A stretch of 64,000 nucleotides of DNA from Bdellovibrionales bacterium. Lineage in GTDB: Bacteria > Bdellovibrionota > Bdellovibrionia > Bdellovibrionales > JAGQZY01. Each line of letters begins with the position of its first letter. The stretch's first letter is position 1. The notes beneath the pieces were generated by a model. That model did not search any database. It was not told the origin of the DNA and was given only the letters and a program-made list of their open reading frames with translations. The stretch spans positions 74,199 through 138,198 of the forward strand of contig JANPLN010000025.1 of the NCBI GenBank assembly GCA_031426555.1. Reading direction: 5' to 3'. Made by a program: the position numbers and the translations under genes. Positions 1 through 64,000 of this stretch are shown piece by piece.

Positions 1-408
1 GGCGACATCATCGTTGCTAACAAAACGGTGGAGCATGATTTCAAACAGATTTTTTTCAAAAAACCGCTTCCCGAGTTTCCCATGGGCAGCGCATGGATCG
101 ATGTTTTGCAACTGTCGCAATATCCACACATTCATCACGCCCCCATAGCCAGTGGCGATGAAGACATTTTGAGCTCCGAACGCCGCCAGGAGCTTTTCAA
201 ACTCACTGGCGCGCCAGCTGTGGCCTGGGAAGGGGCCGGAGCGGCTCGCGCCTGTGCCTTTTTAAAAATTCCGTATTGTGAAATTCGCGGAATCGCCGAC
301 GATGTGTCTTCAGATCTGTCATCCAACCCGAAGCAAGATTTTACGAAAAATTTAAACCACTCCATGCTTAAGGTGGCCAGTTGGTTACTTCTCGTGTGCG
401 CGAATTGA
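1..408 (+). CDS. mtnN: 5'-methylthioadenosine/S-adenosylhomocysteine nucleosidase (PNP/UDP family), 5'-truncated by window
   Basis: Open frame from base 1 (GDIIVANKTVEHD); motifs IASGDEDI, AVAWEGAGAARAC and EIRGIAD match the MTA/SAH nucleosidase C-terminal half. Confidence 0.8.
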   Translation, partial: GDIIVANKTVEHDFKQIFFKKPLPEFPMGSAWIDVLQLSQYPHIHHAPIASGDEDILSSERRQELFKLTGAPAVAWEGAGAARACAFLKIPYCEIRGIADDVSSDLSSNPKQDFTKNLNHSMLKVASWLLLVCAN

Positions 409-409
409 A

Positions 410-1516
410 ATGTTTGTAGCCCTGTTTTTTTCTTTGCTAAACGCGAAAACAACGTACTCACCATCCATGTACTTGGAACAAACTAAAGAGTGTCATTTTC
501 CAAAAAAATCTCCCACCTACAATGACAGCGAGCTGCTACAACTCGACGTGCTTAGCATGCGTCGCCTCTTTCCCCTGTCGAGCCCGCTGATTTCACAAAC
601 GACGTTCTTACAAAAACTCAGCGAAGCGCTCTATAAAAACGAAGCCGATTGCAAAAATCACAACCTCACGCATTGGGGTAAAAACGAGGAATTTCCATCC
701 TTGGGACTCATGCACGCAATTTGGTACGGAAAAAGTTCTTCCAAAAAATACGCAGAGCAATTTCCTGAGCTGATTCGTTATCTGCGAAAAAATATCAGAG
801 CGTCCGACCAGCAAATTTCGTGGCCCGCACTTTTGCAAAAAAATCCATTGCCACCTGCGCCTTGGGAGTCGCAAGCAGAGTTTGCAGACATTAAAAAAGT
901 GTCGTTGGCCATCGAAAGCGTTAAAGAGTCTGCGCAGTTAGCGCTTATTCAAAAAAACCAAGCAGCGCTTTACAAAGACGCGTACACCTTGTTTGAAATC
1001 CGCCATTTTTTGTCGAATCCAAAAATTCTTCAGCTGCAGGCACAATTTGTGATCGAAAAAACATTTTTATCTCTGCATCGAATTTTAGCCGCCAGCCATC
1101 GCGAATCGCCGCCAGAGGCACAACTTATGTATCGTAAAATTCAACTCCTTTTGAGTTCCCCAGAGGGAGTCTTGTCCATCGTGGATTATTTAAATTTTAA
1201 AGGCGAAGGACTTAAACCCTCCGAACGCACGCCGATTGAAAAATATCCATGGGGTCTAAAAACTGTGCTCGAAATCATGCCTGCGATGGATCCTGCCGAC
1301 ACCAATCAACAACCCAATGTGCAATTCACCCAGGCGGCCCTGTGCTCTCTGCAGCGAATGGCCTACCATTCGGGCTCCGCAGACTCCAAAGACCAATTGC
1401 AACGTTATGCATGGCTCAACGGCGGCTGGAAAACCCGCATCGAAAGTAATTATTTACCCAATACGTTTTCCACTGTTCGTTGCGCACAAACTGTGACACC
1501 ATTGGAAGCACAATGA
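410..1516 (+). CDS. Exported conserved hypothetical protein, possible lysozyme-like peptidoglycan hydrolase
   Basis: N-terminal hydrophobic signal; conserved-looking blocks WGKNEEFPSLGLMHAIWY, DYLNFKGEG, PWGLKTVL and GGWKTR. Confidence 0.6.
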   Translation: MFVALFFSLLNAKTTYSPSMYLEQTKECHFPKKSPTYNDSELLQLDVLSMRRLFPLSSPLISQTTFLQKLSEALYKNEADCKNHNLTHWGKNEEFPSLGLMHAIWYGKSSSKKYAEQFPELIRYLRKNIRASDQQISWPALLQKNPLPPAPWESQAEFADIKKVSLAIESVKESAQLALIQKNQAALYKDAYTLFEIRHFLSNPKILQLQAQFVIEKTFLSLHRILAASHRESPPEAQLMYRKIQLLLSSPEGVLSIVDYLNFKGEGLKPSERTPIEKYPWGLKTVLEIMPAMDPADTNQQPNVQFTQAALCSLQRMAYHSGSADSKDQLQRYAWLNGGWKTRIESNYLPNTFSTVRCAQTVTPLEAQ

Positions 1517-1926
1517 CGGTGCCATTTATAAAAGATCTTTTTTTTGAATTCGAATTTATCAGCCAGCGAAGCCGGGGTCCGGGCGGCCAAAATGTAAACA
1601 AAACAAACTCTTCCATTCAATTGCGGTGGAGCTTTTTAGACTCGCAAATTCTTAGCGAAGAACAAAAGTCGATGATTGCCCGAAAACTCAGTGCCATCAT
1701 CAGTACAGAAAACGTTTTGTACATTCGCAGCGACGTCCATCGCGATCAAGACATGAACAAAAAAGAAGTTTTGCAAAGACTTCAACAGGCACTCATCAAA
1801 GCTTTTCACAGACCAAAAACCCGCCGCCCCACCAAACCCACAAAAAGCTCCCAACGCAAGCGCGTAGAAACCAAACGCCATAAATCCGAAATCAAAAAAT
1901 CCCGCCAAGGCAAATGGACCGACTAG
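1513..1926 (+). CDS. arfB: Alternative ribosome rescue factor B (peptidyl-tRNA hydrolase)
   Basis: RSRGPGGQNVNK (GGQ motif) and basic C-terminal tail RRPTKPTKSSQRKR; ATG overlaps upstream stop (ATGA). Confidence 0.93.
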   Translation: MTVPFIKDLFFEFEFISQRSRGPGGQNVNKTNSSIQLRWSFLDSQILSEEQKSMIARKLSAIISTENVLYIRSDVHRDQDMNKKEVLQRLQQALIKAFHRPKTRRPTKPTKSSQRKRVETKRHKSEIKKSRQGKWTD

Positions 1927-1936
1927 GGATATTTCC

Positions 1937-2135
1937 GACGGGCAAATTTCCAGGAATTTTTGAGTATTGCGGTTTTCTTTTAAAAAACAAAATAGGTACT
2001 TTTAGGACACGCTCATCCGTGGCTCAACTGTTGTCGCTTCGCGATCGCGTCACGCTCAACAGAGGTCCCAAAAGCACCTATTTTGTTTTTTAAAAGAAAA
2101 CCGCAATACTCAAAAATTCCTAAAAATTTCTCGTC
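1937..2135. repeat. Long fold-back element A (57 bp arms plus branched core)
   Basis: 1952-2008 is the reverse complement of 2065-2121 with 2 mismatches; imperfect extension to 1937/2135; core GACACGCTCATCCGTGGCTC...AGAGGTC shared with elements at 53.7-54.2 kb. Confidence 0.92.
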
Positions 2136-2270
2136 CTCAATTCAACGCTTGGAGACTATTTTTCGACACATTTTCATACCTGGTTACAGTACTTCTCTTC
2201 TGTGTGAGCGCAATCGTGTTGATTGGTGGCGTTTTAATATTGTTGATCCAGACGATGCAATCTCCTTCCG

Positions 2271-2350
2271 GCGACAACAGTTGAGCCATGGATGAGCATG
2301 TCCCAAAAAGAGAGATTTTAAATCTTGGAGAAAAAAAGAACCCCCCAAAT
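2271..2350. repeat. Truncated inverted copy B of the fold-back element core
   Basis: 2271-2307 (gcgacaacagttgagccatggatgagcatgtcccaaa) is the reverse complement of 2001-2037 with 3 mismatches; its partner arm is absent. Confidence 0.8.
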
Positions 2351-2372
2351 TCGAAAAATGTGTCTGTAAACC

Positions 2373-3590
2373 TTAGTTAGGTAGAGTTCGTTCGCGGATG
2401 ACGAGGTAGGATAGCAACAAGGCCGTAAAAGACACAATCACGGCAAGCACTCCCACCCAGCCATAATTGTGTAAAAGTCCATTGGAGTCTCTCGTAACAA
2501 TGGCGCCCGCTATCACTGCGCCGAGTCCGGCCATGAGTTGTTGAATGCAGCCGACGAAGCTCATAAATGAGCCACGATACTCTGGACTTGGCACGCTGGA
2601 GATAAGTGCCAGTGCGGGAACCCAACGGGCATTCACACAAATAAAAAATAATCCGACGATAGTGAGCGTGAGATAGATGGATTGCACTGACAGATGCGTA
2701 ATCCACAAAGTTACAAAAATGGAAGAGATCAAACCGTACTTAAAAACCTTGTGTTTGCCAACTTGATCCGACAGGCGCCCCACAAACGGTCCCGTGATAA
2801 ATGTGAGCGTGCCGCCAACCAGGTAGATAAATGGCAGTTGAGATTCTTTAAGCCCCGCATTTGCAACGAGCGACGGACTTAAAAAGGGAATGATCATAAA
2901 TTGTCCCAAAACAAGAAAGCCACCAAAGGCCAAGGCCCAAAGCTGTCCCGGCGTCTTGAATATATGTAGGAGTGGATCTAAAACCGGTTTGCGCACTCGG
3001 TTTTCAACAAGGTGGGAAGATTGTTTCGGTATCCACAAAATGATCATTGGAAATATTAAAAACGAAACTCCGGCTAAAAATAAAAAGCTACTATGCCATC
3101 CCCACAGGTTCGCCAAAAACAAAGCAAAGGGAACACCAGCGATGGACGCTAGCGAAAACGCCGTGGAGATCACACCCATGGCAGTTCCGCGTTTTTCATA
3201 GGGGATGACGTCGCTCACGATGGAAAGAACCACGGAGTTTAAAACCCCACCAAATACGCCCGTTAAAGCACGGGATAGCAATAGGAGCTCGTAGGTAGGT
3301 GCAAGGGCGCATGCAAGGGTGCCAACGCAAAAACCAATAAAAAAGAATATCAGCAATTTCTTGCGATCGTACTGATCCATTATAAACGATGCTAAAAATC
3401 CCGAGATTCCCGCACAAAAGGTGTAGCTTGAAACCAACCAACTAAACTGCGTGGTAGTGATTGAAAAAAGACGCATGAGTTGAGGCCCTAAGGGCATCAA
3501 AATCATAAAATCAACAATGTGATTGAATTGAATGGCAGCAAGAATAAACAGCAGGATTTTCTCCTGCCGACTGAAGGAGATTTTCACCAA
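2373..3590 (-). CDS. MFS transporter (DHA1/AraJ-like)
   Basis: About 12 hydrophobic segments; motif A-like MDQYDRKK and GRLSDQVGK. Confidence 0.9.
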   Translation of the reverse strand: MVKISFSRQEKILLFILAAIQFNHIVDFMILMPLGPQLMRLFSITTTQFSWLVSSYTFCAGISGFLASFIMDQYDRKKLLIFFFIGFCVGTLACALAPTYELLLLSRALTGVFGGVLNSVVLSIVSDVIPYEKRGTAMGVISTAFSLASIAGVPFALFLANLWGWHSSFLFLAGVSFLIFPMIILWIPKQSSHLVENRVRKPVLDPLLHIFKTPGQLWALAFGGFLVLGQFMIIPFLSPSLVANAGLKESQLPFIYLVGGTLTFITGPFVGRLSDQVGKHKVFKYGLISSIFVTLWITHLSVQSIYLTLTIVGLFFICVNARWVPALALISSVPSPEYRGSFMSFVGCIQQLMAGLGAVIAGAIVTRDSNGLLHNYGWVGVLAVIVSFTALLLSYLVIRERTLPN

Positions 3591-3637
3591 GCCAGGATAG
3601 AGTTGCCGTTCATCTCAGTCAATACTAGAATCTAAAC

Positions 3638-4924
3638 ATGACGCTGGTTTTTTTGCTTTTCGCAATTTTACACACCCACGCCGCAGAATTTGAGTGGTCT
3701 GGCGAAGTTCGCGGCGAAGGCCATGCGTATGCAAACGAATTGACCTCCCCCACACGTCAGTACGACGGCATCTTACAGAGCATCATGGATTTTGATGTCA
3801 AATTTAACCGCCGCAGTCGCTTGCACTTTAAACCCAATTTACGCAGCAATTTATCCACCCAACAACATCCCGAAAATCTTTTTTTAAACCTGCAAGAGGC
3901 TTACTGGGAAATAAAACTTGAACCTTTAAAAATAAAAATTGGCTCCAACACCCATAATTGGGGCGTACTCGACGGCTACAGCACCATGGACGTCATAAAC
4001 GGCCGCGTTCTTTTCAATCCACTCTCATCGGAAAAACGCGGGGCCCCCGGCGTTCAGCTCTCCTCGGAGTTTGGTTCCTTGCAAGTGCAAGCCTTGTATA
4101 TTCCTTTGCAAGCGCGAACACTCTTTCCCTCCACCGACAGTCGCTGGCTTCCGCGGGAGGTTTTGGTCAATGCCTCTACGGCCGATCAAACCATATTGCT
4201 CCCTTCGTCATTTCGTTACTACTATCCGGGATACCAGGAATTACAAAAGGCCCTGGAAAATAATTACGGCTTCAAATTGGATTATCGCTACAACGATTTT
4301 GACACCTCGGTGATGTTTTTTGAAGGCACGTCCATCACACCACAAACCCGTATTTTATTTGCCGCCGATGTGGTGTCCATCAATCCCGATGTGTTGCAGG
4401 CGCGCTCGGACATTGGAATTATCCCCGTTTATTTTAAACAAAGAACTGTGGGCTCAAGTATCACGTGGACGCAGGACAGTTTTGTTTTGAAACTCGAATC
4501 GACCTATGCCGATAGCATTCCCAACGACCCCATTATCCCCCCATGGTCATGGCAAAACGGGATTGGCCTTGAAATCCCCTGGACACTCACCGACACCACA
4601 ACTGCCACGATTTTACTTCAAACGTATTACGGAGAGAATGAAGATGCTCTGGACAATATGATGAGCTCCTCAACGCGCCTCTTCGATCGCAGTGTGCTGT
4701 TGGGACTTCGTGTTTCTTTTTCCACAGAAACCAATTGTACAGCGTCTTTCCTTTATAATTATCGCGACGAGAGTTTTTACGCACGTTTGCAAGCGGAAAC
4801 CAAATGGAGCCAAAGCTGGAAGTCGTCACTCACCTTAGACCTGCTCCAGGGCGATGACAGTACGCTGCTGGGAACTTACAACAAAAACGACCGCGCCATG
4901 GTCTCACTGTCGTACTTATGGTAA
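3638..4924 (+). CDS. Outer-membrane beta-barrel protein (DUF1302-like partner of MMPL/LolA-like systems)
   Basis: Signal peptide; LQEAYW..IKIG...WGVLDG...DVIN pattern; LGTYNKNDR..SLSYLW aromatic C-terminus. Confidence 0.65.
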   Translation: MTLVFLLFAILHTHAAEFEWSGEVRGEGHAYANELTSPTRQYDGILQSIMDFDVKFNRRSRLHFKPNLRSNLSTQQHPENLFLNLQEAYWEIKLEPLKIKIGSNTHNWGVLDGYSTMDVINGRVLFNPLSSEKRGAPGVQLSSEFGSLQVQALYIPLQARTLFPSTDSRWLPREVLVNASTADQTILLPSSFRYYYPGYQELQKALENNYGFKLDYRYNDFDTSVMFFEGTSITPQTRILFAADVVSINPDVLQARSDIGIIPVYFKQRTVGSSITWTQDSFVLKLESTYADSIPNDPIIPPWSWQNGIGLEIPWTLTDTTTATILLQTYYGENEDALDNMMSSSTRLFDRSVLLGLRVSFSTETNCTASFLYNYRDESFYARLQAETKWSQSWKSSLTLDLLQGDDSTLLGTYNKNDRAMVSLSYLW

Positions 4925-4943
4925 AGACCTTGCGGAGCAGGGC

Positions 4944-6428
4944 CTAATTACCAGGCGCATACTCCAGAACAAGCCAGTTTTCGTTGCCTGAAAGGGCCTG
5001 GGGACGCAGTAGCGCCTGGCCTCCCACTTCGATGGCCGGCAACGGGGTGGCCCAACGAAAATCCTTCAGCGACGACGCCATCTGTTGGCCAAAAAAGCTC
5101 GCACTCAAAAACTGAAATGGCCGAAACGTCTTTAAGTACAAATCACTCCATTTAAATTTTAAATTCATTTTTGGCTGATGAAATCCAAGAGCCAATTTTC
5201 CTTCATAAACCCGCAACCAGGCTTGTGACTGAAAGGGCGACGAAAAATTGCCATACTCACGAGCCCCCACACTCTCCGGTGTTTTTGTCAGTACAGACAG
5301 TTCTGTATTTAAAGAGAACCAAGCACTGCCCTTGTGGAGACTGCTCAGTTTGACCTCTGGTTTTTTCTTCGCGCCGAGTTCGAACGAAAAAGCAGCGTTT
5401 TTTCTAAAGTTGAGCAAATCAGGCCACAAAAAGAACTGAAACAAGCGACTGCGAAACAAGCTGGATAACCCAGGGATCTGTTGCGCAAGGTAGCTCTTGT
5501 AAAAAAAGCCGCTCTCGTGCAGTGACTCCACTAAAGCGGTAATATATTTTTGCGAAACAAAAAAGCCGTTTTGCGAAAGTTGCGAAAACTCTTCTTTGCT
5601 CAGACTGGCTTCGATGTATTTTTGCTCGTCCTTCGAATGTTTGATGTTAGCTTTTACAATACCCGCTAAAAGGAGTTGCCCAGTAACCTCATCCATCTCC
5701 AAGGCTTTCGGAGCGAGCACAACTTCGATGTCAGAATTGAGAGCCATTTGTTTTTCAGCAAACAACTGGGAATGAATGGACGCCACTTTTTTATCGATCT
5801 GTGATTGAAAAGGCTGCGTTAAAACGTCCTGCATTTTTTGCTTGTTGGATATAAAATCGCGCAGCTGTTCTTCGAGCGCTTGCTGATAGCCCTTGGGGCC
5901 TTCACACGCCTCCACACTCATCGTCCATCGTTGCTCGTTTTGCGATTCAAGACCCTGCAAAAACGCTCCCAGAGCCTGGTTCTTAACACCCAAGCGCACG
6001 CTTCCATTCAGTTCTAAGGCGTCCTCTGTGGTGATCACAAGATTGCGGCATTCCCCTTTTAAGTAAATAGTGGCTTGCACGCCACCCACATTTTTTTTGA
6101 TCACTGCGTCGGTTTTGATCTTTCCAATTTTTAAAGATCCCTTTTCTAAACGCAGCACATAACTATACTTGGTGGGTTCGACCGTCGGCTGCAATGTAAG
6201 AGCGTAAGCAAAATCCATCTGGATGTTTTCAGCAGAGGATTGGTATTCGCCTCCGATGTTCCAGGATGGAACGGTAAAACTTTCCGTCCCCATCAAAGGT
6301 TCTTTGAGCAGCGACGCTGTATAGCTCTGTGGCCCCACCGCAAAGTAGAAATCTGATGCTATTTGTACATCCGCTCGACATACGCTCCAAAACAACCAAC
6401 AACTGATAAAGAATAATATTTTAAACAT
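4944..6428 (-). CDS. Exported hypothetical protein (possibly BPI/LBP-like lipid-binding fold)
   Basis: 494 aa ORF with signal peptide (..VCRA|D); long beta-rich segments. Confidence 0.55.
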   Translation of the reverse strand: MFKILFFISCWLFWSVCRADVQIASDFYFAVGPQSYTASLLKEPLMGTESFTVPSWNIGGEYQSSAENIQMDFAYALTLQPTVEPTKYSYVLRLEKGSLKIGKIKTDAVIKKNVGGVQATIYLKGECRNLVITTEDALELNGSVRLGVKNQALGAFLQGLESQNEQRWTMSVEACEGPKGYQQALEEQLRDFISNKQKMQDVLTQPFQSQIDKKVASIHSQLFAEKQMALNSDIEVVLAPKALEMDEVTGQLLLAGIVKANIKHSKDEQKYIEASLSKEEFSQLSQNGFFVSQKYITALVESLHESGFFYKSYLAQQIPGLSSLFRSRLFQFFLWPDLLNFRKNAAFSFELGAKKKPEVKLSSLHKGSAWFSLNTELSVLTKTPESVGAREYGNFSSPFQSQAWLRVYEGKLALGFHQPKMNLKFKWSDLYLKTFRPFQFLSASFFGQQMASSLKDFRWATPLPAIEVGGQALLRPQALSGNENWLVLEYAPGN

Positions 6429-6563
6429 GCGCAGTTATCGGCAGGAAACTTCTGGACTAAAGTATCCGCCGAAGATTCCGTTAAGAACCTGACTCTAATA
6501 CAAAAGGACAGCGTTCTGAAAACTATATGCACAAAAATTATTAAAAGAATCGGTAAAAGCAAG

Positions 6564-9500
6564 GTGTCAGCCATCGCTGTCTTCCTTTTGTTCATTATTC
6601 TGAACGTTTTCTTTTTTCAAAAAGTATTAAATATAAAAAGTCACTACTCCCTGGATCAGTTCCAACCCAAGGAGCACCCGCTCCTCACCATGGATCACAA
6701 CGTCCGTGAGCGTTTTAAAATTTCTAATTCCTTACCTTATTTAGTGCTGTTACGTTCCACCACCGGCAAAAGTTGGATTCATGGGCAGTATATGGACGAA
6801 CTTTCTCGTCTCACAAAGGAAATCAAAAAAATTCCCCAAGTTAAAAGTATTTTGAGTTTGGCAAATATCGAAACCGCTCTCACCGACGAAAGCAGTTTTA
6901 ATGTGGGGCGAATTAAAGACATCACGCAAAACGCCCAGCAACGGCAGCAATTCTTAAAAGACCCACTCCTTGCCCCGCATTTGATTTCGAACGACGGAAG
7001 ACACACAGCTCTGGTCATCGAAACCAAAACCCTTTCGTTTAAAGAACAGCTTGTTTTTATGGACAAGATGAAAACAGTCACTTCAAGCAAACCGTCATTT
7101 TATAATTCTGAAATTGGCGGTCCTCCAGCCATCAGCGCGCAGATGGCCAATTTGTTAGGTAGCGAGATCACCCTTTATTCTGCTCTTTCTTTATTTATTT
7201 CCCTGACGATACTTTTTGCAATTTTTAGAAATCCCAGCGTGTTAGTCATTAGCTTTGTGATCATTGTGACGTCGAACATCGTTGCGGTAGGGCTTCTTTC
7301 CTACCTTGGCATTTCGTTAACGGTCCTCTCGAGCACGGTTCCCATCATCGTCACCCTCACGGCTCTCTCCATGACAACGCAGACCCTGTCTCGACTGGCC
7401 GACTTTAAAGACAAGGTGCTCGAAAAGCATCGCCGCCTTGTGGTTTTTAAGGTGATGAAATCTCTACTGGGTTCGCACGTGATTGCAACAGTGACCACAA
7501 TCATGGGCTTTGCCACTCTGATCAGCTCCAAAATTCCAATTATCTCAGATTACGGAATCAGCGTGACGATTTCTATTTTGGCCACGGCCATCGTTTGTTT
7601 ATCATTACTCACTTTTTGTACGCTGATGTTTCCAATTCCCATTAAACGCAAAGCTCGTTTCTCTACCGACAGCATCGTGGAAGCCATGCTTGTTTACAGA
7701 AAGCCTTTATTTTGGGGAATTGCGTCGCTATCCGTCTGCGGTGGTATTCTTGGCGCCTATCTCAATTGGGCAACGCTTCTGTTTGACGATCTCCCAAAGC
7801 AGCATCCGGTAAAAGTCGCAACACTCTCGGCCGAAAAAAAGCTAGGAGGAGTGATCCCCCTCGAAATTTCTGTGGGCAGCACCACTTTAAAAGAACCCTG
7901 GAAACGGGCCGACAACATTCATAAACTTGATCGGTTAATCAAACAATGGAGACAACTGCCTGGTGTGGGCGGAGTGATTTCCTATTCGGACTTTATAAAG
8001 GCTACCAACCACAAACGTCAGATTGCTTCAAAAAACGAATCCATTGCGCAGACGTTGTTTATCTATTCTATGTCGAACAACAATCCCCTGGAACATTTCA
8101 CAACTCTCAACAATCAGTTCGTGCGCGTCTCCTTGCGAATTAAAGATATTCCCTCGGATCAAGTGCAACTGATGATTCAAGGTATAGTGAGCCAGCTGAA
8201 CGAGTCCTTTCCAAAGATGGACGTTGAAACTTCGGGTCTCGCCGCCACCGTGCATCCCATCAACCAAAGCCTTTCCATGGATTTGATTTACGGTTTTTAC
8301 ACGGCCATGCTCTGGATTATTTTGATGTTAATCTTCGTTTTTAGATCAGTGCGCTGGGCTCTAGTGTCGGCCATTCCAAATCTCGTTCCACCAGCACTGT
8401 TACTGGGAATTCTGTCACTCACCAACACTCCCATTAAACCGGGAATCGCCATTATTTTTGCCATCTCTTTAGGAATTGCTTTTAACAACACGGTTTATAT
8501 TTTAGGCAAGCTTAAAAAGATGACCAAAGATCTGACTTTTCGCGAACTCCCCATCGAACAACTGATGAAGGAAGAATTTGCCCCTTGTCTCCTCTCAAGC
8601 CTCGCCGTTATGGCAGGGTTCTCGGTATTTTTATTTTCCTATTTCAATATGAATCAGCTGTTTGGAACGTTTATGCTCCTTTCAGTTGTTGCAGGACTTT
8701 TGGGTGATCTAGTTCTTTTGCCAACCATGCTGTCTCTCTTCCCTGCGCTGCTATTAAAACCGATAATGAAAGAAACCCTATTCACATCTGCGAGGCTGTT
8801 CATGCTCAAAAAACAAAAATACATTGTTGGTTCGTTTATCGTCTGTTGCGTTCTTGTCTACGGAAGTATTACCAAAGCAGCAACCCCTGATGCCATGGAC
8901 ATTTTAAATAAGGTGGCAAAAGCTGGCACCACTGCCAACGAGCAGGCCGAAATTAAAATGAAAATCCAAGAGCCCGATGGCTCCGTTCGCGAACGCAGTT
9001 TGCTGATTAAAAAGAAACAACAAAAAGCCATGGTCAAACTGCTTAGCCCCTCTGACTTAAAGGGCGTGGGTCTGTTAACCGTTTCCAAGCAGGCCAACGA
9101 CGAAGACCAATGGCTCTACTTGCCCACGGAAAAGCGCTCCCGCCGAATCACGGGCTCCAACAAAAAAGGACGCTTCCTCGACTCAGAACTCAGCTTCGAA
9201 GACATGAGTGTTTCCACTTACAAAAATTTTACGAACACCGTTCTTGAGACAAAAAAACAAGGCGATAAAACCATCGCTCTGATTGAAAGCAAAGCCAAAA
9301 AGCAATCAGACTCCACTTATAGCAAGATTAAAACCTGGGTTGATATCACGCAGTACCGTATTTTAAAAGCCGAATACTACGATGAAGACGGCGAGCTGCT
9401 AAAGATTATGACGTTTAATAACTACAAAAAGTATCAATCATCGTGGCGCGCGCAAAACGTGACGGTGAAGAATGTGAAAAAGAACCGCGGGACCACTCTC

Positions 9501-9569
9501 GAGATAAAAAACATCTCCATGAAGAAGCTGCCCGATAGCGAATTCACCATCAGCGCCCTCGAGGAGTAA
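6564..9569 (+). CDS. MMPL/RND family transporter fused to a C-terminal LolA-like (outer-membrane lipoprotein-sorting) domain
   Basis: Two MMPL-type TM repeats (GIAFNNTVY, DLVLLP), then a domain with DEDQWLYLP..KRSRRI..FLDSELSFEDM. Confidence 0.85.
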   Translation: MSAIAVFLLFIILNVFFFQKVLNIKSHYSLDQFQPKEHPLLTMDHNVRERFKISNSLPYLVLLRSTTGKSWIHGQYMDELSRLTKEIKKIPQVKSILSLANIETALTDESSFNVGRIKDITQNAQQRQQFLKDPLLAPHLISNDGRHTALVIETKTLSFKEQLVFMDKMKTVTSSKPSFYNSEIGGPPAISAQMANLLGSEITLYSALSLFISLTILFAIFRNPSVLVISFVIIVTSNIVAVGLLSYLGISLTVLSSTVPIIVTLTALSMTTQTLSRLADFKDKVLEKHRRLVVFKVMKSLLGSHVIATVTTIMGFATLISSKIPIISDYGISVTISILATAIVCLSLLTFCTLMFPIPIKRKARFSTDSIVEAMLVYRKPLFWGIASLSVCGGILGAYLNWATLLFDDLPKQHPVKVATLSAEKKLGGVIPLEISVGSTTLKEPWKRADNIHKLDRLIKQWRQLPGVGGVISYSDFIKATNHKRQIASKNESIAQTLFIYSMSNNNPLEHFTTLNNQFVRVSLRIKDIPSDQVQLMIQGIVSQLNESFPKMDVETSGLAATVHPINQSLSMDLIYGFYTAMLWIILMLIFVFRSVRWALVSAIPNLVPPALLLGILSLTNTPIKPGIAIIFAISLGIAFNNTVYILGKLKKMTKDLTFRELPIEQLMKEEFAPCLLSSLAVMAGFSVFLFSYFNMNQLFGTFMLLSVVAGLLGDLVLLPTMLSLFPALLLKPIMKETLFTSARLFMLKKQKYIVGSFIVCCVLVYGSITKAATPDAMDILNKVAKAGTTANEQAEIKMKIQEPDGSVRERSLLIKKKQQKAMVKLLSPSDLKGVGLLTVSKQANDEDQWLYLPTEKRSRRITGSNKKGRFLDSELSFEDMSVSTYKNFTNTVLETKKQGDKTIALIESKAKKQSDSTYSKIKTWVDITQYRILKAEYYDEDGELLKIMTFNNYKKYQSSWRAQNVTVKNVKKNRGTTLEIKNISMKKLPDSEFTISALEE

Positions 9570-9586
9570 ATAGGTCCTGGCACCGC

Positions 9587-10450
9587 TTAGAAGTAAAACG
9601 TAGAGCCAATCGAATAGCGGGTTGTTTGCGAATCGTAGGTGAACAATTCGTAACGACCATCGATAATATAATTGTCGCCTTGCGAGTATCCCAAATACAT
9701 ACCAAACTTGTCGGTGAAGGAATAATTCGCCGATAGATCAATGCTGTAGCGGCCACCCGGGTTTTCTTCAACCCACCCATTAAAGTTGGTGCTGGTGTCG
9801 TACTCGCTGGCGGATTCATTCACGACGGAATACGAAAGGGTGGCGTTGAGTGAAAAGTTGTCTGTGACGTTGTAAGAGTTCACCATCGTTACACCGTACA
9901 AAAACAGCGCGAGCGGCCTCCCGCCTAGTTCGCCTTCTCCCGTCACATTGTAACGATACCAATTGTACCGATAGAAGGGTCGCAAGCTCACAAGCATCTT
10001 GCCGCGAATCATCGTGTTGATTTGCACCGTCTGCCCCACGGTCAGATACTTTTGATTGTCTTGAGATTCGATGGAGGTTGGTAAATTAAGCACGTTCACT
10101 AAACGGAAGCGTGTTCCCGTCTGTTCAACCGTCCACGGCATGTTCCAAAAATGCGAAACAATGGTGTCTGACGGCGACCATTCATTTTCTCCCCGAGTTC
10201 CGCCCACTTCATAATTTTTGGTCGGTGCCTGTAGCACCCGAAGTGAGTGTTGTTGATTGAGCTGATAGTCAAAAAACGTCGTTATGTCCGTCGCAGCAAA
10301 TTGATCATCTCGGGCGGCAGGCTGATGGTTCACATCAAAAAGAATATGCCATTTTTTCGCCTGCGCCTGGTTGGTCACATCACTCGTCGCCACATTCGCA
10401 GCTTGAGCGATGGATCCCAACAAAAATAAAACGCAAAAACTTCTTATCAA
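9587..10450 (-). CDS. Outer-membrane beta-barrel protein
   Basis: Signal peptide (..IAQA|A); alternating aromatic strands; C-terminal YSIGSTFYF; TTG start overlaps upstream TGA. Confidence 0.65.
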   Translation of the reverse strand: MIRSFCVLFLLGSIAQAANVATSDVTNQAQAKKWHILFDVNHQPAARDDQFAATDITTFFDYQLNQQHSLRVLQAPTKNYEVGGTRGENEWSPSDTIVSHFWNMPWTVEQTGTRFRLVNVLNLPTSIESQDNQKYLTVGQTVQINTMIRGKMLVSLRPFYRYNWYRYNVTGEGELGGRPLALFLYGVTMVNSYNVTDNFSLNATLSYSVVNESASEYDTSTNFNGWVEENPGGRYSIDLSANYSFTDKFGMYLGYSQGDNYIIDGRYELFTYDSQTTRYSIGSTFYF

Positions 10451-13400
10451 AGCAGTCCCCCGCTCATGATAGAGTAGATGTAATAAAGCTCTTGGAGATC
10501 TAGCTTTCCTTCAACCGTTGAAAGTTGGGAATCTTCATCCTGTTTGATTCCTTTATAGATATCAAATGCGTAAGGGCTGCCCTGCTTGGAGAACATATAG
10601 TAATTGGAATTCACTCCAACAATAGCCACTTCCTCGCCCGGTTTAAAATCAAAATCCTTCGACGTTTTTAATGTGACAAGGTTGGCTACTTTGTCATTCT
10701 CGTTTTCAAACTTGTAATCAAAGTAATCAGCCAGCTCTAAAATCGTGAAGCGCTTGATTTTGATTTTCTCGATAAAGCTTTCCATGGCTCGGTTTGAAAA
10801 ATTCATCGCCGACTGCGCGTACAATTGACGTCCGTAGGAAATAAACCATGGCTCCATATCCACCCGCTGAGTCACAATGTTCTCCAACACCTTATGCATC
10901 AACGATTCAAACTCAGGATGATTGATATACGTCATATACGAAGCATACAGCTGCACACGATTTGGGTTGTAATAAATCTGATCATCGCCCGCCAAAAAGT
11001 ACATGGCTGCCAATTTATCATTAGCAATACCCATTCTTTGTAAAGCTCCAGAGCCCAACTCATAAACACTGCGATACGGTTTATCGGTGTTCTTTTGTGT
11101 GAGCACTGACTGGAAAAACGCGATGGCCAACTTATTCGCTTGTTTAAGCTCTCGATCAAAAGAGATCAAGATGTCATCTTGCTCAAACTTGTTGTTAATG
11201 TTCATTTCTTTTAGAACATCTTTTACGTTGGTATCGTAAAATGCTCCCCGCCACATGGGTAGGAACTCCTTCATCTCTTTCATCAGAGTCAAAATGCCGC
11301 GCATGTAACCCGAGGTGTACCAGTACTGGCGATCAAAACGGTAGTTCCGAGTGTAGTATCCGTCTTCGTAGGTGTCGATCAACGACATCATGATTTCTGT
11401 TGGCGTTGATCCGATGTCGAAGCGATTGCAAACTGCACTGGTGATCGTGTGCTCATCCGAGCAGTACAAGTAATGCTTTTTATCAAAATCATCGATTTTG
11501 CCAGAGCTGTAGGCGAAGGCGAGAGCCGCCACGTCGTAGGGCTCCCAATCTTGCGTTGTGAAGAACTCATCTTGCAAACGAAGATAGTCCATCACCGACG
11601 AAGAAACTGTGGGCCAGTAAACAGGATTTCCGCTGCCATCAACAACGCCAACCGTTTTTTCGATAATCGGGCGACCATCTTCGAGCTTCAAACTGCCATC
11701 CGCTTTTTTCGCAAACACCGCTTCAAATTTAGGTACAGAAGGCTGCAAAAAGTTTTTCTTATCCACAGATCCGTAAAAATTATGGCGAAGATTCAGGTTG
11801 TGACCCAACTCATGAATAGATGTGCGGTAAATAATATTTTCCGCAATTTTATCCGTTGAAAAACCATGAATAAAATACTGCTCAACGCCAGCAAAGGAGC
11901 CTTCCATGGAAAGCTTGCAATGGCCGCGATAGTTTTGGCGCACTGATTCTAACTCATGCTTTTCGTACTCACCCATCTCGTAAGTGAGCTGTTTTAGAGC
12001 GTTCACATCCAAACTTTTTAAATGAGCTGGGAGATTTTTGTTCAACACAGAATCTTCGATGGCTGTGTAGCTGATAATTCCCGATGGTGGCTGGAGAGTC
12101 ATAGACTGCTCGAGTTCCGTCTTCATCATTTCGTTGAGTTTGTGGGGAAGAAGATGCTTTTCGATCCCCTTCACACCCATAAGACCCTGCGGTGTTAACT
12201 TTTGTTCAACAAAACCATCTTCGCTGGGAGTATCGACAACCACTTCGACCGGGCCCACTGTGCCCTGGGTAAACATATTCCAACCTGGGTATGTGTACAC
12301 AGTGTGAGTCATCATTTTGTCGTACACTTTATCCAAAGTGGCGCTGCCCCACTCCGATGTGGCCCACTGTGAAGGATCTGGTTGCTCTAAAAGTTCCTTC
12401 ATGTCTTTGTAGAGAGTGGACGTATTCCATTTCAATTGCGATTGTAGATCAGCTTCCGAAGCGTCGCGGAAATAGCTGAGTTCTAAACGGCGCAGATAAT
12501 TCGTGATCATACCCGACCACACGTTGAGATTCGCCGAAATGATTTCCCCAGTGAATGGATCCGCATCTGATGGGCCATAGCCCAGTGGTGCACTTGGATC
12601 CAGCTCTTCCACCAAGTTTACAAATGAGTAACGAAGATCGCCGAATTCTTTCGCTACGCCTGTGCGAGCTTCTGTTTTGGGATCAAAATCGTTCTCTTTG
12701 ACATAGAAACGTATTGGCAAGCCTTTGTTAATAAAGACCTGATTTGTTTTCTTGAAGATATCTTCAAAAATATATTTGTATTTTTGGGGGAAATCTTTGG
12801 TGTAGTAAAAATAGTGGGCTTTTTCAGGATGCCAGCGGTTCACCAAAAACAGGTTTCTTTTCTCGCCATTGACAAGCTCTTCCTTGGTGGACTGAAAGTA
12901 TCCATACTTGCGCATCCGTGGATCTTGCTCCCCCGCGTAAACCATGGGCTCGTAATCCGTTTTTTCGACTTTGCGGAAAGAGTATCTGTATTGAACCGAA
13001 TAGTTGATCTGCCCGTTGATGGAGTTGTCTACAGAGGGGCACGAACGTTTATAAAGCACCTCAACCACAAAACTAATGTAGCCCGGCTCCATGGTATAAG
13101 TGTTGTCAACACGGCGACGGGTCTGCTCTTCCCAGCATCGCCCAAGGTCGCCAATCAAAGCGCCCTCTTCGGTAACGTCTGCCACAGCGAAGTCGATTTT
13201 AATAAAGTTTTTTTGATCCCATTTTTTAATATCGTCTTCGATTTCCTTGTTGATGGTCTTTCCATCAACTTGTTGAAGAGCCGCTTGGTGATGCGTGATG
13301 GGCCACGAATACACAATGGGACTCCCAGTGAGCGATGTTTCCCGGCCTCGATAAGCGCCTTGAATGCTCTTAAAGAGAAGGTTTTTTTCGGTAAAATCAA

Positions 13401-13638
13401 AATATCCTACGCGCAGATCCGATTGGTAGCCGGCAAAAATAAAACCGCCATCCAAAGAGTTTTGCACAACTGTGATTTTTGAATAGTAGGCATCGCGTGT
13501 GTCCGATGTCGTTCCCAAAAGAGAGTTTTTCGAAACCCAGTCTTTTTTAATTTCGGGACGTAGACCATCCACTCCACGATTTCGCGAGCAGGCAACAAAA
13601 GATAAACCAATGAGTAATAGAAGACCTAAGTTTTTCAT
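10447..13638 (-). CDS. Large lipoprotein zinc metalloprotease (Met-zincin, EcxA/DUF4953-like)
   Basis: Lipobox FVAC; GYGPSDADPFTGEIISAN; HELGHNLNLRHNF zinc motif; SSVMDY Met-turn. Confidence 0.85.
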   Translation of the reverse strand: MKNLGLLLLIGLSFVACSRNRGVDGLRPEIKKDWVSKNSLLGTTSDTRDAYYSKITVVQNSLDGGFIFAGYQSDLRVGYFDFTEKNLLFKSIQGAYRGRETSLTGSPIVYSWPITHHQAALQQVDGKTINKEIEDDIKKWDQKNFIKIDFAVADVTEEGALIGDLGRCWEEQTRRRVDNTYTMEPGYISFVVEVLYKRSCPSVDNSINGQINYSVQYRYSFRKVEKTDYEPMVYAGEQDPRMRKYGYFQSTKEELVNGEKRNLFLVNRWHPEKAHYFYYTKDFPQKYKYIFEDIFKKTNQVFINKGLPIRFYVKENDFDPKTEARTGVAKEFGDLRYSFVNLVEELDPSAPLGYGPSDADPFTGEIISANLNVWSGMITNYLRRLELSYFRDASEADLQSQLKWNTSTLYKDMKELLEQPDPSQWATSEWGSATLDKVYDKMMTHTVYTYPGWNMFTQGTVGPVEVVVDTPSEDGFVEQKLTPQGLMGVKGIEKHLLPHKLNEMMKTELEQSMTLQPPSGIISYTAIEDSVLNKNLPAHLKSLDVNALKQLTYEMGEYEKHELESVRQNYRGHCKLSMEGSFAGVEQYFIHGFSTDKIAENIIYRTSIHELGHNLNLRHNFYGSVDKKNFLQPSVPKFEAVFAKKADGSLKLEDGRPIIEKTVGVVDGSGNPVYWPTVSSSVMDYLRLQDEFFTTQDWEPYDVAALAFAYSSGKIDDFDKKHYLYCSDEHTITSAVCNRFDIGSTPTEIMMSLIDTYEDGYYTRNYRFDRQYWYTSGYMRGILTLMKEMKEFLPMWRGAFYDTNVKDVLKEMNINNKFEQDDILISFDRELKQANKLAIAFFQSVLTQKNTDKPYRSVYELGSGALQRMGIANDKLAAMYFLAGDDQIYYNPNRVQLYASYMTYINHPEFESLMHKVLENIVTQRVDMEPWFISYGRQLYAQSAMNFSNRAMESFIEKIKIKRFTILELADYFDYKFENENDKVANLVTLKTSKDFDFKPGEEVAIVGVNSNYYMFSKQGSPYAFDIYKGIKQDEDSQLSTVEGKLDLQELYYIYSIMSGGLL

Positions 13639-15827
13639 TATTGAACCTCGTTGTTCGGTGCGTAGATTGTGGCAGAAACCATCTCTTCTTGATCAAATCC
13701 GATACGCAAACGGTCGTTGGGGAAGTAGACGTTCACCAATCGACCATTTCCGCCGGTGTCTTTTTTGCTCAAGTAAACACAACCTGGAATTTTTGCTAAC
13801 TCTGCAATAAATTTAGAACTGTTCATCCCAAACTCGGGGGCAAATTTTTGCCCACAAAGGTCAAGAATTTTTGTGCTATTTAACTGAGTCGTCACACTGA
13901 CAACTTTGTAAATACGCGTCGGAGGAAAGGCTTCTTCTTTCACAAGCTTCATTCCCACACCGATGTTAAGACTTCCAAAATTCGCATAGGCCACATCTTG
14001 AGGCATTTCTTTCTCGGGGCTAAAGGACACATCAATGGTGGCACGATCACTGTAACCCGCGCGCACTTTAGGATAAAATAACAGTAGGTCCTCATCTCTT
14101 TTCATGCCGCTTTGAACTTCAATACTGGCTTCGCTGCGTCCCAAGTCCCAATCGGTCACATTCACTTGGTCGCCAATAGCCACTCCAGAAAGTTCTGTAA
14201 ATGTGGATAGCTTGCCAGGCACCATCACTGGTGACCCGTCGGGGTTCTTTAATTCTTTACCGGTTACAGCTGAAATTGCAGGGACCACGCCTGTGACCTT
14301 TTCGATGGGTGATGCAATCTCACCAAAAATTAACGGATCCAGTGCATTGAACTCACCACCCAGTTTGATCATTATAAAACTGGTTAGATTTCCTTGCTCT
14401 TCTTCGGCACCGAACTGAATAAACAAACCATCATTGGCCGTTTTGTCGTAGACGATAATATTTGCCGTGTATTCTTTAATCTCTGGTCGTTGAAAAGCCC
14501 CTATAAAGCGCGTCACCACGACGGCGCTGGGATAGGTTGTCTTCATCTCTGCAGCGATCAAGTCTTTGAGTTTTTCAACAAAAGAACGAACGTTTTTGGG
14601 GTTCAGACCGAGGCTGATTTTTAAGGGTTGTTCTCGGCGATCCACAGTTTCTTGAAACGACGTGATCTCGCCCACCGCTGACGCTCGGACCTCCACACCA
14701 CTCGCGGTCTCTGTCACCACGATCTGGCGATTTCCTAAAGTGATCGCATTTGGGTAGCCACTCCAAACCTGAATCACATTCATCTTATCGCTGGCTAAGG
14801 GTTGTAAAGCGCTGCGATCAAAAACAGTTTTTTGATAAGCCAAAGCTGTACCGTTATAGCTGCGACTGAAAGAGTCATAGGACACGCTGGTTTTAACTCT
14901 CTGGAGCACCAAAGGATCTGCAATAAGATCCGAAATTTTTTGTTCGATATCAGCATAGGTCTGACCTAGCTCGATGGTCGCGGCAACCGGCGTCGGAGTT
15001 GCTGCTTGATTGGGTATGAGCAAACTACCGGTCAAAAGATTTAAATCAAAAGCGAGCGTGGGTTTAGGATCTAACAGTCGCGATATGTAGACAACGAAGC
15101 GATCTTTGCTGATCAGCCAAGACATTTTTCCAGAAATCGAAAACACAAAATCTTTTTGCGATTTATTACCCCAGATAACTTGGCATGTGTTCTCGGAAAG
15201 ACAATTATAAGTCTCCGAGGTTTTTTCCATGATTCTGTAATAATCGACCGCGATCTCTTGGGCACCTTCGAGAGTATCCACTTTGTAACCAAGTCGGCCA
15301 AAATCAAAACCCATTTTGATCGGTTGTAACGGTGTTGGCATTGGAATTTCGCCTAGATAATCTTGCTGAGTTTGAATAAAAATCGGCGTGCGTGGAGTTT
15401 CTTCGCGCCATACAATATAGAGTCCTTCGTAGTAAAGGGCATTCCCGTTCACATCGGGACCATAGCTGGCGCGCGATAGCAACTTCTTCTCTTCGACTTC
15501 GTCCAGAGTTGTATCAAAGGTAATTCCACCGGCACCTTTGCCGTAAAGAATCGGCAGCGACGATGTGGCTTTGATTTTTGCATCGTAGGCAAATCCGCCT
15601 TCGGCATCTTCCGTCGAAATCGGCATTTCCAAAAGATCTTTTGCCGAAACTTGTTTGCCATTCACTTCGATCACTAAAGCTTTTTCATATTGCTGATCGG
15701 TAGGAACAGCCTTCTCAAGCACTATCGGAGCTGGAGTCGGTGCTTTGGTGTCGTACGCTTTCGGCGATTTTGAGCAAGCGGCAAGACTCGCCAACGCAAA
15801 AAACAGAAATATTGATTTTATAGACAT
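13638..15827 (-). CDS. Large hypothetical lipoprotein
   Basis: Lipobox LAAC; 729 aa; TAATG stop/start overlap with the zincin gene. Confidence 0.75.
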   Translation of the reverse strand: MSIKSIFLFFALASLAACSKSPKAYDTKAPTPAPIVLEKAVPTDQQYEKALVIEVNGKQVSAKDLLEMPISTEDAEGGFAYDAKIKATSSLPILYGKGAGGITFDTTLDEVEEKKLLSRASYGPDVNGNALYYEGLYIVWREETPRTPIFIQTQQDYLGEIPMPTPLQPIKMGFDFGRLGYKVDTLEGAQEIAVDYYRIMEKTSETYNCLSENTCQVIWGNKSQKDFVFSISGKMSWLISKDRFVVYISRLLDPKPTLAFDLNLLTGSLLIPNQAATPTPVAATIELGQTYADIEQKISDLIADPLVLQRVKTSVSYDSFSRSYNGTALAYQKTVFDRSALQPLASDKMNVIQVWSGYPNAITLGNRQIVVTETASGVEVRASAVGEITSFQETVDRREQPLKISLGLNPKNVRSFVEKLKDLIAAEMKTTYPSAVVVTRFIGAFQRPEIKEYTANIIVYDKTANDGLFIQFGAEEEQGNLTSFIMIKLGGEFNALDPLIFGEIASPIEKVTGVVPAISAVTGKELKNPDGSPVMVPGKLSTFTELSGVAIGDQVNVTDWDLGRSEASIEVQSGMKRDEDLLLFYPKVRAGYSDRATIDVSFSPEKEMPQDVAYANFGSLNIGVGMKLVKEEAFPPTRIYKVVSVTTQLNSTKILDLCGQKFAPEFGMNSSKFIAELAKIPGCVYLSKKDTGGNGRLVNVYFPNDRLRIGFDQEEMVSATIYAPNNEVQ

Positions 15828-16188
15828 TAAATTTTCCCCCTGAAATCATTGTAGAATCCCGAGCAAGTTAAACTGTTTTGTGAGCACTTAGTCAATATTG
15901 TGTCAGGGCGGTGACACTTCTTGTAAAAATGATAGTTTTTGTAAGATTTGATTATTAACTCGAATCTACAGGCGATTGAGTGATTTTCGTTGGCTTGGCG
16001 CTTGCTACTGCTTATGGTAGGTATTAATAAGTTTTGGGGAGTATTTAAGATGATGTTAGTTTTATCGGCAGTGTTTTCCTTGGTTTTCATCGTATCGACT
16101 GAATCTTTGGCGGCAGGAATTCTCGCGTCGTCGCTATGGATCTTAGCCTCTTTTATGATGTTTTAAGCGTTTTTAAGGATTCAGCTTC

Positions 16189-17199
16189 GTGAAAATACTA
16201 ATTATTCGACTCTCTAGTTTTGGGGATATTCTCCAGGCGCAAGCCTGCCTACAAAACATCTACGACCACAATCCCAATGCGATGATCGCCCCTTCAATCG
16301 ATTGGCTCGTGCGCTCGGACTTTAAAGACCTTCTGCGAGAACAACCCCTGAATCACGTTTTCGCCCTCGAGCGCAAAGGTGGATTCATTGCTTTGCTTAA
16401 GATGATCCGGCAAATGAGCGATACGCCCTACACGCACATTTATGATGCCCACAATAATTTACGTTCCTTCTGGGTGCGCTTTCTTCTGCCGCTTTTTATT
16501 TTTTTCCGCCACGGTCTTCTTCCCCGCGTTTTGGTTCGCAGCAAAAATCGCTGGCGGCGGTTTTTATTTTTTAAACTTCGACAGCCCGTGTTTCAAATGC
16601 CGTTTCGCGGGAGTTGTTCGTTTTTAACTCCCTTAGCAAACTGGGGAATGTCTCCAGAGTTTCAACAGCGCGCCCATTGGAAGACCACCACTAAAGTTCC
16701 GGTCCATCTTAACCCGCGTTTTATCGCCATTGCTCCGTCTGCCGCGTGGAAAACCAAACGCTGGCCCGTGGGCTTTTGGAAAAAACTCGTTGAGCTTTTG
16801 CCCAATGAATCCTTCGTGGTGCTCGGCGGGCCCGATGATACCTTTTGCGAGGAAATTGCTCGCACAGCACCTCATCGCGTGTTTAACTCTGCAGGCAAAT
16901 TTTCGCTGCTTGAAAGCTGTGCCGCTGTTCGCGATGCGCAGTTGACCATCTCCGGCGACACCGGGATCCTGCACGCTGCAGATCAGATGCGGAGACTCAA
17001 TATTGGCCTGATCGGCCCCACTGCCTTTGGTTACACGAGCCAAAACCTCTCCGTGGTTCTCGAAACCCAGCTGCCTTGCAAACCGTGCAGCAAAGACGGG
17101 CGCGATCCATGTATAAATACGGTTTTTCAAAAATGCATGATCGAAATCACCCCCGAAAAAGTGGCCCACGCCGCAAAACTTTTGTTGGGACCGCAATGA
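16189..17199 (+). CDS. Glycosyltransferase family 9 (LPS heptosyltransferase-like)
   Basis: KILIIRLSSFGD; APSAAWKTKRWP; SGDTGILHAA; C-terminal CKPC..C..C. Confidence 0.9.
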   Translation: MKILIIRLSSFGDILQAQACLQNIYDHNPNAMIAPSIDWLVRSDFKDLLREQPLNHVFALERKGGFIALLKMIRQMSDTPYTHIYDAHNNLRSFWVRFLLPLFIFFRHGLLPRVLVRSKNRWRRFLFFKLRQPVFQMPFRGSCSFLTPLANWGMSPEFQQRAHWKTTTKVPVHLNPRFIAIAPSAAWKTKRWPVGFWKKLVELLPNESFVVLGGPDDTFCEEIARTAPHRVFNSAGKFSLLESCAAVRDAQLTISGDTGILHAADQMRRLNIGLIGPTAFGYTSQNLSVVLETQLPCKPCSKDGRDPCINTVFQKCMIEITPEKVAHAAKLLLGPQ

Positions 17200-18443
17200 C
17201 CTTTGCCTACCGAATGATTTATTTTGTCGTTGTGCGGATGCTATTACCGCTGCTCCATGGCGTGAACGATAAGGTGGCGCGCGGATACCAACTGCGCCAA
17301 CCACAAAATGGCAAACTCCCCTGGCTCGCCACTCCAAAAGCGCTTCGCCCCCTTTGGATCCACTGTGCCTCGGGCGAGTTCGAATACGCGCTGCCGGTGA
17401 TTCGCGAAATTAAAAAAAACAATCCTTTGCAAAAAATCCTCGTGAGTTATTTTACTCCCACCTATGCGGAGCGAATGAAGGCCGAGCCCCTGGTGGACTT
17501 TGTTGTTCCCGCCCCCTGGGATGAGCCCGGAGTCATCAAAGAATTTATCGATCACCATCAGCCCACCGCGCTGTTGTTTGCGCGAACGGACTTGTGGTTT
17601 GAAATGAGTCGCCAGTGCTCGCTCCGTAAAATTCCGGTGATTGTATTTTCGATGACCTTTCAAAAAAAAATAAATCTTATGTTACAGATTTTTTTGCGCT
17701 GGCGCTGGCAGTTTGTGGATCATTTTTGGGTGGTGTCGGAGACAGATGCCGCGCAATTAAAAAAGCTTCTTCCCCAGGCGCAAACTGAAGTGGCTGGCGA
17801 CAGCCGCTACGACCAATGCCTTTACCGACTTTCGCAAAACAAAACACTGCCTTTTACAATTGCACAAAGCCCTCGCAAACTTATCATCGCTGGCTCCACC
17901 TGGCCCGAGGACGAAGCGGTTGTAATTCCCGCCATCAAAAAAACCACCGATTTGAGATGGATTGTTGTTCCCCACGAGAACACACCCACTCATTTGTCGC
18001 AGCTTGAGCAAAAGCTAAACGCCCAACAGATCGATTTTGTGCGATCAAGTCGCATCTCCGCCTGGGATGGAATGCAGGTTCTCGTCGTGGATCAGGTGGG
18101 ATTTTTAGCCGAGCTGTATGGGTTCGCTGATATGAGTTTTGTAGGTGGATCGTTTCGCAAGCAAGTGCACTCGGTGATGGAATCCTTGGCCTGTGGCTGT
18201 TTGACCTTCGTCGGACCGTTTTACAAAAACAATCGCGAGGCTATTGAATTTTCGTCGGAATTTTCGTCTGAATCCTCACCTGGTTCGCAACCGGCGGCGG
18301 TGCAGGTGGTGACGTCGTCAGACCAACTCACTCGCGGCATTCAGCACTTTGCGACCCAGTGGACAGCCTCCCATAGCAATGAGCTGCGGACGCGATTTGT
18401 ACAAAAAACTGGCGCCAGTAAGAAAATTGCCGCCAAAATTTAA
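17196..18443 (+). CDS. waaA: 3-deoxy-D-manno-octulosonic acid (Kdo) transferase
   Basis: WIHCASGE, AGDSRYD, AGSTWPEDE and FVGGSF..HSVME motifs; ATGA overlap with GT9 gene. Confidence 0.88.
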   Translation: MTFAYRMIYFVVVRMLLPLLHGVNDKVARGYQLRQPQNGKLPWLATPKALRPLWIHCASGEFEYALPVIREIKKNNPLQKILVSYFTPTYAERMKAEPLVDFVVPAPWDEPGVIKEFIDHHQPTALLFARTDLWFEMSRQCSLRKIPVIVFSMTFQKKINLMLQIFLRWRWQFVDHFWVVSETDAAQLKKLLPQAQTEVAGDSRYDQCLYRLSQNKTLPFTIAQSPRKLIIAGSTWPEDEAVVIPAIKKTTDLRWIVVPHENTPTHLSQLEQKLNAQQIDFVRSSRISAWDGMQVLVVDQVGFLAELYGFADMSFVGGSFRKQVHSVMESLACGCLTFVGPFYKNNREAIEFSSEFSSESSPGSQPAAVQVVTSSDQLTRGIQHFATQWTASHSNELRTRFVQKTGASKKIAAKI

Positions 18444-18470
18444 CGATAGTTTGGGCGCTCTTCCCGGGTC

Positions 18471-19004
18471 TTACAACTTTTGAATAAAAATAATAATTTC
18501 GCCGATGCGGATTCCAAACTTGGACATCACAGCGCGATTGATGAGATTCTTTTCGTCCACCAAAAACATGGAATCATCAAACGGCACATTGTAAACCGTT
18601 CCATCCACAGGAATTTTTAGAGTGTATTTCCAGTTCATCGCAAAACCGCTGGTCCCGCCATAGCCTGTTCCCTCAACATCGCTGGCGGTGCCTTCGTATT
18701 TATTATCGGCGGTTTTTTTAATCTTCCACTCGCGCTTTTGAATTTCCTTGTTATCAAAAAGAAATTCTTCCTTAAGAGTTCCCAGATTGCCGTTCCATTC
18801 GCCTTTCAATGTAGCAGTAAAGCGACGAGTGACCACGTGCGACCGACTCATCACCACTCCCCATGCCTTCATTTCACCGTTAAAAAAGCGATCCAACTCC
18901 AAACGAGGTCCTTTGTCTTTGTACGAATCCAGTGATGTAGCACAAGCACTCAACATAAATACTCCTAATAGATACTTCATAAAATGCATCATTTTGCGGT
19001 TCAT
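18471..19004 (-). CDS. DUF3833 family lipoprotein
   Basis: Lipobox LSAC; FFNGEMKAWG, RRF..L.G.W, FDD.MFL and KFGIRIGE motifs. Confidence 0.85.
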   Translation of the reverse strand: MNRKMMHFMKYLLGVFMLSACATSLDSYKDKGPRLELDRFFNGEMKAWGVVMSRSHVVTRRFTATLKGEWNGNLGTLKEEFLFDNKEIQKREWKIKKTADNKYEGTASDVEGTGYGGTSGFAMNWKYTLKIPVDGTVYNVPFDDSMFLVDEKNLINRAVMSKFGIRIGEIIIFIQKL

Positions 19005-19471
19005 TTTAAAAGGGCCTTTCGCAAGCGCGGCTCAGAGGTTTTTTCACTCAACCAGATCCCAAAAAAATAGTCTGCGAATTCTGGATCATCCACTTGGCCT
19101 AAAAAGCGACCGCCTAAACAAAACAAACTTTTTTTATCTTTGCCGACAAATCCAACCAGCGCATCACCAGACTTTACATCGGGAATAATTTTTTTAAGCT
19201 GTTCAATCCAGACCGTTAACTTTTGAACCGGCCCTCCCAGCTTCTTGATTTCTTTTTCCGTGGCCTCCACGATTTTCGCGCCGGCAATTTCGCGTTTGTA
19301 CTCTAATTTCAGTTGATACGGAGGCAAGGGGTAAGTTTCGTTGTAGCTGTAAGTGATGTCGTAGATATGAAAGCCCCAAACCTTAAAGGCGGCCTGGGCC
19401 TCTTTTTGAAGTGTTGTATGAGGACACTCCGAGGCCCAGGCATTAAAAATAAAAAGGAGTTTAACTAACAT
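19001..19471 (-). CDS. Chalcone-isomerase-like (Chalcone_3) exported protein
   Basis: FKVWGFHIYD, IIPDVKSGD and FFGIWLSEKTSEPRLRKALL; start taken at ATG 19471 (MLVKLLF signal), not the longer ORF. Confidence 0.85.
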   Translation of the reverse strand: MLVKLLFIFNAWASECPHTTLQKEAQAAFKVWGFHIYDITYSYNETYPLPPYQLKLEYKREIAGAKIVEATEKEIKKLGGPVQKLTVWIEQLKKIIPDVKSGDALVGFVGKDKKSLFCLGGRFLGQVDDPEFADYFFGIWLSEKTSEPRLRKALLK

Positions 19472-19531
19472 CAGACAATAGGGTATAATAAGTTTACGAA
19501 GTTGTAAACAATTATTTATTTGGAGCTCATA

Positions 19532-20884
19532 ATGAAAATTCTCATCACCGGCGGCACTGGTCTCATCGGAAAAAAACTTGGCATCGCGTTGGTTAAAAAA
19601 GGCCACACTTTGGTCGGTATTACCCGCAGCGCCAATCAGGCAAAAATTAGTGCTCCCTACCCTGCCACCTGGATCGAATGCGACCTCAACACCACTGTGC
19701 CCGACCTGAAGGATCACGACATCGACGGTGTTATCCATCTGGCTGGCGAAAACGTGGGCGAAAAAAATTGGTCCCCCGAACAGAAGGAAAAAATCCTACA
19801 GTCGCGCAAAAAAGGCACAAAAAATCTGCTCGCGGCAGTCAACGTTAAAAAAATACAGTTTTTCGTTGGCGCCTCGGCTGTGGGAATCTACGACTGGAGC
19901 ACCGATGATTCGATGCGCACCGAGGACAGTGCCCCGGCGTCGCACTTTCTGGCCGAAGTGACGCGGGCGTGGGAGCAAGAGAGCTTAAACTGCAAAGCTC
20001 GCACGGTGCTGTTTCGCATTGGCGTTGTGCTTTCCACCGAAGGCGGTGCTTTGCCTAAAATGGTGTTTCCTGCACAAGTATTTGCTTCAAGCCCCCTTGG
20101 CAGTGGCCAGCAATGGATGAGCTGGGTACATATTCACGATGTGGTCGGCGCCATGGTTTTTGCCATTGAAACAGCGTCGATGAACGGTGTTTACAACCTT
20201 GTGGCTCCTGAAACCGCTCGCCAAAAGAAGATCGCGCAACAGATCGCAAAACAGCTCAACAGTTTTTACGGACCTCCGGTGCCGCAGTTTATGCTCAAAC
20301 TGATTCTTGGTGAACAGGCGGCCCTGGCGATCAATTCTTTAAACGTGAGTTCGCAAAAGTTAGTGAACGCAGGTTACCGGTTTCACTTTTCAAATGTGGA
20401 CGCCGCCCTAGAAGATTTGCTGTCGACTTGGAAAAATGGCGTGGCTGTGAAGATCTATCAACAGTACTTTCCCCTTCCCAAAGATAAAGTTTTTGCTTTT
20501 TTCGCCGATGCGAAAAACCTTGAGCAAATAACGCCTAAAACTTTGAACTTTCAAATTACAAAAATGTCCACGGAACGTATTCAAAAAAACACAACGATTG
20601 ATTATAAGCTTAAAATCCATTCCGTTCCCGCCCGCTGGCGAACCCACATCGACACATGGGAGCCAAATACATCCTTCTCGGATTCTCAAATGAAAGGTCC
20701 CTATTCTATTTGGCACCACACGCATACTTTCGAGCAGCTAGGTTCAGGCACACTGATGACGGATATCGTTCGGTATAAACTGCCAGCTGGACTTGTGGGT
20801 CGGTTGGCCGCGCAGGCGTGGGTGGACTCGGACGTGGAGAAAATTTTTGCCTATCGACGGGAATCCGTGGGCGTCCTGATTTAA
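19532..20884 (+). CDS. TIGR01777/YfcH-type NAD-dependent epimerase fused to a C-terminal SRPBCC domain
   Basis: ITGGTGLIG Rossmann motif, IHLAGE, GGALPKM; C-terminal VFAFFADAKNLEQITP...GPYSIWHHTH. Confidence 0.88.
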   Translation: MKILITGGTGLIGKKLGIALVKKGHTLVGITRSANQAKISAPYPATWIECDLNTTVPDLKDHDIDGVIHLAGENVGEKNWSPEQKEKILQSRKKGTKNLLAAVNVKKIQFFVGASAVGIYDWSTDDSMRTEDSAPASHFLAEVTRAWEQESLNCKARTVLFRIGVVLSTEGGALPKMVFPAQVFASSPLGSGQQWMSWVHIHDVVGAMVFAIETASMNGVYNLVAPETARQKKIAQQIAKQLNSFYGPPVPQFMLKLILGEQAALAINSLNVSSQKLVNAGYRFHFSNVDAALEDLLSTWKNGVAVKIYQQYFPLPKDKVFAFFADAKNLEQITPKTLNFQITKMSTERIQKNTTIDYKLKIHSVPARWRTHIDTWEPNTSFSDSQMKGPYSIWHHTHTFEQLGSGTLMTDIVRYKLPAGLVGRLAAQAWVDSDVEKIFAYRRESVGVLI

Positions 20885-20950
20885 GACGTTTTTGCAAAAA
20901 TACTTTCAGGCGTTTCCCATCCCCTCTAGAATGAAAATATCTCCTGAGGG

Positions 20951-22282
20951 GTGTATTTGGGGTCTCATTTTAAGTCTCACTTTAAAACGGTGGCGCAATC
21001 ACTTATAATTCTGTTTTGCGTGTCTGGCTTTATGCTTTTTCAAAATTGCGACTCTTACTATTCCGTAGGGCAACGCTCTGGAGAGAGCATTGCAGGCTTT
21101 ACCTTGGACTCCAAAGCGCAAACTATCCTGAGTCAAAACTGCTATGCCTGCCACACCGACACGCAAAGTGCTGGTGGAGTTTCGCATCTCGATAACACAA
21201 ACCTCATGGTGGATGACGGAGTCATTGTCCCGGGAAATTCAGAAACCTCACCTCTGATCAACGCCCTCGAAAGCAGTTCCATCCCCGAGCACGCACTCTC
21301 CGAGCAGAGCATGTCCATTTTGCGTGATTGGGTTGTCAGCTTAAACGATCGCTTCTCTCCGCCCGATGTCACGCAACCTCCAACGTGCACATTGACTGTT
21401 GATAAAGCGGCCATCCTGCTTGGCGAAACTGTTACCGCCACGTTACAAATTACAGGAAAGGCGATCTCGGCTCGCATCCATGGTTTACCGGTAAATCCCG
21501 ACGGAGCCGCGCGAATGATTTCGCCCACAGCCACAGGCACCATTCAGGGCCAAGTGAGCAACGCGGCTGGAACGTCGCTTTGTCAAAGCGCTTCGGTTCA
21601 AGTCACCACAACTCCGGTGGAGCCGGGAAGTTTAGTTCCACGCTGTGCACTGTTAGCAAGCACCACCTCGGCAGTGCCAGGTGACACTGTCACTCTCGAG
21701 TTAAGCATTACGGGAATTGCTACCAGCGCTTCCATTAACAGCGTAGCGGTCGCAATCCCCGGAGGAGGAGTTTTTCCCTCGGTTGTTGTGAGGCCGATCA
21801 ATCAAACAACCTATTCCGCTCGGGTGGATGGCGGCGGTAGCTTTAGCACTTGCTCCACCATCGTTGCCACAAAAACCACAGCCCAGATGACCAAGCAAGA
21901 GTACTATCGCGCAAAGGTGGGCCCCGGGGGAGCTTCAGTGGACGATTTACTAATTCGCGCACGTCGTTCTAGAAGTAGCACCTACGGTGGAAGTTGTATT
22001 CACTGTCACACCAATAACACTGTGCCCAGCGCCCAATCGCGCGCCCGATCGTTTTTTGTACTTGTGAGCAACGATCCCAATCTCAACTACAACGCCATTA
22101 GAAACATCACAGACCCCTCGGATTCCACTCGAAAATGGAACCTCACCGTATCTCCGCAAAGTTTATACAATTACGCTGCCGGACACAGAGCTTCGGCTTC
22201 TTATTCGTCGTACTCTGGGTTGGCCTACCGATATAGCCCCGCAGAACTCACGCACATCCAAAACTTCGTCAGTAAACCCTAA
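20951..22282 (+). CDS. Lipoprotein c-type cytochrome with two heme motifs and two Ig-like repeats
   Basis: FQNC lipobox; CYACH and CIHCH; PGNSETSPL; two repeats PxCxL...GxTVT.LxITG. Confidence 0.75.
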   Translation: MYLGSHFKSHFKTVAQSLIILFCVSGFMLFQNCDSYYSVGQRSGESIAGFTLDSKAQTILSQNCYACHTDTQSAGGVSHLDNTNLMVDDGVIVPGNSETSPLINALESSSIPEHALSEQSMSILRDWVVSLNDRFSPPDVTQPPTCTLTVDKAAILLGETVTATLQITGKAISARIHGLPVNPDGAARMISPTATGTIQGQVSNAAGTSLCQSASVQVTTTPVEPGSLVPRCALLASTTSAVPGDTVTLELSITGIATSASINSVAVAIPGGGVFPSVVVRPINQTTYSARVDGGGSFSTCSTIVATKTTAQMTKQEYYRAKVGPGGASVDDLLIRARRSRSSTYGGSCIHCHTNNTVPSAQSRARSFFVLVSNDPNLNYNAIRNITDPSDSTRKWNLTVSPQSLYNYAAGHRASASYSSYSGLAYRYSPAELTHIQNFVSKP

Positions 22283-23274
22283 ACGACGACGAGGCCGATG
22301 TTTTTATACACAGAACGAAGCGTCACTTGCGCTTTCTCGTTGGCCCGGGCTTGATTGTTTTTAAGAATTTGCAAAAGCTGAGCGGGATCTGCCATTAACT
22401 GATTGTACTTTTCTTGCACCGGCGAAAGCGTTTGCACAACAATCTCCGCAAGATCGGTTTTAAAGTGACCATACATTTTTCCATCAAAGGTCTTTTCGAT
22501 CTCTGCATAGGATTTTCCAGTCAAAGCTGAGTACATGGTCATTAGATTTGAGATGCCGGGCTTTTTTTCCAGATCAAAATACACCCGCGGTGGAGTTTCG
22601 GAATCCGTCACCGCTGATTTTATTTTCTTTTCAATTTTTTTAGGAGCATCTAAAAGCGAAACATAGTTATTGGCGTCTTCGTCGGACTTCGACATTTTTT
22701 TCGTCGGGTCCTGAAGACTCATAATTCGCGCACCAAGCTTAGATATAAAAGGCTCTGGAACTTTAAATGTGACACCAAACTTTTTATTAAAACTTTCGGC
22801 GAGATCTCGAGTGAGCTCAAGATGCTGCTTTTGATCTTCTCCCACGGGCACAAGATCTGTTTGATACAATAAAATATCTGCAGCCATCAGCACCGGATAG
22901 GCGTACAAGCCCGTGTTGATCTCCCGGGTTTGTTGAGATTTGTCTTTAAACTGCGTCATGCGATTCAGCGCGCCCATGGGCGTGTGGCAGGTTAATATCC
23001 AGGTGAGTTCGGCGTGGGCCGGAACCTGTGACTGCATAAAAATCACGTTTTTAACAGGATCCAAACCGCAAGCTAAATACTGCGCTAAAAAACTCAAACA
23101 TCGTTCGCGAAACTCAGAGGGGTCTTGCTTCACCGTGAGAGCGTGCAAATCGGCCACCATATAAAAGCAATCGTACTCATCTTGCATTTTGGTCCAGTTG
23201 AGAACGGCGCCGATGTAATTACCAAGGGTGAGAGATCCCGTTGTCGTGCTGCCGCTGAGTAATACCTTCTTCAT
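22279..23274 (-). CDS. trpS: Tryptophanyl-tRNA synthetase
   Basis: TLGNYIGA (HIGH-like), VPVGEDQKQH, KMSKS. Confidence 0.97.
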   Translation of the reverse strand: MKKVLLSGSTTTGSLTLGNYIGAVLNWTKMQDEYDCFYMVADLHALTVKQDPSEFRERCLSFLAQYLACGLDPVKNVIFMQSQVPAHAELTWILTCHTPMGALNRMTQFKDKSQQTREINTGLYAYPVLMAADILLYQTDLVPVGEDQKQHLELTRDLAESFNKKFGVTFKVPEPFISKLGARIMSLQDPTKKMSKSDEDANNYVSLLDAPKKIEKKIKSAVTDSETPPRVYFDLEKKPGISNLMTMYSALTGKSYAEIEKTFDGKMYGHFKTDLAEIVVQTLSPVQEKYNQLMADPAQLLQILKNNQARANEKAQVTLRSVYKNIGLVVV

Positions 23275-23933
23275 TCTTTAATGACCACTTTGTTAGAGAG
23301 TTCATTGGGATTATTCACAGTTGCCGGAAACTTTTCAATCAATAAGTGCGAACAGGCGTCCAGGCCCTTTTGGATTCCTAAAGCCATTTTTTTATTTTTT
23401 AATCCCGACACCACTTCATCCACGGCCGACTGCCACGTGTCGGCTGGAAGTTTTTCGGCAATTTTTTTATCGGCGAGCACAATCACCACATGTTCCAACA
23501 ACGAAATATAAATAAGAACACCCATGCTGTCGTCGGTGTGGTGCAAGCGATTTTCGTAAAACTCGATTCGCGCCCGCTTCCAGCACTGCTCAAGCTCTTC
23601 CGCTCTTAATGTTAGCAAACGACGAACTCTGCCATCGCGAACTAAAAACGCAGCTCCCCAAAAGATAATAAAAAGACCACCGAGCAACAAACCCACCGCG
23701 CGATAGAGGTAATCCCAATACAGATGGGGAACTAATATTTCCCAAAGAATTAAAAACACCATTGAAAAGAGGAGGATTAAAGTCACCTGCGCCTGAGCAT
23801 AGGCCGACGACGATCGCACAATCACCGGAACAATTTCCGCTTGGGTTTTGAACTCGATCTTTTCGATCTGCTCTTCGATGCTTTGGATTTCATCCTGCTT
23901 TAAATATTTGGAAAGCCACTTTGGAATTACCAT
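23271..23933 (-). CDS. TPM-domain membrane protein
   Basis: E..TQAEIVPVI, GVLIYISLLEH...LAD, NPNELSN; part of lemA operon. Confidence 0.85.
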   Translation of the reverse strand: MVIPKWLSKYLKQDEIQSIEEQIEKIEFKTQAEIVPVIVRSSSAYAQAQVTLILLFSMVFLILWEILVPHLYWDYLYRAVGLLLGGLFIIFWGAAFLVRDGRVRRLLTLRAEELEQCWKRARIEFYENRLHHTDDSMGVLIYISLLEHVVIVLADKKIAEKLPADTWQSAVDEVVSGLKNKKMALGIQKGLDACSHLLIEKFPATVNNPNELSNKVVIKE

Positions 23934-24694
23934 GATCCTGACGCTCCTCCACCACTAAAGCCACCGCCGCCGCCACTCCAACCGCCACCGCCGCCACCGG
24001 ATCGACCGCCAAAACCGCCGCCCATGAGGCTTCCCAGCATAAAGCCCGAAAGACCGCCGCGCATGCCACTGCCACGCATTCCTCGGCCGCCACCGTTGGC
24101 GAACATCAAAAATAAAAAAATCAATAACATTAAAATTAATTTTCCCCAGTCTTGCCCGCCGGAGCGCGCTGATACGCGCGTGGGAATCTCTAAAAACTCT
24201 GCGAGATCATACGGTGGGTCCATGCGTCTGAGAATTTCGCTCACGCCCAGTAAAATACCGTCGCTGGTGGCGCCTTTTCTAAAAAGTGGAACCATCACGT
24301 CGTCGATTATACGTCGGCTGTAGGCATCTGTGAGATCGCCCTCAACACCTTGGCCCACTTCGATGCGAATTTTTCTTTCGCTCTTTGCGACCATCAGCAA
24401 AATGCCGTTATCTTTTTGCTCGGTGCCGAGCTTCCAGGCTTGTGCCACCTGAATGGCTGCCTCTTCGATGGTGAGGGAATCAAGGGTATCCACCGTGAGC
24501 ACTGCCAGTTGCGGGCCGCCCTTGGCGTGGATCACTTTTAAAGCATTGGCGAGTTTTTGCTGCGTCGAAGACTCAAGCAACCCCGCTTGATCCATCACAC
24601 TGTCGGTTAACTGCGGAACTTCGAAGGCCTGAGAAAAACTCAAGCCAGCGAAAGTGATCAACGCAAAAATCCAACCGACAGACGTGCGATGCAT
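23927..24694 (-). CDS. TPM-domain protein (YgcG family)
   Basis: WKLG..KDNGILL..RIEVGQGVEG; Gly-rich tail ending GGGASGSW. Confidence 0.92.
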   Translation of the reverse strand: MHRTSVGWIFALITFAGLSFSQAFEVPQLTDSVMDQAGLLESSTQQKLANALKVIHAKGGPQLAVLTVDTLDSLTIEEAAIQVAQAWKLGTEQKDNGILLMVAKSERKIRIEVGQGVEGDLTDAYSRRIIDDVMVPLFRKGATSDGILLGVSEILRRMDPPYDLAEFLEIPTRVSARSGGQDWGKLILMLLIFLFLMFANGGGRGMRGSGMRGGLSGFMLGSLMGGGFGGRSGGGGGGWSGGGGGFSGGGASGSW

Positions 24695-25276
24695 CTAAAA
24701 GGTCACTTGTGGTGCTTTTTCGATCTGCTCTTTTTCGCCCTCAGCAACCGACCATTGTGCCATTTTATCGTGGTGAAAAAACAATGTGTTGGTTAAATTT
24801 GTGGGAAACACCGTCACTAAATCGTTAAACTGACGAATCGCTTCGATATGTTCACGTCGCGTGTTCGTGATGCGATTTTCCGTGCCTTCAAGCTGCGCCT
24901 GTAAATCGCGAAAGTTTTGATCGGCCTTCAACTGAGGATAGTTTTCCGAAATCACCATGAGTTTTCCTAAGGCCTGGGACAACTGTCCTTGAGCTTCCTG
25001 AAATTTTTGTAACTGCTCCGGCGTTGATTTGCTTGGGTCGATCGTCATGCTGGTGGCCTTGGCGCGCGCGTTCACAACTCCTTCGAGGGTGTCTTTCTCG
25101 TGCCCGGCGTAGCCTTTTACTGTTTGCACGAGGTTTGGGATTAAATCCGCACGGCGCTTGTACTGATTGGTGATGTTGGCAAATGTCTCATCCACACGGT
25201 TTTTAGATTTAGGAATGGACTGCACGCCGCAGGCCGTGAGGGATAAACCAAGAATCAGTGCTAAAAAGAAACGCAT
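24695..25276 (-). CDS. lemA: LemA family lipoprotein
   Basis: QYKRRADLIPNLV.TVKGYA.HE and ENYPQLKA..F..LQ.QLEGTENRI; AAGGAG SD before ATG 25276. Confidence 0.95.
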   Translation of the reverse strand: MRFFLALILGLSLTACGVQSIPKSKNRVDETFANITNQYKRRADLIPNLVQTVKGYAGHEKDTLEGVVNARAKATSMTIDPSKSTPEQLQKFQEAQGQLSQALGKLMVISENYPQLKADQNFRDLQAQLEGTENRITNTRREHIEAIRQFNDLVTVFPTNLTNTLFFHHDKMAQWSVAEGEKEQIEKAPQVTF

Positions 25277-25396
25277 ATTTTGTACTCCTTGAAAGAAACT
25301 GGAATAGAACCAGCTTTGTAGCCTCAATATGGTGATATTTTTACAGATTGCAAGTAGAAGCGTTGCATTATCCCCGCGTATTAAGGATAACAGGAC

Positions 25397-25873
25397 ATGA
25401 TGTTTTTTGTATTCAATTCCGTGGTTTTAATGGCCGCTGCCGCCGATATGTGCTGGGAGCGGGAACGCAATCCCTACAGCGAAGCGACCTATACCGAGGT
25501 GGAATGGTATGATCATACTCAGGCCTGGAATGCGCTTCAGCCAGAAGAACCTAGTTTGTTAAGTTTATTTTGGGCCCACCAAACTTACAAACAGGAGCTT
25601 GATACAGCCAAAACTCTAAAAAACGACAAACGCAAACACTGTTACATCGGCTGCCGTATCGCTCAGGATACATCTCTCGAAGTGAGCACCTATGTAGGTT
25701 GGCTCAAAGAGTCCGAAGATCTCGCCGACTGCAATCGCAAAACGTTATTCGAAACCTTGGATTACCAAAGTACAATTGACGGCGCTCAGCAAGGTTCACT
25801 CGTTAGCGAGCCGCAAGAGTGTTATGATTTTTGCGAATCCTACAAAGCTCCAAAAAACCGCATGGAGCTGTGA
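25397..25873 (+). CDS. Small exported Cys-containing hypothetical protein
   Basis: AGGA SD, signal-like N-terminus, DKRKHCYIGC motif. Confidence 0.6.
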   Translation: MMFFVFNSVVLMAAAADMCWERERNPYSEATYTEVEWYDHTQAWNALQPEEPSLLSLFWAHQTYKQELDTAKTLKNDKRKHCYIGCRIAQDTSLEVSTYVGWLKESEDLADCNRKTLFETLDYQSTIDGAQQGSLVSEPQECYDFCESYKAPKNRMEL

Positions 25874-25901
25874 AGTCGTGCTTCCCAGTCGATGCAACTA
25901 A

Positions 25902-27314
25902 TTAAAGTTCCAAGAGAATGTCTTGGCCGTCTGGTTTGACGGTCTGATAAAAGCGCATGGCGTAAGCGTCTTGCTGTTTGTGCAGCTCCCACTTCCAATG
26001 TTTTTTGTCAAAAGAGATTTTACTTTTAATCGGCAGCGCTTGCAGCACCTTGCCTTTGTGATCCATTTTTAAAAACTGAGTCAGATGTAATCCGCGTGAT
26101 GAGACCGCACGTAGCGCGTGCATCTCGTCGTCGAAATACAGAGCTTCTAAATTAAATGCATAACCGGCGTGCAGCGCCATCCACTCGCCTGTGGTCACGT
26201 CGTAGCGATACATCTCCCCGCCGCGCTCATCGTTGTAAACGTAGAGAGCTTTTTGCAGCGGACTGACTGTAGCTGTTTTTATGTATTGGGCGTAAGGCAT
26301 ATTTTTAGGCATGTACATGCGGACGAAATCTTTTTTCTCAATATCCCACTGCCAGAGCAAATAATTTTTTAAAATAAAAAGATTTTTACCCACCACCAAA
26401 ACTTGCTGCGTCTTTGGCGGCAAACTCAATTCTTGCTCGGCAAAAAAAACTTTTTGCGGCTGGATGCTTCCATCGAGGCGCTGCCAAATTACTGGCGAGG
26501 CCAGAGTACGTGGGGCGGTGGGTGGTGGCTCAGCCCAGGCTGGCGCGGGCTGCTTGCTTGGGACGTTTGCTGGAGCTTCTGCGGCGGCTGCGCTAGAGTC
26601 TACACTTGCCAGGCCGCGCACCTTATCAAACATCGGGATACGGAATTCTTTGCCAATCACAGCGCCTTGAAAGTTTGTAATTTCAAGCCCGGTGATTTTT
26701 TTAAGCACCGAACTTAAAATGCGAAATTCATTGTCGGGGTTAAAAGCCTCTTCCCACGCGTAGGGATAGCTACACATTTTTTCTTTTGGCAAATACTCGA
26801 TGGGCGTGTTTGGTGGCAGCCCTTGCAACCAAACAATTTGTGGAGTCGCCACAATCACTTTGTCGATCTTGGCCCCTTGATCCACTTGAAAGCTCCACTC
26901 CAACCGTTGGCGACTGACGAGGGCAAGCACCTGGGGTTTTGGCGAGGCCTTCACGCGCACGCGAATCAATCCGCCCTCGTCCATTTGCGCGAGACGAAAT
27001 GGCGGCGCTGCTTGCACGGCAATCAACTGCAAATCTTTTGTTTGTTCCGCGCGCTGCCACGTCATATGTGAAAACACACAGTCACTGCCTTCGCATTTCG
27101 ATTGCGAAATTGAATTTGCAGAAACGTCCCAATATTTTTCGTCGGAAAAAAAATTTTCCGTGCATTCAGCTTTTACGTTGGATGTATTTTGCACCAGTCG
27201 GTATTGGGCTTGGTCTTCCATATTTTTCATAAAAAACAAAAGACCCGCTTGCAAGATAACGAGGGAAAGTAACATGGCGACGAGCATTTTATTCAGCGCT
27301 TCGAGAAATCTCAT
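25902..27314 (-). CDS. Membrane-anchored hypothetical protein
   Basis: 470 aa ORF; N-terminal TM; Pro/Ala linker; beta-rich C-terminal domain. Confidence 0.65.
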   Translation of the reverse strand: MRFLEALNKMLVAMLLSLVILQAGLLFFMKNMEDQAQYRLVQNTSNVKAECTENFFSDEKYWDVSANSISQSKCEGSDCVFSHMTWQRAEQTKDLQLIAVQAAPPFRLAQMDEGGLIRVRVKASPKPQVLALVSRQRLEWSFQVDQGAKIDKVIVATPQIVWLQGLPPNTPIEYLPKEKMCSYPYAWEEAFNPDNEFRILSSVLKKITGLEITNFQGAVIGKEFRIPMFDKVRGLASVDSSAAAAEAPANVPSKQPAPAWAEPPPTAPRTLASPVIWQRLDGSIQPQKVFFAEQELSLPPKTQQVLVVGKNLFILKNYLLWQWDIEKKDFVRMYMPKNMPYAQYIKTATVSPLQKALYVYNDERGGEMYRYDVTTGEWMALHAGYAFNLEALYFDDEMHALRAVSSRGLHLTQFLKMDHKGKVLQALPIKSKISFDKKHWKWELHKQQDAYAMRFYQTVKPDGQDILLEL

Positions 27315-27785
27315 ACATTGTTATCGGAATTTTGCTCGTGAGGCTGTAACACTATATGTGGGGTATGCTGCGAATCCGGACCGGCGGGTGTAGTGTTTTT
27401 AAGCTCTACCAAAGTCCTGCTGCACAGAACCAAAGCAAAATAATTTTGTAAACAAACAACGTTAAGCAAAAAACTTTGACGTGCCTCAGAGCTCATCAAT
27501 TGGCTATTCACCAGAAATATCAACGCACTAACGCTGCCCGACAGTTTCATGTCGCTACTGCCTAAAAAAAAACATTTTTGGACGTGGAAATCAGGTTTGA
27601 CTCTCCCTGTCCACACAACTACCGTTTTTATTAAGGGACACTTCTTTTCACAACAAAGGAAGACTGCCCTGGGGTAATCGTTAAATTCCAAACGAGAAAA
27701 AGCTTCGACGGCTTAAGGCCTTCTACGCTTTTGAGAATATGTTTTTACGAAAATATTTTCAAAGCTCGGGAATTGCTTACTCTAA

Positions 27786-27807
27786 AATGACACACAAATG
27801 TGTCATT
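27786..27807. promoter_or_regulatory. Palindromic operator-like site upstream of nrdA
   Basis: aatgacaca-caaa-tgtgtcatt, a perfect 9 bp inverted repeat about 30 bp before the start codon. Confidence 0.4.
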
Positions 27808-27837
27808 AACAAAGACGCCATCGGGGGAGGGCACAAC

Positions 27838-30246
27838 ATGGAGACATTAGAAACAACAATGGATACTACAGAGAATTTTACGACAGAAAATTTACAAAAC
27901 GAATCGCAAGAGCCCGTATTAATGCGCGTAAAAAAACGCGACGGCACTTTACAACCTGTGGACGTGACTAAGATCGTTCGCCGCGTGACTCAAAACTCCG
28001 AAGACCTTCGCTTCGTAGACCCCTACCGCGTGGCCATCAAATCTATCAGCGGTCTTTACGACGGTGCCTCCACCAAGGAACTCGATAATCTTTCCATTCA
28101 AACAGCGGCCATGCTGATCGGCGAAGAGCCACAGTACTCCCGGCTTGCCGCCCGTTTGTTGAGTTTATACATCGACGAAGAGGTGCAAAATTTAGGAATC
28201 ACGTCTTTTTACGAAAGTGTTGCCCACGGCTTTAAAAGCGGTTTGATTTCCGAAAAAACAAAAGTATTTGTCGAGGAAAACCGCGCCGTTTTAGAAGCTG
28301 CCATCCAGCCGCATAAAAATAATGCCTTCGAATATTTTGGCCTGCGCACGGTCTACGATCGTTATCTTTTAAAAGATCCACAAAAACGCGACGTGCTCGA
28401 AACTCCCCAGTACTTCTTTATGCGCGTGGCCTGCGGCCTTGCTCATAACGCCGAAGAAGCTGTGGAACTTTACAAACTTGTTTGCACTCTCGATTATTTA
28501 CCGAGTACGCCGACACTTTTTAACTCGGCAACGCTTCATCCACAAATGTCGTCGTGCTATCTTTTGGATTCGCCAAAAGATGATCTCAACTCTATCTACG
28601 ATAAATACAAAGACATCGCGCTGCTTTCAAAATTTGCTGGCGGCATCGGCGTGGCCTTCCATCGTGTTCGCGCTCGCGGCTCGTTGATCAAAGGCACAAA
28701 CGGTCACTCAAACGGCGTCGTTCCGTGGTTAAAAACCTTGGACTCCTCTGTGGCAGCGGTCAATCAAGGTGGAAAACGCAAAGGCGCCTGCTGCGTGTAT
28801 CTCGAAACCTGGCACGCGGATCTCGAGGACTTCCTCGAACTGCGCGATAACACCGGCGACGAAAGCACGCGCACGCACAATTTGAATCTTGCCAACTGGG
28901 TGCCAGATATCTTTATGAAGCGCGTGAAAACCGACGAGATGTGGTCGTTCTTCGATCCAAAAGTTGTTCCCGAGTTTCCAGATCTTTACGGCGCTGAGTT
29001 TGAACGTGCTTACATTCAAGCCGAGAGCGAAGGAAAGTTCTCTCGTCAGGTCAAAGCCCGCGATCTTTACAGCAAGATGATGAAAACCCTTGCCGAAACC
29101 GGCAATGGTTGGATGACGTTTAAAGACGCCTCTAACACCAAGAGCAATCAAACAGCGAAAAAAGAAAACGTGATTCACTTATCCAATCTCTGCACAGAGA
29201 TCCTCGAAGTTACGAACAACGCAGAAACTGCCGTTTGTAATTTGGGCTCTATCAATTTAGGTCAACACGTGACTGAAGACGGAGTTGATTACCATAAAAT
29301 TCGCCGCACCGTTAAAACGGCGGTGAAGTTTTTGGATCGCGTGATCGATATTAACTTTTATCCAATCAACCAAGCCTTGGACTCCAACAACAAATGGCGT
29401 CCCATCGGAATGGGTGCCATGGGTTTACAGGATGTGTTCTTTAAGCTTGGTCTCGCATTTGATAGCGAAGATGCCCGCGTGATCTCTCGTCGGATTCAGG
29501 AAGAAATTTATTTTGCAGCCATCGACATGTCATGCGAACTTGCCGAAAAGTACGGCCCCCACTCCAACTTTGCCGACACTCGCGCCGCTCAGGGCTTGTT
29601 GCAGTTTGATCTTTGGAAAGTGGAACCCGTAAATCAAGAGCGTTGGATTCAATTAAAGGAACGCATTAAAAAGTTTGGTTTGCGGAATTCTTTAGTGATT
29701 GCCATTGCGCCCACGGCCACCATCGCCAGTATTGCTGGTTGCTACGAGGCCATTGAGCCGCAGGTTTCGAATTTGTTTAAGCGCGAAACCTTGTCTGGCG
29801 AATTTTTGCAAATTAACAAGTATCTTGTGCGCGACCTTAAAAAAGTGGGTCTGTGGACCGAAGACGTTCGCAACAAGATCAAAGCGGCAGAGGGCTCTAT
29901 TCAGGAAATTCCCGAAGTTCCTGAAAACTTAAAGTCCATCTATCGCACGGTTTGGGAACTTCCGATGAAGGGCTTGATAGACATGGCTGCCGAGCGCGGC
30001 GCTTTCATTGATCAAAGTCAGTCGCTCAATTTGTTTTTAGAAAACGCGACCATTGGAAAACTATCGTCGATGTACATGTATGCGTGGGAAAAAGGCGTAA
30101 AAACGACTTACTACCTCCGCTCCCGTGCAGCGACGCGAATTACCAAAACGACCATTAAAAATACTCAAGCCAAAAAAGATTACTCCACAGAAGAAGTGAT
30201 TGCCTGTTCCATCGACAACCCTGAAGCCTGCGAGGCCTGTCAGTAA
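27838..30246 (+). CDS. nrdA: Class I ribonucleotide reductase alpha subunit with ATP cone
   Basis: VKKRDG ATP cone, PTLFN..SSC, SNLCTEI, APTATIA, KTTYYLRS, C-terminal CEACQ; GGAGG SD before ATG 27838. Confidence 0.97.
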   Translation: METLETTMDTTENFTTENLQNESQEPVLMRVKKRDGTLQPVDVTKIVRRVTQNSEDLRFVDPYRVAIKSISGLYDGASTKELDNLSIQTAAMLIGEEPQYSRLAARLLSLYIDEEVQNLGITSFYESVAHGFKSGLISEKTKVFVEENRAVLEAAIQPHKNNAFEYFGLRTVYDRYLLKDPQKRDVLETPQYFFMRVACGLAHNAEEAVELYKLVCTLDYLPSTPTLFNSATLHPQMSSCYLLDSPKDDLNSIYDKYKDIALLSKFAGGIGVAFHRVRARGSLIKGTNGHSNGVVPWLKTLDSSVAAVNQGGKRKGACCVYLETWHADLEDFLELRDNTGDESTRTHNLNLANWVPDIFMKRVKTDEMWSFFDPKVVPEFPDLYGAEFERAYIQAESEGKFSRQVKARDLYSKMMKTLAETGNGWMTFKDASNTKSNQTAKKENVIHLSNLCTEILEVTNNAETAVCNLGSINLGQHVTEDGVDYHKIRRTVKTAVKFLDRVIDINFYPINQALDSNNKWRPIGMGAMGLQDVFFKLGLAFDSEDARVISRRIQEEIYFAAIDMSCELAEKYGPHSNFADTRAAQGLLQFDLWKVEPVNQERWIQLKERIKKFGLRNSLVIAIAPTATIASIAGCYEAIEPQVSNLFKRETLSGEFLQINKYLVRDLKKVGLWTEDVRNKIKAAEGSIQEIPEVPENLKSIYRTVWELPMKGLIDMAAERGAFIDQSQSLNLFLENATIGKLSSMYMYAWEKGVKTTYYLRSRAATRITKTTIKNTQAKKDYSTEEVIACSIDNPEACEACQ

Positions 30247-30287
30247 TTGAACTGCGCGGTGGCGCACAGTTTTTAAAAGGAGAATTT

Positions 30288-31286
30288 ATGATTTTAGATC
30301 CCGGTTTTAATTTAACTCTTAGACCTATGAAATATCCGATCTTTTACGAAATGTACAAGAACGCGATCAAAAATACTTGGACTGTTGAGGAAGTGGATTT
30401 CTCGCGCGACATTAACGATCTTCGATCGAAAATGTCGCCTGCCGAGCGCCACCTCATCAACCGGCTTGTGGCGTTTTTTGCCACGGGGGATTCCATTGTC
30501 GGTAACAACCTTGTGTTGAACCTGTACAAACACATCAACAGCCCTGAGGCGCGATTGTATCTTTCACGCCAGTTGTACGAAGAGGCGTTGCACGTGCAGT
30601 TTTACCTCACCTTGCTCGACACTTACATCCCCGATGTGAACGAACGCGTAAAAGCATTTTCTGCCATCGACAACATTCCGTCGATCCAGAAAAAAGCACA
30701 GTTCTGTTTTAAGTGGATGGGTTCCATCGACAAAATGGATCGTATTGAATCAGTGGAAGATCGCAGAAAGTTCTTAATGAACCTCGCCTGCTTTGCCACG
30801 TGTGTTGAAGGCTTGTTCTTCTTCGGTGCCTTTGCCTACGTTTACTTTTTAAGATCCAAAGGTCTTCTCGACGGCCTGGCCTCGGGAACCAACTGGGTGT
30901 TTCGCGACGAAAGCGCCCATATGAACTTCGCCTTCGAAGTGATCGAAATCGCTCGCCAAGAGGACCCAACCATTTTCACACCACAGATGAACGATATGAT
31001 CGTACAAATGATCTCCGAAGCTGTTGAATGTGAAATGGCGTTTGCGGATGATGTGCTGGATTTGGGTATTGCGGGGATGTCGAAAAAAGACATGCGTCAG
31101 TACTTACAATATATCGCCGATCAGCGCCTCGAAGCTTTGCACATCCCTGCCAAGTTCAATTCGAAAAATCCATTTTCGTTTTTAGAACTCCAAGATGTAC
31201 AAGAGCTCACGAACTTCTTCGAACGTAAAGTGGTGGCCTACCAAATGGGTGTCACCGGCGACGTGAACTTCGACGAAAGCTTCTAA
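30288..31286 (+). CDS. nrdB: Class I ribonucleotide reductase beta subunit
   Basis: W..EEVD, EEALH, VEGLFF, RDESAH, NFFERKV..Y; AAGGAG SD. Confidence 0.97.
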   Translation: MILDPGFNLTLRPMKYPIFYEMYKNAIKNTWTVEEVDFSRDINDLRSKMSPAERHLINRLVAFFATGDSIVGNNLVLNLYKHINSPEARLYLSRQLYEEALHVQFYLTLLDTYIPDVNERVKAFSAIDNIPSIQKKAQFCFKWMGSIDKMDRIESVEDRRKFLMNLACFATCVEGLFFFGAFAYVYFLRSKGLLDGLASGTNWVFRDESAHMNFAFEVIEIARQEDPTIFTPQMNDMIVQMISEAVECEMAFADDVLDLGIAGMSKKDMRQYLQYIADQRLEALHIPAKFNSKNPFSFLELQDVQELTNFFERKVVAYQMGVTGDVNFDESF

Positions 31287-31304
31287 AAGGCAATAGGTAA
31301 CTAG

Positions 31305-31347
31305 AAAATAAAAAAGCCTCGTTTGTAGCGAGGCTTTTTTTTATTTT
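31305..31347. terminator. Bidirectional intrinsic terminator after nrdB
   Basis: A-tract, gcctcg...cgaggc stem, T-tract, between convergent genes. Confidence 0.85.
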
Positions 31348-31389
31348 AACTTGTCCTAACAACTCTTAGTTGGGAGTTGGGTCGTTCGT

Positions 31390-31755
31390 TTACTTAACGA
31401 CGACTGAATAGCCCTCAGGGAGCAAAAGACGAACCGTTGTGCCAGCTTCAGTTTTATAAACCTTTTCTGATACGATTGTTTCCTGAGTTGTTTTGTTGTT
31501 TGAACAACCCACAACTGTTTGCATGGTTTGAAGTTCTGGCTCGTAAAGCTTTCCGCCTTTATATTTCTTAGAAACCAGCGTTAGCGTCTCTCCCGCTATG
31601 CCCACAGAATTGCATGAGTCTGCCGTGTACTCGAGAGCGATTTGAAACTGAACAACCTCGCCAGTTGATACAGTTACGATTTCCATTTTTTCACCGGCGA
31701 AGGCCGAGGTGATCGCAGTTAATGTGATGGCCGCAAATACGATTAAATTGTTCAT
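31390..31755 (-). CDS. Small exported hypothetical protein
   Basis: AGGAGA SD; signal MNNLIVFAAITLTAITSAFA; Cys pair (DSCN, QTVVGC). Confidence 0.7.
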   Translation of the reverse strand: MNNLIVFAAITLTAITSAFAGEKMEIVTVSTGEVVQFQIALEYTADSCNSVGIAGETLTLVSKKYKGGKLYEPELQTMQTVVGCSNNKTTQETIVSEKVYKTEAGTTVRLLLPEGYSVVVK

Positions 31756-31850
31756 GAGTTCTCCTAAAGTTAGCCAGGCGTTTGCCGGGGCCGTTGGTTT
31801 CTCCCCATAAAGCACGCCTCATCGGAATGCGTCAATTAACCTTGTAAAGG

Positions 31851-32327
31851 TTACTTACAAGGGGACGTGTCCAGAGGCATCTGATCTCTCACATGACTCT
31901 GAATATACTCGCGAAGCACATCGGCTTCGGCGCCAGGAACACATATGAGCGTTTTTTTCATATTTCCTGTTCCAACCAAAGTGTAAAGAAGGGCGCTATA
32001 CCCATCGCTTGTGTAAATTGTCGCTTCACCAAAAGGTCCGCCGAGGGCTGCATCGATGCCCTCCACTGTCAGCAGTTCGAATTGGGCCACGGTATCGATC
32101 TGCGCGATCAGCAACTGAACTTCAAAGGGCGATAATTTTTCGTCCTCAAGAAAAGTCGTCTGGCCCATAAGAGACTCCTGTCGCATGACAGTTCCATCGG
32201 AAAGCACCACGAAGCCGCTGCGGGTGATTTGATTGCCCATCTCGTACCTCAGCAAAATTCGCGTGGTCTCTGCGCCAGCGGAATCATATGAACAAAATAG
32301 CATCAAAAATCCTAAAATTGATCTCAT
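31851..32327 (-). CDS. Small exported hypothetical protein
   Basis: Signal-like N-terminus MRSILGFLMLFC..AGA. Confidence 0.6.
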   Translation of the reverse strand: MRSILGFLMLFCSYDSAGAETTRILLRYEMGNQITRSGFVVLSDGTVMRQESLMGQTTFLEDEKLSPFEVQLLIAQIDTVAQFELLTVEGIDAALGGPFGEATIYTSDGYSALLYTLVGTGNMKKTLICVPGAEADVLREYIQSHVRDQMPLDTSPCK

Positions 32328-32353
32328 CGGAAACACCTTTTGTTGAAATATTT

Positions 32354-32390
32354 AAAAAAAAGGCCTCGGAGTTAACCAAAGGCCTTTTAT
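32354..32390 (-). terminator. Intrinsic terminator
   Basis: Minus strand aggcctttgg-ttaact-ccgaggcct followed by a T-tract. Confidence 0.7.
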
Positions 32391-32421
32391 TCAATCTAAA
32401 ATTTTTCGACCGTCTGCAGTC

Positions 32422-32757
32422 TTAATCGCAGAATAGACTGCCCTGAACTGGCAATACCGATGGAGTTTGTTGAGGGCGGATCACAACATCAAAGGAGCAG
32501 GCCTCTACGAAAACTTGAAAAGTTCCGTTACTTTTTGAAATACCCATGATTGGACCTAGGTTATATTTTTTAAGATAAGCTTTTACGTTTTTGCTATTTA
32601 CAATCATTTGGCCTTGGGCTTGAAGTTTGGCTTGAGCTTGAGCATCCGTTTTTCCGGTGTACTCTTCTGGCCACCATAAATTTGGAAGGTCCATACTCCA
32701 TTGAGCGCTGGCGGCTGCAGAGAACGCAAGAACGGCTGCGAATACGATTTTTTTCAT
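32422..32757 (-). CDS. Small exported hypothetical protein
   Basis: AGGAG SD; signal MKKIVFAAVLAFSAAASA. Confidence 0.75.
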   Translation of the reverse strand: MKKIVFAAVLAFSAAASAQWSMDLPNLWWPEEYTGKTDAQAQAKLQAQGQMIVNSKNVKAYLKKYNLGPIMGISKSNGTFQVFVEACSFDVVIRPQQTPSVLPVQGSLFCD

Positions 32758-32888
32758 AATAACTCCTGTTAGTTTTAATTATTTGTTTGTTTTAAAAAAC
32801 CCCTATGGCGCAAAGGAATAGCAATCTTTCCAGGGCAGTGCCAGAAAAATACCGGAAAATTGTATTTCTATAAGTTTTACAGATTCTA

Positions 32889-32913
32889 GGTCCTTCGCTT
32901 CGCTCAGGATGAC
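32889..32913. repeat. REP-like motif (CCTTCGCTTCGCTCAGGATGAC), single half-site
   Basis: Matches a widespread intergenic palindrome family recalled as GTCATCCTGAGCGAAGCGAAGGA; lies 3 bp past the folE2 stop. Confidence 0.55.
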
Positions 32914-32916
32914 GGA

Positions 32917-33789
32917 TTAGAGGCCTTTTGTGATCACACCGACGGCGTTGTGTTGGTGGAGGCTTTCGAAATGGTGGGCTTTGATTTTGAAGTTTTTGAG
33001 CTCGTCGTATTGATTCAGCGCTTGTTGCATACGACGAAGGGCATCTTCGACAAACATCAAATTTTCGCCGTTAAGACGAGCAAATTCCTGCTCGTCTTCG
33101 CGCTTCACCGCAGTTTGCACAGGCGTTTTAAGGGCCCCTTCGATGGCGTCGATAAACTTAAGAATATCGATGCTCTCTTGGCCGTCTTTAAAAATTAAAT
33201 TTACATCGGCGCGGCTTCGTTGGCTGTGGGGAGAGGCAATTTGATTTTGCCCTAGCCAATTATAGATCTCGTCGAAGTGAATGGGATTTTTTGAAAACTG
33301 TTTTTTGAAAGCATTTTGCACAAGCTGGCGAGCCAGCGCAGCCGAACATGGACATGTGCTTGAATAGTACGCGCTAAAACCAAACTTCATTTTGAAATCA
33401 TTGTTCTTTTGTACAAGAACTAACTGCATGGGATAGGTCTTCCACCCTTTGTTGTCGCTAATGAGGGCTTTGCGCTGTATGGGCTGCTGCCAACGAAGAG
33501 TCACACGGGCTTGATCGCTGAGACCTTGTTGTGAAGTGATGAGCTCCCGCATGGCTGTTCTCAAAACCGGAAGAGTTAATTTTTGCTTGAGAAGTTTTTC
33601 ACCGACCGCCAAAAACAAGCGCGACATATGAATGCCTTTAGCACTGGGATTTAAAATATTAACGTGCACGCGAGCTTTGGCTACGCACGACTCCCCCATA
33701 AATTCGAAGGGAAGAGTGATCTCATCCATCCCCACCCAATCGATGGGGCTGTAGATCACTGAGCTAGAGTGAGAGGCAATATCTGGCAT
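32917..33789 (-). CDS. folE2: GTP cyclohydrolase I type B (FolE2)
   Basis: IDWVGM, KGIHMSRL, SSTCPCS, PHSQRS, VKREDE, FVEDA, ESLHQHNA. Confidence 0.95.
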   Translation of the reverse strand: MPDIASHSSSVIYSPIDWVGMDEITLPFEFMGESCVAKARVHVNILNPSAKGIHMSRLFLAVGEKLLKQKLTLPVLRTAMRELITSQQGLSDQARVTLRWQQPIQRKALISDNKGWKTYPMQLVLVQKNNDFKMKFGFSAYYSSTCPCSAALARQLVQNAFKKQFSKNPIHFDEIYNWLGQNQIASPHSQRSRADVNLIFKDGQESIDILKFIDAIEGALKTPVQTAVKREDEQEFARLNGENLMFVEDALRRMQQALNQYDELKNFKIKAHHFESLHQHNAVGVITKGL

Positions 33790-33949
33790 CTCGCCTTTAT
33801 TTACTTTTTTCATCAGCATAAATCTCGCATCCTCACTCACATATTGTGTCTTTATTGCAATTTGTCGAGGTGAAGTCAAATTTCGCACGTTTTACGAGTC
33901 AGATCGTACAATAGTTTACGGCAATGTAAACAAAAATTGAACAAGACAT

Positions 33950-33977
33950 AAAAAAAGGGAGCTTTTTAAGCTCCCTT
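33950..33977 (-). terminator. Intrinsic terminator with no protein gene directly upstream
   Basis: Minus strand aagggagctt-aaa-aagctccctt plus T-tract, inside a divergent intergenic region. Confidence 0.8.
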
Positions 33978-34016
33978 CAAGCAACTAACTCTAATTTAAG
34001 GAGAACATATCTAATG
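33950..34016 (-). ncRNA. Candidate sRNA with anti-Shine-Dalgarno motif
   Basis: Short unit between a sigma54-like promoter (34028-34044) and the terminator; contains UUCUCCUU. Confidence 0.4.
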
Positions 34017-34027
34017 GCAAAATCAGT

Positions 34028-34044
34028 ATGCCACGATCATGCCT
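34028..34044 (-). promoter_or_regulatory. Sigma54-like -24/-12 promoter
   Basis: Minus strand aGGcatgatcgtgGCat, i.e. GG-N10-GC, close to consensus TGGCACG-N4-TTGC. Confidence 0.4.
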
Positions 34045-34089
34045 CATCTCAAAGTTTATCACTTAGCATTAGGACCTTATTTCTAAACA

Positions 34090-34109
34090 GGGTTTTCAAT
34101 TGAAAACCC
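34090..34109. promoter_or_regulatory. Perfect 20 bp palindrome, likely transcription-factor site
   Basis: gggttttcaattgaaaaccc in a divergent intergenic region. Confidence 0.5.
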
Positions 34110-34168
34110 GTTGAATTTTTACAACCTTTGTCTAGACTAACAGTAAGCACCAACCAGGACGGAGCCCC

Positions 34169-35713
34169 ATGAAGAAACTAATTCTATTTATTTGCAGTTT
34201 TCCGGTTTTTGCCTACGCAAACGTCGTTGGTGTGGATACGCAAAACTTCAACCCCACCACAAGTGGCTTAGACTTCGTGACTGTGCATTCCTCAAAGACT
34301 TTGTCGCCAGGCGTAATAAATTTTGGCTTCTTCTTAAACTACGCTGTAAACACTCTGCCTAATTATGAGGACACAAGCACCGCCAGTCGATTTGAGCCCA
34401 AAGACTCCCTGCTCTCCATGGATCTCAACATGGGTTTTGGAATTTTAAACAACTGGGACGTGGGGATCAGTCTTCCCCAAGTGCTCTCGCAAACAGTGGA
34501 CGAAAACTCCACCGCCTTTCGCGGCCAGTTTGAGCAAACGGGGATCAACGAAGTTCGCCTCAACACCAAGTATCGCATCTGGGATGCGATGTCGCAGGGA
34601 ATTGCGGTGATCGGCTCGGTAAACTTTTTTCTGATCGAAAACTTTCCATTCACTGGCGACCAACCCGGCCCCACCTACAACCTCGAAGTGGCTTACGACA
34701 ACACCATCAATCAATTCACTTGGGGCATAAACCTTGGGTACCGCGCCCGCGATCCAGGAACTCCCATTACCATCGGAACAACGACGATTCAGCCCTTTGG
34801 CAATCAGTACCTGGCATCGGTGGCAGGAAGTTACTACTTTACAGATTGGGATTTTAAATTGATCGGCGAAATCTATGGCGCCATCCCCGCAGAGGAGATC
34901 GCCTTTACGTCGGATCGCGATCAATCCGTGGCCGAAGTGCTTTTGGGCGCCAAGTGGGACATGATGTACGATATCGCCGCGCACTTTGGCATTGGCTCCG
35001 AAATCGTGCACGGCACGGCTTCGCCCGACTGGCGCGCCTATGCCGGTATCAATTGGACTTTTGGACCAATCTTTTCGTCGGGCGAAGATGCGCAAGCCTC
35101 TGACTATATAGTGGACGAACTCAATGAAGAGATGGCCAATGTAGGAGAAGCAGCTCCGGCGCCCGAAGCCCCCGTCGCCGCTCCCGATTACACCTATATC
35201 GACGAGCCAGACGCCTTCATGGCCGCTGCTCCAAAAACTGACGAGCGGTTTCTCGCCAAAAATATTTTGTTTGAGTTTAACGGCACCTCTGTGCGCGAAG
35301 ACTTTAAGCCCTACTTGAAAAAATTGGCCGATTATTTATTAAAGGGCAACGGCTTTAAGAAGCTAGTTGTCATTGGTCACACCGACTCCGTGGCAAGCGA
35401 CAGTTATAATTTGAATTTAAGCATCAAACGCTCACGCTCGGTGGCCGAAGTGATCAAGGGCTATTTACCGCCTGAACATCGCGAAAAAGTTCGCGCCGAG
35501 GGCGAAGGCGAACGGAGCCCCATTGCCAGTAATCGCAATTATCAGGGCCGCGCTTTAAACAGACGCGTGGAATTTTTTGTAAAACGTGAGGGCGCCGCCG
35601 AAATGGAATCTGCAGGAGTGCTCAACTCAGCAACTCAGCTTGGAGCAAACCCAGGCAAAGCCGCAGCACCCACGTATCCAAAACCGAAACCAGCTCGGAA
35701 GCGCAAAAAATAA
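34169..35713 (+). CDS. OmpA-family outer-membrane protein (N-terminal barrel plus C-terminal peptidoglycan-binding domain)
   Basis: Signal peptide; GHTDS...YNLNLS..R; GRALNRRVEF. Confidence 0.88.
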   Translation: MKKLILFICSFPVFAYANVVGVDTQNFNPTTSGLDFVTVHSSKTLSPGVINFGFFLNYAVNTLPNYEDTSTASRFEPKDSLLSMDLNMGFGILNNWDVGISLPQVLSQTVDENSTAFRGQFEQTGINEVRLNTKYRIWDAMSQGIAVIGSVNFFLIENFPFTGDQPGPTYNLEVAYDNTINQFTWGINLGYRARDPGTPITIGTTTIQPFGNQYLASVAGSYYFTDWDFKLIGEIYGAIPAEEIAFTSDRDQSVAEVLLGAKWDMMYDIAAHFGIGSEIVHGTASPDWRAYAGINWTFGPIFSSGEDAQASDYIVDELNEEMANVGEAAPAPEAPVAAPDYTYIDEPDAFMAAAPKTDERFLAKNILFEFNGTSVREDFKPYLKKLADYLLKGNGFKKLVVIGHTDSVASDSYNLNLSIKRSRSVAEVIKGYLPPEHREKVRAEGEGERSPIASNRNYQGRALNRRVEFFVKREGAAEMESAGVLNSATQLGANPGKAAAPTYPKPKPARKRKK

Positions 35714-36171
35714 TGTCGAAGGAGCTTCACGCCGCGCCACCGCGGTGGCCGTGGGTTTTGTTTGGTTTATTTTTTTTGCTGTTCGGTGGGTCTTTACTTT
35801 ATAGCGCTCACTACCGTGACGGCCAGCCATCGGCCGCGCAGCTAAACCCCAGCGAGCTCGATAAAATTATAAAATCACCTGATCTACAATTAGCAAACGT
35901 CCTCTACCAATCTCGCTGCGCTGTTTGTCACGGCGAACTTTTGCAAGGAAGATCGGGGCCGAACTTGACCGATGCCTACTGGATTTATGGCAAAGGAACC
36001 GCCACTGAAATCATTCATATTTTGCGAGTGGGCGTGATCACCAAGGGAATGCCCGCCTGGGAAAATGTCCTGCAAGAAACTGAAATGGCGCAACTCACCG
36101 CCTTGATTCTTACCAAGCAGGATTCAAACCCACCAGGCGCCAAGGCGCCTCAGGGTGTAAAAACGCGGTGA
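35713..36171 (+). CDS. Membrane-anchored cytochrome c (CcoP/cbb3 subunit III-like domain)
   Basis: TM helix; CAVCHG; GPNLTDAYWIYG; KGMPAW. Confidence 0.85.
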   Translation: MSKELHAAPPRWPWVLFGLFFLLFGGSLLYSAHYRDGQPSAAQLNPSELDKIIKSPDLQLANVLYQSRCAVCHGELLQGRSGPNLTDAYWIYGKGTATEIIHILRVGVITKGMPAWENVLQETEMAQLTALILTKQDSNPPGAKAPQGVKTR

Positions 36172-36178
36172 TTGTAAG

Positions 36179-37780
36179 TTAGTCTTCGCACATAGGAATG
36201 GAAACCTCGTTAGCTCCGGCTGTATTCCCATCGATAAAATCTTCATTAAAATAAAGCGACGAGTCCGTGGAGTTGGGATCCAAAAGCTGATCCAGCTTTC
36301 GCCCCTCATTAAAAAACTTAGTACAATAAAACGAGTACTTTGCATATAAACAATCACCCATCTCATCATAAATTTTTTCGTTTAACTGCAAAAGTTCATC
36401 TCTCTTACCTGCGTCGAGTCGTTGAAGACGCGCTTTAAAAATATTGCTTCGTTGATCAAAACGCGCGCTAAAACTCAATCGCGCCGGCTTTAATGGGGCG
36501 ACTAACAATGTCGACGGAAGCATTTTGTAATCGATGTAGTTGGAATAGAAACCGGGCATGTAAAAAACAAATGGTCCACGTGTACGCATCGCTACCGAAA
36601 TACAGCGCGGGGTTTTTGGAAAACGATTTCGCAGTTCATGCTGCACGACTGTTTCGGTAACGGGCAAACTCATCACCTCAGCAATTTCATCAAAAGCTTC
36701 AGATTGGAAAATCGAATTCATAAAATGAGTATTGAAGTCTTCCCATTGAACTTGGGTGGCCTCGGCAAGTAAACTTTCATACTTTTCTTGCTCCGGGGCC
36801 TGCACCTGTTTCGCGTAGATCATTGTAAACCAATCTCCGATTGCAGACTGCCGCTCGTTTTTATCGTCGAATACACAGGCCGGGCTAGGCTGCTCATTGA
36901 GATTTGCAATACAGTGCGCGTTTGTTCCGCCGGCGTACTTGTTGTCGATGGATTGGCTCTGTCCCATGAACCCCCATATGTTGGAGCTTTTTTCAACGGC
37001 CATGCTGATAGCTCCCATTAAACGCTGATCGGCGCTTAAAATACCAGTGCCCGAATTACCGTGAATCACTTCGGTATCACACACCAGAGACACCAAAGGA
37101 TTCTGTGCGTGCACATAATACGTCGAGTACAAGCTATTCATTTTGGAGGTGCAAGAAATTTTTCGGATTTTTCCCGTGATGGAAAATGTTGTTGAGTTGC
37201 CATTGCTTTGAATAACCGATCGAGAAAAATAAACAGGAAATGCGCTGATCACTGTGTCTTTGGGAATTCCCTCTGTTTTTATACTCACTGGCGCACGGGT
37301 GGAGTTAGAAACCAGCTCGAGAACAGCCCAGTCGGGATGCAAGGACGCTGTAGCTGTATAGGCAGCACTCAAATCTAAAACCGACTTGCACTTTATTTTT
37401 TCTGCGGGTTTGTTGAGAGTCGGCGGAAAAAATACTGTGATGTTGCTACACGCAGCTCCTTTGCTTAAGGCATTGTCGGGCAAACAGTGCCTGTTGGTTA
37501 AAACTTTGTTGGGGGCAATCAGTGTTTGGGAACACGTTCCCCCCTCATAACTTGTCGAGTAATAGGACTTTTTGGTTTCTATAAAAAATAATCCGCCTGA
37601 AGCCTCTGGGCAGCCACCGGGAGTTTCGCAGTTGACTGAGAGGCTACTTAAAACCTGCTGCGCTTGTTGTTCGTTAGCAAAATCAAAGCGGTAAACATGT
37701 TTTGGCTTTTCCGCCTCCAGACATTGGGTCAGCAGGGGAAGGGCTAAGCAGAAAAACAAAAAGCGTGTGCGTAAAAACAT
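36179..37780 (-). CDS. Trypsin-like serine protease, probable lipoprotein
   Basis: LTQC lipobox-like; LTNRHC (His), PDWAVL (Asp), HGNSGT (Ser). Confidence 0.8.
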   Translation of the reverse strand: MFLRTRFLFFCLALPLLTQCLEAEKPKHVYRFDFANEQQAQQVLSSLSVNCETPGGCPEASGGLFFIETKKSYYSTSYEGGTCSQTLIAPNKVLTNRHCLPDNALSKGAACSNITVFFPPTLNKPAEKIKCKSVLDLSAAYTATASLHPDWAVLELVSNSTRAPVSIKTEGIPKDTVISAFPVYFSRSVIQSNGNSTTFSITGKIRKISCTSKMNSLYSTYYVHAQNPLVSLVCDTEVIHGNSGTGILSADQRLMGAISMAVEKSSNIWGFMGQSQSIDNKYAGGTNAHCIANLNEQPSPACVFDDKNERQSAIGDWFTMIYAKQVQAPEQEKYESLLAEATQVQWEDFNTHFMNSIFQSEAFDEIAEVMSLPVTETVVQHELRNRFPKTPRCISVAMRTRGPFVFYMPGFYSNYIDYKMLPSTLLVAPLKPARLSFSARFDQRSNIFKARLQRLDAGKRDELLQLNEKIYDEMGDCLYAKYSFYCTKFFNEGRKLDQLLDPNSTDSSLYFNEDFIDGNTAGANEVSIPMCED

Positions 37781-37789
37781 AGAAACCTC

Positions 37790-37818
37790 AAAAAAAAAGC
37801 CCTCATTCTGGAGGGCTT
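37790..37818 (-). terminator. Intrinsic terminator after the vWA lipoprotein gene
   Basis: Minus strand aagccctc-cagaat-gagggctt plus T-tract. Confidence 0.8.
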
Positions 37819-37841
37819 GGTTAAACATTCAATATTTTGAT

Positions 37842-39209
37842 TTATCTAGAACCACGATTACAGTAACGAACTGTGATCTTGTTGCCTTCACGAGGGCAAC
37901 CGCGAACCAGGCGAACGTAGCCACCTTGTTCTACTCTGTGCTCAACACGGCGTCCATCAACAGTCACTGCTTCTACGTTGGCTGCATTCAGCTCTACGGC
38001 TTTGCCATTGGCATCTTTGATTTGTACTCTTTGATAAAGTGAGCTGTTCATACCTTCGGCTATGGAGGCACCGGCGGCAGCGATCGAGGCACTGGCTTCG
38101 GCAGAACTGTAAGCAGTTGTTGTTGAAAGCGATGCAAGGTCGAAGACTTTGGACTTCACATTGTTTTGTCCGAGGGCGCCTAAAAGATCGATAATTCCGC
38201 GACCGATTTCGTTTTGTCCACCAGCAGGAACTCCGTTTTCGCCTGTGTAAACAAAGGCTGACATGTGGATATTAAAGTGTTGGCTCAGGCTGATGATCTC
38301 TTGTGCTAGCGTTTGGCTATAGCCGCGGCCGCCGTCAGAAACGTTCATGTTGATACTGTAGTTTGTAACGTCTTGTACGCAATGTCTTTTGCGAGCGATT
38401 TGCTCAGACGTCATGCCGCGTTCGTCGGAACGAATTCTAGCGTAAACCGGAAGCGTCGAAGGAACTTCGCCAATCGTACAAGCGTCGTTCTCATCGCCGA
38501 TAAAGTGAATATTTAGAATGTCTTTATCTTGCATTCTCATCAAGCGACGGTACTGGTTATTTTTTAAAACAGCCATAAGATTTGCTGTTAACAATTCTCC
38601 ACCATCAGAAATTCCAGGTGAGTTGTCTGTTTGCATATGAAGAATTTTATTTTTTAAACGAATTAAGTTATTACGACGAGTTGTTTCGGTGTGGTCAAAA
38701 CGGAGAACATCGAGATCTTCGCTGGCGTATTTAAAAAAGTTATTTCCGCGAAGAGCTGAATGATAACTTTCGGCCGAGTGACCCGTGATCACGCCCAAGT
38801 GGATGGGAATTTCGCGAGCGATGGTGTTTTCGTACATTTCGATCAAACCTTTTAGCTGATTAAAACGTTCGGTCACATTGGATTTTGATCCATCCATTGC
38901 AACGACAACATGAACTGTCTTGGGAGCGTTGTTAGAATATTCATAGTTATAGTCTTGGCACTCGCTCTGTGGAGGTGGAGTGTTTGGCTGTGGCTGCTGG
39001 CACGTGTTGTTGCGACGGCAGTCGTAAGGGGGCTGACTGGGTGTTGGATTGTGGGTGGGCGGCTTTGTCCGTGGATTGTTTGTTCGCTCTACGGGTTGCA
39101 CGGGTTGAGCTTGCGTCGCTGTAAACTTTGATTTCGAGCATGCTATCACGGTGGGCAGCACGATCAAAAGCAACAGGCTCTGTGCGATCTTGGTTTGTAA
39201 GCTCAACAT
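37842..39209 (-). CDS. Lipoprotein with Pro/Gln-rich linker and vWA-like domain
   Basis: GGAGGA SD; lipobox VIAC; VVVAMDGSKS (MIDAS DxSxS); FIGDENDAC. Confidence 0.7.
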   Translation of the reverse strand: MLSLQTKIAQSLLLLIVLPTVIACSKSKFTATQAQPVQPVERTNNPRTKPPTHNPTPSQPPYDCRRNNTCQQPQPNTPPPQSECQDYNYEYSNNAPKTVHVVVAMDGSKSNVTERFNQLKGLIEMYENTIAREIPIHLGVITGHSAESYHSALRGNNFFKYASEDLDVLRFDHTETTRRNNLIRLKNKILHMQTDNSPGISDGGELLTANLMAVLKNNQYRRLMRMQDKDILNIHFIGDENDACTIGEVPSTLPVYARIRSDERGMTSEQIARKRHCVQDVTNYSINMNVSDGGRGYSQTLAQEIISLSQHFNIHMSAFVYTGENGVPAGGQNEIGRGIIDLLGALGQNNVKSKVFDLASLSTTTAYSSAEASASIAAAGASIAEGMNSSLYQRVQIKDANGKAVELNAANVEAVTVDGRRVEHRVEQGGYVRLVRGCPREGNKITVRYCNRGSR

Positions 39210-39473
39210 AATTCCTCCAGGGTTTATGGCCCTTTTAAAAGTTCTTCGTTTAAAAGATGTGCAAACTTCATCCCACACTATGGGACCAGCTAAATACATG
39301 AAATGACGTAGTTTTTAAAAAGTGGCCGTAGCGACTTCGCAAAATATGTCACTTTGGCATGATAGGAGTGCGCGAGGATTGTCGCTTTTTTGCCCAGAAC
39401 GATGACGGTTCTATAACAAATACATCACGGTCGATTTACCTGGAACATGTGTTTTCCGTTAGAAATTAATTCG

Positions 39474-40199
39474 TTAGTACAAGCAGCGCAGATACTCAAT
39501 CACAGTTTGCTGCCAACCCATTTCCAAAGCGTCACATACAAGAGCATGACCGATGGACACTTCCTTCACCATGGGGATGGTTTGCACAAAGTGTTTGAGA
39601 TTGTGCAGATTGAGATCATGGCCGGCGTTGATTTCGAGTCCCATGGAGTCTGCCAGCTGGGCACACTGAAGATATTTGGCCGTGGTTTCTTTTTGCGCCG
39701 GCGAGCCGAAATGATCGGCATAGGCTTCGGTATAAAGTTCGATGCGGTCCACGCCCATGTCGCGAAATTCCAAAAGTTCCTGAGTGGTGATATTTTGTGG
39801 GTCCACAAACAACGACACACGAATGCCTTTTTCCTTTAACAAAGGAACGGCTGTTTGCAGGGTTTTTTCGTTGCCCTGCATGCGCCAACCAGCGTTGGAG
39901 GTCAGAACATGGGGAGGGTCTGGAACCAGGGTGCACTGAGCCGGCAGGATATCGGTGCACTTGATGAGGAAGTCGTTTGTGGGATAGCCCTCGATGTTTA
40001 GCTCCACAGAGATGTGGGCCTTCAGCAGCTCCACGTCACTCCAGCGAATGTGCCGCTCATCGGGCCGAGGATGCACGGTGATCCCATGGGCGCCATACTC
40101 AATAATCTTCAGCGCCGCCTGCAACACATCGGGCGTATTCCTGCCCCGAGCATTCCGAATCGTAGCCACTTTATTTACGTTTACGCTGAGTTTTGTCAT
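39474..40199 (-). CDS. pdxJ: Pyridoxine 5'-phosphate synthase
   Basis: LSVNVNKVATIRNARG, ITVHPRPDERHI, NAGHDLN, EVSIGHAL. Confidence 0.97.
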   Translation of the reverse strand: MTKLSVNVNKVATIRNARGRNTPDVLQAALKIIEYGAHGITVHPRPDERHIRWSDVELLKAHISVELNIEGYPTNDFLIKCTDILPAQCTLVPDPPHVLTSNAGWRMQGNEKTLQTAVPLLKEKGIRVSLFVDPQNITTQELLEFRDMGVDRIELYTEAYADHFGSPAQKETTAKYLQCAQLADSMGLEINAGHDLNLHNLKHFVQTIPMVKEVSIGHALVCDALEMGWQQTVIEYLRCLY

Positions 40200-40262
40200 T
40201 GATTAAATCTGCAAGATTTTTATGAGATTGTCACTTGGTATTGGTAGGGATACGTGGAATAG

Positions 40263-41723
40263 CTATGCCACCCTTTTTTCTGGGTGCGGATTGTCTTCAT
40301 CCAAAATATAATCACAATCTCTACATTTGAGGATGTATACGCCTTTACTGTTTTTATTCAAAAAAAGTAAGCCGTGACCATTTGGGCAGACGTCTTCGTC
40401 GTCACTATGAAGCTCTGAGTGCCTCTTTAAATTACGGACCTCAAACAGGGTCACCTCTTCGGTTTCGAAACCTTTGAGTACAATTGACTTTATTGGAATG
40501 AATTCCAGAGTAGCTAGTAAATCAGTCTGCTTATTTTTGATAGCAATAACAGTCTCTTTAGTTAGAACAATACCATTAGAAGGCGCTATGCCGTTTATTC
40601 GAGACGCTAGATTAATTACTCTGCCAATGGCTGTGTAGGATCTCACGTGCAAATCGCTTCCGTAAAATCCAACTGTAGCATTCCCTACCGAAATTCCCAC
40701 TCTAACTTCAAAAGCGCCATTCCATAATTCTTCATATATCTTTTTTTTCGAATGTAGTCGATCTAGTACTTCAAAAGCGCAAGATAATGCTCTTTCAATA
40801 TAGTCATCTTGTGGAACAGGATTGTTGGTAAAACCCATAACGCCGTCCCCCAGAAACTTATCTACGGTAATATCATACTTCAAAAATAGTCCCATTACGT
40901 CTTCAACATACATCGAAATCACTTTCTGCATTTGAGACGGACTTATCGTTAACAATTTTTTTGTTGAATCTTTAATGTCGATGAAAATTGCGCATATATC
41001 GGACTGGTAAAGTTCAGCTTTAATGTCCAAACTTCCATCGATAATGCTTTTAATGATTTGCGGGCTAAACTGTTTACTTAAAGTTTTTAGCTTCAGCGCC
41101 TCGGAAGATTTTTTATCGATAATTAAATCTCGGTTCAAAATTTCATTTTCTAATTCAAGACGTAAGACGAATTCGCGATCATTAAGTCTTTCAAAAAAAA
41201 GTCGACCTACGGTGCAAATTGTCGCAACTGAGAGCAAAAAAACTGAGTTTAAAAGAAAGTAAGTAGTACTTAATTCGTTGATCTTGAGTAGTCCAACGCC
41301 TAAAAAAGGAAAAACTATTAGGGCCATACATACAAAGTAATAACTCCACGTGAAGCGCAAGCCAGTTGCAACACCCACCATTATAAGAATTAGGCCAACG
41401 TAGTATGGAGAGTCCGCTGGCAAAATGGCTAGCATAATTTGAATTGGCAGCGCGCAGGAGGCGATGAAGACTACAGCGTACTTCTCAACGCGAGGCAAAG
41501 ATCTCGCAGACTCGGAAATAATTTTATTTAAAACGAAAAATACTGCAATCGAACCAATTCTTAAAAGTAAAAAAGCTCCGAAGTGATCGCGATACCAAAC
41601 GTAATCTGCGATTGAGAAAAGTAGATACAAGGGCAACACATACATCGAAGATGCAAAAGATACGAACGTGACAATTACGTCAGCACGTTCCTTATTTTTT
41701 CTCTCAATAGCTTCTGGTGCCAT
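40263..41723 (-). CDS. Membrane-sensor class III adenylate/guanylate cyclase with C-terminal zinc ribbon
   Basis: 5-6 N-terminal TM helices; FIDIKDST, VDKFLGDGVM, YTAIGRVINLASRI; C-terminal CPNGH..CRDC. Confidence 0.9.
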   Translation of the reverse strand: MAPEAIERKNKERADVIVTFVSFASSMYVLPLYLLFSIADYVWYRDHFGAFLLLRIGSIAVFFVLNKIISESARSLPRVEKYAVVFIASCALPIQIMLAILPADSPYYVGLILIMVGVATGLRFTWSYYFVCMALIVFPFLGVGLLKINELSTTYFLLNSVFLLSVATICTVGRLFFERLNDREFVLRLELENEILNRDLIIDKKSSEALKLKTLSKQFSPQIIKSIIDGSLDIKAELYQSDICAIFIDIKDSTKKLLTISPSQMQKVISMYVEDVMGLFLKYDITVDKFLGDGVMGFTNNPVPQDDYIERALSCAFEVLDRLHSKKKIYEELWNGAFEVRVGISVGNATVGFYGSDLHVRSYTAIGRVINLASRINGIAPSNGIVLTKETVIAIKNKQTDLLATLEFIPIKSIVLKGFETEEVTLFEVRNLKRHSELHSDDEDVCPNGHGLLFLNKNSKGVYILKCRDCDYILDEDNPHPEKRVA

Positions 41724-41727
41724 ATAA

Positions 41728-43152
41728 TTAATTCTTTAGTACACAAAATAAATTCACATTATTTGGCTCGGACTCTACTGTGCACTGCGAGCCGTTGATA
41801 TTAAAAATTCGCTTTAAATCTTCATGACTTCTTAAAATCAAATACCAATCGAACAATGCCAACATTCCAAACGTATTTGGCGAACTGGTGTTAAAGTTTC
41901 CAATTACGAGAGAGCCGCCGGGGCTTAGAGACTTGAACAAACTTTTTGCAGCCCTCGTTGCCACTGCGTCCGAAAAATAGTCAAAAAGGCCAGCGGAATA
42001 AATAAGATCGAAATCTTCATCAATCCCATCGACAATGATTTCTTTAATGTTTTTCTTGCTTAGGTGAATCGTGAGTTTTTTATCAGCCTCGAGCAAGCAC
42101 TTTCTAATATTCTGTTGAGCAAACTTCAAAGCGTCTTCATCTTGATCAAGTAGAAAAAACTCAACACGATCCAAGTCTTCTTGATCTAACTTATTGATTA
42201 CATATTTTATTTCCTCAGCTGGCCCACAGGCAACGGACAAAATCGAAACCTTATTTTTTTCGCGAACGGTTGTTATGATTTTTTCGGAAAGAAACTTGAC
42301 TCTATTCCTAACAGCCGAAGGCTCTTCATGTAGCTCAACTGCCCGCTCCATACACGAACCAAACAAAGAGTTCGCAAAACTATCTGATTTATAGATGATA
42401 TTCATCATCTCAAAATCTCCAGCGTAACCTCGCGGTTTTGAGAAACTTCGCAATGTAAAAGGCGATTGAAAGATAAACTTCCCTAGCCGATACCTATAAT
42501 ATTCAAAAACGATCTTGTTGCTCTCAAAGTCGCCATGCAAGACTAAACTATTTAAGACGCTATTATTCGACTTGAGCTTTTTTTCGATTGAACGTCCAAC
42601 GATATCGATAACACACTTTTCTGCTGTCACTTTTTTAGTGGAATTATCGTAGTGACTTACACTCATTTTTTTTACTTGCTCTTCCATTTCGTTAAGCCAA
42701 ATATAAAGATCATCGATATAATTTTTTACAGAAAAATCAATGCCTCTGTATCTACTGTACCGCTCCTCAACATCTCTAACAATTTTGTGAGAATTAAAAA
42801 TCTGAAATACTTCGTCGACTGGAAAAAGAGCGCCAAAAACCTCTGCGCCATAAGCGAAAAGATTTCCTTTTTGTTCTTTTCTTTTTATCTCAAGCGTAAA
42901 CTCTTCGACTTTAAAGTCGTCGCCAAAAAATAGCTCCACATCGATTGTACCGCCGAGATCTATATTGTGTTCGGCTTCAAAAGCTAACCCAAAAAGACTG
43001 TAGTTAGTTAAGCTATACCGCCTTCCATCGTGATGAAGGAGCAAATTATCCAAACCAACGGCGTATCTTTCTTGCCTTATCTTGATCTCATGAACTGTAC
43101 TGCTGCTGATCTTAGCTTTTTTGTTTTCCACAATTACTCCTGGTCTCCTCAT
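41728..43152 (-). CDS. PhcB-like class I SAM-dependent methyltransferase with N-terminal PilZ-like domain
   Basis: QSPFTLRSFSKPRGYAGDFEMMNIIY; ILSVACGPAEE; FDLIYSAGLFDYF; LVIGNF; DWYLILRS; N-terminal RQER..NYSLFG. Confidence 0.75.
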   Translation of the reverse strand: MRRPGVIVENKKAKISSSTVHEIKIRQERYAVGLDNLLLHHDGRRYSLTNYSLFGLAFEAEHNIDLGGTIDVELFFGDDFKVEEFTLEIKRKEQKGNLFAYGAEVFGALFPVDEVFQIFNSHKIVRDVEERYSRYRGIDFSVKNYIDDLYIWLNEMEEQVKKMSVSHYDNSTKKVTAEKCVIDIVGRSIEKKLKSNNSVLNSLVLHGDFESNKIVFEYYRYRLGKFIFQSPFTLRSFSKPRGYAGDFEMMNIIYKSDSFANSLFGSCMERAVELHEEPSAVRNRVKFLSEKIITTVREKNKVSILSVACGPAEEIKYVINKLDQEDLDRVEFFLLDQDEDALKFAQQNIRKCLLEADKKLTIHLSKKNIKEIIVDGIDEDFDLIYSAGLFDYFSDAVATRAAKSLFKSLSPGGSLVIGNFNTSSPNTFGMLALFDWYLILRSHEDLKRIFNINGSQCTVESEPNNVNLFCVLKN

Positions 43153-43228
43153 AATATCGGCAAGACACCCTGGAAAATTAACGTCCTAGTCTTTAGTCTG
43201 AAAAGTTTATCTAGCAAAAGGACGATAT

Positions 43229-44056
43229 GTGTCTATGGAAAAAGCTGCAACATCTGAGTCCATTGAGGAATCCTTTTCTTGGAAGTTTTTTGTGATTATT
43301 TCCGCCATGCATCTGGCTGCACTTGCGGGTATTATCTTTTTCACTACGAAAGGCGCCTTACTCACCTGGGCAGTTAGTCATTTTTTCTTTATTACTATCG
43401 GCGCATCCATTGGCTTGCATAGGTACTTTTCCCATCAGAGCTTTAAGGTTAAAACTATCTACATGGATGCTTTCTTGCACCTTGCCGCGACACTTTGTTT
43501 TCAAGGAGGTCCGATATACTGGGCCACTGCCCACCGATCACACCATAGATACTCTGAAAAATACGGAGACCCTCATAGTGCCAAGAGAGGTTTCCTATGG
43601 TCGCACCTCCTGTGGCTTATGTTCGAACGCCCAAACGGCTTTTCATATTTAAAATCATTAAAGTATAGCCCTGATCTTCGAAAAAATAAACTAACAAACT
43701 TTTTTGAAAAGCATTACCTAAATATAAATTTGTCTTTTTTGCTCATACTTTTAATTGGTTGTACACTTTGCACAAATTTTTCGCTTTTTTTCTTTCTTGG
43801 TCCCGTTAGAATAGTAAGCGTATGGCACTGTACTTGGCTCATAAATAGCTACGCGCATGGAGCGCGGATTTGCACAAGAGATACACAAATCAAGAATTCT
43901 AATCTTTTATGTATTTTAGTTGGGGGAGACGGCGAGCACAGTTTCCACCATAACTTTCCGAATTCCGCGAAACATTCGAACAAACGATTTTCGCTTGACT
44001 ACGGCTACGCGACGCTGAAGGCCCTCAAAATGTTAGGTTTGATTGAGTTTCGATAA
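43229..44056 (+). CDS. Membrane fatty-acid (delta9-type acyl-lipid/acyl-CoA) desaturase
   Basis: His boxes HRYFSH, HRSHH and HSFHH; DPHS..RGFLWSH; INSYAH. Confidence 0.92.
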   Translation: MSMEKAATSESIEESFSWKFFVIISAMHLAALAGIIFFTTKGALLTWAVSHFFFITIGASIGLHRYFSHQSFKVKTIYMDAFLHLAATLCFQGGPIYWATAHRSHHRYSEKYGDPHSAKRGFLWSHLLWLMFERPNGFSYLKSLKYSPDLRKNKLTNFFEKHYLNINLSFLLILLIGCTLCTNFSLFFFLGPVRIVSVWHCTWLINSYAHGARICTRDTQIKNSNLLCILVGGDGEHSFHHNFPNSAKHSNKRFSLDYGYATLKALKMLGLIEFR

Positions 44057-44069
44057 TTTCTGGATTCGT

Positions 44070-45782
44070 TCAATCTACCAGTTTATTTTTTTTCGGATAC
44101 GTCAGACAAATTTCAAATCCGTACCCTTTGTTTCTGTACGTCATCCCACCACCAACTTCGGATAATCGTTTTTTAATCATCCATAACCCAAGACCAGAGC
44201 TTCCACTTGTTATCCCTCGTGCAGATAAATTTTTTAAAATTGTTTCGCTTACTCCCCCCGAGTTATCACTTACAGTTATTTTAAATTCCTCCAATAAGTT
44301 CTCCAGCTCGATGCTTACTTCGGCGTCCACTGAATTTCTCTCGGCAGCTTTAAACGCATTCAACAAAATTTCTGATAACGTGTTTTTAAAATCGTCCGTA
44401 AAATAATATACATACCCGTCGAAACTATCCGCGACCTTGATTGATATTTTCTTAAAAATACTACCCATTTCCAAACAGACTTCCTCTAAATTGGCCTTAA
44501 GGGTTTTGACTGAATACCAACTTGCATTGGCGTTTGATTTGTCATTAGATAAGTTCTCGAAAATGGTGTCGAACCTTTTTGAAATTAACAGAATACGACT
44601 TTTGTTTATAGTTTCTTCCTGAAGCGAAAAATTTAAACTCGTTATCGGAGCTTTTAAGTCATGAATTATGCTTTTCAAATGTTCGTTGGAGGAATTAATT
44701 TTTTGAAGCAACTTCCTTTCCGACTCTAAGTTACCTTCGATTCTCTTTGTCTTCAAATTTATTTTATAAACGTTTCGAACAACATTTATTATCTCAAAAA
44801 TCATAACTACAATAACAAGCCCAGCTAAGTTTGCATAGCCCTCTCGGTAAGCCTGCCCCCTGTAAACATCGAAAAATGCGATCGTCAGAACAATCAAAAA
44901 GTTTGCACGTACCCCTAGTTTCAGGTTTTTTTTGCAAACAGCGTATAACAAACCGCCAACAATCACAATAAACGCCATAGAAAGCATAAGAAATTGATCG
45001 GTAGCTCTGTGATTTAAAGAAACAACTATGCTAACGGCAAGAAAAATTACATACACGTTTCTAAATTTCTTACTAGATATTATTGGAATTTTATCTAGCA
45101 TGTAAAAGTAAGCAATTAAAAACGTGCCAACCATTTGAATTAGGTGTGCATAGCCTATTTCTATGGAGACAAAGTAACCTGGAACGTGAGTAAGCATCAG
45201 CATGGTTATACCAATACCAAGCCCTAACAATTTAAATTGGCGTACATTCATAACGAATAAAACAATCGTTCCTATAATCGATAAGAACAGACTAATCGTA
45301 GCGGAAAGAATATAGCTTAAATCAAAAAGAAACTGGTCTGGAGGAGATTTACTAACAGCGAAGGGAAATTTATTTAGCGAGATATAGTATTCTAACTGAA
45401 CTGTTGACTGGAATGTGACTTTTTTAGAATGCTTTAAAAGATCACAATTAACTAATATCCTATCAAGAACTGACTTTAGGTGCCATGCCTGATCCATTTC
45501 GTTTGAATAAATTCGCGTCGTGTCCACAAAAACTTCCTGCCTACCTTCATAGGTCTGAGGAAAAACTATGTATCTGGCGCGGCCGTCTCGACACACGCTC
45601 TGAATTGTTTGGCTCTCAATGGTCAGGCGGTAGCTACCATCGGTCTGTTTGGCCCATTGCTCCACTACAGACCAATTCGGGTCGGGCTCGTGCGGGATTT
45701 GTTGCACCCCCAATAAATGATAAAACATCATCAACGCACCAAGAGCCCACTGGTCTAATTGAGTTAAAAACACAGACATCAT
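44070..45782 (-). CDS. Membrane sensor histidine kinase (periplasmic domain plus about 7 TM)
   Basis: H-box IHDLKAPI, N-box EILLNAFKA, G1 DNSGG, G2 GSSGLGL. Confidence 0.88.
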   Translation of the reverse strand: MMSVFLTQLDQWALGALMMFYHLLGVQQIPHEPDPNWSVVEQWAKQTDGSYRLTIESQTIQSVCRDGRARYIVFPQTYEGRQEVFVDTTRIYSNEMDQAWHLKSVLDRILVNCDLLKHSKKVTFQSTVQLEYYISLNKFPFAVSKSPPDQFLFDLSYILSATISLFLSIIGTIVLFVMNVRQFKLLGLGIGITMLMLTHVPGYFVSIEIGYAHLIQMVGTFLIAYFYMLDKIPIISSKKFRNVYVIFLAVSIVVSLNHRATDQFLMLSMAFIVIVGGLLYAVCKKNLKLGVRANFLIVLTIAFFDVYRGQAYREGYANLAGLVIVVMIFEIINVVRNVYKINLKTKRIEGNLESERKLLQKINSSNEHLKSIIHDLKAPITSLNFSLQEETINKSRILLISKRFDTIFENLSNDKSNANASWYSVKTLKANLEEVCLEMGSIFKKISIKVADSFDGYVYYFTDDFKNTLSEILLNAFKAAERNSVDAEVSIELENLLEEFKITVSDNSGGVSETILKNLSARGITSGSSGLGLWMIKKRLSEVGGGMTYRNKGYGFEICLTYPKKNKLVD

Positions 45783-45787
45783 TTGGC

Positions 45788-46189
45788 TTACTCGGCGGTG
45801 TGGTCGGCTTTCATTTTTTCAATGTTGGCTTTGCACTCGGAGGAGAGTTCGGCCATTTTGGCTTTCATGCAGTCTTTGATGCGACCTTCACCTGGTTTTA
45901 CACCGGCGCAAAGTTTTTCGCGATCGGCTTTACATGGGCCCGCGTGGTTTTTCATTTGTTCTTTTTTTTCATCGAGCTTTTGCTGGCACTCGGCCGACAT
46001 TTTGCTTTTGTTTTCTTCCATACACTGGATCATTTCGGGGCCGCGCTTTTTGCCTTTGCATAGATCCATCATTTGCTTGCGACATTCCTTCATTTCGCCA
46101 TGCCCGCCGGCGTGCATTCCTTGGTGATGGTCGGCAAAGGCTGAGATTGAAAATACAAAACTTGCTGCGATAACTATCCATGTTTTCAT
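45788..46189 (-). CDS. Exported cysteine-rich repeat protein
   Basis: Signal peptide; repeats C..D..KLC..VKPGEGRI..CM...LS.EC. Confidence 0.8.
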   Translation of the reverse strand: MKTWIVIAASFVFSISAFADHHQGMHAGGHGEMKECRKQMMDLCKGKKRGPEMIQCMEENKSKMSAECQQKLDEKKEQMKNHAGPCKADREKLCAGVKPGEGRIKDCMKAKMAELSSECKANIEKMKADHTAE

Positions 46190-46298
46190 TTTGAAACCTT
46201 TCGTTGATTGACTGTAAATGAGCTTAACGGAAATTCTTTACGAGGAGAACGATGGACTTTCCGCCTAGACGGAGGTCCTGCAGCTTTTCTAAACAGAA

Positions 46299-46733
46299 TT
46301 AATTACTCATTGCCTGAATAGCAGCAGCATAAAGCATGATCTGCTTGACCATGGCTAACAGCCCGTTGGCTCTACTTGGTGAAAGATGGGATTGAAACCC
46401 CAGATCTGAAATAAACGTTGGGGGATTTGCTAAAATGTCGGATGGCTGGGCCAATGAATACACCCGAAGGAGAATGGCGACCAGTCCCTTCACGATCATC
46501 GCATCGCTGTCTGCGAAAAGTTCGATTTGCCCAGCGGGGTTTTTTTGAGCATGCAGCCACACCCGCGACTGACATCCTTTGACTAAAAATTTATCATCAC
46601 GATAGGCCACTGGAAGGTCGGGCAAACTTTTACCGAGATCGATCACGTATTTATAACGCTCTTCCCACGACTTAAAACGTGTAAAATCGGCTACGAGTTT
46701 TTGTTGTCTGTCGGCCACTTCGCTCATACTCAT
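46299..46733 (-). CDS. sufE: Cysteine desulfuration protein SufE
   Basis: WEERYKYVIDLGK, VKGCQSRVW, DSDAMIVKGL, LSPSRANGL. Confidence 0.95.
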   Translation of the reverse strand: MSMSEVADRQQKLVADFTRFKSWEERYKYVIDLGKSLPDLPVAYRDDKFLVKGCQSRVWLHAQKNPAGQIELFADSDAMIVKGLVAILLRVYSLAQPSDILANPPTFISDLGFQSHLSPSRANGLLAMVKQIMLYAAAIQAMSN

Positions 46734-46737
46734 GCAA

Positions 46738-47427
46738 CTACCGGAGTTTGGCTTTTTCGGCAAGGAGTTCTTGATGCAGTTGTCGTCCTTTTACACCTAA
46801 AAGTTCCATCACGGCACTCTCACCTAAGCCGTCCACATATTGCTTCGCTTCGGCGTAAAACGTGCGCGCTTTTTCGCGGTCTTTCAAAAAAAACTCCTCC
46901 GGCCACGTTGCGTTTTTAGTAACTGCCGTGTCCTGCAAATACTCCTTGGCGCGAGCGACTTCTTCCAGCGTCCACCCTTGGTGATGCAAAAAATCCTCAA
47001 GCAAAGCCCACTCCAGCAACCAGGTCCACTCCTCAGACTTGTTCCAATAGTAGGCGCCCGCTTCGGCGTAGCTACTTTTGCAAAAAAAAGTACGGCACAC
47101 GGTGGGGCGATTATCCCAAATTTTGCACTGCCCATTTTGTTTTTGAAAAAACGTACACAGCAAAGTCGCATCAGTACCAAACCCCCACTTGCCTTTTTTG
47201 GCAAAATACTTTCGGTAGCGAATGTTAGGTGTGAGCCCTAAAATTAAAAAGTCCCACTCCTGCATCAACTCGTCAGAGAAGGTTTCGGAATTTACAAATC
47301 CGCCCACTAAAAAATTCGCGATGAACGGGCGATAGGTGCAGCATTTTAAATCCACAGAACAGCGCGAGCAATCCACCGCGGACTCGCGCACAGAAATTTG
47401 GGTTAATAAGTGTTGGTAATAGTTCAT
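46738..47427 (-). CDS. YkgJ-like CxxCxxCC (putative Fe-S/Zn) protein
   Basis: CSRC...CC, LCTFF..C.IW..RP.VCRTFFC. Confidence 0.8.
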   Translation of the reverse strand: MNYYQHLLTQISVRESAVDCSRCSVDLKCCTYRPFIANFLVGGFVNSETFSDELMQEWDFLILGLTPNIRYRKYFAKKGKWGFGTDATLLCTFFQKQNGQCKIWDNRPTVCRTFFCKSSYAEAGAYYWNKSEEWTWLLEWALLEDFLHHQGWTLEEVARAKEYLQDTAVTKNATWPEEFFLKDREKARTFYAEAKQYVDGLGESAVMELLGVKGRQLHQELLAEKAKLR

Positions 47428-47577
47428 ATCAATCGCTCTTATGTAAGCGAAATAACTAACATATTTTTTTGAAAAACCAAAAAAATAATTTGCGAATTTT
47501 GCGCAGACCACCTACGTTGTTTGCGGGGCGCTTGCAAATGACTGCAGGCACGATCACAAGGAAGAAGAGGGGGGAGT

Positions 47578-48927
47578 ATGGTGAAATTTTTCACTTTATT
47601 GGCAATAATGTTCTCGAGCATTGAAAGCGCGAGCGCTGAGGGCTCGATGATTCGCTTGCAAACGGGTCAATCTCAGCAGAGTTACGAAAGCGAGCACCAC
47701 GTAAAACTTAAAATGGTCTCTCAATATCTTCGACTTTACGAAGTTCTTAACGACACAGTTTTTTTCAACATCGACACGCCACCCTTTCGGCGTCAGTCCA
47801 TCAAGCCGACACGCTTAGCGAATGTCATTCCGAACCACCCTGTTCAGATGCGTTCCAACGCTGCCATCGACGTGTTATCAATTACTCCGTTATCTACAGA
47901 TCCGCTTCTCCCCCAACAGTGGAATTGGACCCTCGATAAAGACTCTGTCGGAATCAACATTGCCAAAAGCTGGCAACAGTTTGGTACCGGTGGAAAAAAC
48001 GCACTCAAACAAGATATCGTGGTTGCCATCGTGGATGGGGGCTTTGACTTCCGTCACCCCGATTTGTCATTCAATCGCTGGCGAAACTGGAGCGAAGTTG
48101 CCGGCAACGGCATCGACGACGACGGTAACGAGATCGAAAGCGCTGATCACGGCACTCACGTTGCGGGCCTCATCGGTGCCCGCGGCAATAACAATCGCGG
48201 CATCGCAGGTGTGAACTGGCGCGTGAAAATTATGTATGTGTCCATGGGCCAGGCTCTGGCCGACACCGCGTCCACCATGCGCGCGTACTCGTATATTTTA
48301 AAACAAAAGGAGCTGTGGCTGGCCACAAACGGTAAAAAAGGCGCCAACGTGGTCGCCATCAATTCGAGCTTCGGCATTGATGCCGAAAAATGCTCAAACA
48401 GCGATTTTGTAATTTGGAACGAAATGTTTAACAGCCTGGGGGAAAAAGGAATTCTTTCGGTGGCTGCCACGTCCAATTGGAACATCGATGTGGACACCTT
48501 TGGCGATATTCCAACAAGCTGTGAGAGCCCGTTTTTGATTTCCGTTACAAATAGCACCCGCAGCGGCCTAAAAAGCGATGCAGGCTTTGGCACCACCGCC
48601 ATCGATCTTGCCGCTCCCGGCGAAGAAATCCTCTCCACTGGCGAGCGACAATTTAGCGGTGATCCCTCACCCTACTCCGCGCAAACAGGAACTTCGTTTT
48701 CGACTCCGCAAGTTGCAGGCGCTGTGAGCTATCTTCACAGCGTGATGGCAGTCGAGCGTTTGTCGCAAAAGCCCTCCGACTTGGCTCTTGAGATTAAAGA
48801 CGCTTTGCTGCGCACAGTAACGCCCACTATGGATCTTAAAAACTTCACGCAATCTGGTGGAGTCTTAAATGTTCACGCAGCAAGCCTTGTTTTTAAGCAA
48901 TCAAACGAGGTTTTAGCGTCTCGTTAG
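47578..48927 (+). CDS. Exported subtilisin-like S8 serine protease
   Basis: VAIVDGG (Asp), HGTHVAG (His), GTSFSTP (Ser); signal peptide. Confidence 0.92.
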   Translation: MVKFFTLLAIMFSSIESASAEGSMIRLQTGQSQQSYESEHHVKLKMVSQYLRLYEVLNDTVFFNIDTPPFRRQSIKPTRLANVIPNHPVQMRSNAAIDVLSITPLSTDPLLPQQWNWTLDKDSVGINIAKSWQQFGTGGKNALKQDIVVAIVDGGFDFRHPDLSFNRWRNWSEVAGNGIDDDGNEIESADHGTHVAGLIGARGNNNRGIAGVNWRVKIMYVSMGQALADTASTMRAYSYILKQKELWLATNGKKGANVVAINSSFGIDAEKCSNSDFVIWNEMFNSLGEKGILSVAATSNWNIDVDTFGDIPTSCESPFLISVTNSTRSGLKSDAGFGTTAIDLAAPGEEILSTGERQFSGDPSPYSAQTGTSFSTPQVAGAVSYLHSVMAVERLSQKPSDLALEIKDALLRTVTPTMDLKNFTQSGGVLNVHAASLVFKQSNEVLASR

Positions 48928-49006
48928 AAGCAGCGCATCCCCCCTAGGTACTTAGTACCTTTTATGGTTATCATCGTCGCTCCCATAGTTTATCAAAGGA
49001 GTGACG

Positions 49007-51019
49007 ATGAAGTTTTTAGTTTTTACGATGCTGCTATTTTCGCAGTGGGTATTTGCAAATGTTGAGACGCCAGAGAAATCTACAGTAACCCGTGACACCC
49101 TGATGAAGGGTTTAAAAATTCCCGAAAAAAGAGATTATACTCTGAGTAAGAAGATCACTCCTTGCGAAGATTTCCACAAATACGTGTGTTCTGAAGTGGA
49201 AGGCAAGTTTAAACTTCCTGCCGATCGTGAACGCTGGACTTTTTCGTTCACGGATATCGCAGAAAAACTTTTGCACAGTAAAAAACAATTTTTTAAATCC
49301 ATCCAAAACTACACACCGCAAACTGAGCGCGGCCAGCAGTTCAAAGATGTTTACCTTGCGTGCATGAATCAAAAATCTTCGACCAGCGAAGAAAAACAAA
49401 AAATCATCGACGAAAAAAATCTCATCAGCAAAGTGGCTTCTTGGGATGAACTCTCGAATCTCGCCCAATCTCGCATCGATCAAGGGTTGCCAAGCTTTGT
49501 CGACTTTTTTGCCGAAGCGAACAAAGAAAACCCATTAAAAAACGATGCGTTTTTGTCGGCAGACATGCGCACTCTCCCCGAGCGCAGCTACTACGAAAAC
49601 AAAGCGCTGATGAAAGACTTCGAAAAGCTTCTGGTTGATTTTTTTAAAACCGTAAAAGCCGACAAACCCGAGCAGCGGGCCAAATGGGTCATCGACTTCG
49701 AAACTCAATTGGCGATGAAGTACCCGCTTCCTAAAGAGATGCGCGAGCGCTTTACGCAAAAACGCGACATCGATAAAAAAGAATTCTTAAAAAAATATCC
49801 AAACCTCAAAATGGACCGCTTTATTGCGCGGTTACCTGCAAAAACAGTTCTGATTGATCTGGTGCCTGAGTCCAACGATTTTTTTAACACAGCTTTAGCA
49901 ACGATGCCGCTTGAGCAACTCAAAAGCACGTACATGTTCCACAGCATCTCGGGCTACCTGGACGACTCGAGCCCGACCTTTTTTAACAAGTACTTTAAAT
50001 TCCGCCACAAATACCTGGGTGGACCTGCTCAACGCTCGCCGCGCGACGAACGCTGTACAAAACTTGTCATGAGCAACTTTGGAATGGAATTGGATTACGA
50101 ATTAATTAATATTCTTTTTCCAAATTTTCCGCAGGAGCGTATGATCACCGTTGGCGAAAGTGTTCGCAAATCCATCATTGCCGGCCTCGAAAAAAACACC
50201 TGGCTTGAAAGATCCACTCGCAAAGAGGCGATCAAAAAAATTGAAAAAGCAAAACTCTATCTTGTTAAACCGCAAACCGACAAAGATTGGGATTTTGTCC
50301 CGATGCAAAAGTACGCGACCAACGCTCCTTATAGCAACATGGAGCTGTACCGCAAAACGCGTGTCGAGAAGCAACTTAAAGAGCTTTCTGAAGAACGCAA
50401 TCCAAGCCGCTGGGAGTACATGTCTCCCCTGGTTGTAAACGCTTACTACAATCCACCGGATAACAAGTTCGTGCTTCCGCAGGGAATTTTGCAATTTCCA
50501 TTTTTCGATCCCGGCGTGACTGATATCGAAAACATTGCCGCCATCGGTGCAGTTGTTGGCCACGAGTTAGGTCACGGTGTTGACGACCAAGGTTCGCAGT
50601 ACGATTACCAAGGCAAAGTGCGAAAGTGGTTTACTGATAAAGACCTCGAATCTTTCAAAGCCCGCGGCGCAAAATTTGTGGCACAGTTTGATAAAATCGG
50701 CCACGACGGAAAGCTCACCCTTGGCGAAAACATCGGCGACCACGTGGGCCTGACCTTTGCTTACAATGCGGCCTTCCCCGATGCTCCGAAAGCTACCGTC
50801 GACGACAAACAGAAGTTTTTTGTCGCCTACGCGCGCATGTGGTGCAACGTTGCTACGCCTTCGTATATCACTCGTCAGCTAAAAACCGATCCGCACTCTT
50901 TGGGCAAAGAGCGTATTAACCAGCAAGTGATCCATATCGATGGTTTTTACGAGGCTTATAATTGCAAAAAAGGCGACAAGATGTTTGTCGATTCCGGCGA
51001 TCGCATTCGTATTTGGTAA
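49007..51019 (+). CDS. Exported M13 (neprilysin/PepO-like) metallopeptidase
   Basis: PCEDFHKYVC, VNAYY, HELGH, GENIGD, DPHS; AAGGAG SD. Confidence 0.95.
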   Translation: MKFLVFTMLLFSQWVFANVETPEKSTVTRDTLMKGLKIPEKRDYTLSKKITPCEDFHKYVCSEVEGKFKLPADRERWTFSFTDIAEKLLHSKKQFFKSIQNYTPQTERGQQFKDVYLACMNQKSSTSEEKQKIIDEKNLISKVASWDELSNLAQSRIDQGLPSFVDFFAEANKENPLKNDAFLSADMRTLPERSYYENKALMKDFEKLLVDFFKTVKADKPEQRAKWVIDFETQLAMKYPLPKEMRERFTQKRDIDKKEFLKKYPNLKMDRFIARLPAKTVLIDLVPESNDFFNTALATMPLEQLKSTYMFHSISGYLDDSSPTFFNKYFKFRHKYLGGPAQRSPRDERCTKLVMSNFGMELDYELINILFPNFPQERMITVGESVRKSIIAGLEKNTWLERSTRKEAIKKIEKAKLYLVKPQTDKDWDFVPMQKYATNAPYSNMELYRKTRVEKQLKELSEERNPSRWEYMSPLVVNAYYNPPDNKFVLPQGILQFPFFDPGVTDIENIAAIGAVVGHELGHGVDDQGSQYDYQGKVRKWFTDKDLESFKARGAKFVAQFDKIGHDGKLTLGENIGDHVGLTFAYNAAFPDAPKATVDDKQKFFVAYARMWCNVATPSYITRQLKTDPHSLGKERINQQVIHIDGFYEAYNCKKGDKMFVDSGDRIRIW

Positions 51020-51036
51020 AAGTCTAATTCATCAGC

Positions 51037-51058
51037 AGGAGCTTCGATCGAAGCTCCT
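51037..51058. terminator. Perfect 22 bp palindrome after the M13 gene (possible terminator or stabilising hairpin)
   Basis: aggagcttcgatcgaagctcct; no U-tract. Confidence 0.45.
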
Positions 51059-51214
51059 CGTGATTGCAACGCAGGTCGCAATCTTCTCTGGCAACATTCT
51101 AACCTCAGCATATTTTACATTGTTACAAATGCGGTATTTACCTTTGAAAAGCGCAACCCCATATTGCCATTCTGCATTTCGGGGATTTGGAGAAACGCAA
51201 AACAAGGGGTTGCT

Positions 51215-53707
51215 ATGCGTGTGTTGGGGTTTTTGGGGATTTTACTTTCTTTTTCATTGGCGTCTGCAAACATCGAACTCGATCTTGGTTTAACTTACAA
51301 CCCCGACACGGGACGTGTGCTGGATGCTGAAAGTCGCCCTCTTGACCTTCTTCTCGATCGTGGACTGCGCGCTCAAGATATCAAAATTACAGAAATGGCT
51401 GTTCGCGAAGGAAAGAATCTTCTCCTCATCCACGCTAACTATTCCTTTTTTCTTTTTCAAAAAACAAATGCTGTGATTGGTTGGACGATAGTGGAAACTG
51501 CGAGCAATGAGTTCGCAAAAACGTATCGACAAAACGTTTTTAGCCTAAAAATTAACCACTCTGAAAAGTTCGGGATCTATGTACTGACAAGTCTATCGGG
51601 AGCACCAGGGCAAAGTTCTTCATATTATTTCAACGAAAACCCTTCCTTGAACCCCCAGGATACAGCTCGATTAGAGGACGCCGTTAAAAACTGGCTAGAT
51701 TTTCACTTTAACACCACTCCCCTTGATGCCTACTTAAACGACAAAGTAGGCGATCTGGGTTTGCGCACTATCGCTACAAAGATGGAAGACGTTCACAAAC
51801 CGATAGTCAACAACGGCAAACCCCAAATCCCAACAATCCCGGTTATAAACGAGCGCGGTGAGCGTACTGATGGCTGGACACTCGTGGAATCCTTTACGTC
51901 TGATTATTTAGAGGATGTGAAAAACGAAACCTACGAACAGATTGATGAATTGCGTGTCATCGAAGATCGAATTCTTAAAAACTTTTTAAAAGTCGAAGGT
52001 GGAAGCGTAAAACTTCTAGCCCCAGCTGGAGTTGGAAAATCCGTCCTTATGCGCAGAATTGCTTACCGCCTGCGCGTTGGCGATGTTCCAGAATCTCTTA
52101 AAAAATATAGAGTGCGTTTCTTTTCTGCTGCCTCCCTTGAGGCGGGCTCAAAGTTTGTCGGCACCATCGAAGCGCGAATGAATGCTATGATTGAAGTCTC
52201 AAAACAAGTGCCCTTACTTTGGTTTGTTGATGAGGCCCATAGTCTTGTGGGCGCAGGAATTTCGGAAGGTCGCCCCACAAATATTCTGCAATCGTTAAAG
52301 CCCTCGCTCGCCTCAGGCACCGTGAAGTGGCTAGCTGCTTCTACCCCCAGCGAGTGGGCGGCAGCCTTCGCAACGGATGATGCCATGGATCGACGTTTTG
52401 TTCGCGTGGATCTCACTATACCCGATAAAGAGTTGTTGCTAAAAATTCTCAACAAATGGCTGCTGAAGTACGACAAAGCTCCTCTCGCTGAAGCTCTTCT
52501 TGAGAAAGTTATTTTTTATTCCAACGAGTTTGGAGTTGAAGGAGCTCAACCCTCAAAAGCGACGTTGCTGTTAAATGAAGTTTACGCAAACGCCGATTTT
52601 AAAGATCAAAAATCGCCGATCACGGTGGAGAATATTCAAGAAGCCGCTCAAGAACTCTACAACGTGAATCCTTCGGAAATGGAAGTGGACAAAATCGCCG
52701 AACGCTTTTCCGTTCTACAAAATAAACTGCAAGAAATTATTGGGCAGGATCCTGCCAAAAGTGCGATCATGGCGCAAACCGTGCAAATCATGGCCGGAAT
52801 GCACGACCGCACAAAGCCGCGCTATCGTTTTATGTTGTCGGGAGACAAAGGCCTTGGAAAAACCGAAATCGTAAAGCTTTTTGCCCAGGCTATGAATCTT
52901 CCAGAGGGTCGCATTGTGATGAGCGAATTTGCATCGCCACACGAAATTGAATCTTTTAAAGCGCGTATCGCACAACTGGTGCGCATCCACCCAATGACCG
53001 TGCTGTCTTTTGATGAGTTCGAAAAAGCGCACCCCAAAGTTCAGCAAGCTCTTTTGGGAATTTTAGAGAGCGAATCCTTCACTTATACACTCCGCGAAGG
53101 CGGCGTGATTCGTTCTGCAACAGTGCAAATAAAAAATACCTCGGTATTTGTACTGACCAATGCCGGCGCCTCCTACCTCGCGTCCCGCCAGCTTGCAGAG
53201 CCAAAAGCGCCAAAGATTGGCTTTGCTCTCCCCGGCGTACAAGCCGAAAAAGCAGACACCCGACCTCCGTTTTATGAATGGGAATTCCGTCGGGCCATCG
53301 TCGCCGACGGAGTCGACTCCTACGTGCTGGATCGCATGGATTCAGTCATTCCATTTTGGTATTTTAGCCCAAAAGAATTTGCGCAGATTGTTTACATGCA
53401 CACACAAAAAATCATCGACGGGATCAACAAAAACTCCGCAACGCAATTTTCCTTCCACAACCTCAATCAGTTCGCCGCGGATTTTACAAGGCGCAATTTT
53501 TACCCCGAAGCTTCAGCCCGGGATGTTCTGCGCACACTCAATCAATACATTCGCCAAACCCTAGCCTCCATCGCCCTCAACAACCCCGGCGAAAAAGTAA
53601 AGCTCGGCTGGCACGAAGGAAACCTGTACCTGATGGACGAAGCTCAAGTCGCCGAAAACGAACCCACAGCACCACCGCAAACCTTGAGCTGCAAAGAACT
53701 GTTTTAA
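51215..53707 (+). CDS. ClpA/ClpB-like double AAA+ ATPase with N-terminal signal peptide
   Basis: MRVLGFLGILLSFSLASA|N; APAGVGKS and WFVDEAH, AGSKFVG, AMDRRF; GDKGLGKT and FDEFEKAHP. Confidence 0.85.
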   Translation: MRVLGFLGILLSFSLASANIELDLGLTYNPDTGRVLDAESRPLDLLLDRGLRAQDIKITEMAVREGKNLLLIHANYSFFLFQKTNAVIGWTIVETASNEFAKTYRQNVFSLKINHSEKFGIYVLTSLSGAPGQSSSYYFNENPSLNPQDTARLEDAVKNWLDFHFNTTPLDAYLNDKVGDLGLRTIATKMEDVHKPIVNNGKPQIPTIPVINERGERTDGWTLVESFTSDYLEDVKNETYEQIDELRVIEDRILKNFLKVEGGSVKLLAPAGVGKSVLMRRIAYRLRVGDVPESLKKYRVRFFSAASLEAGSKFVGTIEARMNAMIEVSKQVPLLWFVDEAHSLVGAGISEGRPTNILQSLKPSLASGTVKWLAASTPSEWAAAFATDDAMDRRFVRVDLTIPDKELLLKILNKWLLKYDKAPLAEALLEKVIFYSNEFGVEGAQPSKATLLLNEVYANADFKDQKSPITVENIQEAAQELYNVNPSEMEVDKIAERFSVLQNKLQEIIGQDPAKSAIMAQTVQIMAGMHDRTKPRYRFMLSGDKGLGKTEIVKLFAQAMNLPEGRIVMSEFASPHEIESFKARIAQLVRIHPMTVLSFDEFEKAHPKVQQALLGILESESFTYTLREGGVIRSATVQIKNTSVFVLTNAGASYLASRQLAEPKAPKIGFALPGVQAEKADTRPPFYEWEFRRAIVADGVDSYVLDRMDSVIPFWYFSPKEFAQIVYMHTQKIIDGINKNSATQFSFHNLNQFAADFTRRNFYPEASARDVLRTLNQYIRQTLASIALNNPGEKVKLGWHEGNLYLMDEAQVAENEPTAPPQTLSCKELF

Positions 53708-53710
53708 TGC

Positions 53711-53864
53711 GCTTTTAAGATTTTAAGAATGTTTGAATTTTTCGAAGGGTATTTTTTAAGACACGCCCATCCCTGGGCTCGCTCGCGAAATCAAACATCC
53801 TGTTTGCGAGAGGTCTTAAAAAGTACCCTTCGAAAAATTCAAACATTCTCAAAAACTTAAAAGC
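53711..53864. repeat. Long fold-back element C (52 bp arms plus branched core)
   Basis: 53711-53762 pairs with 53813-53864 (3 mismatches); core gacacgcccatccctgggctcgctcgcgaaatcaaacatcctgtttgcgagaggtc. Confidence 0.93.
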
Positions 53865-54063
53865 TCCCTCCGCCAAAAAACTTCACCTTCTGGCCGCAAG
53901 GACCTTCTACTAGGCATCAACGCATAAGAAAGTACGTGTGAAGTAGCACCGTATGCCTGAATTGCTGCTTAGAGATTTAGCGCGTTTGGAAAAGTTTGGA
54001 CACACTTTCGTATCGTAATAAGTTCGTGAGAATACGTTCAGCGTGGAAATAGTCTTACTTTCA

Positions 54064-54227
54064 GATTTTTGGGATTTAGAATTTAAATTCTTGGAAATTC
54101 AAAAAGGTTCTTTTTAAGACCTCTCGCAAACAGGATGTTTGATTTCGCGAGCGAGTCCATGGATGGACGTGTCTTTAAAAGAACCTTTTTGAATTTCCAA
54201 GAATTTAAGTTCTAAATCCCAAAAATC
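54064..54227. repeat. Long fold-back element D (57 bp arms), core inverted relative to C
   Basis: 54064-54120 pairs with 54171-54227 (2 mismatches); core is the reverse complement of the C core with 3 substitutions. Confidence 0.93.
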
Positions 54228-54236
54228 CGTCAGGGC

Positions 54237-55478
54237 TTATTTCGTGACTGGCAAATCGTAAAGGGAGTTGTAAAAGCGAAATGGCATTCGGGCGGTAAAG
54301 AGTCCGAAGGTGATGGCGCCTGCTGTGAGGGCCACGCGGTAGGCGATCACTCCCTGGGCTGGTGAACCTGCCGCGCTGTAAAAGGAAGAGAGCGCTAAGA
54401 GGCCGGGCACAAGTGACAGGATGCCCATGGTTGAAAATACTTGGCTTGGCCAATTGTAAATTCGCGCTAAAAATAAACTCACCAGGCCCACGGTGAGCGA
54501 GGCCGAGAATGAGGCCAGTACAAAGAGATCTGAGTTTTCAAAGCGTTCTAAAACAAAAACGCTCAGCAAACCGCAAATCAAAGCGCCAAAAAAAGCGCGC
54601 TTCGGAAGATGAAAAAATATGCAAAACGACAGAGTCATAATGGAGTGACAGAGCATGGTAAACCACAGCGTCTGCGTGTAATCCTGCACTGGCGCCACCA
54701 CTTTCGAAAGATCCTGTGCCATAAAACCCAAGCTGGTCATGCTGTTTTCGACGAGCAAATAGGAAACTCCCATCGCAACCAAAATAAGAATCGACTTCAT
54801 CATCTTTACTGTGCCCGAAACAAAGTTGTGTTCCGCAAGCTCACTGATCGCCGAGGTCAAAGTGAGTCCGGGGACAATCAAAATTAAACTTCCAATCACA
54901 AACACGGGAACCGCAAGTCCCATAAAGTGCGACGCCAGCACTGCCGCAATAAAAGCCACCAAACAGCCGATAAAATCGTTAAACACCCCGCTAAATTTTA
55001 ACTTCCGCGCCAGGGGTCTTTGCAAGATGTAAACGAACGCGGAAAGAAACCCGCTGAGAAGAGCTCCCACAAAGTTTCCGTAGCGCGGAAAGCTGGCCAC
55101 AAAGCCGATCAGAAAAGCGGCCAGTGTAACGAATAAAAACCGATATTTTTGTGTACGGAAAGAATTTAAATTCTCTGCCGCCGCAGCAATCGTCATCTCG
55201 CCCGTGCTGATTTTTTCGAGGATGGAATCATAAAACAACATGTCGGTAAAGTTAATGGTGCTTTCGGTGGCGCGCTCAAGGGTGGTTACCACCTCGCCAT
55301 CTTTTTTAGCGGTCACAAACACCGCCGTCGGGGTGGCGTACACGTCGCAGTGAAAACCATTCACTGGACCCGCTTGCATAATGCGCTCTTCTAAACGCGT
55401 GATGGGGCCGCCGGTCATCAAATATCCTCGCGCACACTCACCCGTCACTTTTAAAAAATCACTCATCGATGTTTTCAT
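54237..55478 (-). CDS. ThrE family threonine/serine exporter
   Basis: G.PITRLEE, TPTAVF, LIVPGLTLTSAISEL...NFVSG and LVPG motifs; about 10 TM. Confidence 0.88.
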   Translation of the reverse strand: MKTSMSDFLKVTGECARGYLMTGGPITRLEERIMQAGPVNGFHCDVYATPTAVFVTAKKDGEVVTTLERATESTINFTDMLFYDSILEKISTGEMTIAAAAENLNSFRTQKYRFLFVTLAAFLIGFVASFPRYGNFVGALLSGFLSAFVYILQRPLARKLKFSGVFNDFIGCLVAFIAAVLASHFMGLAVPVFVIGSLILIVPGLTLTSAISELAEHNFVSGTVKMMKSILILVAMGVSYLLVENSMTSLGFMAQDLSKVVAPVQDYTQTLWFTMLCHSIMTLSFCIFFHLPKRAFFGALICGLLSVFVLERFENSDLFVLASFSASLTVGLVSLFLARIYNWPSQVFSTMGILSLVPGLLALSSFYSAAGSPAQGVIAYRVALTAGAITFGLFTARMPFRFYNSLYDLPVTK

Positions 55479-55497
55479 GGAAACTCATTCTCATATT

Positions 55498-56904
55498 TTA
55501 GATTGGAAAATAACAGATAAATTCGGAACCTCGGCCAGAAAGACTTTCGATTTCAATTCGACCACCCATTTTGAGCATGGAATTTTTAGCAATGGACAAT
55601 CCAAGCCCCGTCCCGGCCACGCTGCCGCGAGCTTTGCCGTTTTGTACACGGTAAAATCTTTCAAACAATCGAGGCGCATGCTCTTCGCTCACACCCGGGC
55701 CATCATCAATCACTTTTAAAATCACAAACGCCGGAACTTTTTCCCACTGAACTTCTATTTTCGCGTTGTCTGGGCAATACTTAATGGCATTTTCCACCAG
55801 GTTTGTAAGCACCTGAAGCACCAAAAGTCGGTTTGCATGCACGGAGGGTGTTTTGTAGAGCACTTCGATAGAGTGGCCTTTGAGTTTTGCAGCGGCCGCC
55901 ACTGTTTGCAAAACGTCCTCGGTCAACTCAAGCGTGGCAAGTTCTTCTTTGGCCGTTTCGGCGCTGGCATCCAATCGCGACAACGTGAGTAAATCCACAA
56001 CGAGTTCATTGAGGCGGTTTACGTTTCGCTCGACCACGGCCAATTTGTCTTTGGCGGCCGAAAAGTTTTGCGTCTCGAAATCTGATTTCAACGAGTCCAC
56101 ATACCCTTTGATCGACGTCAATGGAGTTTTGAGCTCGTGGGAGGCGTTGGCCACAAAATCAATTCGCAACTCTTCCACTTTTTTTGCCTCGGTGATGTCG
56201 TGAAATACGGCGATCACGCCGTAAAACTTATTCTTTTTTTCGTTGATCACAGGATTCACGGTCACATCAAAAACGTGGCTATCTGGTGTTTTATGAGTGC
56301 GCATGGGAATTTGCAATCGACGCGATGTTCGCTCGGAAAGCACTTCATCCACTGCGAGAGTCAACTTTGGTGCACGGAACACTTCATCCAGATATGACGG
56401 TGGCGCCAAGGGATCAAAGTTTTTACCTAGGATCTGCGCCATGGCGGAATTGAAATATTGTACGCGCTTTAAACTATCAATGGCGATCACACCGTCCGAT
56501 ACGGCACCCGCCAAGGTTTCGATCTCGCGCTCACGGCGAGATTTGTCGTCTTTATGCTTTTTGATCTCGCGGTGGATTTTGTTTAAAGTCAGTTCGAGCT
56601 CGTACCACTCGCCAAAATCCTGGATCGGTTCGTATTCGTGGTCCCACTCTTTTTCGTAGGTACCGCGCTTAATATTTTTGGCTTTCGCAAGCAAGCGCCC
56701 CAGCGGAAATAGAAAGATGTAGGACACCGTCCCCGAGTGAATTAAAATAAAAGCACCAGACAACAAAAACAAATACCAGGGATTGGTGATCCACTGGGTC
56801 TGCCAGGCGGCAAACACAGCTATCGCCGCTAGCAACAGTAACACCACATGGGTGATAATGTGTCGCTGAACAACTTTAATCGGCGCGAGCTCAAAAGGTT
56901 GCAC
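55498..56904 (-). CDS. phoR: Phosphate regulon sensor histidine kinase
   Basis: PAS-like region; RIDFVANASHELKTPLTSIKGY; NLVENAIKY; RLFERFYRV; GTGLGLSI. Confidence 0.88.
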   Translation of the reverse strand: MQPFELAPIKVVQRHIITHVVLLLLAAIAVFAAWQTQWITNPWYLFLLSGAFILIHSGTVSYIFLFPLGRLLAKAKNIKRGTYEKEWDHEYEPIQDFGEWYELELTLNKIHREIKKHKDDKSRREREIETLAGAVSDGVIAIDSLKRVQYFNSAMAQILGKNFDPLAPPSYLDEVFRAPKLTLAVDEVLSERTSRRLQIPMRTHKTPDSHVFDVTVNPVINEKKNKFYGVIAVFHDITEAKKVEELRIDFVANASHELKTPLTSIKGYVDSLKSDFETQNFSAAKDKLAVVERNVNRLNELVVDLLTLSRLDASAETAKEELATLELTEDVLQTVAAAAKLKGHSIEVLYKTPSVHANRLLVLQVLTNLVENAIKYCPDNAKIEVQWEKVPAFVILKVIDDGPGVSEEHAPRLFERFYRVQNGKARGSVAGTGLGLSIAKNSMLKMGGRIEIESLSGRGSEFICYFPI

Positions 56905-56908
56905 TCGC

Positions 56909-57631
56909 CTAGGCCTCTTCCTTCACTCGGTAGCCAACACCGCGAATGGTCTCAATCAAGTCACCCGCTTCGCCTAATTTTTTGCGTAAACCAAATACAT
57001 GCGTATCCACCGTTCGGCCCACGACGCTGACGCCCTCGCCCTGCACTTCCGAAATTAAACGCTCGCGCGTAAGCACTCGTCCTTTGTGGGCGAGCATGGT
57101 CGAAAGAAGTTTAAATTCCGAGGGGGTTAAATCTACTAACGCACCACCGACTCGAACTTCGTAGGTTTTTAACGACAACTGCACAGACCCCAACGTTAGG
57201 AGATCGATGGTTTGCTGGGCAGCTTCGACTTTGGGTTCTTTATTGAGACGTTGCGATCGACGCATCAGCGCCTGCACCCGCGCCCACAATACCGTGTTAT
57301 CAAAAGGTTTGACCATGTAATCATCGGCGCCTGAGTCCAGTCCCTCGACAATGTCTTCTGGCTCTGACTTTGCAGTCAGCATCAAAATCGCCAAACTCTT
57401 GCCGTTTTCCATGGCCCGCGCCACTTTTGCCACCTGCACGCCACTCACGCCGGGAAGCATCCAATCCAAAATTAACAAATCAAACTGATTGTCTTTGATG
57501 GCAAGCAGACCCTCTTCGCCATTGGCACAGTCTGTGACATCAAAGCCTCTGCCCGTGAGATTAAATTTTAACAACTCACGAATATCCTGCTCATCCTCAA
57601 CCACTAAAATATTTCCCTTACTTTGACTCAT
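56909..57631 (-). CDS. phoB: OmpR/PhoB family response regulator
   Basis: ILVVEDE, LDWMLPG, GADDYMVKPF, RTVDTHV..LRKKL, TIRGVGY; lies between phoU and phoR. Confidence 0.88.
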   Translation of the reverse strand: MSQSKGNILVVEDEQDIRELLKFNLTGRGFDVTDCANGEEGLLAIKDNQFDLLILDWMLPGVSGVQVAKVARAMENGKSLAILMLTAKSEPEDIVEGLDSGADDYMVKPFDNTVLWARVQALMRRSQRLNKEPKVEAAQQTIDLLTLGSVQLSLKTYEVRVGGALVDLTPSEFKLLSTMLAHKGRVLTRERLISEVQGEGVSVVGRTVDTHVFGLRKKLGEAGDLIETIRGVGYRVKEEA

Positions 57632-58341
57632 ACTTCCTCCTTTGTCTTTAGTCGGTTATCTACGACAACCGATCGACTGTGCCTCACATCTGAACCCGTT
57701 AAAAAGAAAATCACTTCCTCAGCTATATTGGTCGCGTGGTCCGCCAAGCGTTCCAAATTTCGAACCACCGAAAGCAAAGCCATGGTGGACTGAAAGTCTC
57801 CCACCGGCTGCTGCAGATGCTCGCGCAATTCTTCGCTGAGGCGATTGCGAAAGCGATCCACACTGTCGTCCACGGCAAGAACCTTTTGCGCGCGCTCCAA
57901 ATCATTTTCCATGAAAGCATCAAATCCATCGCGAATCATCCGCGTTACCGTGGATGCCATTTCGCGAATCTGTTGGACCGCAAGATTGGGCGACGACTGA
58001 AGATACTCTTCGATGGCATAGGAGTTATTTCGCACAAGATCACCCATGCGCTCCAAATCCACATTGATCTTTATAATCGCAAATACCAAGCGCAAGTACG
58101 AGGCTACCGGCGACTGGCAGGCCAATATACGAAAACAAACGCCGTCGATTTTTTTATGCAGTCGGTTGACCTCGAGCTCGATTTTTAAGATTTGCAAAAG
58201 TAAACTCTTATCGCGCAAGACAAGCGCCTTCATCGACGTGTCCACAGACTCTTCCACATAACCCGCCATAGTCAGTACCAAGGCGCGTAGCTCGTGAATG
58301 TCTTTTTCGGTTCGTGGAGCCACGGCTCTGAGTTTAGACAT
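57628..58341 (-). CDS. phoU: Phosphate signalling protein PhoU
   Basis: QSPVASYLR..IKINVDLERMGD and RNLERLADHATNIAEEV; GGAGG SD before ATG 58341. Confidence 0.92.
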   Translation of the reverse strand: MSKLRAVAPRTEKDIHELRALVLTMAGYVEESVDTSMKALVLRDKSLLLQILKIELEVNRLHKKIDGVCFRILACQSPVASYLRLVFAIIKINVDLERMGDLVRNNSYAIEEYLQSSPNLAVQQIREMASTVTRMIRDGFDAFMENDLERAQKVLAVDDSVDRFRNRLSEELREHLQQPVGDFQSTMALLSVVRNLERLADHATNIAEEVIFFLTGSDVRHSRSVVVDNRLKTKEEV

Positions 58342-59047
58342 GGATCCTCCCCGAGATAAAATCTTCGGTGTCGGCCTCTCGAGGCTTCGTAAAAAAATCT
58401 TCACAGCTTGTGCATTCCACCATTCTGCCGTTCTTAAGCAGGAGCACCTGATCCGAAACTCGTGCGACTTGCTCTAAATCATAGTTCACCCAAATCACAC
58501 TCATTGAATCTTTTAAAGATTCAATAACAGCTTCGAACAGGGCTTTTTGTACTGGGTCCAACAACAGTGTTGGCTGATCTAAGATAAGGACTGTGGGTGT
58601 TAATAAGAGAGTGCGCGCAAGGTTGAGCAGGGTTTTTTCGAAGGCGTTTAACTGGGATATTTTTTCGTGCAGAGAATTTTTAAAAGTGCTCCAAAGACCA
58701 ACGGTTTTTAAAACGCGCTCCACCTCTTCGGCCAAGTGCACTTGCATTTCCACACCCGCTAAACGACTTACGAGGGACAGGTTTTGAAAAATCGAAAAGT
58801 CGTCGATACAGGCATAACTTTTAGAAACCAACCCCAGGCGCTGATTTCCCACCATTTCGAACGTTCCAGTGACAGTGCCTTTGTGCAAACCCAAAAGAGA
58901 TTTTAAAAACAATCCCTTTCCAGAGCCTTGTTCGCCAATGACTGAGAGAGTTTCAACACTTTGTAAAATAAAACTAATATCTTTCAGCAAGAACTTTCCA
59001 TCGCGATGCAGGGAATAGTTTTTTAGAGTGAGTCTTGGAAACTTCAT
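58334..59047 (-). CDS. Degenerate PstB-like ABC ATPase
   Basis: GEQGSGKG; VE..LK.VGLW; C-terminal FTKPREADTEDFISGR resembles PstB; signature and Walker B altered. Confidence 0.75.
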   Translation of the reverse strand: MKFPRLTLKNYSLHRDGKFLLKDISFILQSVETLSVIGEQGSGKGLFLKSLLGLHKGTVTGTFEMVGNQRLGLVSKSYACIDDFSIFQNLSLVSRLAGVEMQVHLAEEVERVLKTVGLWSTFKNSLHEKISQLNAFEKTLLNLARTLLLTPTVLILDQPTLLLDPVQKALFEAVIESLKDSMSVIWVNYDLEQVARVSDQVLLLKNGRMVECTSCEDFFTKPREADTEDFISGRIHV

Positions 59048-59742
59048 GCAGACTCTCGTCGATAGGTTAACAGATGCAAACTGATCATTAAGCTCATCAG
59101 TAGCGCAAAGGCGTGGTACGTGAGCCCGGCCTCGACCAATCGCGGAAGGATGATTCTAAAATCCATCACCACTAAAATAAAAACGAGTGGCAATAAAAAC
59201 TTTTTAAGACAAATAAAAAAATAATTAATAAACGTCGTAGCTAAGTAAGGGCTTAAAACTTTGTGCGTGCGATAAAAATCGATTTTGTGAAAGCGCGCAA
59301 AGGCATAAAGACTGCGCAAGGGGCTTTTAGCAAAGTCAGTCCAATATTGAAGTGTTTCTAAAACCATCAGGCCTGTCAAAATCCATATCCAATCAAAAAA
59401 TTGCGGCATGCTCAAAAAAATACCGATCGAAAAAATGCCGATGTCCACGATGGGAAACGCGCTGATAAAGTGAAACAACTCTTTTAGAAACCACAGATGA
59501 TTTGTCATAGTCCCTAAAAATCTCCACACCAGCATGAGTATCAGCGTCACGCCTTGGCTGAGGGCACAGCTTGTAATGAGTATCAAACACGCTTTCAAAA
59601 TAATGCGCACAAAGTATTCGTCCACATCGTTTTTAAATTCGGTGAGCATAAGGTAACTGACGATTCCTAAAAAGATAACAATTGGCACCCAGCTGACAAC
59701 ACTCTTAACCGAATTATAAACAACTCCTGACGAAATCTTCAT
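59044..59742 (-). CDS. Divergent membrane protein, possible PstA/PstC-like permease remnant
   Basis: About 6 TM; ISAFPIVDIGIFSI resembles the permease L..IPSIV.GLFG segment; coupled to the pstB-like gene. Confidence 0.5.
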   Translation of the reverse strand: MKISSGVVYNSVKSVVSWVPIVIFLGIVSYLMLTEFKNDVDEYFVRIILKACLILITSCALSQGVTLILMLVWRFLGTMTNHLWFLKELFHFISAFPIVDIGIFSIGIFLSMPQFFDWIWILTGLMVLETLQYWTDFAKSPLRSLYAFARFHKIDFYRTHKVLSPYLATTFINYFFICLKKFLLPLVFILVVMDFRIILPRLVEAGLTYHAFALLMSLMISLHLLTYRRESA

Positions 59743-60500
59743 GTCCCCGCCTCCACCAAATCATGGATGACTCGGGAAACGGCAAAAAAACCAAACGCCC
59801 CTGCCAAATGTGTTATGGCACCCATGCCGCCACCACAATCCAATTTTTTGATTTCGGTGGAATCTTCTGGATAAACGTACTTTTCAGTGGAGTACACACA
59901 CGGAAGGGAAAACTTTTTATTTTTTAAACGTGGAAAGCCATAATCCGCGCGCAGTTTTTTGCGCATAAACGCGAGCAATGTGTCTTCGGTGCTGCGACTG
60001 AGGTCGTCGATTTTAATCTTACTAGGATCGCGCTTTCCGCCCACAGAGCCCAGAACAATCAGCTTCTTCTTCTGCGAGCGACAGTGATGGGCTAAGAAGG
60101 CCTTCCCCATTCCATTATCAAAAGCGTCGACAATGTAATCATAATTCGTTGAAAAAAATTTTTCCGCAGTCTCCGGTGAAAAACGATCATTGATCAAGTG
60201 CAACTGGCACTCTTTGTTAATCAAACGAATCCGTTCGGCCAAAACATCGATTTTAAATTTTCCAACGCTCTCATCAGTGGCCAAGATCTGCCGATTGAAG
60301 TTGCTCACACAGACATCGTCAAAATCCATCAGAGTGATTTTACCAACTCCGCTGCGAGCCAGTGCTTCCACAACCCAGGAGCCCACTCCGCCAACTCCGA
60401 TCACCGCCACATGGGCGCGCGCCAATTTGTGCAGTCCCTGCTCACCGTAAAGACGGGCCACACCGGAAAATCGATTTAAGTAGGGCTCAGATAGCTCCAT
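59739..60500 (-). CDS. tcdA: tRNA threonylcarbamoyladenosine dehydratase (ThiF family)
   Basis: RFSGVARLYG, IGVGGVGSWVVEALARSGVG, DDVCVSNFNRQ, CVYSTE. Confidence 0.92.
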   Translation of the reverse strand: MELSEPYLNRFSGVARLYGEQGLHKLARAHVAVIGVGGVGSWVVEALARSGVGKITLMDFDDVCVSNFNRQILATDESVGKFKIDVLAERIRLINKECQLHLINDRFSPETAEKFFSTNYDYIVDAFDNGMGKAFLAHHCRSQKKKLIVLGSVGGKRDPSKIKIDDLSRSTEDTLLAFMRKKLRADYGFPRLKNKKFSLPCVYSTEKYVYPEDSTEIKKLDCGGGMGAITHLAGAFGFFAVSRVIHDLVEAGT

Positions 60501-61263
60501 CAAACTCAGGCTCCTTGGATAACAATCGATTTATATTCCTAAAAGTGGCCTCTTGCAGCTGTTCTTGCGAAATATTTTTGCTTTCACACACCGCCCGCAC
60601 AACTTTAAGGTAAATATCGACGACGTCCTCTGGCCCGGTCTCTGGATCCACAAAAGCATCGCTTTCGATGAGGAGCGAATCCAAGGGAATTTTAACCACG
60701 GTTTCCTTAAGGCTTTTATAGCCGCGGTGGTACACGCCGCGGCCAACAGAAATCATGAATCCGATGTCGATGTAACTTCGAGCCACCTCCCACGAGCCAG
60801 AAAACCCATGCACCAGGCCTTTGTAAGAATAGGACTTCAAAAGTGATTGGGCCCTTTCGTGATCTTTGACAACATGCAATACAAGTGGCTTTTTATAGGT
60901 TTGATTAAGGTGGAGGTGCTGGCGAAAAATATCTTCGAGCAGATCTTTTTGCTCTTTTGTTTTTGCTCGGAACGCATCGAGGCCGGTTTCCCCCATAAAA
61001 TCTGCTTCCGGAAGTACTGTCGCTAGATGCTGCATTTGTTTTTGAATGTCTTCAGAACCCAAAGCTAAAACTTGCCAAGGATGCAATCCGAAAGATCTGT
61101 ACGTGTTTGGAAGATTTATCTTAAGTTGTTCGTCCCAATCAGCGGCATCGTAGCCAGCCATAACGCGGCCCAAAATATTTTCAGCGGCGCTGTGTTCGAT
61201 CAATTGATCGCGATCAGGTTTTTTAAAAGAAGATAGGTGGATATGGCCGTCGAACCAAAACAT
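60487..61263 (-). CDS. TatD family hydrolase
   Basis: DGHIHL, GLHPW, GETGLD, VLHV, VHGFSGS, LIESD. Confidence 0.9.
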   Translation of the reverse strand: MFWFDGHIHLSSFKKPDRDQLIEHSAAENILGRVMAGYDAADWDEQLKINLPNTYRSFGLHPWQVLALGSEDIQKQMQHLATVLPEADFMGETGLDAFRAKTKEQKDLLEDIFRQHLHLNQTYKKPLVLHVVKDHERAQSLLKSYSYKGLVHGFSGSWEVARSYIDIGFMISVGRGVYHRGYKSLKETVVKIPLDSLLIESDAFVDPETGPEDVVDIYLKVVRAVCESKNISQEQLQEATFRNINRLLSKEPEFDGAI

Positions 61264-61295
61264 GGCAAATCAAAACATAGAATCAGGATCTGCAC

Positions 61296-61331
61296 AAAAT
61301 AAAAGAGCACTTGTTTTCGCAAGTGCTCTTT
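61296..61331 (-). terminator. Intrinsic terminator after the small-protein pair
   Basis: aaagagcacttg...caagtgctcttt stem; T-tract on minus strand. Confidence 0.8.
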
Positions 61332-61353
61332 CGCAAACTTTGTAATCTAAAGA

Positions 61354-61521
61354 TTACTCAGCTGGAGCTGGTTCAGTCGCAGGAACTGCGTCGGCAGGTG
61401 CGGCTTCAGTTGGAGCAGATTCTTCCATTGCTGGAGCTTCTGCAGGAGCTTCTTCTTTCTTAGAGAACAAGCAGCCAGTTACTAGTAGAGTTGCGAATAA
61501 TGCGATTACGATTGATTTCAT
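61354..61521 (-). CDS. 55 aa acidic Ala/Pro/Glu-rich lipoprotein (not in ORF track)
   Basis: MKSIVIALFATLLVTGCLFSKKEEAPAEAPAMEESAPTEAAPADAVPATEPAPAE*; GGAG SD; VTGC lipobox. Confidence 0.85.
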   Translation of the reverse strand: MKSIVIALFATLLVTGCLFSKKEEAPAEAPAMEESAPTEAAPADAVPATEPAPAE

Positions 61522-61545
61522 AGTGTCTCCTAAATCGTTTGTTGT

Positions 61546-61809
61546 TTAGTGTGTTTTAGTTGGTGCTGTTGTCGGAGCAGTTGCAGCAGCAGCGGCGTCA
61601 GCTTTTGCTTTTGCAGCAGCAGCTTTTGCATCAGCTTTTGCTGATTTTGCAGTGGCTTTAGCTGCGGCTTCAGTTGCTTTAGCAGCATCGGCAGTAGCAG
61701 GTGTTGTTGTAGCTGCTGGAGCTGTCGTAGTCGTCGTCGTAGTTGCAGGGCTGTTTGCAAATGCAACAGTTGTCATTAGAGCTACGATAGCAGTTAGGAT
61801 CATCTTCAT
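61546..61809 (-). CDS. Exported Ala/Thr/Lys-rich low-complexity small protein
   Basis: GGAGG SD; signal MKMILTAIVALMTTVAFA; AAKA repeats. Confidence 0.8.
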   Translation of the reverse strand: MKMILTAIVALMTTVAFANSPATTTTTTTAPAATTTPATADAAKATEAAAKATAKSAKADAKAAAAKAKADAAAAATAPTTAPTKTH

Positions 61810-62061
61810 TTAGTTTCCTCCGGTTAGTCGTTGTTTACACTAGGCGATGATATTATTGAATCGGTGGTTTTAATGCTATGATTAAAGAGAGCTTTTTGCT
61901 GGGAGTCATGTTTTTTCATTGCCTACTGACTCGTTGCGTGATTCCAATTTGAAACCACTAAAAATTTCTGGAGGCGCCTTTTCATGGCCAATCTTCCGCA
62001 AATTCATTTCGAAAATCTTTACTCTGTAAAAAAAAACGTCGACAGTCTTGTTTGATGATTC

Positions 62062-62559
62062 TTACTGTACAGGCGTCTCTGGTTGAGCTTTGTTGTCCGA
62101 AGAATCTGCAGGTGCTTGTTCGTGCATATTGGACGGTGGCGCATCCGCTGGCAAAGCTCCCATGTTTTGATAGTCGCCGGTGCAATCTTTCATTTCGTTG
62201 AGACGAGCGCGCGCGAAAGTTCCACTTTTTTCAAAATCCCACGGTGGATACGGATAAAACGTCGCGTTCACGCAAATCCCTTTTTGCACCACTTCCCACT
62301 TCCGGTCCTCACCGCTGGCAGTGACGATTTTTCCGTCCAGCGTGCGAATGGCCACGGCGTAGGAATGCATAATTCCTGGATTGACCATTGTTGCATTGCC
62401 AACCACAAGATTGGGTTGGTTCACACGGCGAATTTCATACACCTGGCCTTCAACGGTTTTCGCAAAGATGTAGCTATAATTATTTACGACAACGATACCT
62501 ACGCCGCCGATCAACCCGAAGCTCAGAAGAATCATAAAATATTTTTTAATTGCTCGCAT
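62062..62559 (-). CDS. Membrane-anchored hypothetical protein
   Basis: N-terminal TM; FYPYPPW motif; start taken at MRAIKK just after the hppA stop. Confidence 0.7.
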   Translation of the reverse strand: MRAIKKYFMILLSFGLIGGVGIVVVNNYSYIFAKTVEGQVYEIRRVNQPNLVVGNATMVNPGIMHSYAVAIRTLDGKIVTASGEDRKWEVVQKGICVNATFYPYPPWDFEKSGTFARARLNEMKDCTGDYQNMGALPADAPPSNMHEQAPADSSDNKAQPETPVQ

Positions 62560-62563
62560 CACC

Positions 62564-64000
62564 TTAGCCACCAATCGTTGCGATAAGTTGCGCAATCATC
62601 AGAGAGACAACCGACATCACCTTAATTAAAATTGCTACACCAGGACCTGACGTGTCTTTGAACGGATCGCCCACAGTGTCGCCAACAACGGCGGCTTTGT
62701 GGGTTTCGGAGCCTTTTGGATGCCCGGGAAGCCCGCCTTTTTCGATAAACTTTTTAGCATTATCCCAAGCACCACCGGCGTTGGCCATAAACAAAGCCAT
62801 AGAAGCTCCAACAGCCAAAGCACCAGCGAGCATTCCCGCAAGGGCTTGTGGTCCCAACAAATAGCCTGTGGCCACTGGCGCGAGCACCGCAATCAAACCC
62901 GGAACTACCATTTCATAGAGGGCAGCTTTCGTTGCGATATCCACAATCTTTGCAGGCTCAGGCTCTGCTTTGCCTTCCATCAAACCTGGAATTTCTTTAA
63001 ACTGACGGCGAATCTCTTCAACGATTTTTCCCGCTGCTTTTCCAACCGCTGTCATCGTTGTGGAGCCCACAAGAAACGGAAGAATAGATCCCAATAAAAT
63101 TCCTATCAACACGCCAGAGTTTGTGAGCTCTAAAGACATGGCCGCCATATTGTTTAAGGCGCGCGTGTGATTGACTTCCATATTGAAGGCTGAGAACAAC
63201 GCAAGCACTGTGAGAATTGCCGAGCCAATAGCAAAACCTTTTCCGATGGCCGCTGTTGTGTTTCCAACCGCATCGAGTTCGTCGGTGATATCGCGAACAT
63301 CTTTTCCAAGGCCGCTCATTTCAGAAATTCCACCGGCGTTGTCGGCGATGGGTCCGTAAGCATCTACGGTCATAACAACCGCAGTTCCTGCTAGCATTCC
63401 AACCGCAGAAAGGGCGATACCGTAAAGACCCAACGCTTGATCCGCAATGTAAGCGGCGATCACAACAATGATTGTTGGAATCGCAACGGATTCCATGCCT
63501 ACTGCTAAACCGCGAATCACCGCAGTGCCAGGTCCGGTTATTGCAGCCTCTGCAACTAAACGAACAGGGCGAGCGGCCGTGTAGTACTCAGTGATCAAAC
63601 CAATCAACGCGCCACCAAAAGCACCCGCAGCGAGAGCAATGGTCACATTTTGTGAAATCCCATACATGGGTAAAAATACGGCGCAAAAAGCAGTTAACAA
63701 AATCGGCGGTACCATAAGACTTGTGCGCAAAACCACCGCAGGGCGCATGGACGAACACATTCGCGCTGCAAAAATCACAAGGATAGAAATTCCCATACCA
63801 ATGGCCGATAAAACCAGCGGCAGCATCGTCGCCACAAGCTGAGAGCTTTCAGTCGACGAGGTGATCAACGCCGAAAGTTTGTCAGACGAAATTGTCAATG
63901 CAATGGCCATGGCCGATACAATGGCTGCCACCATGGACTCATAAATATCCGCGCCCAGTCCCGCAACGTCGCCCACGTTGTCACCAACGTTGTCGGCAAT
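62564..64000 (-). CDS. hppA: Membrane-bound ion-translocating pyrophosphatase, K+-dependent type, 5'-truncated
   Basis: [44 protein letters not shown] (Ala variant), [23 protein letters not shown]. Confidence 0.96.

Follow-up and report, generated by a model that had tools for sequence, protein, structure and literature searches.

The locus presented here raises the question of whether a relative of Bdellovibrio converts a lipid of its own making directly into cAMP, which, judging from sequence, it likely does. The first-pass annotation of the window (the whole 64,000-nucleotide stretch of DNA that was analysed) had proposed a PhcB-type fatty-acid-ester signalling system in which a nucleotidyl cyclase takes the place of a kinase relay. 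The reading favoured in the current study, with somewhat better than even confidence, is that the locus comprises a PhcB-family synthase, a cyclase bearing a PhcS-type sensor and a desaturase, by which an ester signal would be turned into cAMP with no kinase relay. The features concerned are the following.

39474..40199, reverse strand: pdxJ, the conserved flank on one side of a variable cassette
40263..41723, reverse strand: cyclase ORF, 486 aa; receptor cyclase with a PhcS-type six-helix sensor, coiled coil, class III cyclase and zinc-ribbon-like tail
40314..40388, reverse strand: zinc-ribbon-like tail, C446-x3-H450...C467-x2-C470
40419..41018, reverse strand: class III cyclase domain, residues 236-435
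41139..41723, reverse strand: six-helix sensor domain, about residues 1-195
41728..43152, reverse strand: class I SAM methyltransferase of the PhcB family, 474 aa (467 aa from the probable start at GTG 43131)
42835..43080, reverse strand: PilZ-type beta-barrel of the methyltransferase, residues 25-106, RxxR...NxSxxG
43229..44056, forward strand: membrane fatty-acid desaturase (FA_desaturase, PF00487), 275 aa, His boxes HRYFSH, HRSHH and HSFHH; divergent from the methyltransferase
44070..45782, reverse strand: 570-aa membrane histidine kinase, likewise within the low-GC stretch
46299..46763, reverse strand: sufE-like gene, the conserved flank on the opposite side of the cassette

The methyltransferase and its setting

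Re-reading of the sequence reproduced the ORF positions first described, together with the gaps of 4 bp between methyltransferase and cyclase and 76 bp between methyltransferase and desaturase. The latter gap applies to the 474-aa ORF, which exists as reported; the probable start is nevertheless GTG 43131, which is immediately preceded by AGGAG and gives 467 aa, the length of the 92%-identical relative, so that the divergent gap becomes about 97 bp. The AT-rich character of the region was likewise borne out, with 38.4% GC against 46.0% for the genome, a value equally low in 2 of 536 segments of 5.5 kb. The stretch also contains the histidine kinase, absent from the first description, which has a sensor of a type other than PhcS and only a putative link to the methyltransferase/cyclase system. 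A recent island was rejected as the sole explanation because the pair is widespread and the methyltransferase is poorer in GC than the flanking sequence at 41 of 46 loci. Scans for promoters, terminators and CRP sites yielded matches no better than chance.

On alignment and profile evidence the methyltransferase is a full-length yet distant PhcB homologue and not a close PhcB orthologue, and it is in this form that the earlier PhcB assignment stands. It shares 27% identity over 258 aa with the named Ralstonia PhcB (E 5e-31), and the profiles of cyclase-linked and kinase-linked methyltransferases align over 427 columns (probability 100, E 1e-101). The motif reported previously, SPF..R..SKPRGYAGDFEMMNIIY, was found in the translation, and many homologues are labelled '3-hydroxypalmitic acid methyl ester biosynthesis protein' by JGI. 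The reference locus (L226) is PhcB/PhcS by NCBI naming and possesses R22, L161 and R154, as in GMI1000. In the methyltransferase tree, from which 3 rows without the motif and partial ORFs were left out, PhcB forms a separate, well-supported clade far from the window's protein; given this position and the low identity, the substrate may differ from that of PhcB. No NCBIfam model reached its cut-off for the methyltransferase.

The best sequence match among solved structures is CheR (E 2.6e-5, residues 284-432), the eggNOG label of the B. bacteriovorus protein Bd3071 is CheR-like, and the methyltransferase and cyclase genes are tightly coupled, all of which would suit a methyltransferase that acts on the cyclase as a protein, either by CheR-like receptor methylation or by cytoplasmic binding of the kind described for CqsA, which binds and inhibits CqsS (PMC13729885). 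We consider such protein-level regulation quite unlikely, as the CheR match is weak, scoring 24 bits against a Pfam cut-off of 27, compared with E 1e-101 for the PhcB-type profile, and the leading structural neighbours of the model are small-molecule methyltransferases. Furthermore, the synthase family partners both kinases and cyclases, which have only the membrane domain in common, and desaturase-synthase tandems also occur without an adjacent receptor. Neither CheR nor PilZ chains appeared among the structural matches listed for the whole model, an absence that does not count against either.

The N-terminus of the candidate ester synthase is a PilZ-type barrel, for which c-di-GMP binding is only putative. 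Pfam E was 0.045 and Atlas features gave 0.91 for the window's protein, whose structure model contains a beta-barrel, and the Pfam cut-off was exceeded by a relative at locus L059 (E 6e-9). The c-di-GMP binding motif of PilZ domains is RxxxR...D/NxSxxG; the window's domain contains NxSxxG, and its first motif is RxxR, not RxxxR. Among cyclase-linked relatives RxxR is found in 36 of 45 and RxxxR in 6 of 45, while a recognisable PilZ-type motif is present in 36/45 cyclase-linked as against 7/34 kinase-linked synthases.

The sensor and the cyclase

The six-helix domain of the cyclase is, by profile comparison, homologous to the PhcS sensor. When a profile built from PhcS sensors only was run over the 6125 ORFs of the genome, the window's cyclase ranked first (E 5e-5; next 0.037), and profile-profile comparison with the PhcS sensor returned a probability of 99.2 and E 6.5e-20 over 178 columns, which places the PhcS-like assignment, previously made from motifs, on firmer ground. 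The structure model has six helices ahead of a coiled coil, in agreement with the five to six transmembrane segments noted earlier. Residues D40, R55, Y107, G110 and F162 correspond to D39, R54, Y106, G109 and F162 of PhcS, and the D, R, Y and G are conserved in 46/46 cyclase-type and 38-41 of 41 kinase-type sensors. No Pfam model scored above its cut-off on the sensor (MASE8 being a weak match), and a search of solved structures with the sensor profile gave no significant sequence match (best E 1.8). A heme-binding sensor was set aside, as the sensor alignment lacks any conserved His column.

The domain shares its fold with the anchor of human AC5 (Z 14.9, rmsd 3.4, 210 aligned) and with Rv1625c, and it belongs to a broad family of 3242 clusters fused to many outputs. 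These observations, and the finding that the B. bacteriovorus desaturase Bd3068 is out of phase with the synthase Bd3071, would be consistent with an ordinary cyclase membrane anchor, the desaturase being a bystander and the linkage historical, with no shared ligand. This explanation appears quite unlikely, given that the polar residues inside the membrane do not vary between PhcS and the cyclases, that adjacency of synthase and sensor is retained across phyla and output swaps, and that at least three distinct desaturase clades adjoin the synthase.

The output of this candidate lipid receptor is, from its residues and fold, an adenylate-cyclase-type domain whose product is predicted to be cAMP. 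It matches Pfam Guanylate_cyc (E 3e-13), and the closest solved fold is that of P. aeruginosa CyaB (Z 25.1, rmsd 2.0, 191 aligned). In class III cyclases, the purine-specifying positions of adenylate cyclases are Lys plus Thr/Asp. The corresponding K289 and T364 align with DKFVGD and YTIIG of CyaB, and with the metal Asp pair (D249/D293) and the Asn/Arg pair (N371/R375) they make up a full set of six catalytic residues, just as the first-pass annotation had described. All six are kept in only 19 of 43 relatives, and the B. bacteriovorus cyclase has Pro in place of the catalytic Asn. Of the C-terminal zinc ribbon proposed earlier, the cysteines are well conserved (C446, C467 and C470 in 42, 43 and 39 of the 43 relatives, respectively), and the tail is here graded as zinc-ribbon-like. 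No NCBIfam model matched the cyclase. Guanylate_cyc is the only output on the receptor and the next gene is pdxJ, with no PhcR/PhcQ-like genes following, in keeping with replacement of the kinase output by a cyclase.

Recurrence, desaturase linkage and expression

The neighbourhood survey suggested at the outset revealed the sensor-cyclase directly downstream of the synthase in 45 of 60 loci of the phylum, confirming the synthase-then-receptor layout. Synthase matches occur in 67 of 401 phylum genomes, so the system is common in this phylum, and not unusual as had been supposed for a Bdellovibrio-like predator; its role in sensing density stays hypothetical. The pair is present in B. bacteriovorus (inferred to be Bd3071/Bd3072), where it carries generic annotations only, and literature searches found no paper describing a synthase-cyclase pair. 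In Burkholderiales the same sensor type is fused to a kinase. Coupling is not obligatory, since solo receptors and solo synthases both occur: 33 of 334 genomes without a methyltransferase match carry a sensor match, solo sensor-cyclases account for 7 of 20 fetched orphan-sensor loci, and 8 of the 67 genomes with a methyltransferase match have no sensor match. Adjacent genes in single loci encode a fatty-acid hydroxylase, a thioesterase or an esterase; cNMP-binding genes are adjacent in three loci, and the window's own genome has four cNMP-binding ORFs. Homology to PhcB, homology to PhcS and recurrence, the points on which computation could have contradicted the earlier proposal, were thus each found.

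The desaturase matches FA_desaturase above the cut-off (E 1e-15) with its three His boxes intact. A desaturase lies within 5 kb of the synthase in 21 of 60 loci, spanning 7 families, against about 0.6 expected, counts that overstate the enrichment because kin are not independent; outside genus g10 the figure is 8/42. The remaining 39 of the 60 loci have none within 5 kb, and desaturase adjacency was seen at 0/79 kinase loci of the Burkholderiales type. The proposed triad therefore does recur, but less frequently than the pair, and the desaturase is optional in the system. Seven genomes of genus g10 contain no PF00487 match besides the linked desaturase, suggesting a housekeeping role for it.

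The methyltransferase, sensor and desaturase trees each place the window with the same nearest relatives (loci L036, L038, L039 and L035), and shared ancestry of the three genes is shown in this phylogenetic sense. The sufE-like flank matches the SufE gene of the same-genus locus L059, which carries a different allele at the same chromosomal site. A further same-genus genome (G370) had no match, which does not show absence as its pdxJ sits at a contig end. The cassette seems to pass from one lineage to another in the manner of a signalling dialect.

In supplement file 3 of PMC12546842, levels of the Bd3071 protein are high during attack phase (log2 7.29) and drop roughly five-fold within prey (5.04 at 3 h), standing at 7.27 at 5 h, and Bd3068 peaks at 4 h, when Bd3071 is low. 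This tracking of the predation cycle would also fit the same chemistry serving as a private sensor of life-cycle stage or lipid state, in which an ester in the cell's own membrane, or one derived from prey fatty acids, reports growth stage and not density. The PilZ-type domain could tie the synthase to c-di-GMP in such a scheme, and group predation is described as unseen in Bdellovibrio in the laboratory (PMC3189940). Different alleles at one site in one genus, and likewise the solo receptors, fit signalling between cells better, and we regard a private sensor as unlikely.

Proposed mechanism and comparison with known systems

Under the favoured reading of an ester signal sensed by the cyclase, the methyltransferase would methylate a fatty acid to yield a diffusible fatty-acid methyl ester, the desaturase probably tailoring that fatty acid in the present case. 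This ester would bind close to D40/R55/Y107 within the membrane bundle, the change would reach the cyclase dimer by way of helix 6 and the coiled coil, and the resulting cAMP may be read by the cNMP-binding proteins of the genome. The desaturase linkage hints at an ester other than methyl 3-hydroxymyristate or methyl 3-hydroxypalmitate, and together with allele exchange it points to chemically distinct dialects. It is conceivable, albeit doubtful, that the predatory Bdellovibrionota possess their own lipid quorum language, built from swappable cassettes that combine a c-di-GMP-gated synthase, a desaturase or hydroxylase for tailoring, and an adenylate cyclase as receptor.

The locus would provide predatory bacteria with a candidate self-made signal and a cAMP input. 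If the proposal is correct, it would be a natural instance of a six-helix cyclase anchor whose cognate ligand is genetically encoded, the anchor being structurally akin to those of mammalian cyclases. The function of such anchors is an open question, proof of principle having so far come from an engineered chimera, and with the genes for candidate ligand-making enzymes next to that of the cyclase, the locus opens this question to direct testing and would be a natural test case for ligand control.

Among known systems, phcBSRQ of Ralstonia, with homologues in Cupriavidus and Paraburkholderia, has a homologous synthase directly followed by a homologous six-helix sensor with the D/R/Y/G/F residues in common. 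It differs in that its output is HisKA/HATPase, whereas the window's receptor ends in a class III cyclase and a zinc-ribbon-like tail, and neither a histidine-kinase output nor downstream PhcR/PhcQ-like genes were found there; the window's synthase, only 27% identical, keeps a PilZ-type motif, and in systems of its kind a desaturase is often adjacent. The CqsA/CqsS system of Vibrio is comparable, being likewise a synthase-receptor pair with a lipophilic signal and a six-helix domain. CqsA belongs to a different, PLP-dependent enzyme class. Rv1625c of M. tuberculosis and the mammalian membrane cyclases, together with the CyaB catalytic domain, have the same overall architecture and catalytic fold, and the window's membrane bundle superposes on those of AC5 and Rv1625c. 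A CqsS-Rv1625c chimera shows that control of a class III cyclase by a six-helix quorum receptor is feasible (PMC4821796), and a 2025 review states that modulators of the known enzymes have yet to be mapped to any transmembrane site (PMC12414865). That chimera is artificial whereas the sensor-cyclase of the window is natural and, unlike the known six-helix-anchored cyclases, is accompanied by the gene of a candidate synthase that would make its ligand.

Locus organisation and putative signalling route

Re-examination of the open reading frames (ORFs) of the window agreed with the first-pass annotation regarding the three ORFs, their gaps and their motifs; these are listed here with three neighbouring ORFs.

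40263-41723 (-): receptor/cyclase, 486 aa, a six-helix PhcS-type sensor joined to a class III cyclase
41728-43152 (-): synthase, 474 aa, a PhcB-family SAM methyltransferase
43229-44056 (+): membrane fatty-acid desaturase, 275 aa, divergent from the synthase
44070-45782 (-): membrane histidine kinase
37842-39299 (-): long, secreted-looking ORF downstream of pdxJ, with zero Pfam families above cut-off
36179-37828 (-): second long, secreted-looking ORF downstream of pdxJ

The synthase probably starts at GTG 43131, giving 467 aa. The region 40263-45782, inside which the histidine kinase also lies, has a GC content of 38.4%, against 46.0% for the genome, and 2 of 536 stretches of that size are as low. 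The sensor of this kinase did not match the PhcS profile; in a genome from a different family, a homologue (24% identical) is located directly upstream of the synthase (L050:8875-10590).

The reading we favour, and consider reasonably probable, is that the synthase methylates a fatty acid, in the window probably an unsaturated one, and that the resulting ester is bound by the six-helix domain, thereby altering cAMP synthesis. The cAMP could then be read by the four cNMP-binding ORFs of the source genome.

Sensor, cyclase and synthase

The proposal that the cyclase carries a PhcS-type sensor was upheld, as a profile built exclusively from 73 Burkholderiales PhcS sensor regions ranked the window cyclase first among 6125 ORFs of the genome (E 5e-5; next 0.037), a whole-genome ranking which controls for hydrophobic bias. 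Profile-profile comparison of the sensors returned a probability of 99.2 (E 6.5e-20, 178 columns). All 46 cyclase-type sensors have residues D40, R55, Y107 and G110; of the 41 kinase-type sensors, PhcS included, 40, 41, 38 and 38, respectively, have them. That the six-helix domain is merely an inert anchor is very improbable in our estimation. In the predicted model, residues 1-214 can be superposed on human AC5 at its first membrane bundle (Z 14.9, a value only modestly above noise for helical bundles; rmsd 3.4; 210 aligned), and the full model superposes on Rv1625c. The catalytic domain superposes on CyaB and retains all six residues expected of an adenylate cyclase, as had been claimed. The purine-specifying Lys is replaced by Thr in 11 of 43 cyclase relatives (among them those of L057, L059-L061, L063, L066, L070 and L072), which may make a different nucleotide product or none.

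For the synthase, comparison was made with named Ralstonia, Cupriavidus and Paraburkholderia loci. That of Ralstonia chuxiongensis (L226) has four genes in phcBSRQ layout, with NCBI protein names PhcB and PhcS, and carries R22, L161 and R154, which PMC6989110 gives as the residues mutated in GMI1000 PhcB, PhcS and PhcQ. The anticipated relation to PhcB was found: the synthase shares 27% identity with this PhcB across 258 residues, and profile-profile alignment of 43 cyclase-linked with 33 kinase-linked enzymes extends over 427 columns (E 1e-101). In a tree made by a quick method, PhcB proper branches as a clade of its own, distant from the window protein. The predicted structure (pLDDT 92) combines a beta-barrel with a helical bundle and a methyltransferase domain of class I; its top structural matches are 3ocj (Z 20.7) and small-molecule methyltransferases. 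The barrel is PilZ-type, and RxxR...NxSxxG occurs in 36 of 45 cyclase-linked relatives; its RxxR is one residue shorter than the corresponding part of the canonical motif. A domain akin to the catalytic part also lies within an annotated type I polyketide synthase gene on Enterobacter plasmids NZ_CP134637.1 and NZ_CP134634.1.

Recurrence, output exchange and the desaturase

Of the 401 genomes sampled from the phylum, 67 gave synthase matches, including 23 of 26 in genus g10; the 60 regions examined account for 61 of the 71 non-own matches. The synthase and sensor-cyclase pair recurs, the cyclase being directly downstream in 45 of the 60 loci and divergent in two more; a PhcS-type kinase was directly downstream in none. 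That the methyltransferase controls the cyclase at the protein level is, in our view, improbable. Among the best 80 metagenome loci of the matches listed, a sensor-kinase is present in 32 and a sensor-cyclase in 10; a first count of Burkholderiales-type loci gave a sensor-kinase in 73 of 80. Since the kinase-linked synthase L091 nests within cyclase-linked synthases, the output has been swapped more than once. Among 30 hand-picked proteins, the same sensor forms part of GGDEF, SpoIIE and hybrid proteins, once together with a fused hydrolase:

L271:5303-6715: SpoIIE phosphatase
L273:6155-7291: GGDEF domain
P0225: Ser/Thr kinase plus cyclase
P0268: alpha/beta-hydrolase plus kinase

The coupling of synthase and sensor is strong, though not obligatory: a profile built from synthase-adjacent sensors gave a match in 59 of 67 synthase-positive versus 33 of 334 synthase-negative genomes, and 7 of 20 orphan-sensor loci examined hold solo sensor-cyclases. 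Sensor-only ORFs lacking the cyclase domain follow the synthase at L052:6373-6987 and in L244 (204 and 219 aa), and a PhcS-type sensor with a kinase ATPase domain is encoded near the synthase in L067, L069, L073 and L058, in three also beside the cyclase.

The methyltransferase, cyclase and desaturase triad recurs too, though less often than the pair. Of the 60 loci, 21 have a desaturase no more than 5 kb from the synthase (13 of 18 in g10, 8 of 42 elsewhere; nine genera, seven families) and the other 39 do not. Given 199 desaturases in 67 genomes, chance would predict about 0.6 such loci, although related genomes are not independent. None was within 5 kb in 111 kinase-type loci, 81 of these with full flanks. 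Arrangements vary, and the linked desaturases belong to at least three clades. As the source genome has three further desaturases, the window copy looks dedicated; that 39 loci lack one, and that the linked desaturase is the sole one found in seven g10 genomes, count against a general link. Desaturase-synthase tandems with no adjoining receptor occur in g10 (L053, L239-L243, L245, L246), and as five of these genomes (G217, G256, G268, G331, G394) gave no sensor match, they could be signal producers lacking a receptor. Single loci have a second desaturase (L038:7714-8553), a fatty-acid hydroxylase (L051:8644-9621), a thioesterase (L043:6394-6885) or an esterase (L037:5838-6821) beside the pair, and G145 likewise has two desaturases nearby.

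Trees of the synthase, of the sensor and of the desaturase (made by quick or FastTree methods, and flagged for long branches) each group the window with L036, L038 and L039 and next with L035; these relatives come from three other families. Same-genus genome G253, at the site bounded by the same sufE and pdxJ flanks, has a pair only 23% (synthase) and 17% (sensor) identical to that of the window, with no desaturase. Based on the shared ancestry of the three genes in these trees and the divergent pair at the same site, the cassette appears to be mobile and replaced as one unit. The pair repeatedly adjoins pdxJ (L072, L100, L059, L036), with alleles from different clades.

Bdellovibrio counterpart and relation to PhcB/PhcS

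The source genome belongs to the same order as g10, whose proteins carry Bdellovibrio names. Proteins of locus L027 are identical to B. bacteriovorus CAE80836.1 ('Regulatory protein') and CAE80837.1 ('Probable adenylate cyclase'); in the counterpart cyclase the catalytic Asn is replaced by Pro. The order in L247 (desaturase, small protein, C92 amidase, synthase, cyclase) fits the annotations of Bd3068-Bd3071 in supplement file 3 of PMC12546842 and of bd3072 in PMC6717892, from which we infer these locus tags. In PMC12546842 data files, Bd3071 (log2) stands at 7.29 in attack phase, drops to 5.04 at 3 h inside prey and is back at 7.27 by 5 h. Bd3068 has its maximum at 4 h and so is out of phase with Bd3071; Bd3072 was not found in those files. 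A private life-cycle sensor, which the course of Bd3071 would fit, is a rather unlikely explanation of the system.

No description of the synthase-cyclase pairing was found in the full-text literature searched, a coverage largely outside subscription journals. The window system would work as PhcB/PhcS does, but without the kinase output of that type, and it is therefore regarded as a variant of PhcB/PhcS and not a member.

Follow-up and report, generated by a model that had tools for sequence, protein, structure and literature searches.

The window analysed here, a 64,000-nucleotide stretch of Bdellovibrionales DNA, contains long hairpins whose arms pair almost perfectly within each copy and differ strongly between copies, around a conserved loop region. 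This raises the questions of what these structures are, how they reached their sites, and what keeps their arms matched. The features concerned are the following.

1480-1926, + strand: RF-1-domain gene, ending just before element A
1944-2129, - strand: element A, a 65-bp stem with a variant core at about 2006-2067
about 2268-2345, + strand: element B, half a core and one arm, the truncated divergent partner of A
2373-3590, - strand: MFS transporter gene, ending just beyond B
51164-53707, + strand: Clp-like AAA+ ATPase gene, its stop codon 3 nt before element C
53711-53864, - strand: element C, a 52-bp stem and core, with GGA loops on the - strand and the terminal repeat lost
53760-53815, - strand: core of C, a three-way junction with loops CAGGAUG and CAGGGAUG
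53865-54063, no strand: spacer of the C/D divergent doublet, 199 nt, with a terminal-repeat-like fragment at 53998-54008
54064-54227, + strand: element D, a 57-bp stem and core, with the inner part of the terminal repeat at its outer ends
54118-54173, + strand: core of D, with loops CAGGAUG and CAUGGAUG
54237-55478, - strand: ThrE exporter gene, its end 9 nt beyond D

The three complete hairpins of the original prediction, A, C, and D, are real, with arms of A (1944-2008/2065-2129; 65 nt, 94% matched) slightly longer than the 1952-2121 claimed. The arms of the oppositely oriented elements C (53711-53762/53813-53864) and D (54064-54120/54171-54227) comprise 52 nt (94% matched) and 57 nt (96% matched), respectively. 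Four hairpins with arms of at least 25 bp are present in the window, compared with none in 20/20 local shuffles, where the longest chance arm was 23, and the DNA-fold z-scores of A, C, and D range from -6.4 to -8.9. As claimed, C and D are related by a compensatory C-G to T-A change in the small hairpin, and A carries a swapped second stem; the small hairpin of A is imperfect, and its variant core combines a four-way-type second arm with an ACGGAU loop. The orthologous site of C holds the same core on diverged but self-matched arms in two congeners, and that of B holds a single full-length copy in one congener (L051). Since unitigs of a public sequencing run, which is probably the source sample and thus not independent, show no differing letters in the arms of C and D, and since single-contig genomes of relatives have equally perfect arms (34/35, 53/56, 35/35, and 34/34), the matching is not, as far as testable, a product of assembly smoothing.

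Elements A, C, and D belong to a dispersed repeat of Bdellovibrionales, in which a conserved junction core with two loops is carried by a long self-complementary stem, as is evident from the core itself, its covariation, and its distribution across the order. The genome of the window (G000; 3.14 Mb, 72 contigs) yielded 64 long-hairpin calls, and a search with R1, a covariance model of the core built from 40 cores (alignment A1), returned 32 cores at E < 1e-5 and one weak one. The exact core pattern occurs at 22 loci in the genomes searched, every one of them labelled Bdellovibrionales, and R1 matches 43/150 genomes of this order; within a 150-genome sample of the phylum, only three genomes outside the order gave matches, all weak. 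A metagenome scan returned 10 matches (six with arms of at least 30 bp, one in a tandem array, three probably due to chance), and viral contigs returned none to the one core pattern used. In A1, 90.7% of cells are paired compared with 38–54% in slid controls, a figure obtained from related sequences from which the structure itself was read, and 21/26 pairs show two-sided changes. Copies outside G000 have stems of at least 17 bp in 61/70 cases, with 2423/2507 arm pairs Watson-Crick. This covariation supports the proposed selection on secondary structure, in a family that extends well beyond the copies of the window. No neighboring gene recurs among 73 neighbors in G000 or at 22 distant loci.

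Hairpins of related design were also observed. Another conserved core of approximately 88 nt is carried by the same type of long stem at three sites in G000 (C15:42850-43085, C30:73076-73291, and C42:7298-7510), and a second, of 35–41 nt, at 13 sites such as C2:105812-105978; some of these hairpins end in the terminus described below. Three single-contig genomes (L175, L176, and L180) have retained one copy of the present family behind rplJ-rplL, with strongly diverged, self-matched arms, and a metagenome contig (L264) contains a tandem array of cores. The 5' arms are T-rich (941 T to 677 A in G000; 961 to 669 in 70 loci of relatives).

The conserved branched core of the original prediction stands, but its strand does not: the GGA loops and the wobble bias of the stem both point to the opposite strand, on which the core folds into a three-way junction whose two loops follow the pattern C-(N)NNGAN-G. 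Among 90 distinct copies, GGA is present in the second loop of 80, the first loop of 67, and both loops of 61; CGA and UGA variants recur, and AYGGAY is found in loop 1 of a single copy and in loop 2 of 33. Arm wobbles, scored as G.U on the GGA strand, favor this strand by 26:6 in G000 (11:3 per copy, p = 0.057) and by 35:18 outside it (17:6 per copy). Wobbles inside the core lean the opposite way (18:35), approximately 29 of the 35 falling in three junction-adjacent columns that look mis-registered. A transcription-linked C-to-T bias on the strand of the neighboring mRNA would give the opposite excess to that in the arms. The folded species would be the GGA strand, its core presumably kept by selection.

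In G000, 29/32 copies have their GGA strand directed into the 3' end of an opposite-strand gene, and the same antisense orientation is seen at 19/22 distant loci, some of which are orthologous. All six complete doublets are divergent, with 120–344 nt between copies, and A/B represents a seventh doublet. There is no replication-strand bias by contig GC skew, a rough measure (17 lagging, 15 leading), and no promoter motif was found upstream of either strand, sigma-70 signals (3 vs. 1 of 32) showing no enrichment.

The proposal that the arms are kept matched as they diverge is supported at site C. Arms at this site differ between species at 10–13 of 47 positions compared with 0–3 mismatches within a copy, and in three non-independent pairwise comparisons 31 differences, 18 of them transversions, are concerted between the arms, compared with seven that are one-armed. 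Gaps are common to both arms at sites on contigs C37 and C39. Such matching could in principle be the work of RNA alone, each copy being a small RNA (acting as a CsrA sponge or as a signal for 3'-end processing) in which selection for RNA pairing preserves the entire stem, with no copying at the DNA level. The covariation and pairing of the core described above, the G.U bias of the arms, the fixed orientation to gene ends, and the persistence of cores at orthologous sites after loss of the termini described below are all consistent with this account, as is the repression of a hag-leader reporter by CsrA of Bdellovibrio bacteriovorus (PMC13443453). However, the 18 concerted transversions offer no wobble intermediate, the gaps affect both arms, plain REP hairpins of G000 also have matched variable arms, and orthologous sites show loss or replacement of the core; we regard selection on RNA pairing as an improbable sole cause. 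Concerted transversions, shared gaps, and spacer inversion are instead the expected products of template switching, for which arm homogenization and spacer inversion have been described in yeast (PMC8604942); replication template switching is therefore the likely process by which the arms are kept matched.

Hypermutability of the arms was considered and rejected. Arm identity (72–79%) exceeds that at fourfold sites (56–68%), and the arms at site C44b are 94–100% identical, from which it follows that arm rates vary without being hypermutable.

Comparison of orthologous sites yielded a series of alleles. At the site after thrE, G000 and two congeners share the core of the present family, G004 carries another one, and G002 and G005 have simple hairpins. 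At the site on C35, the core is present in G000; in G003 another REP takes its place as the centre, and in G001 the element as a whole is inverted. Among the 22 loci with the exact core pattern, those orthologous to G000 sites also display a core swap (L034), deletion of the central core (L046), a flip (L040), and a small unrelated hairpin in place of the core (L043), although the single core flip could alternatively be an assembly error or an independent insertion. The comparison with empty loci that had been suggested revealed such alleles at the site on C19, which is filled in G000 and G003, differently filled in G002, and empty in G004 and G005; none of the orthologous sites compared offered a clean empty allele with a recognizable junction or a duplicated target.

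Young copies in the genus (g1) end in a terminal 17-mer, GGTACGGACACACTTTT, which also ends hairpins with two unrelated cores and one coreless hairpin. In G000, the terminus is present in 5/27 F1 cores and an inner remnant in 13/27, and 4/16 hairpins with the two unrelated cores have the terminus. Full copies, with inverted termini around a hairpin-forming spacer, are found on C35 and C37. The hairpins of the window are old copies of the repeat, with termini absent from A, B, and C and a remnant in D. A tandem 11-mer array lies beside a terminus in L034 (approximately 330-420).

The terminus leads to a candidate enzyme. A RAYT-type gene is flanked on both sides by GGTACGGACACACTTTT in inverted orientation in the congener G001 (L065) and in G036 (L247), a genome of another family; in G003 (L064) the terminus lies upstream of the gene, which is at a contig end. 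The flanked gene of G036 is 51% identical, in the class of the closest non-congeneric homologs, and this genome contains 15 short coreless doublets of GGTACGGACACACTTTT. The terminus pattern was matched in 6/61 genomes, and cores inside these termini were seen only in genus g1. The RAYT-type protein has HYH and YxxxNP motifs, as in the HUH/YxxxNP definition for RAYTs (PMC6006769), and scores 40 bits against PF01797 (cut-off 23) and 73.5 against NF047646, under the cut-off of 80. The arrangement of terminus and gene matches that of RAYT/TIRYT systems as described in PMC6006769 and PMC3733652.

The suggested HUH/RAYT link thus holds for G001, G003, and G036, but not through a gene in G000 itself. 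No cognate RAYT gene was found in the 72 contigs of G000, although it is present in the congeners G001 and G003; another REP occupies the orthologous site, and the best RAYT matches of G000 are two other RAYTs, 36–38% identical, with different repeats. The window was correctly predicted to lack a transposase, as 0/12 Y1 transposase hits of the genome fall there, and none of the 12 has an element nearby, the nearest long hairpin being at least 4 kb away. RAYT-like matches occur in 38/43 core-positive vs. 61/107 core-negative genomes, among which kin are not independent. Because young copies end in the terminal repeats of a RAYT-type gene, and because variable spacers with compensatory changes are a trait already known from REPINs (PMC3116915), the family in part matches known MITE/REPIN elements.

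Several other Y1-related features of G000 were observed. Two RAYT-type genes (C37:14796-15398 and C44:15835-16473) each have their own repeat, with a shared pattern that gives 126 matches over the two strands; relative to L059, the start region of the C37 gene appears to be missing. Approximately ten Y1-like paralogs of about 80% identity have a conserved upstream region and no REP flanks, and several are broken (C25:12336-12836, C25:58365-58850, and on C7, C9, C20, C66, C69, and C72; L002, L005-L009). A multi-hairpin side module located between arm and terminus gave five pattern matches (C37:7205-7275, C19:1-90, C30:73290-73370, C64:75170-75230, and C37:15400-15450), one of them directly behind a RAYT gene.

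Fold-back synthesis, raised in the original prediction, offers another origin for the arms, in which the host flank is copied in inverted form upon insertion, so that each arm consists of local host DNA. The arms in G142 and g35, which have no shared terminus, are compatible with this idea, and two G003 loci (L251 and L252) show long mirrored flanks around terminus hairpins; these two loci, however, lie at contig ends, a position prone to fold-back errors of assembly, and their mirrored flanks are likely errors of this kind, which can mimic host-copied arms. In G000, similarity to the young C35 arm reaches p <= 0.01 for 9/24 other arms, including that of C (0.01) but not those of D (0.08) and A (0.14), and for 21/25 arms the overlap with a long ORF does not exceed 3 nt. 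Host-copied arms are not the rule in G000, and as a general origin they are very unlikely.

A more serious competitor to RAYT carriage is that the core and arms constitute a mobile unit of their own, moved by another enzyme, with an HNH nuclease as candidate, and that this unit became the centre of a RAYT repeat as a secondary event within this genus. The 43/150 genomes with the core mostly lack the terminus, and 5/43 have no RAYT match; in G142, 20 cores with long arms are accompanied by no RAYT match at 1e-10 and by no shared terminus among seven copies inspected. In G074, 47/72 cores lie within 1.5 kb of an HNH paralog, 6/6 fetched HNH loci carry cores, and 26/35 HNH matches have a core within 1.5 kb, a zone that makes up approximately 5% of the genome. 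One G074 arm resembles a g1 arm with a score reached by 0/2000 shuffles, in a single hand-picked pair. In contrast, cores are found at 0/24 HNH-homolog loci in G000, G003, G004, and G108, neither HNH nor RAYT genes occur within 1.5 kb of 22 distant core loci, in 11 further stretches (G142, G018, and G010), or at 10 metagenome loci, and the G074 cores flank HNH genes in both orientations and at varying distances. An independent mobile unit of this kind is unlikely, if less so than the other alternatives, and it is compatible with RAYT carriage in g1. The G142 cores without RAYT and the HNH clustering in G074 indicate that the core and stem are older than the GGTACGGACACACTTTT terminus; the repeat may have captured the core, or the core may have entered the repeat.

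The HNH genes of G074 form a group of approximately 28 paralogs (71–85% identical) of a 266-residue protein with a C-terminal HNH domain, most of them flanked by cores (e.g., L087:500-1300 on the - strand, L118, L123, L128, L133, L138, and L143), and this group is possibly a spreading element. More distant HNH homologs give 14–18 matches in four other genomes. GIY-YIG domains were limited to one open frame of 570–641 residues per genome, in five genomes.

Taken together, it is reasonably probable that the repeat spread in the genus as cargo between RAYT-type (Y1/HUH) termini, with arms matched by template switching. The transposase would have moved a unit of terminus, arm, core, arm, and terminus to the 3' ends of genes. 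The termini would then have decayed, and one arm would have been copied repeatedly onto the other, a process that may also have flipped or deleted the centre. The elements also provide an uncluttered natural example of copying between the arms of bacterial palindromes.

Comparison with Rfam, as had been proposed, produced no family at gathering score anywhere in the window and a likeness below the cut-off. Element D scores 41.6–42.4 bits against RF01731, the TwoAYGGAY motif (a table row in PMC2864571), for which the gathering threshold is 43, and four other copies among 20 loci score 36.6–40.5 bits; these sub-threshold matches lie on the GGA strand only in 5/5 copies, and the core alone gives no match to RF01731. 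Matches to miRNA precursors were dismissed, as they score on both strands and derive from the long stem alone. The conserved junction nucleotides might be taken to indicate a self-cleaving ribozyme or a template for a reverse transcriptase, a reading we consider extremely unlikely. No ribozyme family is among the weak Rfam hits, conservation is concentrated in loops of a protein-binding type, and the linked reverse transcriptase gene that was sought is absent, with no RVT_1 match in G000 or G018 and single matches in three other genomes.

The loops bring CsrA into consideration. CsrA binding has been proposed for TwoAYGGAY (PMC4333381), and CsrA acting on an RNA would by analogy be the most likely binding partner here. 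The csrA gene is present in G000, but it is nearly universal in the order, with matches in 139/150 genomes and in 41/43 core-positive ones. Against this stand the presence of GGA in loop 1 of only 67/90 copies, the CGA/UGA variants, the 19 cores of G004, a genome with no csrA match, the lack of a promoter signal, and the antisense orientation of 29/32 copies. Binding of CsrA to an RNA is the most likely function, and remains putative; we hold it tentatively, at somewhat less than even chances. If CsrA does bind, the elements are candidate CsrA antagonist RNAs in Bdellovibrionota, for which a literature search on Bdellovibrio CsrA and small RNAs found no such RNA described. It is interesting to speculate, as a rather unlikely extension, that TwoAYGGAY-type cores are regulatory RNA modules on any mobile DNA, hitchhiking on RAYT repeats in genus g1 and on HNH loci in G074, and released, for instance by RNase III, as two-site CsrA decoys antisense at gene ends. 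In that case, the copy number of a mobile element would tune a global regulator in predatory bacteria. Like CsrA/RsmA sites and sponge RNAs, the elements have GGA in hairpin loops and two sites per unit (PMC13443453, PMC4333381); unlike the sponge RNAs, they are dispersed repeats antisense to gene ends, with no promoter signal, and have often lost GGA from loop 1.

No description of this repeat family was found in the freely accessible main texts on TwoAYGGAY, REPIN/RAYT, TnpAREP, and Bdellovibrio small RNAs. The present analysis contributes a RAYT-type gene cognate to the terminus, the doublets that lack a core, the series of alleles, the concentration of cores at HNH genes in G074, and the counts of loops and orientations. 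With REPINs and TIRYTs, the elements share termini in inverted orientation, found also around a class-2 Y1 gene (PMC3116915, PMC3733652, PMC6006769), a variable hairpin-forming spacer with compensatory changes, sites beside stop codons, and decayed remnants. They differ in that the unit is 150–250 nt long, its structured, interchangeable centre outlives the termini, and the core is also found without termini. In contrast to canonical REPs there is no GTAG/GTGG foot, the terminus beginning with AGGTAC and forming an inverted repeat of the TIRYT type.

The closest counterpart of the core is TwoAYGGAY. Both have two hairpin arms on a long, poorly conserved basal stem, and the CAUGGAUG loop of D aligns exactly. 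Both are multicopy and intergenic, and form divergent doublets at similar spacing, those of TwoAYGGAY in Pseudomonas being 68% divergent with a median of 249 bp (bioRxiv 10.64898/2026.09.22.753630). Both are connected to REPs; the same preprint describes strong copy-number variation and REP arrays beside the RNAs in Pseudomonas, and calls unresolved how TwoAYGGAY-type repeats multiply and how mobility is linked to regulation. Its main text makes no mention of Bdellovibrio, RAYT, or HNH. The present family offers a named candidate enzyme together with its terminus, substrates with and without a core, and alleles that are empty, swapped, or flipped, which make the question of TwoAYGGAY multiplication testable. 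In contrast to TwoAYGGAY, the best score here is 42.4, below the threshold of 43, the first loop is a C-NNGAN-G pentaloop, so that AYGGAY is not in both loops, and the core is nested between transposase-type termini. The core resembles TwoAYGGAY, yet it is not assigned as a member because the core alone is unmatched and AYGGAY is rare in loop 1. In genus g1, the element is best described as a TwoAYGGAY-like module nested in a RAYT/TIRYT repeat.
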